IMG/VR virus record: IMGVR_UViG_3300032212_000077
Location: 1 to 37,233 of that record
Length of the DNA stretch: 37,233 nt
Reading direction: 5' to 3' (one strand)
Origin: a virus
Taxonomy: Duplodnaviria > Caudoviricetes
A program made the position numbers and the translations under genes. The notes under the pieces are model-generated. The model saw only the letters and a program-made list of their open reading frames with translations. It was not told where the DNA came from and ran no database searches. Positions 1 through 37,233 of the stretch are shown here, in pieces; the stretch's first letter is position 1; every line of letters starts with the position of its first letter.

Positions 1-45
1 TTGTTAAGACGATAAACCTTTAAGATAAAGACCGCCCTACCGTTG

Positions 46-354
46 TTATAGTAGTTTTTCTTTATGATCTATCTTGTCACTACTCCTTACTGTATGTGAG
101 TAAAATAATTCTTTCAACCCTTTTAGTTGTAGAACTTCCTTTAAGGTTATCCTATCAAAAAACAAACCGCTACACTTAAATTTTAAATAGTGTGTCACCT
201 CTTCACGTTCTAAAGCAAAAGTAAACTCTCCATTAATATGGCTCTTAAAATAAAAGGGAAGCTGAGTACCTTCTTTTATTAAATCTTTTACATCCTCATA
301 ATATGTAGACGTTATGCAAGAATATAAATAAGAGTATGTCCTAACGTTTTTCAT
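46..354 (-). CDS. Hypothetical phage protein
   Basis: 102 aa ORF, co-oriented and tightly packed with neighbours. Confidence 0.6.
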   Translation of the reverse strand: MKNVRTYSYLYSCITSTYYEDVKDLIKEGTQLPFYFKSHINGEFTFALEREEVTHYLKFKCSGLFFDRITLKEVLQLKGLKELFYSHTVRSSDKIDHKEKLL

Positions 355-361
355 AATTATT

Positions 362-682
362 CTATTTACTTACTTCATAACACCCGTTCTTGTCACATTT
401 ACCTCCTTTGTGGTAATCGCCTTGATCACAATTAACTTTGCATGGCATCCATGGCATTGACACACTTGGCACTATTGGCTGGAAAGGAGAATGAAACGTC
501 AATTGATTTAACCAAATACGTTTAGTCTTTACTATCTCTTCTATCTCTTCTTTAGATAATTCCCAACACGTAACCGCTTCACCTGTCTCTTGTGTTCTAT
601 TGAGGTATGCGGGTAAATCTTGATATTGTGGCTGTCCTTTACCAAATACTACATTTTGCTCTTTAAATTCTACTGGCTTCAT
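362..682 (-). CDS. Conserved hypothetical phage protein with Cys-rich C-terminus
   Basis: N-terminus MKPVEFKEQNVVFGKGQPQYQDLPA resembles a widespread phage hypothetical family; C-terminal C-x3-C...C-x4-C. Confidence 0.7.
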   Translation of the reverse strand: MKPVEFKEQNVVFGKGQPQYQDLPAYLNRTQETGEAVTCWELSKEEIEEIVKTKRIWLNQLTFHSPFQPIVPSVSMPWMPCKVNCDQGDYHKGGKCDKNGCYEVSK

Positions 683-716
683 AATTATTTCTTATTGTTT
701 TACTATAGTTAAATAT

Positions 717-929
717 TTATAGGTCAAATGTTTTAATTGCTTCTGTTATTCTAACCTTTAACCCTTCAACCGCTTCCTCTAATGTGCTATAATAAACACT
801 ATCGATTATTACTAAATAACCGCTTACTCGTAGCTTAGCATTTGAGTAGTATCGCTTTTTACCCTGCGGCCTAGTGCTGTTATAACTAATCATTATATCC
901 TCTAACAATTCATCTTTCTTTAATTCCAT
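717..929 (-). CDS. Hypothetical phage protein
   Basis: 70 aa ORF within the operon. Confidence 0.55.
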   Translation of the reverse strand: MELKKDELLEDIMISYNSTRPQGKKRYYSNAKLRVSGYLVIIDSVYYSTLEEAVEGLKVRITEAIKTFDL

Positions 930-947
930 GATTATTTTATTATAGTT

Positions 948-1184
948 TTAAATCGCTTCTAATTGGTTATATAGCTCCTTTAATTGCTGTTCTTGTTCTA
1001 ATAAAACTACCTTAGTGACCGAATCGAAAAGAGTTTTATTTTCATGGATTCTAAGGGTGTAATAAACATCATTGCTTCCTTTAATATAAATATTATTAGC
1101 CCGCTTAATATTTTTTATATTCATTTCAATTTGTTCTATCCTGAACAATAAAATATTGGCTTCTCTTAATTTATTAATATCCAT
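948..1184 (-). CDS. Hypothetical phage protein
   Basis: 78 aa ORF within the operon, helical C-terminus. Confidence 0.6.
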   Translation of the reverse strand: MDINKLREANILLFRIEQIEMNIKNIKRANNIYIKGSNDVYYTLRIHENKTLFDSVTKVVLLEQEQQLKELYNQLEAI

Positions 1185-1198
1185 GTTTGTTTAATTAA

Positions 1199-1462
1199 TT
1201 ATTCATCGAAAGAGTTATTTATTACCCAAGTATTAACCATGTGCTTTATTTCCTCTTCTCTCTTGTGTATAAGGACTACACTAGGCTTAGAGCTAAGATG
1301 TAAGTAAAAGTCATCCAAGAAATCTATTAGTCCTTCTCTGGTGAAAGATACTTTCCAATCAAAAGGTAAGTCATCACTTACTGTTATTAATAAGCCACCG
1401 CAATCACCACATATATCTTTTTCTTCTATCGTTACTGTTCTGCACTTATCGCATTGTTTCAT
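1199..1462 (-). CDS. Hypothetical protein with N-terminal zinc ribbon
   Basis: CDKC...CGDC motif; overlaps the upstream ORF. Confidence 0.6.
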   Translation of the reverse strand: MKQCDKCRTVTIEEKDICGDCGGLLITVSDDLPFDWKVSFTREGLIDFLDDFYLHLSSKPSVVLIHKREEEIKHMVNTWVINNSFDE

Positions 1463-1733
1463 AGTTCTTGATGATTGTTGCTAATCTTAAAATTTCTTTA
1501 TCCTGACTTCTAATGATGCTAATTAGTCTTCTATGCTCCTTCTGTTGCTCTTGTATTATTGTATTGAGTCGTTCTGCTTCTGATTGGTTATTGTTTGTTA
1601 TTACTGGCTCTGTTAATGAATTAAGTATTGATACTATTCTGATTAAGGCTCCAAGCTTTATGTTAGTTCGGTCACTTGGTTGAACTCCTTGCGAGTGTTT
1701 TAATATTGATCGTATGTGGTCATTATTACTCAA
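1446..1733 (-). CDS. Hypothetical coiled-coil protein
   Basis: 95 aa ORF with heptad-like C-terminal half. Confidence 0.6.
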   Translation of the reverse strand: MSNNDHIRSILKHSQGVQPSDRTNIKLGALIRIVSILNSLTEPVITNNNQSEAERLNTIIQEQQKEHRRLISIIRSQDKEILRLATIIKNYETMR

Positions 1734-1736
1734 TCC

Positions 1737-2012
1737 TTAAGCTTTAAATAATACTTTACCTTTCTTTAATCTCTTGATTGCGTTTTTCATATTTAATGCT
1801 TCTACATAGTAGCAACCTTTAACAACGTCTAATTTTTTATTATTCCTTTTCCCTAGTACAAACTTGTCTGATTCTCTAAAAATCGCTTCTGTTACCAGTT
1901 CTGTCTGTGGATTAAATTGAAATATTTTACCACCATCGATTTTAGGGCGATAAGAACCTAGTAATTTATATTCTTTTTGCTGCTTCTTTTTTTGTGTAAA
2001 TACTTGTCTCAC
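1737..2012 (-). CDS. Hypothetical phage protein
   Basis: 91 aa ORF; GTG start overlaps the HNH gene stop. Confidence 0.65.
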   Translation of the reverse strand: MRQVFTQKKKQQKEYKLLGSYRPKIDGGKIFQFNPQTELVTEAIFRESDKFVLGKRNNKKLDVVKGCYYVEALNMKNAIKRLKKGKVLFKA

Positions 2013-2410
2013 AGAATAGGTTTTTTAAAAATTGAAAAAATATCGTTTCTGTTTTTTGGTATCTTATCCCCGTCATCGTTTAAAATGTAGTCGATTAAAA
2101 TGCCTTTGTGTTTCTCCTTTCCTGACTTGATGTTATGGTAATGATGGCTCATGCTCATTAGGTTCGCTTTATCCAATTTTGCTCCACCTTCTTCAACTCT
2201 AATAATATGGTCCGCTACATTTGTTCGAACTGTTAACCCGAAATGTGTAGCCACTTCACATAAAGGTGTTTCACTCCTTATTATCTTAGATAGCTTTTTC
2301 CAATGCTTTGTATCGTGAAATCCTTTACTATCTACCTTTCTAGCAAATGGTTGTTTATCAATTTCTTTAACCCAGGGCAATTTGTCGGCTTGTCTCTTTA
2401 TTGTAGGCAT
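2009..2410 (-). CDS. HNH endonuclease (HK97 gp74-like packaging cofactor)
   Basis: PLCE...ADHI...GG...NLMSMSHHYHNIKS motif pattern; lies upstream of terS if the genome is circularised. Confidence 0.85.
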   Translation of the reverse strand: MPTIKRQADKLPWVKEIDKQPFARKVDSKGFHDTKHWKKLSKIIRSETPLCEVATHFGLTVRTNVADHIIRVEEGGAKLDKANLMSMSHHYHNIKSGKEKHKGILIDYILNDDGDKIPKNRNDIFSIFKKPIL

Positions 2411-2609
2411 GATTCGGATTTACTTGATAATAGATATGTTTACCTTCTTTCAGTCTTTCTAGTAGTCCTTTCTTCTTTAGTGCGGTAATTGCTCCATATA
2501 TCGGTGCTGATTCTTTGTGGCCCATCTTTAAGGCTAAGGAGTGCGGCCTGATCTTTCCCGATTGTCTAAAGGCTTCAAAAACGGTTTGTTGCTTATTGGT
2601 GAGCTTCAT
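2367..2609 (-). CDS. Winged-helix DNA-binding protein
   Basis: LTNKQQTVFEAF...LALKMG...ITALKKKGLLER resembles a LexA-type DNA-binding domain. Confidence 0.65.
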   Translation of the reverse strand: MKLTNKQQTVFEAFRQSGKIRPHSLALKMGHKESAPIYGAITALKKKGLLERLKEGKHIYYQVNPNHAYNKETSRQIALG

Positions 2610-2866
2610 AATTTAGACCTCCTTTGTGTTGCTCTTTCGTCATACGCTGCCTTTAGCGCTCCTGCTACCTTAGCAAGGTTCCAAAGCAACCACCATAGGT
2701 TTACTCTTCCACTTGGTCTAAATATCCTAGGCTTCAACGGTTCCAGTATAACATCTATGATATTAGGTTCTGTCTCTCCTTCTTGTCTTGATTTAGAAAG
2801 AAGCTGCAAATAAGATACTCTTGATTCTGAATAAGTTGTATCAAATTGATTTCTCTTGAATTTCAT
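2606..2866 (-). CDS. Hypothetical protein immediately downstream of the integrase
   Basis: Starts 1 nt after the integrase stop; 4-nt overlap with the next gene. Confidence 0.6.
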   Translation of the reverse strand: MKFKRNQFDTTYSESRVSYLQLLSKSRQEGETEPNIIDVILEPLKPRIFRPSGRVNLWWLLWNLAKVAGALKAAYDERATQRRSKL

Positions 2867-2867
2867 G

Positions 2868-4466
2868 TTAGGCCACTTTAGATATTAGCCTTTGTAGGTT
2901 AACAATATCCCTTTCAGATGATTCCAAAATAGTACCGTCATCTCCACAAAGAGGGAGAGAATCATTATTTTCTCCCTTATTTATTTGAAAAATATTTTTA
3001 ATTGCTTCTAAATCAATAAGTTCTGATACTATTTTATTAAGATGAACGGTTCCAACTATCTGTTTTTTCACATTTACATGAAATCCGTTAGGGAAAAAGG
3101 TATTCAGAATCAATGATTTAAGTTCTTGCGAACCTTGTTTTAGTACTTTTTTAAGGTTCGGTATTATTTTAATCGTTTCTTGTATTACCCTTTCATTTAA
3201 GAAGGATTCATTATTTACATTGTCTATAATAATAAACTTGTGTTCTCGCTGCTCTTCTATAATTCCTTTTAACTCTCTGTATTCTTGTAACTCTATTTCT
3301 CCTATTGCATATTGACGGTTTAATTCCTTCATTCTTTCATCGATGCGGTCGATATCTCTTTTTGCTGTAGCTTTTCGGTTAGCCCTGTCTTGTTCGGCTT
3401 TTTTGAATTGTTGCCTTACTTCATTTTCTATATAATCAAGTATCCCTTTTTTGATCTTGAATTTGCCGAAAAGTTTCAATATTAAATCATGTGTAGCATC
3501 TACTCTTATTGATGTTCCTTTTTTTGCGTGGTAGTACTTGTATTTTTTGCTCCTACCTGTTGAAGCAGATGCGGTCATTCTTCTACCTGTACGTTCACAA
3601 AACACGTGCCCTTTTAACCAGTAGTCCACTTGTTTCGTTATCGTTTTAAATCTAGTCTCACTATCTGCCTTTATTCTCTCTTGAATCGTTTTAAACTCTT
3701 CTATAGTGATAACTGCATACTCGTTCCAATGCGCTTTAATAAACTTCTTTTCACCATCTATTAAGACAATGTTCGCCCCTGCATAAATTGGGTTCTGGAA
3801 AGTTTGATAAAACCTAGTTCTACTTAAACCTATTTGTTTAGCAGCTTCTAAGAAATAAGACCTACTAACATTCCCGTATAAATAAGACTTAAATATCTTT
3901 TCAATGATCAATAGTTTGTCTGTGCTGTCAGGTTCTAACGATTTACGATAATTAGATAAAACTATTTTTCGATAACCTGGAGGAGCCTTACTTCCTGTAT
4001 AATAGCCTTTACTTTTAATTGCTGTTAGGTTTTGCTTGATTCTTCTGGATGTATTGAAACTCTCTTCTTCTGCTATCCCTAATCGGATATTTAACATCAA
4101 TCTTTCACCACCTGAACCATAAACTAACCATTGTTCAACAAAATTGATTTGGACCCCAATAGCTTTAAACTTTTCAATCCACTCCCATGCTCTACCTGTA
4201 TTCCTGAAAAATCTATCAACTTTTTGATAGAGTACATAATTTGTTAAATTAGGGTTCCTTTTGCAGCGCCTGTATATTTCTTCCAATACGCCCCGTCTGT
4301 TTTCTTTCCAACTGCTTATTACCTCTTTGTAGATGGCTACTTTGTTCATTTCCATTAACCTTGGATGATTGGTGCAAAACATTTGCTGAGTCTCTAGGCT
4401 GTTGCCCTTCTTGTTTTGCTCTTCTTTGCTGCATCTTAGCACTAGTATAAACTTTTCTTTTTGCAT
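2868..4466 (-). CDS. Large serine recombinase (integrase)
   Basis: N-terminal LRCS (catalytic Ser), SLETQ, KVDRFFRN, AEEES, APPGY, NPIYAG recombinase domain, LKGHVFC, then coiled coil; 532 aa. Confidence 0.92.
   Translation of the reverse strand: MQKEKFILVLRCSKEEQNKKGNSLETQQMFCTNHPRLMEMNKVAIYKEVISSWKENRRGVLEEIYRRCKRNPNLTNYVLYQKVDRFFRNTGRAWEWIEKFKAIGVQINFVEQWLVYGSGGERLMLNIRLGIAEEESFNTSRRIKQNLTAIKSKGYYTGSKAPPGYRKIVLSNYRKSLEPDSTDKLLIIEKIFKSYLYGNVSRSYFLEAAKQIGLSRTRFYQTFQNPIYAGANIVLIDGEKKFIKAHWNEYAVITIEEFKTIQERIKADSETRFKTITKQVDYWLKGHVFCERTGRRMTASASTGRSKKYKYYHAKKGTSIRVDATHDLILKLFGKFKIKKGILDYIENEVRQQFKKAEQDRANRKATAKRDIDRIDERMKELNRQYAIGEIELQEYRELKGIIEEQREHKFIIIDNVNNESFLNERVIQETIKIIPNLKKVLKQGSQELKSLILNTFFPNGFHVNVKKQIVGTVHLNKIVSELIDLEAIKNIFQINKGENNDSLPLCGDDGTILESSERDIVNLQRLISKVA
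2935..2977 (+). other. Putative attP: tmRNA/tRNA 3'-end-like CCGTCATCTCCAC followed by a terminator hairpin
   Basis: CCGTCATCTCCAC at 2935-2947; 11-bp stem AGGGAGAGAAT/ATTTTCTCCCT at 2952-2977 followed by a T-rich run. All antisense within the integrase 3' end. Confidence 0.6.
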
Positions 4467-4551
4467 GATCTATTGATAGTTTTATCAACAAGTTTAAGAA
4501 AATTTTTGACTCTTCGCTTAAATTCGATTCAATTAATTGATTTTTAATCAT
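4249..4551 (-). CDS. Small ORF overlapping the integrase 5' end
   Basis: Starts 1 nt after the methyltransferase stop and fills the gap to the integrase; 218 nt out-of-frame overlap. Confidence 0.4.
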   Translation of the reverse strand: MIKNQLIESNLSEESKIFLNLLIKLSIDHAKRKVYTSAKMQQRRAKQEGQQPRDSANVLHQSSKVNGNEQSSHLQRGNKQLERKQTGRIGRNIQALQKEP

Positions 4552-4552
4552 A

Positions 4553-5209
4553 TCAAAAGAGTTGTTTTTGTATTATGGTTTCTGTCTTAATATTCAGAGT
4601 GGACAGGTAGTAATCCAGTATATGCTTCCCAAGCTTGGGGTGTACGCAGTTCCGTAATATTTGAGCAGGGCAATGGTTATTTTTATAATAAATTATTTCG
4701 TCAAAATGAATACCTAACCATTTTTGTAATTCTTTCATCCCTTTTAAACCTCCATATTTCATCAAACCCTTTGGCTTTTTAATATCTAAATATGGGAAGT
4801 GAAAATTGGACCACATTAAATGCCGACCCATCTTTTTACCAGAAATTAATGGTTCATAGTATGGTGTTACATTTTCGACTACATAACCTCCTTTGAAAAA
4901 GGTATTAAGGAAAATGACTTGTTGGTATAGTGCCATATCTGGATACCACTTTTTTTTATGCTTTGTAGCTACCATCATTTTACTATGAGTAGGACATGGG
5001 GGAGAAGTCCAAATAAAATCATACTCTTCATAATTATTTAAAAGGTAATCGTGTGCATCTCCAATAATTAAATTATCCTCAGGGTAAAGTTTTTTATATA
5101 CTTTAGCTACTGGTTCATAGTTCTCAACTGCGGTCACTTTACAATTAGTCCAAAGTTTTCTATTTCCTCCTAATCCTGCATACAAGTTCAATACTTTTAT
5201 TTCACTCAT
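4553..5209 (-). CDS. DNA cytosine-C5 methyltransferase (orphan)
   Basis: Motif I LYAGLGG, catalytic SPPCP, ENV motif, C-terminal RNCV; no cognate restriction enzyme seen. Confidence 0.88.
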   Translation of the reverse strand: MSEIKVLNLYAGLGGNRKLWTNCKVTAVENYEPVAKVYKKLYPEDNLIIGDAHDYLLNNYEEYDFIWTSPPCPTHSKMMVATKHKKKWYPDMALYQQVIFLNTFFKGGYVVENVTPYYEPLISGKKMGRHLMWSNFHFPYLDIKKPKGLMKYGGLKGMKELQKWLGIHFDEIIYYKNNHCPAQILRNCVHPKLGKHILDYYLSTLNIKTETIIQKQLF

Positions 5210-5439
5210 TAGAATAATTGTTTTTGCACCCCGTTTTCCTTCTCGTTGAGGTTTTTTATTATATAATATGCAGCCTTACAGCAAGCAGCTTTTTTAATAG
5301 CTCCTTTCTCTGTCATTTTTCCCTTACGGATTGAGCCTGTAAAAACTTTCTTTTGCATCTTCATCTCATTAATTAACCATTCTAGTATATCGGTTTTACT
5401 TACCTTAGAATGGTCTATATTATCATACCACATTGCCAT
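5209..5439 (-). CDS. Hypothetical protein ending in QKQLF
   Basis: 76 aa ORF, stop overlaps the methyltransferase start. Confidence 0.65.
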   Translation of the reverse strand: MAMWYDNIDHSKVSKTDILEWLINEMKMQKKVFTGSIRKGKMTEKGAIKKAACCKAAYYIIKNLNEKENGVQKQLF

Positions 5440-5441
5440 AA

Positions 5442-5831
5442 TTACAATTTAAAATCTTCAACAATAGTTTTAGCTGTCTTTGGCCCAATACCTTTAATCG
5501 CTCCAAATAATTTTACATCCTTATCAGTAATCCCCTTTAGTATTTCCTGTTCGGTTAATCCTGACATTATCGTAATAGCTGTACTACAACCAATCTTTGG
5601 TAACTTAATAAGCTGCTTAAATAACTGCCTTTCATTCTCATTTATAAAGCCGTATAGTGTCCGTTCCGACTCTGTTATCTTTTCATGGACTAATAACATC
5701 ATTTCAGGTAGTTCTTTTATTTCAGCAAAGGTTTTACTGTCAATATGGATGCCGTAACCTACCCCATGGTTTTCTAATGCTATGTAGTTTTTATCGAATA
5801 CTAATAGTTTGCCTATTATGTGGTTAATCAT
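5442..5831 (-). CDS. ruvA: RuvA-like Holliday-junction-binding protein, domains I-II only
   Basis: MINHIIGKL...GVGYGI...LYGF..ENERQLFKQLIKLPKIG...IKGIGPKTAKTIV matches the RuvA OB fold plus two HhH motifs; ends at 129 aa. Confidence 0.85.
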   Translation of the reverse strand: MINHIIGKLLVFDKNYIALENHGVGYGIHIDSKTFAEIKELPEMMLLVHEKITESERTLYGFINENERQLFKQLIKLPKIGCSTAITIMSGLTEQEILKGITDKDVKLFGAIKGIGPKTAKTIVEDFKL

Positions 5832-6604
5832 TGGATTGTTTTTATTTGCTTGATAGAATGTTTATAGTCTGATATTTTTTCTTTATAGTTTTTTATATAG
5901 GATTGGTAGCCTTTTACCTTTTGCTCTTTATAGTTTTTTAATTTTACGGGGTCTAATTCAAAACCGAATATTTTCGCATCCTTAAGGCATTTGTCGTGGT
6001 ATCTTTCTTTTTCGTCAAACTTTTGCTTAACTACTTTTAATGCTTCCTCTTTTGTGTAACATGGAATAAATTTAGATTTACCACCAGATTCATCACTATA
6101 AGTATTTTTGCAATACATTAAACTACCGTCATCCCTACCGAATACAGAAAATAATTTTAACCTATCCCCGTGCCCACTAGTAAAATCTTCAAACTTTTTA
6201 ATTTCAAGGCCATATTGATAGGTGACAATGTATTTCACCTTACCTGTAATAAAATCTACAAAAAGAGAAAATGAGTCATCATTTAATTCTTTAATTGACT
6301 TTTTGAAATAATCTATTTTTTGAGTAAAATCCGATATTGCATTACTACAAACTTTTCGATACCTTCTCATTTCTTCTTCTTTGTTTCTTCTTAATCTATC
6401 ATATCTTTCATCCAATTCCCTTAGGTTCTTTTCTTTCCATGATTCTACTGGCTTATCATGTAATGACTTAACTACAAAGTTTTCACCGCTCGGAATTTCG
6501 TTACCTTCTGAAATGAATATTTCTTGAACTATTGTTTCTTTTGAGTTCAATTTGCCTACAATAGCTACTTTTTTACCGTCAGTTGTATATTTTATTTTAG
6601 ACAT
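5828..6604 (-). CDS. Conserved hypothetical phage protein (coiled-coil)
   Basis: 258 aa ORF; N-terminus DGKKVAIVGKLN..ETIVQEIF resembles other phage hypotheticals. Confidence 0.75.
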   Translation of the reverse strand: MSKIKYTTDGKKVAIVGKLNSKETIVQEIFISEGNEIPSGENFVVKSLHDKPVESWKEKNLRELDERYDRLRRNKEEEMRRYRKVCSNAISDFTQKIDYFKKSIKELNDDSFSLFVDFITGKVKYIVTYQYGLEIKKFEDFTSGHGDRLKLFSVFGRDDGSLMYCKNTYSDESGGKSKFIPCYTKEEALKVVKQKFDEKERYHDKCLKDAKIFGFELDPVKLKNYKEQKVKGYQSYIKNYKEKISDYKHSIKQIKTIQ

Positions 6605-6616
6605 ATTTTTTTTGAT

Positions 6617-6976
6617 TTATTTTTCAAAATTTGGCTTATTGGCTCCAATTCCTTGTATAGCAGAATCGATACTATAAGCGATTATATAAGGTAATCCATT
6701 GGCTCTACATTCGTCATAAAATAGACGCTCTCCTTCAGTTAATTCTTTTCTTAAAAATAGTTCCTTGTCTGCTGCTGTCGTTAGTCTTCTAAAATATCTA
6801 GGAAATTTATTACCATCTTTTATCTCCATGGGAAACCACTTACCCCTAAATCCTACCATTAAGTCACAACAGTTTTTTAATTGATGTGTGTGTAGAACTT
6901 TTGCGCCCACTCTTCTTAATGCTGACACAATTAGCTTTTGGTTTTTGTCTACGTTTGCTGCTCTTCTTAATGCCAT
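6617..6976 (-). CDS. VRR-NUC / PD-(D/E)xK nuclease, putative Holliday-junction resolvase
   Basis: RRAANVDKNQKLIVSALR...DLMVGFRG...MEIKDG...LTEGE. Confidence 0.75.
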   Translation of the reverse strand: MALRRAANVDKNQKLIVSALRRVGAKVLHTHQLKNCCDLMVGFRGKWFPMEIKDGNKFPRYFRRLTTAADKELFLRKELTEGERLFYDECRANGLPYIIAYSIDSAIQGIGANKPNFEK

Positions 6977-7034
6977 GTCTTTAATCCTTTTATTTGGTGT
7001 TACGTATCGACTAGAATCGACTTTTATTAATTTC

Positions 7035-7412
7035 CTACCCTATCCAACCTCTTCGCCTTTTGGCTCTCCGTTTCGGCACTCTTTTAATTGGTTCAGTTTT
7101 TTCAGGAATTGGTTTGGCTTTTTCTTTTCGCTCGTTCACTCTTTTTGTAATCTCAATTACATAATCATTTGCTCTTTCTATGGTTGGTACGAACCATGCA
7201 AACGTGCCAAAATTTTCACTACTTGGATAAATTTCTTTTGGTGGATATGCTTTATCAAAAATCTTATGTTGAGGTTTTTTTTTGATTTCAAACACTTCAT
7301 AACCGTGTGTTTTTGACTTATCCCACTTCTCATAAATCGCTGCAAAATTATTCCTCCAAATTTGTGTATGGTTAAAACCGTATTTTTTAACATTTATGGG
7401 TAATCTCTCCAT
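7035..7412 (-). CDS. Conserved hypothetical phage protein
   Basis: 125 aa; YEVF...EIYPSSENFG..AW motif, basic tail. Confidence 0.7.
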   Translation of the reverse strand: MERLPINVKKYGFNHTQIWRNNFAAIYEKWDKSKTHGYEVFEIKKKPQHKIFDKAYPPKEIYPSSENFGTFAWFVPTIERANDYVIEITKRVNERKEKAKPIPEKTEPIKRVPKRRAKRRRGWIG

Positions 7413-7537
7413 ATTGATATAATTTAGTTTCGTTAAATCGTTTCTAAGGGTTTACTATTGATTAGAAATCAACTTTATTTGATTTTTGGTATATTGGTAT
7501 AGGATTTTGATTTTAAGCCAAAATTTAACCTATTCAA

Positions 7538-8275
7538 CTAGTTTTTTACAAACCTGTGATTTTGTAGTTTTTCTGTTACTAATTCAATTGGTCTTTTCTT
7601 AGTCGGAAAAAAGCTGTCTTTTTGAACTGGATTTATAGTTAAGCCTGTCTTGTTTCCATCAAGACTTGTGAACACTCCAACATTATTTTCATCATCCCAT
7701 TGTTGGAAATTTAACTCCACTTCGAATTGGTCACATAGCATTAAAAACTCGTATCCTAAAACTGGACTAACTAAACCTTTTCCCTTTCTCGTCTGATCCA
7801 ATCTGTATAATAATTTACTCGCTTCTCTGATTTCGTTTGGTACTCTTTTGCTATCAACCTGTAAAGAATAGGGAACATATGGGTAAGCATCTTCTATCAT
7901 TTCCCATACTACTAATTGGCCTATAAATAATTCATTTCCATCCTTGGTCCAATGATTTAGCATTTTCTCAAACTTCGAAGGACTCAGGCCACAACCTACA
8001 ACCATTCGATAAAGTGTTAATCCAGACACACATTGGTGATTAATTAAGACCTGGTAAATATTATTTTTCTTATCCATGTAAATAGTAATTGGTATTACAT
8101 TGTGTACTCTTCTTTCGTCAATTATCATCCCATCTAATTTAAACAATGCTAAATCATACATGGCCCAGTCTGTGCCTCTTTCTATTTGGTGGATAAATCC
8201 TTTTGTTAATTTCTTTTTATTGTAAGTCAATTGGCCCCATGGGAACTCAACTGGTATGGTTAAAACTCTTTTCAT
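7538..8275 (-). CDS. Hypothetical protein (possible divergent ASCH/PUA-like N-terminus)
   Basis: 245 aa ORF; FPWGQLT start resembles Bacteroidota phage proteins. Fold assignment is tentative. Confidence 0.65.
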   Translation of the reverse strand: MKRVLTIPVEFPWGQLTYNKKKLTKGFIHQIERGTDWAMYDLALFKLDGMIIDERRVHNVIPITIYMDKKNNIYQVLINHQCVSGLTLYRMVVGCGLSPSKFEKMLNHWTKDGNELFIGQLVVWEMIEDAYPYVPYSLQVDSKRVPNEIREASKLLYRLDQTRKGKGLVSPVLGYEFLMLCDQFEVELNFQQWDDENNVGVFTSLDGNKTGLTINPVQKDSFFPTKKRPIELVTEKLQNHRFVKN

Positions 8276-8305
8276 TCTTCCGATTTAATTTAATTGTTTA
8301 AAATA

Positions 8306-8349
8306 GGGTGACTATAAAAAATTGATAATCATTCTTAAAATAGCCACCC
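8306..8349 (-). terminator. Intergenic hairpin / weak terminator
   Basis: GGGTGGCTAT...ATAGTCACCC (G-U pair on the minus strand) followed by TATTTT. Confidence 0.45.
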
Positions 8350-8384
8350 GTTTGTAGTGTAGTTCTCAGTAGTAACCTTTTTGT

Positions 8385-8720
8385 TTAGCCCTCCGCTATT
8401 GCCAATTCCTTAGACTCTGATATTTCGTCTTTGTCTGGAAAGTCAATTAAATCTTCATCAGAATTACTTACACCAAATTCTAGCATTTTATTTATTGCTA
8501 GTTCTGTTGCTTCCTGAATCTGTTCGCTCAATTGTTTCCTTACAGATTCGTTTACCTCTTTATTGGATAAGTGAATCTGTTTTGTCGTTAATGAACTAGT
8601 GATTTTAACTGTTGCTTTTTCTGGATTTACAGAAAGTTTTACAGCTAATTCTGTAGAGTTCGCCCCTACTTCAACCATTCTACTAAAAATGTAGTCTCGT
8701 TTGACTTCTATAGCTTCCAT
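8385..8720 (-). CDS. Hypothetical protein with acidic C-terminus
   Basis: 111 aa ORF downstream of the helicase. Confidence 0.7.
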   Translation of the reverse strand: MEAIEVKRDYIFSRMVEVGANSTELAVKLSVNPEKATVKITSSLTTKQIHLSNKEVNESVRKQLSEQIQEATELAINKMLEFGVSNSDEDLIDFPDKDEISESKELAIAEG

Positions 8721-8748
8721 ATTATTTTATGGTTTTATTGATGAATAA

Positions 8749-10122
8749 TTAAAATGCTTCCAATCCTTTTGCAGGGTATTTCAAAAACATATTTTCTTTG
8801 TCTATTTCTGGTAAGCCCTCTAAAAATGTTCCTGAGTGAGCATCAAAAGAAAATCTAAATGTTCCTGTTTTCCCTAACCTGTTTTTTGCTACTTTGAGAT
8901 AGACCACACCTGTTAAATCTTCATTGGTCCGTGGATGCTTTTTTATTCCGTAGTATTCAGGTCTATAGATGAATATTACAGCAAACGCATCTTGTTCTAA
9001 ACTTCCTGAGTCTTTCAAGTCTGTTAATTTGGGCATTTTGTCGGCCCTCTTATCTACCTCTCTTCCTAGTTGAGCTAAAGCGATTAAGGCACAATCACAA
9101 TCTTTCTCTCCACATAAATCAATTAAGGTCTGGTTGATCTCTTCTATTTGATAGTTCCTGCTTATGCCCGTTTGCCCTTTGATTTTTTGAATGTAATCGA
9201 TGGATACCATTTCTAAATCAACTTTTGCGTTCAGTAATCTAACAGAGTCTACTATGTCATTTACGCTCTTACAACCTGTGATAATCCAAAAAGGCAATTC
9301 ATATAAGAACATAAAAGCTTTATCTACTTCTTCCTGTTGTGTTTTATTTAGGCTCCCTAGAATATCCTGTACTGATAACCCCGTAAGGATGGAAACCAAC
9401 TTAAGCATGATTTGCCGTTTTGGCATTTCTACACTCACAAAAGCCACCTCATTTCCCATCATAGCTAGAATTAATAAAATGCAAAGTGCTAAACTTGTTT
9501 TTCCTTGCCCTGGTCTTCCTGCTAAAACTATCTCATTACCCTTTTGCCACCCTGAAAAGTATTCGTCAAAAATCGCATAACCTGTAGAAATACCAAACGT
9601 CATATCATCCCCTTCATTGGCTTTCCTTACACTATCCATGACCTTGGTAAACTCTTTTAGTCTACTCTCTTCATGCCCTTCTAAAGCTTCATGTATAGCG
9701 TCTCTTTCCCTTTGTATTTCATTTTGTACCTGGATTGCATTTTCCCCCATTCTAATCTTATTGATAGCCTTTTGACTTAAAGTAATCTCTTGTCTTGAAA
9801 CATACTTTTCAATAATTCTTTTTGAGTATGCCTTTACATTGAAGCTGTCAGAGTGTTTGATTAAACCAAAAAGCAAGTCTAAAGCATTTGGAAAATTCAA
9901 CTCATCTGCCAAAATTGGAATCTCAATAGTTTGTTTTTCCTTTACAAAATCAAATACCTTAATTGCTATTTTCTTAAAAGTAGAATTGGAAAACATATAA
10001 GGTTTTAACTTTTTAAAACCTAACAACAAAGCGGGGTTAACTAGTATCGTTCCTAAAAAAGCTCTTTCACTTTCTTCTGTTCTTAATGGGTCATTTAATT
10101 TTATATCGTACATAGGATTCAT
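8749..10122 (-). CDS. dnaB: Replicative DNA helicase, DnaB family
   Basis: AGRPGQGKT Walker A, SVEM, IDYIQ, LAQLGR, DLKDSGSLEQDA, KNRLG. Confidence 0.95.
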   Translation of the reverse strand: MNPMYDIKLNDPLRTEESERAFLGTILVNPALLLGFKKLKPYMFSNSTFKKIAIKVFDFVKEKQTIEIPILADELNFPNALDLLFGLIKHSDSFNVKAYSKRIIEKYVSRQEITLSQKAINKIRMGENAIQVQNEIQRERDAIHEALEGHEESRLKEFTKVMDSVRKANEGDDMTFGISTGYAIFDEYFSGWQKGNEIVLAGRPGQGKTSLALCILLILAMMGNEVAFVSVEMPKRQIMLKLVSILTGLSVQDILGSLNKTQQEEVDKAFMFLYELPFWIITGCKSVNDIVDSVRLLNAKVDLEMVSIDYIQKIKGQTGISRNYQIEEINQTLIDLCGEKDCDCALIALAQLGREVDKRADKMPKLTDLKDSGSLEQDAFAVIFIYRPEYYGIKKHPRTNEDLTGVVYLKVAKNRLGKTGTFRFSFDAHSGTFLEGLPEIDKENMFLKYPAKGLEAF

Positions 10123-10396
10123 TAATCACTTTTTTATAGTCCTTATCAGTAGCTAGTTCAGACATTTCATTACGAATCCAATCTTTTACTAATTGGTTAC
10201 TTTTAAGCGTATCAAATTGCTGTTTAATCATCTTATCGACTAGTGGCCTGATTGTTCCATGGAAGAACCTTAGCGCTCTTAATTCACCCATTCTTAATTC
10301 AGATACCAATATCATTTTTCTTTCGGCTGCTGTCTTTACCCCTCCAAATGTTTTACATTCAAACTCCCATAGGATTCTTTTTGCTTGTTCCGTCAT
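10091..10396 (-). CDS. Hypothetical protein between initiator and helicase
   Basis: 101 aa, overlaps the DnaB start. Confidence 0.65.
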   Translation of the reverse strand: MTEQAKRILWEFECKTFGGVKTAAERKMILVSELRMGELRALRFFHGTIRPLVDKMIKQQFDTLKSNQLVKDWIRNEMSELATDKDYKKVINESYVRYKIK

Positions 10397-10400
10397 ATCT

Positions 10401-11228
10401 CTAGTTTAAAAAGTCGTCAGGTTCTTGGAAATCAGTTTCAGTATTAGATGTATTGCTTTTTACATTTAGCTTATCCCATACCAACCCTGTCCAACCTTCG
10501 TCTAAAGTGTAATCCAGTACCGTTCTAATATCATCAATAGAGTAAGCATTGAATCTATTACAATAAGCTGAAATGCTTCGACCTGTTTTTAATGGCTTCT
10601 TTATCTCCTTCCTGTGTTTCAGATATTCTATTAGTAGCTTTTTCTTTTTTGGTACTAATGATTTAGCCTTGTCTGAATTGATAACTAATTCATATTGATG
10701 CTTACCTACTTGCTTTAATAATACTTTTTGAGTTTTAGAAAGAGTATCCCCTGTGGGGATTATAGGGGTAATATCAGTAGTTACATTAGTGTTACTATAA
10801 GGTATAGGTTTGCCCTTTTGGACAAATGACATTTGCCCTTTTGGGGTAATTCCATTTGCCCTTTTGGACAAATCGTGTTTCCCCTTTTGGAACGGCAGTT
10901 TATTACCTGTTAATTCACATCCCTTTTCAGTTAAGGCATACCATTTAGTTCTGTCAAATTTTAACTTATTAAAGTTACCTGAAGCTAAGTAACTTTCTTT
11001 TTCTAGCTTATCTATTGCCCCTCTTATAACCTTTGTAGATAAGTATGGGTATATTTCTTCAAAACCTTTTATTGGGCAATAAAACCATACTAAACCATTG
11101 ATCACTTTAGTAGGATTATGTAGGTTTTTTTTATGCCAAAAAGAAAAATGTTGTACCAAGATGGCTAAAACGACATTTTTTAATTTTCTCGCTATTTCTA
11201 CACTAAATGAATGTGAATCGTTATTCAT
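10401..11228 (-). CDS. Phage replication initiator (N-terminal winged helix)
   Basis: HSFSVEIA...YPYLS...GNFNKLKFDRTKWY N-terminal domain, internal iterons, C-terminal GWTGL; upstream of DnaB. Confidence 0.85.
   Translation of the reverse strand: MNNDSHSFSVEIARKLKNVVLAILVQHFSFWHKKNLHNPTKVINGLVWFYCPIKGFEEIYPYLSTKVIRGAIDKLEKESYLASGNFNKLKFDRTKWYALTEKGCELTGNKLPFQKGKHDLSKRANGITPKGQMSFVQKGKPIPYSNTNVTTDITPIIPTGDTLSKTQKVLLKQVGKHQYELVINSDKAKSLVPKKKKLLIEYLKHRKEIKKPLKTGRSISAYCNRFNAYSIDDIRTVLDYTLDEGWTGLVWDKLNVKSNTSNTETDFQEPDDFLN
10809..10893. repeat. Replication-origin iterons
   Basis: TTT(G/C)CCCTTTTGG four times at an exact 23-bp period (10809, 10832, 10855, 10878) inside the initiator gene, as in lambda O. 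Confidence 0.85.
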
Positions 11229-11232
11229 GGGT

Positions 11233-11901
11233 TTAAGTATTTTGTAGTAAAAAATTCATGGTAGATTCCATGTTCTTGATTTCCTGTTCTACTGCTAAAG
11301 CATTCTTTCTTAGTATTTTTATTAATGGCTCAAAGGGAGTTATTCTATTCACCCACATTATATTTCCATACGCCCAATTATACAGGATGTAATCGCACCA
11401 TTTTCTTTCCGTACACATTAATTGATAGTTTATCTGACACCACGTACTTTTTGGCATTTCCCAGGTTAGTCTACGTTTCAAAAACTGTGGATTGTCAGGA
11501 CATTTTATTTCAATTAACCCATCCTCTCCTACTAATCCGTCAGGGCTGCAACCTATGTGTTTTGAATACTGAACAAACCCGACTCTATTTACTTTGCTGT
11601 AGGTTTTTTCTTCATACATCTTGATTACTAATGGTTCGTAATCCTTCCCTCTTTCTGTATGGACATTGCTAAAGTCCGCTTTATCTTCATCTCCTTCACT
11701 TCTTCCTCCTGTGATTACTTCTGAAGCTTTTTTATACAAATGTGTCATTGCTCCCGTACCTAACCCTAATCTACCTTTACCTTTTACTGCTAAAATCTCT
11801 GCTTTGCTTGCTGTAAATTTCCCTTCTCTAATCTTATCCCATTGCTCCGTGTTTTGTTTTATACCATAATGATAAATTGGATATTGGTTAGATGGCTTCA
11901 T
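11233..11901 (-). CDS. YqaJ / lambda-exonuclease family protein
   Basis: QNTEQW...R.GKFTAS...RG...EP...GCSPDGLV...IEIKCP...QI..QL. Confidence 0.9.
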   Translation of the reverse strand: MKPSNQYPIYHYGIKQNTEQWDKIREGKFTASKAEILAVKGKGRLGLGTGAMTHLYKKASEVITGGRSEGDEDKADFSNVHTERGKDYEPLVIKMYEEKTYSKVNRVGFVQYSKHIGCSPDGLVGEDGLIEIKCPDNPQFLKRRLTWEMPKSTWCQINYQLMCTERKWCDYILYNWAYGNIMWVNRITPFEPLIKILRKNALAVEQEIKNMESTMNFLLQNT

Positions 11902-12397
11902 TAATCAATTTTAAGGATTTTTCTAAATTAGGTATAGTGTCCTTTTTTGTGGCTTTTGCTGCTTTTAATCGACTCTTCCAAACTTCTGCTGCTTCGTCAG
12001 GGAGGTTACCTAGTGCTTTAATAATCTTTTGATTTAGGTCGGCTTTCTTCGCTTCATTGCCTATTTTTGGCTTATAGGGTCTGATTCGAATAGCATCTAC
12101 TAAGTCACCAAAAGCTTTAACCTCAGTAGCGTAAACCTGAATCGATTTACCTATCCAATCTTCAATATACCTAGTACCATAGACCTTTGATATTATCTTA
12201 CAATTGGTTTTGTTCAGGATAAAAGGCTTGCTATTCTCTTTAAATTCACAAACTAGTGCATCTTCTTTTTTGCCCTCTGGTAAGTTAACGGACTCTTTTT
12301 TTATAGAATCGATGGTTAAGATAATATCTGTATCCAAATCCCATGCTCCTAAATAAGTTGAGTTGAATAATTTTTTAAAATGTGTTTTAGATGCCAT
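11888..12397 (-). CDS. Putative single-strand annealing / ssDNA-binding recombination protein
   Basis: KTHFKK...YLGAWDL...ILNKTNCK.I...IEDWIGK.I...AIRIR; paired with the exonuclease. Confidence 0.65.
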   Translation of the reverse strand: MASKTHFKKLFNSTYLGAWDLDTDIILTIDSIKKESVNLPEGKKEDALVCEFKENSKPFILNKTNCKIISKVYGTRYIEDWIGKSIQVYATEVKAFGDLVDAIRIRPYKPKIGNEAKKADLNQKIIKALGNLPDEAAEVWKSRLKAAKATKKDTIPNLEKSLKLINEAI

Positions 12398-12427
12398 TAT
12401 TATAAAAGTTTTTTAATTGTTATATTA

Positions 12428-12709
12428 TTAGTAGATAATCGCTAAGTAATTTATTTCAACTTGCCTTAATTGTGCTTTTTTCTTCCAACAATCCATTAAA
12501 ATCCAATCCTCCACATTTTTCATTTTTGCTTCTAAATACCTGTTTTCTGCCCTCTTTACTTGTTTTTCTAACCAGTTTTCAAAAGCGTAATTAGTCACTT
12601 TTACATTTAACTTAATAGGCTTTTTCATTTCTGCTATAATAGCCTTTCGTTCTGATCCAGGTCGCTTCTTTCGCTTCTTTCTACTTATGGCTAATATTGG
12701 GTCAATCAT
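12428..12709 (-). CDS. Hypothetical basic protein
   Basis: The ORF track starts at 12748, but that ATG lies in a hairpin stem; the in-frame ATG at 12709 has an A/T-rich leader. Confidence 0.55.
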   Translation of the reverse strand: MIDPILAISRKKRKKRPGSERKAIIAEMKKPIKLNVKVTNYAFENWLEKQVKRAENRYLEAKMKNVEDWILMDCWKKKAQLRQVEINYLAIIY

Positions 12710-12719
12710 TTGAAAAATT

Positions 12720-13365
12720 TTAAAGTATGGGGCATATTTCAGCCCCATCTAAGCAAACATACTTTGATAAAAAATTAAATCGGTTTTGGCTTAAAATGTC
12801 CTAATGATTAAATATTATAGATAATAGATTCTTTTGGTTAGGGTGAAGGGAGCCTATTAATTCTCTCTATTATTTTGGTCCCCTTCTATGCACCCGTAAC
12901 ACAATTTCTTTTGTCTAAATAGCCACTCATTTAAGAGTGGCTATGGAAAAGACTATGAGATTCCTATAAGGAAGATTCGATTTAAAAAAAAGCAGCGGGG
13001 TTAACTCATTATGCGTGGGATTTACTTTTGTAGCCTTTTCCCCGCTTGCTTAAAAATTTCTTTGTTCTTGAAAATGGTTGGAGTGGTTAAACTTCCTCCA
13101 ACCATCTACTCACTAGCTTTAATAAAACGGAACCTATATGAACAGTTCTTTTAATTTTGGTGAAAAAGGAGCGAACTTAATCGCTCCCATATAAACGAAT
13201 TTTAACCAAAATTTGTGTAAAAGAGAAAGGAATCGAACCTTAGAATTGAATCGTATTAGGGCTTAAACCTAATGTGTCCAACTTCGCCTGACTCTTTCAA
13301 ATAAAGGAGCGAGCTTTCCCGCCCCTTTTTAACAAATTATAATCCCATGAACATATCCAAAATTA
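12720..13365 (-). ncRNA. Non-coding array of at least 7 stem-loops (candidate polycistronic small RNAs)
   Basis: No ORF of 60 aa or more. Hairpins at about 12726-12748, 12837-12900, 12919-12944, 12990-13051, 13074-13105, 13155-13212 and 13303-13328; G-U pairs in the last favour the minus strand. Confidence 0.6.
13218..13298 (-). tRNA. tRNA-Leu(UAA)-like element with degenerate D-arm
   Basis: Acceptor GAAAGAG/CTCTTTT plus discriminator A; anticodon arm ATTAGG-TTTAAGC-CCTAAT; T-arm AAGG-TTCGATT-CCTT; no encoded CCA; D-stem not evident. Confidence 0.45.
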
Positions 13366-13369
13366 TCAC

Positions 13370-13801
13370 TTAAAATTCTCCATCTCCATCTCCATCTCCA
13401 TCTCCATATCCATCTCCATCTCCATCTCCATCTCCATATCCATATCCATCTCCATCTCCATCTCCATATCCATATCCATCTCCATCTCCATCTCCATATC
13501 CATATCCATATCCATATCCATATCCATATCCATCTCCATCTCCATCTCCATATCCATATCCATATCCATATCCATCTCCATATCCATATCCATCTCCATC
13601 TCCATCTCCATCTCCATATCCATCTCCATATCCATCCTTATCAAACCCTTGTCTTATATAGAAGGAGGTTTCTGTATCAAGCGGCTCTTTAATTTCCTCA
13701 TAAGTGCCAAAGTATTTTTTATTCCTTCTCACCCAATCCTTAACACCGCTTTGGCAAGCCCCTTTTGCAATTATGGTTTCGTAAGTGATTACTTTAGCCA
13801 T
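13370..13801 (-). CDS. Gly-Tyr/Gly-Asp repeat protein
   Basis: N-terminal GACQSGV..W domain followed by a long (G-Y/G-D)n tract; overlaps the DUF6948-like gene. Confidence 0.75.
   Translation of the reverse strand: MAKVITYETIIAKGACQSGVKDWVRRNKKYFGTYEEIKEPLDTETSFYIRQGFDKDGYGDGYGDGDGDGDGYGYGDGYGYGYGYGDGDGDGYGYGYGYGYGYGDGDGDGYGYGDGDGDGYGYGDGDGDGDGYGDGDGDGDGEF
13379..13636. repeat. Hexanucleotide tandem repeat (TCCATC/TCCATA)n
   Basis: About 43 uninterrupted units, GGA-GAT or GGA-TAT on the coding strand. Confidence 0.95.
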
Positions 13802-14058
13802 TTCAGAGCCGCTTTATCAGTTACATTAAATACAGCCGTTACATGGTGTAAAACAGCAATATCAGAAACACTAGACATTTTCGTTCTTTCAGTAGGGCCA
13901 GTATTACACAATTGTTGCAATCCGTCCTCTGTACCCCATTTAATTGCCATTCTGCAATTATACAAGTCTGTTAAGGTTTCTGAGGTAATATCTTTACCTT
14001 CCTCGATTTGAGCGAACCAAACGCCCCGATGCTTTGTAGTAATTAAATAATTTTTCAT
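13789..14058 (-). CDS. DUF6948-like phage protein
   Basis: LITT..RGVWF...L.NCR....W....GLQQL...GP pattern; a family I recall adjacent to GYGDG-repeat genes. Confidence 0.7.
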   Translation of the reverse strand: MKNYLITTKHRGVWFAQIEEGKDITSETLTDLYNCRMAIKWGTEDGLQQLCNTGPTERTKMSSVSDIAVLHHVTAVFNVTDKAALKWLK

Positions 14059-14112
14059 TGATTGATAGTTTTTAAATTATGATAAATTAAGTTTAAAAAT
14101 ATTGGTATTCAT

Positions 14113-14397
14113 CTATGCTACTACCGTTTGAAACTGAGAAAAAACATGGTTGATCAAAGCGGGGCTATTCATTAAAGCCAACGGTAGCGGCTTGTCAAAA
14201 TCCTTATCCATTTTAATACATTGCTCACAAGCATATAAAACATCTTCATTAACTGCTTTTCTATTCATTACCCTACTTAAGTACTCTAAAGATATTCCTC
14301 TCTCTTTACCATTCGCTATGAGTCTTCTTTGCACTAATCGGAGTGTAAACCTGTCTCTTTCTTTTAGTATGCCCTTTAATCTATCCTCGTAATTCAT
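14113..14397 (-). CDS. Cro-like early regulator
   Basis: First gene of the leftward operon, divergent from the repressor; HTH-like ISLEYLSRVMN. Confidence 0.6.
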   Translation of the reverse strand: MNYEDRLKGILKERDRFTLRLVQRRLIANGKERGISLEYLSRVMNRKAVNEDVLYACEQCIKMDKDFDKPLPLALMNSPALINHVFSQFQTVVA

Positions 14398-14602
14398 TCG
14401 TTTGTCGTTTTATAATTAAGAAATTAAAGACCTATTCAAACATTTGTCAATATTTGTTTGATATTTGTAGTAATATTGTCTTGTGTTTTTGTATGACACA
14501 AATATGGTGACATTGTTCGCTAAAAAGCAAATATATTCACTAATTAAATTTAAAAAAATACAATATTTATAGTATTCGGTAGAAAAATACCAGAAAACGG
14601 TT
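14398..14602. promoter_or_regulatory. Divergent lysis/lysogeny control region
   Basis: Intergenic between divergent HTH genes; TATATTTG (-7 box) on the minus strand at 14528-14535; several ATATTTG/CAAATAT copies. Confidence 0.6.
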
Positions 14603-14950
14603 ATGGATAGTAAAGAAATAAAGGAAAAAGTTTTACTTTTAATTAATGATCTAATCAAAGGAAGAGGTATACCAATGTCCATTATATCTAAAAAATCAAC
14701 TATACCTTACCATAGATTAGATAAAATTAAAAGAGGAAAAGTGAAGGTCAATGAGTTGGATTTACAAAAACTCAACAAGGCTTATCCTTCAAAAAGTGAA
14801 AAAGTAAAAGAAAAGGATGAATTAAAATTAGAATTAGAGCAAAGAATAAAGCAATTAGAAATGGATAATAAGCTACTTAAAGAGATGATGATAAAATTAT
14901 TGAAAGAAAGAGGGGATACTGATTTGTCAAATCAAATAGAAAACCTGTAA
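14603..14950 (+). CDS. CI-like repressor (Xre HTH plus coiled coil, no S24 peptidase)
   Basis: MSIISKKSTIPYHRLDKIKRGK helix-turn-helix; one of only two credible plus-strand genes. Confidence 0.7.
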   Translation: MDSKEIKEKVLLLINDLIKGRGIPMSIISKKSTIPYHRLDKIKRGKVKVNELDLQKLNKAYPSKSEKVKEKDELKLELEQRIKQLEMDNKLLKEMMIKLLKERGDTDLSNQIENL

Positions 14951-14995
14951 AGATTAAAGGATTAAAAAATTAATATAAACTATCAAACCTCAATT

Positions 14996-15448
14996 ATGAA
15001 AACTATAATTACTCTTCTTGTTTTACTACCTGTTGTTTTGTTTGCCCAGGATATTCCTAAAAAGACAAGTAAAATCATTATTCACAATAACTTAAATGCT
15101 GAGGATAATTTTAAGCTAGTTGGAAGAACGGTTTTACAAAACGATTACCAAATAGAGAAAAAAGATAAAGACTTTGGCACTATTCAAACTGAACGCCAAA
15201 GTTATTCTAAGCCATTCCGATTGTCTTATTCTTGGTATTTTGATTTTGTTATAAGTGATAATAAAATAGTATTAACTGGCAAAATGACCTCAGATGAATT
15301 AGACGTAAACTCTAATACCTTTGCATCTTCTGACAATTGGGAAAAGATACAGAAAAGAGGAATGAAAAAAAGCTTATACTGGAATACCTTTCAAAAAATG
15401 AAAGAGTTTTCAGAATTATTTGAGTCTAAAAAGATAGAATATAAATAA
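14996..15448 (+). CDS. Secreted/periplasmic protein, paralog of 33604..34059
   Basis: Signal peptide MKTIITLLVLLPVVLFA|Q; co-oriented with the repressor. Confidence 0.8.
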   Translation: MKTIITLLVLLPVVLFAQDIPKKTSKIIIHNNLNAEDNFKLVGRTVLQNDYQIEKKDKDFGTIQTERQSYSKPFRLSYSWYFDFVISDNKIVLTGKMTSDELDVNSNTFASSDNWEKIQKRGMKKSLYWNTFQKMKEFSELFESKKIEYK

Positions 15449-15710
15449 ATTTCAATCTGGTAAGTTTAATTCCTTCCATATCAATAATAGTAATTCCTTT
15501 TCGATTTGCAGTAAAATCAATCTAATTGAGGGGTCTAAATTTAGGCGTAGTAAATTACTAGTCAACTCCAAACTCTTTAAATTACTCATAGGTCATAGGT
15601 GTCTTTTGGTTATATTAATAAATTGGGGTGGGGAGTAATTAAGAAGAGATTTTTTGTGTGTTGTTAGCTCTAATGTATATAAATATTTAATAGTTTTATA
15701 TTTTTTTAAT

Positions 15711-15746
15711 AAAAAAAAGACTTGACACTAATAAAAGTGACAAGTC
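15711..15746 (-). terminator. Late-operon intrinsic terminator
   Basis: GACTTGTCACT-loop-AGTGTCAAGTC followed by T8 on the minus strand. Confidence 0.8.
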
Positions 15747-15809
15747 CTAATCAAACTGATATTTCAAGGTCTCTGAAATGTCAATTAAAAAACTATCAAT
15801 AAAACGGTA

Positions 15810-16193
15810 TTAAGCAGCTTTATTTTTGCTAAAAAACTGGATACTCTTATTTGCAAAACGAATATTATAGTTAAGCCATAAAATAACCGTTTTTACATAA
15901 TCTTCAGCTACATCTCTTCCTTCTGGTAAAAAGTCAAGAGATACAGCATGGTCTACTAATTCTTCCCGTTCTTCATTAGTAATCTTGTCCTTGATTTCGT
16001 CCACCATTCCTCCATAGATTCCAAATAAAGGGAATGTTTGTGGTAGTACACTTATTAAATAAGCAGTTCGTTCACTACTATCTATTTTACCGTCTTCATT
16101 AGTATCCATACTAAAAGAGGTTTTGGAAATTCCAGCAACGACACTTAAGCCTTGCTTGATGTTCTGGACACCGTAGTTATTAGCTTTCGCCAT
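15810..16193 (-). CDS. Hypothetical lysis-region protein with EF-hand-like loop
   Basis: DTNEDGKIDSSE; last gene of the late operon. Confidence 0.75.
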   Translation of the reverse strand: MAKANNYGVQNIKQGLSVVAGISKTSFSMDTNEDGKIDSSERTAYLISVLPQTFPLFGIYGGMVDEIKDKITNEEREELVDHAVSLDFLPEGRDVAEDYVKTVILWLNYNIRFANKSIQFFSKNKAA

Positions 16194-16286
16194 GATAATT
16201 TTATTTAAAGGTTAATAATATCTACTCTTCCTGACTTAGCTAAACTAATTGCTTTGTCTACATCAGAAATAGCGCTTTTTAGTCGC

Positions 16287-16577
16287 TTAGTCTTGGTCCT
16301 TAATTTTTTCTTTAATTTCTTTGATGTGCTGTTCCAGATTGGTAATTTTTTCGTTAAGTATTTCATTGATTTCCTTTAAGCGTTTGTTATCGAAAGTCAG
16401 GGTCAATATTTCCTCTTTGGCTTCAAGTAGCTTGTCATGCGCTTCTTCTAGTTCAATAAGAAACTCTTTATAATCCTTTATGCGTTCTTTTTTCTTATCG
16501 ATGCGGTACTTCCATACAGCGCCAATCAAAACAGGAATTGCCCCAATTGTGTATTTTAAAATTTCTAAAACGTCCAT
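16287..16577 (-). CDS. Putative holin-like protein (one N-terminal TM segment plus coiled coil)
   Basis: Hydrophobic ILKYTIGAIPVLIGAVW then a charged coiled coil; lysis-module position. Confidence 0.55.
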   Translation of the reverse strand: MDVLEILKYTIGAIPVLIGAVWKYRIDKKKERIKDYKEFLIELEEAHDKLLEAKEEILTLTFDNKRLKEINEILNEKITNLEQHIKEIKEKIKDQD

Positions 16578-16608
16578 TTAATTATAATTTAGTTGAGAGA
16601 GTTTTTTT

Positions 16609-16959
16609 TTATTTAGATGATGTCTTTTCTATTTCCCTTTGAATAAGTTTAACCAATTGCCTTTTGGTAGCCAATCGGTGATTATTTAAATATGGATTAA
16701 TGCAAAAGATATTTGAAATATCAATTATACTAAATTCGTTTTTTCTGCGGTCATATTTATTATACCTCTTGTAGAATTTGTTTTCACTCAACTTCTCTTT
16801 TAAAAGGAAATCTAATTCTTTTTTAATTTTACTCTCACTTATACCTGTACCAGTACCAGTACACAAACAATGGTCATAAATAAATATGTTGGTCGTATCT
16901 GCTTTTAATGCCGATAAACTATAAGCTAAAACAAACAATAAAATAAATATCTTTTTCAT
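16609..16959 (-). CDS. Signal-peptide-containing hypothetical protein
   Basis: MKKIFILLFVLAYSLSALKA|D. Confidence 0.75.
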   Translation of the reverse strand: MKKIFILLFVLAYSLSALKADTTNIFIYDHCLCTGTGTGISESKIKKELDFLLKEKLSENKFYKRYNKYDRRKNEFSIIDISNIFCINPYLNNHRLATKRQLVKLIQREIEKTSSK

Positions 16960-16960
16960 A

Positions 16961-18892
16961 TTAATTCGATTTAAAAACTTGCCAATAATAAGACGAACCA
17001 GAGCCTAGTTTTGTGCAGACTGCATAGCTCATAGATTTATCTGTAATTAAAACAGAACCTACACTACCCTTATACATTATATGTGAATTTGGAATACTGC
17101 TAGTTATTTTGTAAGAACCTGAACCGTAGTAGCTAACTTGTACTTTCTTCCCTCGGTAAGTGCTTGACGGATTTGGAAAAAATAGTTGACTTTGTCCTGT
17201 TCCTGTATCATATATTGATACCTGTAATTCATCTAGATTAGTCAATGAATACAAATTAGGGTCATTTCCCCCCGTAACATCTTGGTAACCGATTGTATAA
17301 GCATTGTCTACCCCATCACTAAACCCCCCAGGGATGTTTTGTAAATTACTCCAATCTGCCTGAATAGTACTTAGGTTTGTTTGGACACTTGATAAGCCAT
17401 TTCTAGTAATAGTTAAGGTGTTGGAAGGGGTTGAGAAAAATAACCCCGTTGGATAGTTGTTTGCATCGCTTGTTATATATCCATTGTTCGATACATAACT
17501 ATCGACTTGCGCCTCACTTAGTTGTGTGTTATTATCCGTAAAACTGGCAAAAATACTACTCAATCCTAATCGACTAAGTGTAATTTGTTTAGTCGTTGTT
17601 CCTGTTATTGCCATACCTGACACGTAGTTATTTGTAGCACTAGTTAGATATCCATTGTTGCTTACATAGCTATCTACCTGTGCTTCGCTCAATTGCGTGT
17701 TCGTATCTGTATCAATTAAGGTTTTGAGCGTAGTAAATGAAGTCCGCTTATGTGTTCCAAATTCATCAAAAGTGAAATAACTATTCCCGTCTAAAGTGTT
17801 ATCAACACTAAATTCGCTAAAATCTAAATTAATAGTAGTGCCGATGATATCTAAACCTATCCCTACTCCTGTCAAATAGCCGTTATTGTTAGCATAACTG
17901 TCTACTTGCGATTCACTTAATTGAGTATCTGTGTCGGTATCAATTAGGCTTTGAAGAGTTGCTAAAGTTGTTTTGTTTTCTGTGTTCTGTGATACGTCAA
18001 AAATAGGGATATAATCAGAAGTGCTTAAGCCAATTTCTGTAGCTAGTCCGTCTATTTGCATCTGAAAAACACTACCGACTAGCTGGATACCGTTAGACGC
18101 TGTGTAGGTGTTATTGTTGTCTATTCCGTCACTAAATCCCGTTGGAATATCGCTAATTATCGACCATGCGCTGACAAATAAACTAGGTTTATTAGTAATT
18201 TGATTCCAAGATTGATTTGCAACCGTGAAATCAAATTCATCTCCCACATCATCATAGGTTACTGTTATGCCCGTTTCTGTATTACCCGAAACCATGCCCC
18301 CGATTGCGTCCTGAACTTGTTCGGTTGTTAATTGTGTGTTGTCGTCAATGTTGTCAGAAAACCCGCTTGGCACGTTTGTTAAGTTGTTCCAATTTGTGTA
18401 AAACTCCCCACTTTCCCCATCCAACCTGTCAGAATCTAATTCACTTCCAGCCCCTTCTATTAATCCAAAATATATTTTATTTTGTTCTGATCTGATATAT
18501 ATATTTTCATTTGCTTTTCCTTTATACTCTACCCTTCCACCAAATTCAGACAATTCTAGGGCTGCCCCACTTGTATCTATAGCAATACCACTACCCGTTA
18601 CATTTGAAACGGCAAAAATTTGGTTTGTAATGTTTGGGGTGTTAATTAGGTTATTGAAATTAAGATAGTAGCTAGGCGCTAAACCTCCTAAACTATCTGC
18701 ATTAGCTGCACCACCTGTCCCAAGTGTTGCTAATAAATCTGCTAATAAAACATAACCTTGATACCCCGCTGTATCTGTATAAGGGATAAAACCAGCCCCA
18801 CTTGCCGTTTCTAATAATTCAATATTCATTCCTTGAGAAAACCCAAAAAAAGGTAATAAGGATAGAATGATTATTTTCTTTATTCGGTACAT
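16961..18892 (-). CDS. Tail-fibre-like repeat protein with N-terminal signal peptide
   Basis: MYRIKKIIILSLLPFFGFS|Q; NADSLGG and DSDRLDG fibre-type motifs; 3x TQLSExQVDSYxxNNGY and 3x WxxxxxxPxGFSDxxD repeats. Confidence 0.75.
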   Translation of the reverse strand: MYRIKKIIILSLLPFFGFSQGMNIELLETASGAGFIPYTDTAGYQGYVLLADLLATLGTGGAANADSLGGLAPSYYLNFNNLINTPNITNQIFAVSNVTGSGIAIDTSGAALELSEFGGRVEYKGKANENIYIRSEQNKIYFGLIEGAGSELDSDRLDGESGEFYTNWNNLTNVPSGFSDNIDDNTQLTTEQVQDAIGGMVSGNTETGITVTYDDVGDEFDFTVANQSWNQITNKPSLFVSAWSIISDIPTGFSDGIDNNNTYTASNGIQLVGSVFQMQIDGLATEIGLSTSDYIPIFDVSQNTENKTTLATLQSLIDTDTDTQLSESQVDSYANNNGYLTGVGIGLDIIGTTINLDFSEFSVDNTLDGNSYFTFDEFGTHKRTSFTTLKTLIDTDTNTQLSEAQVDSYVSNNGYLTSATNNYVSGMAITGTTTKQITLSRLGLSSIFASFTDNNTQLSEAQVDSYVSNNGYITSDANNYPTGLFFSTPSNTLTITRNGLSSVQTNLSTIQADWSNLQNIPGGFSDGVDNAYTIGYQDVTGGNDPNLYSLTNLDELQVSIYDTGTGQSQLFFPNPSSTYRGKKVQVSYYGSGSYKITSSIPNSHIMYKGSVGSVLITDKSMSYAVCTKLGSGSSYYWQVFKSN

Positions 18893-19524
18893 TCTTCAAT
18901 TTTTAAAAGGGTTTCACTTCCTGCTTTCGCATGAAAACCAACACCTAGCGTTATACTTTGCCCTGCCTTATAGGTAATATTAGCGGTAGTGTCTATTATT
19001 TGTGTACTACTGATTGTAGTAGTCGCATGATAAATAATACTATCCGTTTCTAAACCTGTTAAAAATAAATTTTCTGGACAAATAGGAGTAACTATGTTGC
19101 AAGCGGTGGGGCTTGTGTAAATATATTGATAGGTATTAGTATAAGTAGCACAATCGCCCATCAAATCAACTGTTACATCTAAGGTGTCTGCACCTCCGTG
19201 ACTATCCCCATAAATCAAGAAATTAAAAGTATTGATAGGGTTGCTAGTAACATGGCTTTGGGTTAAAAAAGTTTGATGAAAGTTGTATTTTGAACTGTCT
19301 GTTCTTAGCTGTATTGAATCTACTGCAGGTGGTTCACCTATGACAGTTGAAACACTTGTAAAATAATCAACGGTAACAGGGATGTAAAATGAATTATTTA
19401 TACTGTCGCAATCACTTACATAATGAAATGTAACAGAATTAATACTACAAGTACCACCTCCTTTTTGAGCAAATAGCCCAACGGTCAACAATAAAAACAA
19501 CGATATGTGAAATGATTTAATCAA
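18880..19524 (-). CDS. Secreted Cys-rich beta protein with C-terminal 3-coathanger-stack-like domain
   Basis: Signal peptide ...GLFA|Q; six Cys; C-terminal YKAGQSITLGVGFHAKAGS...I. Confidence 0.7.
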   Translation of the reverse strand: MIKSFHISLFLLLTVGLFAQKGGGTCSINSVTFHYVSDCDSINNSFYIPVTVDYFTSVSTVIGEPPAVDSIQLRTDSSKYNFHQTFLTQSHVTSNPINTFNFLIYGDSHGGADTLDVTVDLMGDCATYTNTYQYIYTSPTACNIVTPICPENLFLTGLETDSIIYHATTTISSTQIIDTTANITYKAGQSITLGVGFHAKAGSETLLKIEECTE

Positions 19525-19825
19525 TCTTTTTTACTAATTTTTGATACTTGTTTCTGATTTCTAGGAAATAGGTCAACATTTCCAATTGTTTAGCTTTCAA
19601 TTCTAACACCTCCGCTTTTTTGGCGGCAATCATTAATAATTTAGCGTCCTCTTGTGCAATATTTTTACGAACCATGCCGATTTTTTGCGCAATACCCGCA
19701 CTATCAATTTTTGCCTCTTTTCCGTTTTCAATAATTACAACTATGCTATCTTTTAGCTCTAATTGTTGCGCTTTTATTTGCAGCGTACCGCATACAAATA
19801 AAAGGATAAATATTAATTTTCTCAT
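19517..19825 (-). CDS. Signal-peptide coiled-coil protein
   Basis: MRKLIFILLFVCGTLQIKA|Q; helical C-terminus. Confidence 0.75.
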   Translation of the reverse strand: MRKLIFILLFVCGTLQIKAQQLELKDSIVVIIENGKEAKIDSAGIAQKIGMVRKNIAQEDAKLLMIAAKKAEVLELKAKQLEMLTYFLEIRNKYQKLVKKID

Positions 19826-20252
19826 AAGCTATTTTTATTTTTTTTCGATACAAAATAATGTAATCGTGATTACTTAATAATGATTTAGTATAAGGGTCGT
19901 AAGCATGAACCCACCCATATAAGCTGTCGTTTTTGGAATCATATTTTAATACCCCTCTAATCATTAACCAGTACGCCCCTAAATCGTGATTATGTGTTAT
20001 AAATTCGTTTTCAATTATTTGCAATCTGTTTTCACCTGCAAAACCTATCCATTTTTTTTGACTGCTCCATGTCGTGTCCTGATATGCTACGATGCTTGTA
20101 CCTTTTGCCTCGTATTTGTCATGGTCTACTGTAATAGAATAATAAAAAGGAGATATATTCCCTTTTTTTAAAATACCCCCTTCCCATGTACCGTTATAAT
20201 TTTGCCCGACTAATTGAGTAGCTATAAAAAACATAAATATTATTAATCTCAT
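19746..20252 (-). CDS. Signal-peptide beta-rich protein
   Basis: MRLIIFMFFIATQLVG|QNYNGTWEG; GxW motif typical of small beta-barrels. Confidence 0.7.
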   Translation of the reverse strand: MRLIIFMFFIATQLVGQNYNGTWEGGILKKGNISPFYYSITVDHDKYEAKGTSIVAYQDTTWSSQKKWIGFAGENRLQIIENEFITHNHDLGAYWLMIRGVLKYDSKNDSLYGWVHAYDPYTKSLLSNHDYIILYRKKIKIAYEKINIYPFICMRYAANKSATIRAKR

Positions 20253-22684
20253 ACTTTCATTTTTACTAAAACGTATTCGTTACTTAATGCTCTATTGAAA
20301 TTGATTCTCGTTCTTACTCCATTTGGACTGTCTTGTATCGTGTAATGTATATCATATATTGCCGTAAAACCATTTCTTATTACTGTCAAAAGTCGGTCTA
20401 CATCATTATGCTCAGGTAGTTTGAAATTTAAATCGATATTGCTACCAGTTACGCTTGCTGATTTATAAACACTATCAGATTGGACAGGGCTGTTGTCGTC
20501 ATCTTTTACTAAAAAACTACCCTCTGGATAATTAACAGTAGGTGCAAAAGATTCTATAAATAATGTAGTGTCGCCTGAACTGTATCGACTTGTGTCGGTT
20601 GCTCCTGTGTTTCCTGTTAATGTTACCGTTTCGGTTTGACCCGTAACTGGATGGACTATTTTAATTTTATCCCCTTCGTTAAGTGTTACGCCTGAAAGTA
20701 AAGCAGGAACTGTTATCTGTGTAATAGGTGTGTCTTTCACTAGGTCTAAATCTGCCTTTGCTTTTTTGATTATATCCAAAAGCGTTAAGCCTATGTTTTT
20801 AATAGTTGTGTCTGTTGTTTCTGTACTGACTGAACCTAAAAAACCTCCTATGTTGTCTTTTTTATCTATAGCTGTATCAGGGTCCGTTGGGTCCGTTCCT
20901 GTTGTTCCATCTCCTGTCACTACTGTTCCCTCAGATACCCCCAATCTATTTATATTAAGTTCTACCCACTCTCCGCTTACTTCGTCTCTCTCTGGCTTCC
21001 ATGTTCCTTTTAAAAACAAGTACTTAAGACCTTTGTAGGTGATTCTATTTAAAGGAGAAAAACTAGGAGTAATTAAAGTGTGCCTTAGTAATCGTAAAGT
21101 ATTGGTTTGGCCCGCTAATATCTCATTTGCTAAAACTTGACCAATTGGAATACCTGAAAAAGTATCAACACTCCAACTGTTAGAATCACTCCAATTTGTG
21201 CCGTCAAATACTTCTAACTTTGCAGGGCTGCTAGATACATCTACGTCACCCATTCTTGTTTCTATCGTTATACTTTTACTATTCCCTGTTATCGAATTAG
21301 AAGCTGTGTAAATCTTTTCATAATTATTGGTGATGGTGTCTGCTACCCCTTTCTCTTTAAAATACCCATTGTAAAGGGTCCATGCTAATTCAATATCAGG
21401 AGATGTATAAAAACCCCCATCAGGTTTAAGAATGTGAATGTTGTGTATTTGTAGTCTTGCTGTACTAACGTCTACACCTGGATAACTCGGAGTCTCTATA
21501 TTAAAAGAAATAACCTTATTAAAATTGTAATTAAATTCCGTCACAACCTCTCCATAAAACTCATAATAATGTAAATTATTAAAGTCATCATCTACCCACT
21601 CATCCTCACTTGGGAAGGTTTGGTAAAAATCATTAGTGGTTTCTGTTCGTTCTAAGTACTTACTACCAATCCCTAATACTATACCGAATTTAACCCGATG
21701 TGTTTTTACTCCATTTGCTGTTAAGAAGGCCGCAGAAAAGGATGTTTTGTATTCTAGTTGTCCTTTAAAGGTGTAAGATTTTCCGTTCTTAAAATCACCT
21801 GATATGACCCCTGTGTTACTTGCCTGAGTTAAGTTGACCCCTTTGGCTAAATTTATTGTTTCTCCATACTTAATAAGTGTCTTTACTCTATTTAAAGGAG
21901 GTAAGAAATCCCATAAACCACCTGACACCTGACTGTTAATAGTTAAGTCGTAAATACTGTAGGTTTCGTATTTATTAAACTGTTGGAAGTGATATGAACC
22001 TTTCCAATAAAAGAAGCGAGCTAAAAAGGTTTTGCAAATTTCTTTCAGTACAGCAAAAGAGTTAGTAAACTTATCATTTCCGTTATCATCCTGAGTAGTA
22101 AATAATTCGTGACTAAAGCGAGTAAGTGAGCAAAGGTCTGTACCATTATGGCTATCTTCTTCCCATTGGGTTAATTTAGTCAGCGTTGTTCCTGTGAGTG
22201 AATTATTGACTATTCCAATAATATTATTCAGATGATCTTCTATGGTTGCCGTTCCTGAGTAGGCTGTACCATTATTGTTATAATCAAGCTCTTTCAATCT
22301 TGCTACCCCATCGATAAAGGCCACTCTGAAGCTAAAAGGATAAGGAGCGTTTACCTGTGAGATAAGATCATTAAGGATAAACCCACCTGTTAATAAATTA
22401 TCACTCGCATCATATAAAGCAGCTGTAAAGCGTCCTTCTGTGGCTGTGATTAAATCTGTAATTAAAGCTTCATGGATAGCGTTTTGAATTTTCATGTCAA
22501 ACTCAACATGAATAGGGCTAACTGGATTAATACGGGTTGAATCTTCACCCGAAAAAACAACCGTTACACTATTGGCTCCTGTCTCAAACTCTACTGACGA
22601 ACCCGAAAAGCTACTATCAAATATCTTGATAGTGTACCCTATTTGGGTTCGTGAATAAAATGTACTATGGAAACGCTGTGCCAA
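20249..22684 (-). CDS. Large tail tip / minor tail protein
   Basis: 811 aa, TTG start, directly after the tape measure; FIDGVARLKELDY and LKEICKTFLARFFY..G.Y motifs typical of Bacteroidota phage tail proteins. Confidence 0.8.
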   Translation of the reverse strand: MAQRFHSTFYSRTQIGYTIKIFDSSFSGSSVEFETGANSVTVVFSGEDSTRINPVSPIHVEFDMKIQNAIHEALITDLITATEGRFTAALYDASDNLLTGGFILNDLISQVNAPYPFSFRVAFIDGVARLKELDYNNNGTAYSGTATIEDHLNNIIGIVNNSLTGTTLTKLTQWEEDSHNGTDLCSLTRFSHELFTTQDDNGNDKFTNSFAVLKEICKTFLARFFYWKGSYHFQQFNKYETYSIYDLTINSQVSGGLWDFLPPLNRVKTLIKYGETINLAKGVNLTQASNTGVISGDFKNGKSYTFKGQLEYKTSFSAAFLTANGVKTHRVKFGIVLGIGSKYLERTETTNDFYQTFPSEDEWVDDDFNNLHYYEFYGEVVTEFNYNFNKVISFNIETPSYPGVDVSTARLQIHNIHILKPDGGFYTSPDIELAWTLYNGYFKEKGVADTITNNYEKIYTASNSITGNSKSITIETRMGDVDVSSSPAKLEVFDGTNWSDSNSWSVDTFSGIPIGQVLANEILAGQTNTLRLLRHTLITPSFSPLNRITYKGLKYLFLKGTWKPERDEVSGEWVELNINRLGVSEGTVVTGDGTTGTDPTDPDTAIDKKDNIGGFLGSVSTETTDTTIKNIGLTLLDIIKKAKADLDLVKDTPITQITVPALLSGVTLNEGDKIKIVHPVTGQTETVTLTGNTGATDTSRYSSGDTTLFIESFAPTVNYPEGSFLVKDDDNSPVQSDSVYKSASVTGSNIDLNFKLPEHNDVDRLLTVIRNGFTAIYDIHYTIQDSPNGVRTRINFNRALSNEYVLVKMKV

Positions 22685-22708
22685 TTGATAGTTGTTTTTT
22701 AAGTTAAA

Positions 22709-25129
22709 TTATCTTGTTCCAAATCGTGTTTGCTTGTTTGTTTCTCTCTCAAATGATAGGACTAAATCACTACCCCTTAATACTACATTTGGTATCATTA
22801 CTGTAGTTCCTCCCCCTGATGGTTGTAAGTATTGCTTTAGCTTAGATAAAGGAGCTATAACCTCAGGATCAATCCTAGCATTTGGGTTATCTCCTACTAT
22901 GGCCTGGGTCTCTCCAAATGCTAAACCTCCCCTTGCTAGTTTTGGGGGAGTAGCAAGTTTTGCGGCTTTACTCTTTATAATACTACCTAATGCTACCAAT
23001 GCCACACCACCCGCAATAGCAACAACTGGGTTTAAAGATTTTAATGATTCCTTAATCCCTTTGATTGTAACACCTGCCCCAATTGCCAATTTACCCAATT
23101 TAATCATAATTGCTGCTATTGAACTCAAAACAGAGCCTAATAGGTTTGTTCCATTCGCCGTTCCTGCAATTATGTCGCCCAAAGTTGAACCTAAACTAAC
23201 CAAACCGTCTTCTATACCACTTTCTATAATAGAACTGAAACTTTCATTGATAGAAGCTGCTGTTTCAGCTGCTGCATCTTTTATGTTTTTATAAAAATTA
23301 GCAATCTTTTCCGTGTGTTCTTCAAACCCTTCTAATGAGATTAAATTTGTTGGGGATAAACTTGGTGCTTCCCTCGAATTTAACCTGTCAAATACGTGCT
23401 TATCTGTACTTTTCTTAGATTTAGGGTCACGGTCAAAATTGGTTGGCAAAACTGTTTTAGGAACATCAGACGTATCAGCTTTGTTAGTACCAAATAGTGT
23501 ATCGCTTACATCTTGTGCGGCTTTTGCAGCGGTATTAATCCATCTATCAACATCCTTTTCTGTAATAAAATCAAGTTTCTCTTTTTGGTCAAAGGTGTTT
23601 TTATATCCTTCGCTAAGTGCTTTTGCTATATCTTTTCCTGCTTGAATGCCCGTTTTCTTTACTTCTTCCCAACCACCTAGTAAAGCATCTCGAATGCCGT
23701 CAACATCTCCCTTGAATAAGGCAACTACGGCTTTACCCAACGATTTAAACCCTGTGATTAAAAAACTAATAGCCGCTTTGCCGACTGTATATAATGTTTT
23801 TAAGGCTGTACTGATGGTTTCTACTATGCCTCTAAAAGCAATTGATTCATTATATAGGTCTATAAAGGTATTTGCTAATTCAACAAAATTCTTTCTTGCT
23901 GGTCCTATATTAACTACTACTGCTACGCCAAAAGCAGCTACAGCGGCTGCTACTAATCCAAAAGGAATAGTGATGCCCGAAATAAGTCCAGCTAAGGAAA
24001 TAAAAGCGGCTTTTAAGGTTTGAACTGGGTTTTTGGCAGCAAAGGCAATAGATGCTCCTAATTTTTTAAATCCACCTGTTGCTAAATTAAGAGGAATCAA
24101 TAATCTACTGATTGTACCAAATAAAGTGCCTAATGGGTTGATTGCCGCCATCATAACACCTGAAAAGACTTTACCTATAGCAATACCTTTGGATTGTGCA
24201 AAAAATAACCTTCCAAAGCTACCTACTAAGGTACTCAAAGTACCTGCTAATCCACCCATGGCAATTTTTAATGTACCATAGGCATATAATAAAGGTCCAG
24301 TTGCCGCTGCTAACAAACTAAATTTAATAATATTTTCTTGTACTCCATCAGGTAGGCGACTAAAAGCATTTACAACTTTTAAAACGACTTTAGAAACAGC
24401 TTCAAAAACAGGGAATAATTTTTCTCCAATAATTGCTGCCGCTTCTTGAAGGGCAACTTTAGTGTTTTCAATAGAATTTTTAATACCACTTTGGGCTTGT
24501 GGCAATTTCTCCGCTTCGACTATAATTTTAGTTATAAATTCCTCAAAACCAATCCCTAGTTTTTGTAGTTCTTTGGTATCCGCTGTGCCAAAAGAATCTT
24601 GTAATATTTTACGGATTTGGGGTACTCTTTCAGCAATTTGATTGATCTCTTCTGCTTGGATTTTCCCTTTAGAAGCAATTTGAGATAAAGCCAAAGTTAC
24701 GCCATCCAACTGCTCCCCTGTGCCTCCCACTAAAGCTAAAGCATTTCCCATTGCACCTAATGCTCTACGGGCTAATTCAGCATCTATACCAATAGCTTGG
24801 AGTCTTGCTGACCCTTTTAAGGCTTGTTCGAAATTAAGACCAGGTTTTAATGCTTCCTTACGTAATAAATCAATCTCCTTTTTGGCTGCTTCTGTCGAAC
24901 CCATCATGGATTCCATACCTAACTTTAGGCCTTGTAGGTCACCTGCAGCTTTTAGAGAAGCTGCACCAATTCCAATAATAGGTAGCGTTATAGCCGAACT
25001 TAATCGGCTACCTAATTCGGCTAATTTTCGACCACTACGCTGCAATCTAAACTCTGCACGTCTCAAAGACTTCTCTAAGCCTTTTATATCACCTCCTATG
25101 CGTATTTTAATACTTCCGATTGACGGCAT
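22709..25129 (-). CDS. Tape measure protein
   Basis: 806 aa, Ala/Gly/Ile-rich; LALSQIASKGKIQAEEINQIAER; C-terminal LARGG...A.VGD...PEVIAPL. Confidence 0.93.
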   Translation of the reverse strand: MPSIGSIKIRIGGDIKGLEKSLRRAEFRLQRSGRKLAELGSRLSSAITLPIIGIGAASLKAAGDLQGLKLGMESMMGSTEAAKKEIDLLRKEALKPGLNFEQALKGSARLQAIGIDAELARRALGAMGNALALVGGTGEQLDGVTLALSQIASKGKIQAEEINQIAERVPQIRKILQDSFGTADTKELQKLGIGFEEFITKIIVEAEKLPQAQSGIKNSIENTKVALQEAAAIIGEKLFPVFEAVSKVVLKVVNAFSRLPDGVQENIIKFSLLAAATGPLLYAYGTLKIAMGGLAGTLSTLVGSFGRLFFAQSKGIAIGKVFSGVMMAAINPLGTLFGTISRLLIPLNLATGGFKKLGASIAFAAKNPVQTLKAAFISLAGLISGITIPFGLVAAAVAAFGVAVVVNIGPARKNFVELANTFIDLYNESIAFRGIVETISTALKTLYTVGKAAISFLITGFKSLGKAVVALFKGDVDGIRDALLGGWEEVKKTGIQAGKDIAKALSEGYKNTFDQKEKLDFITEKDVDRWINTAAKAAQDVSDTLFGTNKADTSDVPKTVLPTNFDRDPKSKKSTDKHVFDRLNSREAPSLSPTNLISLEGFEEHTEKIANFYKNIKDAAAETAASINESFSSIIESGIEDGLVSLGSTLGDIIAGTANGTNLLGSVLSSIAAIMIKLGKLAIGAGVTIKGIKESLKSLNPVVAIAGGVALVALGSIIKSKAAKLATPPKLARGGLAFGETQAIVGDNPNARIDPEVIAPLSKLKQYLQPSGGGTTVMIPNVVLRGSDLVLSFERETNKQTRFGTR

Positions 25130-25536
25130 TATTGTTGGATTAAACCCTCTTTTTTCGCTTCCTTATCCATGGCTTTACTAAGTGCTTCCCAGTTGTCTGG
25201 TAGCGTCATTTGGACTTGTTCAGCGACTTCCCAAGGGAATGTGATTAGGTCAGTTGGACTTAGATTCTTTTTAGTGTGTGGGCTTAACAAAGCGGCTGTT
25301 TGCCACCTTATTTGTTCCCAACTAGTTTTAAAACGTTGTTCTTCTCTTTCCCAGTTAGTTTTAAAGCGCTGCTCTTCTCTTTCTTTGTAATTGCTTACTA
25401 ATAGATTGAATAGGTTAGGCGTTAATTCCCAAAAGTAGCTTTCATTTATCCCTATTTCGTAAGCTGTTACTAACAGAGCATTAAATGTTATCCTTGTGGG
25501 TCTGGTAGTGGTTTCCGTTTTGGTGGACTTTTTTTT
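25129..25536 (-). CDS. Tail assembly chaperone -1 frameshift extension (gpT-like), absent from the ORF track
   Basis: Open -1 frame KSTKTETTTRPTRITFNALLVTAYEIGINESYFWELTP...SPTDLITFPWE...IQQ*; its TAA overlaps the tape measure ATG. Confidence 0.85.
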   Translation of the reverse strand, partial: KKKSTKTETTTRPTRITFNALLVTAYEIGINESYFWELTPNLFNLLVSNYKEREEQRFKTNWEREEQRFKTSWEQIRWQTAALLSPHTKKNLSPTDLITFPWEVAEQVQMTLPDNWEALSKAMDKEAKKEGLIQQ

Positions 25537-25835
25537 GACTCCTTTTCTTTTCCTCCGATATTGTCACCAATAGCATTGGAACAAACTTCGATTAACTCAA
25601 AGTCTTCATCTATCCAGTCTTCTACATCTTCTGCTTTAAAATCAATCACAAGCCCTTCTTTCTTTGCCCCTTCTTGGAAGCCAATAAGGATTAATAATAA
25701 GAGATTATCTAAATCAGTTAAAGCTTCTTCTAGCTGGCCTAAACCTAATTTACTTGATTTAGTGAATCGCCTTAGACCTTTAAAGGAGATTCTAAACGGG
25801 CGATCTTTACCACCTGCCTTAATTTGTGTAGTCAT
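25488..25835 (-). CDS. Tail assembly chaperone (gpG-like)
   Basis: Between tail tube and tape measure; slippery A AAA AAA at 25536-25530. Confidence 0.85.
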   Translation of the reverse strand: MTTQIKAGGKDRPFRISFKGLRRFTKSSKLGLGQLEEALTDLDNLLLLILIGFQEGAKKEGLVIDFKAEDVEDWIDEDFELIEVCSNAIGDNIGGKEKESKKSPPKRKPLPDPQG

Positions 25836-25853
25836 TTTTTTGATAGTTTTAAA

Positions 25854-25887
25854 AGTGTTCGCTCTTTAATATAAGAGAGCGAACACT
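25854..25887 (-). terminator. Hairpin/terminator after the tail tube gene
   Basis: Perfect 12-bp stem AGTGTTCGCTCT/AGAGCGAACACT plus a short T-run. Confidence 0.65.
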
Positions 25888-25916
25888 AACGATTTATAGT
25901 CATTTCAATCTTATCC

Positions 25917-26327
25917 TTAAACAACTGCTGTTTGTGTGACTGCACTACTAATTGAAATAGTGAAGGAGAATTGAACAGCATCGTTCACACCACCTTGTTC
26001 ACTCAAAGCAGTAAAATAACCTTTCCCACTCTTGAAACTTGTTCCTACTAATTCATTAGAGAATTTCCAATCTATCTCCGTACCCGCATCAAAAGCTGTA
26101 AATAATTCTTCTAGCGAGTTAGTACCATCGTCAATTAAAAATGCTGTACCTGACAATGAGCCTGTTTTTATACCTGGTAAGAATCCACCGTACCCCGTTG
26201 CATTGTCTTTACAGCTTACGTCAATTGTTTCAGCTGACAGTTCTAAACTTGCATCTGTCAGGCAGTCAATCGCTACTGGCGTTGCTCCTGTATATATTTT
26301 AAGCCCTTTTCCTGCTACTTTAGCCAT
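25917..26327 (-). CDS. Tail tube (major tail) protein, TP901-1-like
   Basis: LELSAETIDVSCKD...G.LPGIKTGSLSG...GKGYFTALS...QFSFTI. Confidence 0.88.
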   Translation of the reverse strand: MAKVAGKGLKIYTGATPVAIDCLTDASLELSAETIDVSCKDNATGYGGFLPGIKTGSLSGTAFLIDDGTNSLEELFTAFDAGTEIDWKFSNELVGTSFKSGKGYFTALSEQGGVNDAVQFSFTISISSAVTQTAVV

Positions 26328-26364
26328 GATTATTTATTATTAGGTTAATAATGTATTATTATAG

Positions 26365-26640
26365 TTAGGATACACTCTTAAGCATTGTTTCGAATGCTGA
26401 TTTTGTTCCTAAAATGTTTGCTTCTCTAATTTTTAAGCTTGTTAAATCTTCTTTTAAGGCATCCTTTCCCCTCTCTAAATTTATTATCTCCGCTTTTAAT
26501 AGCGTTATCTTATTTGTTTTTTCCTTGATTGCTTTTAGATTCTCTCCAATCTGATCGCCTTTAGCTTTTAATTGTTTAAAGTTTTTTCCTTGTTGCTCTT
26601 TTGCTTCGTCAATAGCTGCTAAAATTGTTGCTTTATCCAT
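26365..26640 (-). CDS. Hypothetical coiled-coil protein
   Basis: 91 aa, heptad-rich. Confidence 0.7.
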   Translation of the reverse strand: MDKATILAAIDEAKEQQGKNFKQLKAKGDQIGENLKAIKEKTNKITLLKAEIINLERGKDALKEDLTSLKIREANILGTKSAFETMLKSVS

Positions 26641-26651
26641 GATATGTTTTT

Positions 26652-26852
26652 TTAATTTTCAATTTCTTTTTCATTCTCCAATTGGATTGCTAAAGCTGTG
26701 TTTGGGTCAACCTTTTTAGAGCGAACTAACCAGGCTTTTTTGCCCTTTGTGAACTTATCCCCAATAGTGTGGAACAAATCAATTACATCTCCTTTTTTGA
26801 CTTGTTTTAAGCTATGTGGGTGACTTCCGTTTTTAATCGCTCTATACATCAT
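26652..26852 (-). CDS. Hypothetical small virion-module protein
   Basis: 66 aa, KKGDVIDL motif. Confidence 0.65.
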   Translation of the reverse strand: MMYRAIKNGSHPHSLKQVKKGDVIDLFHTIGDKFTKGKKAWLVRSKKVDPNTALAIQLENEKEIEN

Positions 26853-26854
26853 AA

Positions 26855-27259
26855 TTATAAAGTATAAGGTAGATTCACCGATATTTCAAAGCGGAGAATC
26901 CTGTGGAATAATTTTAAATCAAAATCAAATTGTCCATCTGATTCGTCTGTTGGGATTATGTAGCAAACATCAATACTTTGATTAGTAAATCCATGTTGAT
27001 AATTCAAAGTGTTTTTGATCGCTTCTGATATAACTGTTAAGTTTTCGTAAGAATCAGAAAAAACATTTATCTGTATAAAAATCTTATCTGCTATTTTTTG
27101 ATATCCTTTCACCTCCATTCCATCAGTTCCAACTCTTTCGTAAGTAATCGCAGGAAATAAAGTGTTTTGAGGTACGATGATTGGATAAATTTTACTCCCT
27201 ACTAAGCTCGTAACCGTAGCGTTATTTGATAGTAGGTTATGAATTACTTTTCCAATCAT
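26855..27259 (-). CDS. Tail completion/terminator protein (DUF3168-like)
   Basis: VTSLVGSKIYP..VPQ...FPAITY...IQINVFS. Confidence 0.85.
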   Translation of the reverse strand: MIGKVIHNLLSNNATVTSLVGSKIYPIIVPQNTLFPAITYERVGTDGMEVKGYQKIADKIFIQINVFSDSYENLTVISEAIKNTLNYQHGFTNQSIDVCYIIPTDESDGQFDFDLKLFHRILRFEISVNLPYTL

Positions 27260-27747
27260 TTGATATTATTCTTTCTTTTGAAAGTTTTTAAAATTGCTTT
27301 TGTCTTAGCAGTTATTTTTGAAAAGACAATTTGCTTGGTAGATAAATAAGCCTTTTCTAAAAAATGTACTCCTTTTTGATGCACACTCCCATGCTCGACA
27401 ATGTGAGCATAGTAAGCATCAACTCTATTTCCTTTAAACTCTCCACTAGTGCCACTCTTGCTTAATCTTGCCCCAACAAACACCGCTTTGGTCCGTCTTA
27501 GCTTTGTCAAAAAACCTATTGCTCTTTTTAAGTTATTTGGGAAGTAGGTAGCTATTACTTTCCCGTTTTTGTACCGCTTAACTGGTTTTGAAGCCGTTGG
27601 TACATTTGCTTTTGCTGCTTTCATTAATGGTTTTGAGGATTCCTTTAAAACCTTCTTTAAGGCTTTTTGCTCATACTCTTTAGGCAGTCTTTTTAAGGTA
27701 TTAATAACCCGTTGGACATCCTTATTAAGTAATTGCTTATTATTCAT
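27256..27747 (-). CDS. HK97 gp10-like neck/tail component
   Basis: AAKANVP...NLKRAI...AYYAHIVEHG...FLEKA. Confidence 0.85.
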   Translation of the reverse strand: MNNKQLLNKDVQRVINTLKRLPKEYEQKALKKVLKESSKPLMKAAKANVPTASKPVKRYKNGKVIATYFPNNLKRAIGFLTKLRRTKAVFVGARLSKSGTSGEFKGNRVDAYYAHIVEHGSVHQKGVHFLEKAYLSTKQIVFSKITAKTKAILKTFKRKNNIK

Positions 27748-28100
27748 TATTCTTTTAGTTCAGACCGTAATATTAAAAACTGTTCCATTCCCTCTTCTGT
27801 GATAGATTTGATATCATAAAGCTTGGACCTATACGACACACGTAGCTTTTTATCTAAAATGGTAGCATCATACCGAATAGTAAAAACAATGTCTGTGAAG
27901 GCTGTTATGCGACTTGATTCGTCTTTTTCGTCACTAGTTCGGTTGCTGTAATCTACATTTGCCCAAACTGTTTTTAAATCACTCCATGTTACCACTTCCC
28001 CTCCATAAACATCCTGTGTAGGTGCATAACTTTTGATAGTGATTCTTCTTCTTAACAATCCTATCCTTTCATTTTTGCTATGTTCATTAACCTTTATCAT
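27747..28100 (-). CDS. Head closure protein (SPP1 gp16-like)
   Basis: IGLLRRRITI...D.YGG....W....TVWA...FTIRY...YDIKSI. Confidence 0.9.
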   Translation of the reverse strand: MIKVNEHSKNERIGLLRRRITIKSYAPTQDVYGGEVVTWSDLKTVWANVDYSNRTSDEKDESSRITAFTDIVFTIRYDATILDKKLRVSYRSKLYDIKSITEEGMEQFLILRSELKE

Positions 28101-28675
28101 ACAAATCTAAAATTCATTTCTCTTTTCAATAAATCCATTACAGTAGTCGGTAATTGCTGTACTCTGTTTTGCCTATGTTCGTATAATTCAGCAACTATTA
28201 ACTCAATTGCATCCTTGAAATGATCTGGTACATCTTCTGCTAAACCATAACCAACCACTAATTCAATTTCAACTGCGTTCAGTTCGTTTTGAGTAGTCGG
28301 ATAACTTTCGCCATGCCTGGGTAATATCCTTGCTTCCCTTGATACTAAGTCTTTATTCCATTTGGTAGTGGCCCAAGTTGAGTAAGTTAAATCGATTGTG
28401 TCACTCGCTATGTACTTAATAGCTGTGATTGATTGAATTGGAAAAACAGGTAATACCAAAGTCTCTGAAAGGAACGGAAAACGGTCACAATAAATCTTTA
28501 CCGTTTGAGTAACTAAAAACTGGTCTGTCAGGTCTTCAATGTATTTTCTGGCTGTTACCCCTAATGAGGTAATCAAAGCGTCTTCTATGGTATCATCTAT
28601 ACCCCTGATGTGTAGCTTTAATTCGGCTAAACTAACAGGTTCTTCTGTTGGTTCTGTTGTTACTTTCCAAATCAT
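28097..28675 (-). CDS. Head-tail connector (gp6-like)
   Basis: EPVSLAELKLHIR...EDALI...VPDHFKDAI...LYEHR. Confidence 0.9.
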   Translation of the reverse strand: MIWKVTTEPTEEPVSLAELKLHIRGIDDTIEDALITSLGVTARKYIEDLTDQFLVTQTVKIYCDRFPFLSETLVLPVFPIQSITAIKYIASDTIDLTYSTWATTKWNKDLVSREARILPRHGESYPTTQNELNAVEIELVVGYGLAEDVPDHFKDAIELIVAELYEHRQNRVQQLPTTVMDLLKREMNFRFV

Positions 28676-28881
28676 TACCTAGTTTCTTTTTTAGCTTTTG
28701 ATGTAGCTGTTTTGCGCTTAGTTGAAGGTTTTGCAGCTTTTACTGATTCGGCATAATTAGCTTTTACTAAATCAGCCGCTAACCTTTCACTAACTTCAAC
28801 TATCTCCCCCGCTGCATAAGCAAATGGTTTCCCTTTGAAGTTTTTTCCTGCTACACTATTTAATAATTTGATAGTTTTCAT
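28675..28881 (-). CDS. Small Lys-rich protein following the capsid gene
   Basis: 68 aa, AGEIVEV...A..LV...YAE. Confidence 0.75.
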   Translation of the reverse strand: MKTIKLLNSVAGKNFKGKPFAYAAGEIVEVSERLAADLVKANYAESVKAAKPSTKRKTATSKAKKETR

Positions 28882-28898
28882 ATCTCTTTTTTTTTGAA

Positions 28899-28929
28899 AG
28901 AAAAGGGGCTTTTTATTAACCCCTTTTCT
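28899..28929 (-). terminator. Hairpin after the major capsid gene
   Basis: AGAAAAGGGG...CCCCTTTTCT stem. Confidence 0.65.
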
Positions 28930-28964
28930 GCAAACTATGAGAAAACCTTTACTAAAAGGTAAGT

Positions 28965-30203
28965 TTATGCTTGAATCAAATGCTTAACTGCACTTGTATT
29001 GATCAATTCACCATCAGCCCTCATGTAGGCAAAGAAACCAGTAGAACGCTTTTCTACATATCTCTCAGTAGCTACTACTAATTCAATATCTTTCACGGTT
29101 CGATTAATATACTTGGACATATCACCAAACAACATTGTCTTTTGACCTGTTGCGATGTCTGCCATATCATCATTAATCACATACTGGTGTCCTTCGATTT
29201 TATCAGGTTGACCAACAATCATTGATGGTTGCCATAAAGGTCTAGCATCACTAGCACCAATTGTTATCTGCTTTAATGAGCTTAATGTTTGGTCAGTAAA
29301 CATCAATCTAGCATTTTTGCTTTTTCGGTATGAGCTATTCACAGAGTGAATTAGTTTCACTATATCTGGTCTCGAAATTGCTGCTGCTGCTGCTGCTGTG
29401 ATTCCCAAAGATGAAGCTGTAACAATTCCATTTGGTTGAGAGGAACCTGTACCTACTGTTAAATGGTTGTTAATTGCTCGGCCTAATCTTTCCCCTAACA
29501 TTTCAGCCAATAAGGTCTGAATATTAAAGTAAGAATCTTGCAACAATTCCCAAGAAACAAGAACCAATTTAGAGGTATAAGTATAAGCGTCTAATTGCTT
29601 AGAACCAAAAACTAAATCTTGTTCTGAATCTCCTGTTGTTTCTGTAATAATTGCACCAACATTGCTAGTATCATCAACTGTAGGCCAAGGAATAGGGTTA
29701 CCTGTATTCGTTCTTAGGTTTCTGGAAACTTCCATCATACCTCCGAAAAACTTCATTTGCTTATCAATCTCATTGCTAAAACCTTCTGGCATTAAGTAAC
29801 CTCCTTGTGTGTTAGTGCCTACTGTTTGCGCTCTACTTTCTCCACTAACTAAAATCTTATGCTCTTGGTCAGATAATCGATTAGATCGACTTTGCTTGAT
29901 GTATTTTTCAAAAGCCGTTCCGTAATCCTTTTTTCTCTTTTCTCCTTCTTCTTTCTGCCTGTCAAGGTCACCTCCCTGGTCTTTTACAATTGCTCTTTGC
30001 TCTCCTTCTTCTGAGTCCAATTTAGCCATCTTTTCAAATCGTTCTGCTTCGGCTAAATATCGCTTTTCATCTGCTTCGGCTGCTGTCCATTGTCCTTGCA
30101 CTTCGTCAGTCCAATTATCAGCGTGATTTGCTTGTAAATCTCGCATAGCCTTAACTGCTTTGCCCCTTTTCTCACGGGCTTCTTTTGCTTTAATTAAAGA
30201 CAT
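28965..30203 (-). CDS. Major capsid protein, HK97 family
   Basis: Coiled-coil delta domain, GGYLMPE, VSWELLQDS, GTGSSQPNGI, FGDMSKY, RADG. Confidence 0.95.
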   Translation of the reverse strand: MSLIKAKEAREKRGKAVKAMRDLQANHADNWTDEVQGQWTAAEADEKRYLAEAERFEKMAKLDSEEGEQRAIVKDQGGDLDRQKEEGEKRKKDYGTAFEKYIKQSRSNRLSDQEHKILVSGESRAQTVGTNTQGGYLMPEGFSNEIDKQMKFFGGMMEVSRNLRTNTGNPIPWPTVDDTSNVGAIITETTGDSEQDLVFGSKQLDAYTYTSKLVLVSWELLQDSYFNIQTLLAEMLGERLGRAINNHLTVGTGSSQPNGIVTASSLGITAAAAAAISRPDIVKLIHSVNSSYRKSKNARLMFTDQTLSSLKQITIGASDARPLWQPSMIVGQPDKIEGHQYVINDDMADIATGQKTMLFGDMSKYINRTVKDIELVVATERYVEKRSTGFFAYMRADGELINTSAVKHLIQA

Positions 30204-30249
30204 TTTATACTAATTTTAGGTTAATAATAAGTAGCGACAATTCGCTATT

Positions 30250-30885
30250 TTAGGACAGTTCTAAGAGGTATAATTGTCGCTCTCTTGCTGCCTTTTTATT
30301 TTCTTCCTCCTGTGTTGGAGGGGTTACATCGTTTTTATCTCTAAATTCTGTGAAACTTCTTACTGATACCTCTGTAGTAGAATAAGCAGGAAAGGTCACG
30401 GGGCTGACATCAAACAACCTTTTTACTTTCTTGATGTGTCTTACCCATTTAGTAAAATTGTCATCCGTTTCAATCTTTACCCACTCCGCTTCTTCAACTG
30501 TAAATCCAAAACTTGATTGATTGATATTTCCAAGTCGAATATTTACTAATAAGTCATTTGCATAGCTTACGTCAGGTGTTTCATACTCATACTTTAACCC
30601 AATATCATCAACTGATAAAGTCAAAGTTCCTGCTGCGTTTCTAGCTAGAATCAAATTGTTATCATGGTTAAATAATGCTCTTACGTCATCTTCTAAAACA
30701 TCATCAAAAGCGCCTTTTTCAATCGTTTCTACCCAATCCCACCCTAATAGCTCACTTTCTTCGTCAAACTTAGCTGCATATCCTACTACCTTGCGGCTTT
30801 CTTCTTCGCCATCTTGTCTTACCTCAACTTTATGTGCTGTAGTTCTCCTTTCTATTTGCCCTGTTTTAATCTTAGGTTTTGACAT
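30250..30885 (-). CDS. HK97 prohead protease
   Basis: GYAAKF...LFNHD...SSFGF...DVSPVTFPAY. Confidence 0.95.
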   Translation of the reverse strand: MSKPKIKTGQIERRTTAHKVEVRQDGEEESRKVVGYAAKFDEESELLGWDWVETIEKGAFDDVLEDDVRALFNHDNNLILARNAAGTLTLSVDDIGLKYEYETPDVSYANDLLVNIRLGNINQSSFGFTVEEAEWVKIETDDNFTKWVRHIKKVKRLFDVSPVTFPAYSTTEVSVRSFTEFRDKNDVTPPTQEEENKKAARERQLYLLELS

Positions 30886-32246
30886 TATTCTACTGTATTT
30901 AATTGAGGGTCAACCTCATTATTTTTAAAGGATATTGGTCTCTTGATCGATTTAGATTCTTTTGTATTCTTTGTGTTATTCTTGACGTACTTTAGCCTAT
31001 CTTCTTCTTTCGCTCCTGCCATGTTAAGTTGAATCCAATGTTTTTTACTCCAATCTGTGTTAAGGGTGTTTAATCCAATCATCTTACGCCCATCATCAAT
31101 ATTCATCACACCACCATTTATCATTGTTCTGATAAACTCGGCAGTTTTTTCACTATCTGCTCGTAATAATTCTGTGAAATCAAAACCAGTTTCATGGGTC
31201 ATTATTTCCCCTTCTTCTAGTAGCTTCATATCAAGCTCTTCCTGCCAATTTCGTGCAACTGGCCTAAGTGACTTGTTAATAAAATCCCTTGCTATTTGCT
31301 CAATATTGTTGAAGCTCATTTTATCCAATGCCGATAACATATAAAGAGGTACATTAAACCATCTTGATACGTCCTCAACTGATAACTTTCTACTATCTCC
31401 CAACATTGATTCCTGTGGAGTCAAGCCAATACGCTTATACTCCATTCCTCCTTCCAAAACTGGTGTGCTTCCTGCTTGACTAAATCCACCATGGCGAGCT
31501 GACCAACTTTTAGAAATGCTTTGCTTCTGTGGGTCACCTAGTTTACCAGGGAATTGTAAGTATCCACTAATGTGAGCGCCATTTCCAAAAAATGCTGCTT
31601 CGAACTCCTGAGCCGCTACTGCTAGACTAATGTTTTCCTTTCCTAGATGGATTGGGCTTAAACCATTGATACCGTCACATGAAAAATTCCTTAAGTGAAT
31701 CATATCAGTGAAAGGCACTTCAATCTCTTTACCTTTATCCTTATAGTAGTAAATCAAATCTCCATTATCGGTCTCTTTGTACCTGACTAGACTTGGCCTA
31801 ATGATTTTTAGCTCTTTAGGTCGCTGTGTTATTCTATTTCGGATAATTCTAGCAAAAGCATTACCTCTTAATTCAAGTAACGCTTGCATGGTCCATCTGA
31901 ATTGAAAAGAGGTTAAATGTCTGTGCGGTCTTTTGGATATAAGTCTATTAACTGGATGTAATCTATCCACCTTTTTCCCTGTTTCGTCTACTTCATACAC
32001 TTGAAAAGGTAAAGAAGCTATCATATCAGCTTTAATCCTTACTGCTGCATAAATAGCTGATATTCCTAATGCTCTATCCTCTGTGAGATTTACACCCGAT
32101 TTGGTTTTACCTCCAAAGAAATCCACTAACCATTGAGCAGGATTGGAAAGGCTTGTACTCGGATTGTTTACGCTCCTTGTTTCTACCTCTGTAAAAAACA
32201 GATTTGAGATATTTCTAAGGTTTATGTTTTTTCCGAATAACTTCAT
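30885..32246 (-). CDS. HK97 portal protein
   Basis: GNAFA, MIHLR...GLSP, VLEGG, FNVP, NNIEQ. Confidence 0.95.
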   Translation of the reverse strand: MKLFGKNINLRNISNLFFTEVETRSVNNPSTSLSNPAQWLVDFFGGKTKSGVNLTEDRALGISAIYAAVRIKADMIASLPFQVYEVDETGKKVDRLHPVNRLISKRPHRHLTSFQFRWTMQALLELRGNAFARIIRNRITQRPKELKIIRPSLVRYKETDNGDLIYYYKDKGKEIEVPFTDMIHLRNFSCDGINGLSPIHLGKENISLAVAAQEFEAAFFGNGAHISGYLQFPGKLGDPQKQSISKSWSARHGGFSQAGSTPVLEGGMEYKRIGLTPQESMLGDSRKLSVEDVSRWFNVPLYMLSALDKMSFNNIEQIARDFINKSLRPVARNWQEELDMKLLEEGEIMTHETGFDFTELLRADSEKTAEFIRTMINGGVMNIDDGRKMIGLNTLNTDWSKKHWIQLNMAGAKEEDRLKYVKNNTKNTKESKSIKRPISFKNNEVDPQLNTVE

Positions 32247-32281
32247 GTCGCAATTATGCGGGTGTTTTTGAGTTATTTTGG

Positions 32282-32289
32282 CAAACTTA
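32282..32289 (-). promoter_or_regulatory. Bacteroidota -7 promoter box upstream of the portal gene
   Basis: TAAGTTTG matches TAnnTTTG, about 35 nt before the portal ATG; no clear -33 box. Confidence 0.55.
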
Positions 32290-32395
32290 GTTTTAAAATG
32301 AGCAGAAATGGTTGAGTAAATCGATTCTAAGGGGTTATATATGGCGTATTAGAGCGTTTTGGGGTTGTTTAGTATATATGGTAGGTTGAAAATAA

Positions 32396-32427
32396 AAACG
32401 CCTTAAATCTTACGAAATAAGGCGTTT
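32396..32427 (-). terminator. Terminator closing the antirepressor operon
   Basis: AAACGCCTTA/TAAGGCGTTT stem followed by a T-rich tract on the minus strand. Confidence 0.65.
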
Positions 32428-32440
32428 AAAGGTGGTTAGT

Positions 32441-32653
32441 TTATCTTATTTGACTATGGAGTATCAATAGCTTTAAAAAAACTTCACAACTCATCATTTT
32501 TGATTGTATGCAAAGTTCCTTATACTCTTTACTGGCTTGGTAAACTAAAAACGAATCTCGCAAATAGTCCTGAACCATCGAACTTTCAAAATATAGTTTA
32601 AATTCCTTTAATGCGTCTCGTTCTTTTTTAGGAAGTTGTTTTTTATTAGGCAT
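32441..32653 (-). CDS. Small protein coupled to the antirepressor
   Basis: 70 aa, overlaps the ant stop. Confidence 0.6.
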   Translation of the reverse strand: MPNKKQLPKKERDALKEFKLYFESSMVQDYLRDSFLVYQASKEYKELCIQSKMMSCEVFLKLLILHSQIR

Positions 32654-33350
32654 TGGTCGTAGGGTTTAATAAGTTATGAATAAAGTTTCTTCCTTTCTCC
32701 GTCCATTTCGTATGGTGTCGGCTCTTTTCATTACCATTCCTGTCTTCCCATAATATAGTGCTTACTTCCGTATATCCTTCATCTGCGTACCCTTCCGTTA
32801 ATACCCATTGCCCACTTATTTTGTACTGTACGCCTTTTGCTGCTAGTATCTTATTTAGCTTTATGGCACTCATGCCCATTTCTTTGGCTATGTGCGTAAT
32901 AGGAAAACTACCTTTGGTCGCTAATACTCTATCGTGGTACTCAATCTTAGGTTGGTCTTTTTCCTGTTGCTCTAGTAACTGTAAAATCAATCGTTGCTGC
33001 TCTAATTGGCTCGGTATCCGCAATGGTTGTTTTAGTTGCTTCTCGCATTCGATAAAATAACGCCTTGCTTGTCTGCCCTTTTCGTTGTTTTCGACCATAG
33101 CTAATTCTTTTGCCATGTCTAGGGTAATGCAGTATTCTATTCGGGTAGTTGCTCCGTTTTCTCGCTTCATAGAATTATGAAACGAGGTGTAATCAATATT
33201 TACAACAAATTGATATTTCTTTATCCTAGATTTAATCCAGTCAGAAAACTGTTGCTTTGATTCTAAAAAGTAATGTAAATCACGTGCAGAAATGCACTTT
33301 TGGAAAGTCTTGCCTTTTTTGATAGGCACTAATTCTGAAATCTTAACCAT
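32646..33350 (-). CDS. Phage antirepressor (AntA/AntB N-terminus plus KilAC C-terminus)
   Basis: SARDLH.FLE..QQFSDWIK.RI...LDMAKELAMVE..EKGRQARRYFIECEK; PKIEYHDRVL...IAKEMGMSAIKLN...WTEKGR.FI. Confidence 0.92.
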   Translation of the reverse strand: MVKISELVPIKKGKTFQKCISARDLHYFLESKQQFSDWIKSRIKKYQFVVNIDYTSFHNSMKRENGATTRIEYCITLDMAKELAMVENNEKGRQARRYFIECEKQLKQPLRIPSQLEQQRLILQLLEQQEKDQPKIEYHDRVLATKGSFPITHIAKEMGMSAIKLNKILAAKGVQYKISGQWVLTEGYADEGYTEVSTILWEDRNGNEKSRHHTKWTEKGRNFIHNLLNPTTNA

Positions 33351-33560
33351 TGGTCGTTATATTAAGGATAAGACTATGGGCAGAAATCTAAAAAATAATC
33401 AAAAGCATAACGACCAAGTTCCACTATTGACTAACAAATACATATCGGGCTTAATGCCGAAAGGATAGGTTTAGATTCTGCCCAAATCTTATATATCGTA
33501 AAAAATAAAGTTAAAGGAAACGATTCATTAATCATTTACTATGGAACATTGGTCGTTATT
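33351..33560 (-). ncRNA. Structured antirepressor leader with C4/CI-like antisense element
   Basis: Long stem 33368-33390/33472-33492; its loop holds TGGAACTTGGTCGTTAT, complementary to ATAACGACCAA at the leader 5' end and at the ant start codon. Confidence 0.7.
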
Positions 33561-33565
33561 CGCTA

Positions 33566-33596
33566 CAAAACTATATTTAAATAATGATAAAGTCAA
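33566..33596 (-). promoter_or_regulatory. Bacteroidota sigma-70 promoter of the antirepressor operon
   Basis: TTG-N20-TAGTTTTG. Confidence 0.7.
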
Positions 33597-33603
33597 GACA
33601 AAA

Positions 33604-34059
33604 CTATTTATATGACTTGTTTCCTTCTATTTCGTTAGCAATTAATTCCATTTTAGCAAATATTACCCCAAAAAAACTTTTTGGTTTTTTGTTGTAGTAA
33701 ACTTCCCTATACTCTGTTTTCTTTTCTTTAAAAAGTGGTGAAGTCTCTAGTGCATTTTCATCACCCGCCCATTTTGCTGAAATAGTTATTTTGTTTTTTG
33801 TAGTAGTTATTTTAAAATAATACCACATTTTTATTCCTAATTTAGTTAAAGTTAATTCTTCTGTCACAATAGACCCGAAATCTTTATTACTGCTTTTGAT
33901 CTCCAAATCATTTGCAATAATAGACTGTCCTGTGATTTTATAATTATCATCAGCCGTTAAATCGTTTTCAATTATTATTTTAGTTGTCTTTTTATGAATA
34001 GGTTGCCCCCATAAAGAGCCACAAGTCAACAAAAAGGCAAAAAGGGTTAATAACTTCAT
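33604..34059 (-). CDS. Secreted/periplasmic protein, paralog of 14996..15448
   Basis: Signal peptide MKLLTLFAFLLTCGSLWG|Q; shares KKT.KIII.N.L.A.DN.K..G...ND..I...KDFG.I.TE. Confidence 0.8.
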   Translation of the reverse strand: MKLLTLFAFLLTCGSLWGQPIHKKTTKIIIENDLTADDNYKITGQSIIANDLEIKSSNKDFGSIVTEELTLTKLGIKMWYYFKITTTKNKITISAKWAGDENALETSPLFKEKKTEYREVYYNKKPKSFFGVIFAKMELIANEIEGNKSYK

Positions 34060-34140
34060 TTTATGATAGTTTTAAGTGATAAAAGAAGATAATTTAAATT
34101 AAAAAAAGGATTAAGTCAAATGAGGTAATCAAAACAAAAA

Positions 34141-34168
34141 CCGTCCATCGTAACGCAACGGTGGACGG
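34141..34168 (-). terminator. Intrinsic terminator downstream of the terminase operon
   Basis: CCGTCCACCGT/ACGATGGACGG stem followed by TTTTTGTTTTG on the minus strand. Confidence 0.75.
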
Positions 34169-34219
34169 AAAATTAATTTAAAACGGGTTAAAAATGAAAA
34201 TTAATACTTCTTTTCGTGT

Positions 34220-34465
34220 TTATGAGGTCTTAGTGAATTGACTAATTGCTTCTTCTACTATTTTAGATAAGCAATTATTTAGACTCTTTGAGTAAGAGTC
34301 ATAACTAACTCTAACATCATCATTGCGATAAGACGGCTTATCTTCCATAGTATCTACTAATACAAGTTTTATCACAAAATCGTTATTGATTTCCTTGTTA
34401 GGAAAAGACAAATAAATAGAATACCGCCCTTTGTAAATCGTTATTGTTTTAAATCTAAAATTCAT
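34220..34465 (-). CDS. Hypothetical protein
   Basis: 81 aa ORF. Confidence 0.55.
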   Translation of the reverse strand: MNFRFKTITIYKGRYSIYLSFPNKEINNDFVIKLVLVDTMEDKPSYRNDDVRVSYDSYSKSLNNCLSKIVEEAISQFTKTS

Positions 34466-34470
34466 AATTT

Positions 34471-34743
34471 TTATTTTTTTTTATTGGTTCGTAATTGCTC
34501 GGCTCTCTTAAGTTTGTTTCTTATCTGTCTGAGCCTATATTGTCTTCTTGCACTAGCAAAAGACTTGTAACTACTGTATCGATTGACCCCAAAGAAAAAA
34601 TAATATTCTTCCTCTGTTTTAAGGTATGCAGCTTTATAAGTTTTACATTCACTCGCATGAAATAGGAACCTATCAACGTATCCCTTAGCGCCAACCAACT
34701 TTATAGCCCAAACTGGAATTAAAATTTTATCTGTATCTGTCAT
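34471..34743 (-). CDS. Conserved hypothetical protein after terL
   Basis: TYKAAY...EEEY...FG.NRYSSYKSF motif, which I recall between terL and portal in Bacteroidota phages; 4-nt overlap with terL. Confidence 0.75.
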   Translation of the reverse strand: MTDTDKILIPVWAIKLVGAKGYVDRFLFHASECKTYKAAYLKTEEEYYFFFGVNRYSSYKSFASARRQYRLRQIRNKLKRAEQLRTNKKK

Positions 34744-36443
34744 ACATAAAAAATCTCACTAGATTTATAAGCAGAAGTATCCCCACCCTTAGCTCTCCAA
34801 ATTAGATATTGAGCAAATGACATTAATAAACCTACTATACCATCAACTTTGCCTGACTTATTCCTATTAACTTTTTTATAACCGTCCGTATCTGTGTATA
34901 GTGCGACATTAGACATCATCCACCGCACAATGGGGCTTATGTCATATTCTATCAATCCAAGCTCTATAAGGCTTTCTATCTCTGTAATTGGGGCATTCAT
35001 TACCGTAGTCGTTTGGCTCAAAGGGTTTAATTCTAATCCATCATCTGTTAAGTCTGACACTATTCTGGTTGAAAACTTTCTATCATACCCTGTCCCCTGT
35101 AAATCAAAATATTCCGAATCTTTTAGTATATCTTTTCTGATATAAGCATAGTCTATCACATTGCCAGGCGTTAAAGTAATCAATCCTTTTGCGGCCCAAT
35201 CTCTATAAGGTGCTTTATGTTCTCGCTCTAGGTTTTCAATATTATCCTCTGGTAAGTATAGAGTTATCTTAAACTTAAATGGCTCCCCATCTTCTATTGG
35301 TGGAATTAATACGGCCCAAGCTGATAAATCAAATTTGCTAGATAAATCTAAACCACCAAAAGCTAAACGATTTTGTAAACCTTTCCAATCAATAGGCTTT
35401 TGTAGCTTTTTCCATTTTTCATCTGTCACCCATGAACTAATGGAAGATACCCAAAAATTGAGATGTCTAGTTTTCCAGTAGTTTAACTTTGATACTCCTA
35501 AATTCTTTGCCGCTTGACAGCTAGATATTAAATTCTCTAAACTTACCCCTCCAACAATCCCTAAAGAAGGATTCGCCATGGGCCATAAATTAGGGTCTTC
35601 CCATTTGTCACCTTCTAAGTATTCATCATCTAAAGTATAAATCATTGACAATAAGGTGTCATCCTCTTTTATTCCCTTTAGAACATCAATGCAGCTATTT
35701 CTATATTGATAACAATAAGACCCAAGCGAACTCCCCGCTGTAGTGATTATAAACAACAATGGTTGTGAACGGGCCACCATGGAAGTTTCTATGTTTTCCA
35801 CTTGTGAACCGTCTTTATGTGCGTGTAATTCGTCTACAATGCCGCAATGTGTATTAATACCTTCTGCACTAAGTGAGTCTTTCGATAAGAAAGTGACAAA
35901 GCTATTAGATTCGTGTGAAAAGATTCGTGTAGAATTAGGAGCAGGAATGGTACGTCTAACACTAGCTGACTCCATTCGCATCATTTTAACCATTTCAGCC
36001 ATAACATTAAAACAGATTTTAGCCTGTTTTTCAACTTTGGCAGCAATGTAAGTCTCTGCTCCGTTTTCTCCATCAAAGAAAGTCATTAGGTTTCCTACAC
36101 CCCCTGCATATTCTGTCTTACCATTCTTTTTTGGCACTTCTACATAAACTGTACGTACTAACCTTTTTTTTGTAGCCTTTACTTTCCACCCAAAAGTGTA
36201 GTATAAAATAAATTCTTGCCAACCTAATAATTGAAAAAGCGCTTTAGCTGCATCCCCTTTGGTGTGTCTAAACCTTTTAAAGGTGTCAATTGCTTCAGCT
36301 GCTGCATCTTCATCGAAATAAATACCCTTCTCTTCTGAATGCTCCAATAGATAAAGATGCTTTTCAATCGACATCTTTATATTTTTACAAACTAAGATGT
36401 TGTCATTTATAACATCCTCAATGTATTTTTTGGCTTGAATCAT
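34740..36443 (-). CDS. terL: Terminase large subunit
   Basis: WQEF, VPKKNGKT Walker A, IVDELH Walker B, ITTAG, ANPSLG, GLDLS, KVDG. Confidence 0.96.
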   Translation of the reverse strand: MIQAKKYIEDVINDNILVCKNIKMSIEKHLYLLEHSEEKGIYFDEDAAAEAIDTFKRFRHTKGDAAKALFQLLGWQEFILYYTFGWKVKATKKRLVRTVYVEVPKKNGKTEYAGGVGNLMTFFDGENGAETYIAAKVEKQAKICFNVMAEMVKMMRMESASVRRTIPAPNSTRIFSHESNSFVTFLSKDSLSAEGINTHCGIVDELHAHKDGSQVENIETSMVARSQPLLFIITTAGSSLGSYCYQYRNSCIDVLKGIKEDDTLLSMIYTLDDEYLEGDKWEDPNLWPMANPSLGIVGGVSLENLISSCQAAKNLGVSKLNYWKTRHLNFWVSSISSWVTDEKWKKLQKPIDWKGLQNRLAFGGLDLSSKFDLSAWAVLIPPIEDGEPFKFKITLYLPEDNIENLEREHKAPYRDWAAKGLITLTPGNVIDYAYIRKDILKDSEYFDLQGTGYDRKFSTRIVSDLTDDGLELNPLSQTTTVMNAPITEIESLIELGLIEYDISPIVRWMMSNVALYTDTDGYKKVNRNKSGKVDGIVGLLMSFAQYLIWRAKGGDTSAYKSSEIFYV

Positions 36444-36664
36444 AAAAGCTTAAATAAAAAGTAAATTAATCCTATGTTGAAAATTATCTCAATCAAGTGA
36501 AGTAGAATAAGCAGGTTGTTATATCGCTTTATTTTACAATACAATTTCATTGCTCTTTTGTATTGACCCAAACTAAGCCCCCCGTTTATCCTATTCTTTT
36601 CAACTAGTTTAAAAAAGTCTCTTTTTTTACGTAGATATATTTTTTCAACTCTTTTAAAAATCAT
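36440..36664 (-). CDS. Small membrane protein between terS and terL
   Basis: Basic N-terminus, hydrophobic C-terminus; 4-nt overlaps on both sides. Confidence 0.6.
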   Translation of the reverse strand: MIFKRVEKIYLRKKRDFFKLVEKNRINGGLSLGQYKRAMKLYCKIKRYNNLLILLHLIEIIFNIGLIYFLFKLL

Positions 36665-37152
36665 CCTACTTTTTTTAATTTATTTTCGAATGGGTCAACT
36701 GGCTTCGATTCTTTATTTGAATCCTTCAAAGGTTTAACCCGTTCTGCAAAACTGGCTAAATCCTCTCTTGCCTTTATTGTTAATCCAAGCTGCTTATTAG
36801 CATCTTTTAGAAACTCTCTTTCTCCTTTCAAAGCATTATAGTACCCACTCGTATTAGTAGCCCCACTTTGGTAGATTTGAACTAATCCCTCTTTATTGGT
36901 CACTCTGGTGTATTTTGCTACATTCCACATTGACACCGCTACCTGAGAGACATAAAAAGAGTCAATATTTTGCAATAAACTATGATCATTGATGTGTTCA
37001 CAAATCCTTTTATAAATCTTAACCTGGGCAGGATTCAAATAGGATTCATGTTTAGGTATATCAATTTTCTTTTTTGGTAAGGCCATTTCTGGTCTGTCTG
37101 CTCTTTCTGTTCCTTCTAACTTTTTTTGCTCTGCTGTTTTCTTTTTACCCAT
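36661..37152 (-). CDS. terS: Terminase small subunit, P27 family
   Basis: KKLEGT.R.DR...QLGLTIKAR...DPF. Confidence 0.88.
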   Translation of the reverse strand: MGKKKTAEQKKLEGTERADRPEMALPKKKIDIPKHESYLNPAQVKIYKRICEHINDHSLLQNIDSFYVSQVAVSMWNVAKYTRVTNKEGLVQIYQSGATNTSGYYNALKGEREFLKDANKQLGLTIKAREDLASFAERVKPLKDSNKESKPVDPFENKLKKVG

Positions 37153-37233
37153 GGTGATTATTTATTTTGATAAAGTAAATTTTTATTGTTATATCCCCCC
37201 ACTCTCTAAAAAGTGACAAGACAAAAAGTTTGT

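What the first reader, a model, noticed from the sequence alone, without database searches (positions are those of the whole stretch)
12720..13365. Array of hairpin RNAs with anti-start-codon (UCAU) seeds in the early operon
About 620 non-coding bp in a gene-dense genome hold at least 7 GC-rich stems. On the transcribed strand several stems are preceded by U-rich stretches containing UCAU: GUUCAUGGGAUUAUAAUUUGUU, GUUCAUAUAGGUUCCGUUUU, UCUCAUAGUCUUUUCC and AAUCAUUAGG. These are reverse complements of A-rich-leader-plus-AUG initiation regions of the Bacteroidota type. Spacers repeat (A/C)CAAA(A)GAA(A)U. Hypothesis: a processed polycistronic battery of trans-acting sRNAs silencing host mRNAs (for example defence or receptor genes) early in infection.
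Basis: partly seen in the sequence, partly recalled or inferred. Interest (0 to 1): 0.78.

Follow-up and report, generated by a model that had tools for sequence, protein, structure and literature searches.

The report
Phage hairpin array borrowing host sRNA
A bacterial virus from a microbial mat has a gene-free run of seven predicted hairpins and an odd tRNA-like fold, whose first unit matches a repeated, uncatalogued element of Saprospiraceae bacteria that is likely a small RNA predicted to cover the start codons of host messages, so such viruses likely borrow their hosts' own RNA regulators, although no RNA or target has been shown and the other three proposed seeds found no support.

Summary
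Four UCAU words are a chance number (P=0.29), but unit 1 (13294-13360, minus) is real. Its 20-nt seed occurs in 58 of 81 Saprospiraceae-family genomes (1-8 copies; 4 of 301 phylum-wide), nearly always before a covarying hairpin and U run, and in 8 other viral contigs. Rfam has no such family; the FopS model gives 17.4 bits against a cut-off of 56, so it is FopS-like but not FopS. The seed pairs over host AUGs more than shuffles (3.7% vs 1.0%); no conserved target was found. One unrelated phage stacks three such host families with a tRNA, so batteries exist as a class. Here, seeds 2-4 have no homologues, no start-region preference and no target. Best reading: an early non-coding module with one captured host repressor sRNA, a tRNA-like element and hairpins of unproven role. 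Expression is untested. Earlier scan notes report FopS-like elements in other Bacteroidota phages; none that I was shown names these families.

The parts
13294..13360 (-). Unit 1: member of a multicopy Saprospiraceae sRNA-like family ('family A'); invariant seed 13331-13357, hairpin H1 13306-13325, U run 13299-13305; starts about 10 nt after the stop codon of the Gly/Asp/Tyr-repeat gene
   Evidence: Model R1 built from 45 other units: 58.9 bits, next best in the genome 12.2; up to 37 nt identical to other copies, median 27 of 186; seed in 58 of 81 family genomes
13218..13298 (-). Non-canonical tRNA-Leu(UAA)-like cloverleaf: acceptor 7 of 7 paired (one G-U), anticodon stem 5 of 5, T loop canonical, T stem with one U-U, short D arm, A73, no encoded CCA; its 5' end abuts the U run of unit 1
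   Evidence: Rfam tRNA 27.9 bits vs cut-off 29, E 0.0016; ARAGORN no at default, yes at relaxed threshold; 23 nt identical to a phage tRNA-Leu(TAA) in L101; pairs checked
13163..13217 (-). U-rich stretch directly after the tRNA 3' end, then hairpin H2 (13168-13187, a paralogue of H1) and U5; complement reads as a GUG-start region at the 68th percentile; role unproven
   Evidence: (repeat D1); no start preference
13071..13162 (-). Spacer, seed 2 (from 13143) and hairpin H3 (13074-13105) with a short U run; candidate second sRNA, unsupported
   Evidence: 64th percentile; 1 match vs 5 control in 51 genomes; no score with R1; no in-register enrichment
12984..13051 (-). H4: long stem closing a 40-nt A-rich loop, followed by U8, the best terminator candidate of the array
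   Evidence: loop pairs with seed 1 at -15.0 kcal/mol, P=0.02 post hoc
12919..12975 (-). Seed 3 (UCAU at 12955-12958) and perfect 10-bp hairpin H5 (12919-12944); seed unsupported
12841..12895 (-). H6: interrupted stem with A-rich loop, no U run
12788..12826 (-). Seed 4 region (UCAU at 12804-12807); unsupported
12727..12761 (-). TAnnTTTG promoter-like box (12754-12761) and hairpin H7 (12727-12748); likely promoter and leader of the recombination/replication genes (inferred)
   Evidence: box consensus recalled for the Bacteroidota primary sigma factor
12829..13065 (-). Three A-rich spacer motifs starting at 13065, 12914 and 12837, each just after a hairpin
   Evidence: 3 vs 0.03 expected (motif chosen post hoc)
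13370..14058 (-). Upstream genes: DUF6948 (13789-14058) and Gly/Asp/Tyr-repeat protein (13370-13801)
14113..14950 (.). Divergent pair of weak helix-turn-helix genes (cro-like 14113-14397 minus, cI-like 14603-14950 plus) with a promoter-like box at 14528-14535 (minus), the likely source of transcription into the array
   Evidence: Pfam HTH hits below cut-off; box; roles inferred from layout

Best explanation
The region is a gene-free module behind the early genes of a likely temperate phage of Saprospiraceae; its first unit matches a multicopy host element that is likely a small RNA, predicted to pair over the start codons of some host messages and so likely to lower their translation, and a tRNA-Leu-like fold and further hairpins of unproven role follow it. 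Shown: the family, its host range, its hairpin covariation, its presence in unrelated phages, and stacking of up to three such families with tRNAs. Inferred: transcription from the cro-side promoter, release of unit 1 as a roughly 60-nt RNA by a 5' cut and by termination or an RNase P cut at the tRNA 5' end, help from an RRM protein of the RbpB kind, and broad, short-seed repression as for FopS. The phage would thereby raise the dose of a host repressor during early growth or lysogeny. The tRNA-like element would act as a cutting signal, a UUA reader, or both. Seeds 2-4 are not needed by this reading.
For: Seed in 58 of 81 family genomes, control 0; 4 of 301 phylum-wide; 121 metagenome stretches listed, about 340 estimated, often tandem. 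Hairpin plus U run follows in 141 of 161 distinct units vs 27, 37 and 16.5% in three controls. 12 of 12 stem pairs show two-sided changes; 84.7% paired vs 42-48% when slid. Window unit 58.9 bits. Same unit with other hairpins in L105 and L106, which share no protein with the window, and in 6 further contigs at 45-54 bits. In-register pairing at E<=-9 with 3.7% of 1322 host starts vs 1.0%, 0 of 60 shuffles. Families B (32 of 51 genomes, 28 viral loci) and D (11 of 41) have the same build; L105 holds A, B and D. RRM genes in 5 of 5 family genomes. FopS precedent: PMC11697453. TTA is 53% of phage Leu codons vs 8% in G353.
Against: No RNA data: no RNA run laid covers the region. No conserved long target; gldM rejected. 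The run-length version of the pairing test is borderline (7.6% vs 2.6%, P=0.05), used one genome that may not be the host, and any U-rich word with CAU suits A-rich starts; in the looser duplex test a negative control scored like seed 1. In 4 phage contigs the unit starts 6-10 nt after a stop codon, which also fits a plain terminator module. No close relative of this phage was found, so conservation of the array as a whole is untested. The tRNA fails default thresholds.
Confidence: 0.5

Rival explanations
1. The units are cis-acting 3'-end modules: terminators or attenuators whose conserved U-rich box binds a protein that aids termination or 3'-end stability, placed around a tRNA gene between two phage promoters.
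For: Unit starts 6-10 nt after a sense stop codon in L477, L479, L485, L487 and about 10 nt after one here; H4 has U8; promoter-like boxes at 14535 and 12761 bracket the array; no conserved target.
Against: In hosts the units lie mostly far from any stop codon (7 of 170 within 60 nt), in either orientation to neighbours and in tandem runs of up to 5. Three families with different invariant seeds all contain anti-AUG words.
Confidence: 0.2
2. One reading: every hairpin unit is a processed guide, and seeds 2-4 are phage-specific guides against host or phage mRNAs not present in my sample (for instance seed 2 against the phage's own cI-like start).
For: Seed 2 complement at the 64th percentile of real starts; seed 2 with the cI-like start at -15.8 kcal/mol, P 0.04-0.06 for that single pair; repeated spacers; L105 shows that batteries of three host seeds exist. 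The true host genome was not available.
Against: UCAU count is chance; seeds 3 and 4 at the 13th and 26th percentile; no in-register enrichment for seeds 2-4 (P 0.13-0.92); best phage target of seed 2 no better than shuffles (55%); no homologues.
Confidence: 0.15
3. The array is a decoy: unit 1 and the A-rich loops and spacers titrate the host RRM chaperone or the host sRNA itself (H4 loop as sponge), upsetting host regulation without guiding to mRNAs.
For: FopS 5' parts bind RbpB (PMC11697453); RRM genes present; H4 loop pairs with seed 1 at -15.0 kcal/mol, top 1.7% of phage windows, P=0.02.
Against: The H4 pairing was noticed post hoc among 45 inverted pairs; a decoy need not keep a 26-nt seed letter for letter with AUG register.
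Confidence: 0.1
4. Inert cargo: host and phage scraps picked up by recombination, with a decaying tRNA pseudogene.
For: D arm and T stem are imperfect; most units have no homologue.
Against: Seed identical across unrelated phages while hairpins differ but still pair; acceptor stem fully paired with a sequence unlike its relatives; strongest fold in a compact genome.
Confidence: 0.05

Closest known systems
FopS sRNA family (Rfam RF04319) and GibS of Bacteroides thetaiotaomicron; PMC11697453 (passages; section 8 whole; supplements not read)
   Same: Multicopy; single-stranded 5' stretch with a UUCAU anti-start word followed by a terminator hairpin; a copy reported in one phage; a 3'-UTR-derived member exists; RRM protein in the host lineage. 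The Rfam alignment matches the UUCAU-G..AUUA core.
   Different: 17.4 bits vs cut-off 56, E 6.4; 0 of 31 genomes of the order pass the cut-off; different family of hosts; tandem host arrays; invariant seed with freely varying hairpin; stacked in phages with other seed families and tRNAs; targets and chaperone binding not shown.
Trans-acting phage sRNAs PreS (lambda), VpdS (VP882), AgvB anti-sRNA; review PMC12197685 (passages); bioRxiv 10.1101/2024.10.31.621285 (search listing only)
   Same: Phage-borne small RNAs in accessory regions that act on host gene expression.
   Different: Those are Hfq-dependent, described as single genes in Proteobacteria; the review has no word starting 'Bacteroid' or 'tRNA'. 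Here the unit is a copy of a host family and sits in a tRNA-containing array.
Phage tRNA-Leu(UAA) genes (L101-L104)
   Same: Anticodon arm 23 nt identical to L101; T loop and A73 kept.
   Different: Short D arm, U-U in the T stem, two extra bases after position 8, A/U-rich acceptor stem; fails default detection.
tRNA-punctuated RNA precursors (murine gammaherpesvirus TMERs, engineered tRNA-guide arrays); recalled, no call
   Same: tRNA or tRNA-like fold adjoining small regulatory RNAs in one transcript.
   Different: Processing here is only inferred from adjacency.

Membership tests
FopS (RF04319) | Score above the Rfam gathering cut-off | tested here: not met
   17.4 bits vs 56; no FopS hit on 10 + 14 loci holding families A, B or D at E<=1 and E<=5
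FopS (RF04319) | Single-stranded 5' seed followed by terminator hairpin and U run | tested here: met
   141 of 161 units; covariation
FopS (RF04319) | Multicopy in host genomes | tested here: met
   1-8 copies in 58 of 81 genomes
FopS (RF04319) | Seed pairs at start codons of target mRNAs (susC homologues) | tested here: inconclusive
   In-register excess over shuffles; top 15 include 4 proteins with CHU_C, Ig_7 or Por_Secre_tail domains and GldM but no SusC; gldM not conserved
FopS (RF04319) | Own TAnnTTTG promoter directly upstream | tested here: inconclusive
   Present in the window at 13358-13365 but in only 18 of 170 units
FopS (RF04319) | Binding to the RRM protein RbpB; accumulation as discrete RNA | not testable with these tools
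   RRM genes in 5 of 5 genomes; no RNA run covers the region
Family A (defined here, model R1) | Invariant seed plus paired hairpin, scored by a model built without the window | tested here: met
   Unit 1: 58.9 bits, E 6.5e-12 (rough calibration); other array units below 10 bits
tRNA-Leu(UAA) | Cloverleaf above Rfam or ARAGORN default thresholds | tested here: not met
   27.9 vs 29 bits; ARAGORN none, called only at -ps85
tRNA-Leu(UAA) | Paired acceptor, anticodon stem with UAA, T loop, long variable region, A73 | tested here: met
tRNA-Leu(UAA) | Canonical D arm and T stem; aminoacylation | tested here: not met
   D arm short with a C-A opposition, T stem U-U; charging not testable here

The most novel reading that the evidence does not exclude
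Phages of Saprospiraceae assemble batteries of captured host small RNAs in early non-coding operons and use tRNA or tRNA-like cloverleaves as RNase P/Z cutting signals to release them, a natural multiplexed guide array that re-tunes host translation; the orphan units of this window would be further guides matched to its unsampled host.
Probability: 0.25. Interest if true: 0.85.

Novelty: new variant of a known kind. Interest (0 to 1): 0.64.

Why it matters
It extends FopS-type anti-start regulation from gut Bacteroides to three uncatalogued, highly conserved element families of an environmental Bacteroidota family, and shows that unrelated phages carry them unchanged, singly or stacked with tRNAs. 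The FopS paper only suggested a phage role from one phage hit. If the RNAs work in trans, phage capture of host regulators is common in this phylum, the seeds give direct probes for northern blots and interactome work, and seed 1 serves as a host marker for orphan phages (58 of 81 vs 4 of 301 genomes).

Tried and rejected
Close relatives: none. Phage database blastn gave only 26-61 nt chance hits; the cro-like protein found only itself; exonuclease and DnaB scans found nothing; the DUF6948 scan gave two 14-residue hits. 100 loci (98 around homologues of the downstream gene, plus those two) had no comparable low-GC array; two GC-rich gaps reached 5 hairpins by my counter and were not inspected. 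Sequencing runs: 23 of 24 had shares of 0.05-0.07, probably from the GATGGA repeat; of 7 different runs laid, only the possible source X1 and one 174-nt contig of X2 touched the region, and neither of the 2 RNA runs did. Phage-derived start profile: seeds not better than shuffles. Loose duplex test: timed out after 10 of 15 seeds and its negative control behaved like seed 1. Long conserved targets: seed 2 complement 9 hits vs 13 control in 61 genomes; seed 1 wobble pattern returned almost only the element's own copies; exact 12-mer targets at ORF starts 0 for all 11 window CAU words in 2.8 Mb. gldM: 0 of 29 starts with a run of 9 pairs, median equal to the host median. Seed 2 as paralogue of unit 1: upstream profile score -1.7, top 6.8% only. 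Pseudoknot or switch between H4 and seed 3: an 11-bp helix is reached by 10 of 60 shuffles. Short plus-strand ORFs from the seed AUGs (4-18 codons by reading): not pursued; antisense ORFs of family B vary from 6 to 64 codons. Ribozymes, riboswitches, tmRNA: no Rfam hit at cut-off. Eight of the 15 loci scored 29 bits or less and were dropped as chance.

Full report
Setting. The window is the whole record. It encodes a serine-type integrase, DnaB, replication initiator, exonuclease, terminase, capsid, tape measure and anti-repressor, with A-rich leaders before its start codons: a likely temperate phage of Bacteroidota. The only run holding most of the region is a microbial mat metagenome that may be its source. 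The flagged stretch lies on the minus strand behind a weak HTH pair, a DUF6948 gene and a Gly/Asp/Tyr-repeat gene, before the recombination and replication genes.

Observation. Seven stems are present; the region folds at z=-4.52 and is first of 113 windows. The four UCAU stretches are there, but four is a chance number (2.77 expected, P=0.29). The spacer motif occurs 3 times against 0.03, with the caveat that it was picked from this sequence. Rfam gives no hit at cut-off. Below cut-off it gives tRNA at 13218-13298 (27.9 vs 29 bits) and FopS at 13296-13354 (17.4 vs 56 bits, E 6.4).

The tRNA-like element. A pattern from its anticodon arm found 4 viral loci, all tRNA-Leu(TAA) by ARAGORN; 23 nt are identical to L101. 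Acceptor 7 of 7 and anticodon stem 5 of 5 pair, A73 is kept, the T stem has a U-U, the D arm is short, CCA is not encoded. ARAGORN calls it only at a relaxed threshold. TTA makes 53% of 914 phage Leu codons against 8% in one family genome that need not be the host.

Unit 1 is a host-type element. Laying run X2 showed a 32-nt exact match with another flank. The 22-nt seed then occurred exactly in two viral contigs, L105 and L106, that share no protein with the window and continue into different hairpins. The 20-mer is in 121 listed metagenome stretches (23 of 64 parts scanned, about 340 estimated), often in tandem runs of 2-5. In genomes it is in 58 of 81 drawn from the family of G001, whose locus L068 is titled Saprospiraceae, with 1-8 copies and no control match, against 4 of 301 across the phylum. 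G001 itself lacks it. Units are intergenic (4 of 170 overlapped an ORF over 100 aa). A hairpin and U run follow in 141 of 161 distinct units, against 27 and 37 in two positional controls and 16.5% in shuffles. In 45 aligned units (45 drawn at random from 111) all 12 stem pairs show two-sided changes, 84.7% of cells pair against 42-48% when slid, 0 of 500 shuffles; hairpins were partly delimited by folding, so this leans towards pairing. A model from these 45 gives the window unit 58.9 bits, next best 12.2, L105 52.9 and L106 61.1. A shorter pattern gave 15 viral loci, 7 at 45-61 bits (one is the L106 contig), 8 dropped at 29 bits or less. So 8 viral contigs besides the window carry it; some may include host flanks. 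Rfam names nothing over these units in 24 loci, and the FopS model passes cut-off in 0 of 31 genomes of the order.

Does it read as anti-start? With a profile from 1322 ORFs in 2.0 of 6.2 Mb of G353, the complement of seed 1 sits at the 91st percentile of real starts, seed 2 at the 64th, seeds 3 and 4 at the 13th and 26th. With CAU fixed over AUG, seed 1 forms helices of -9 kcal/mol or better with 3.7% of starts against 1.0% for shuffles (0 of 60; shuffles were run on half the genes); the run-length measure gives P=0.05; seeds 2-4 show nothing. Against this: counts of good anti-start sites per array are not significant here (2 vs 1.2) or in L106 (3 vs 2.0), only in L105 (6 vs 2.4, P=0.035), and the looser duplex test was not specific. 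Of the 15 best partners scanned, 4 carry CHU_C, Ig_7 or Por_Secre_tail domains and one is GldM (no background rate taken); gldM pairing is not conserved (0 of 29). No long conserved target exists in 61 genomes.

Batteries as a class. L105 and L106 share a second 27-nt seed, family B, found in 32 of 51 family genomes and 28 viral loci, followed by hairpin and U run in 17 of 27 and 13 of 23 distinct units by my counter. A third L105 seed, family D, is in 11 of 41 genomes, with hairpin and U run in 11 of 12 fetched loci, the twelfth being cut off. L105 thus holds three host families and tRNA-Asn in 1.3 kb. Same-strand tRNA or tRNA-like folds lie within 500 nt in 10 of 26 viral rows (9 of 24 contigs; four are close kin; relaxed threshold) against 1 of 53 host loci. 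In the window the tRNA 5' end abuts the U run of unit 1.

The rest of this array. Blastn of 12720-13330 in 151 family genomes gave 9 weak, non-recurrent hits, most in coding frames. Seed 2: 1 match vs 5 control in 51 genomes; seed 3: 2 vs 0 and seed 4: 6 vs 3 in 41, all different two-mismatch words. Prompted by note e1-7965793 I tested seeds on the phage's own starts: seed 2 with the cI-like start gives -15.8 kcal/mol (P 0.04-0.06 alone, not significant over all 58). These units stay unexplained; H4 is the best terminator and H7 may be the leader behind a promoter-like box at 12761.

Mechanism. Shown: family, host range, structure, phage spread, stacking. Inferred from FopS, which represses by pairing near start codons and binds the RRM protein RbpB (PMC11697453; passages, section 8): unit 1 is released from the early transcript and adds to the host's own repressor, lowering translation of a broad set of starts. 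RRM genes exist in 5 of 5 family genomes. RNase P/Z cutting at the tRNA is inferred from adjacency and from general knowledge. Confidence 0.5; rivals are a cis terminator module (0.2), the full battery (0.15), a decoy (0.1) and inert cargo (0.05).

Novelty. It works like FopS but is not a member by the Rfam test. Eight literature searches (open-access library only) showed no paper on these families or arrays in their listings; the FopS paper mentions one phage copy of FopS, and its supplements were not read. A review of phage sRNAs has no Bacteroidota or tRNA entry (PMC12197685, passages). Earlier scan notes describe FopS-like elements in other Bacteroidota phages; look-ups by place, by this sequence and by family name returned nothing. 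Verdict: new variant of a known kind, interest 0.64.

Noticed in passing
L449-L473 (hosts), L421-L448 (viral): Family B: a second invariant anti-AUG seed plus hairpin and U run, in 32 of 51 family genomes and 28 viral loci (23 distinct contexts), absent from the window; no Rfam family.
   Followed up: partly
L521-L532; L105:3170-3220: Family D: third family with conserved seed and hairpin base, 11 of 41 genomes (lower bound, query had 2 mismatches), carried by phage contig L105.
   Followed up: partly
L105:2527-3800; L106:2870-3880: Phage non-coding arrays of 1.0-1.3 kb: L105 follows a divergent gene pair and holds A, B, D, tRNA-Asn and two more anti-AUG stretches; L106 holds A, B, tRNA-Met and tRNA-like folds.
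   Followed up: partly
L432, L433, L437, L439, L440, L106: Odd tRNA-like folds (8-nt anticodon loop, extended anticodon arm, missing D arm) next to these elements; in L432 and L440 one ends 9 and 14 nt before seed B.
   Followed up: partly
L238-L272: 9 of 33 genome loci of family A lie downstream of a same-strand ORF with a CxxCH haem motif and peroxidase-like words (my regex, not Pfam); 6 of 33 have a shared promoter-like word 56-110 nt upstream.
   Followed up: partly
window 13331-13363; run X1 record 1: The possible source run's contig leaves the phage sequence after 13363 and shows a second seed copy 101 nt on, which suggests another replicon in that sample with a tandem array (inference).
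   Followed up: partly
window 11225-11245 (start of replication initiator 10401-11228): Best phage partner of seed 1 (-18.8 kcal/mol, first of 58 starts, top 1% against host starts); could be self-regulation or chance.
   Followed up: partly
window 13370-13801 and 13789-14058: DUF6948 gene followed by a protein ending in about 90 residues of Gly-Asp/Gly-Tyr repeats encoded by a 6-nt tandem repeat.
   Followed up: no
window 14996-15448 and 33604-34059: Two similar 150-aa proteins with signal-peptide-like starts and no Pfam hit, one beside the cI-like gene; possible superinfection-exclusion proteins (inference).
   Followed up: no
window 2868-4466, 5442-5831, 32646-33350: Serine-type integrase in the middle of the leftward gene run, a short RuvA homologue and an anti-repressor.
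   Followed up: no
G071:C38:33921-34619: A family B unit lies about 470 nt downstream of an RRM gene in 1 of 5 genomes checked.
   Followed up: no
L490 (G463:C3:156885-156953): A 44.1-bit FopS-like element in a genome of the same order, below cut-off.
   Followed up: no
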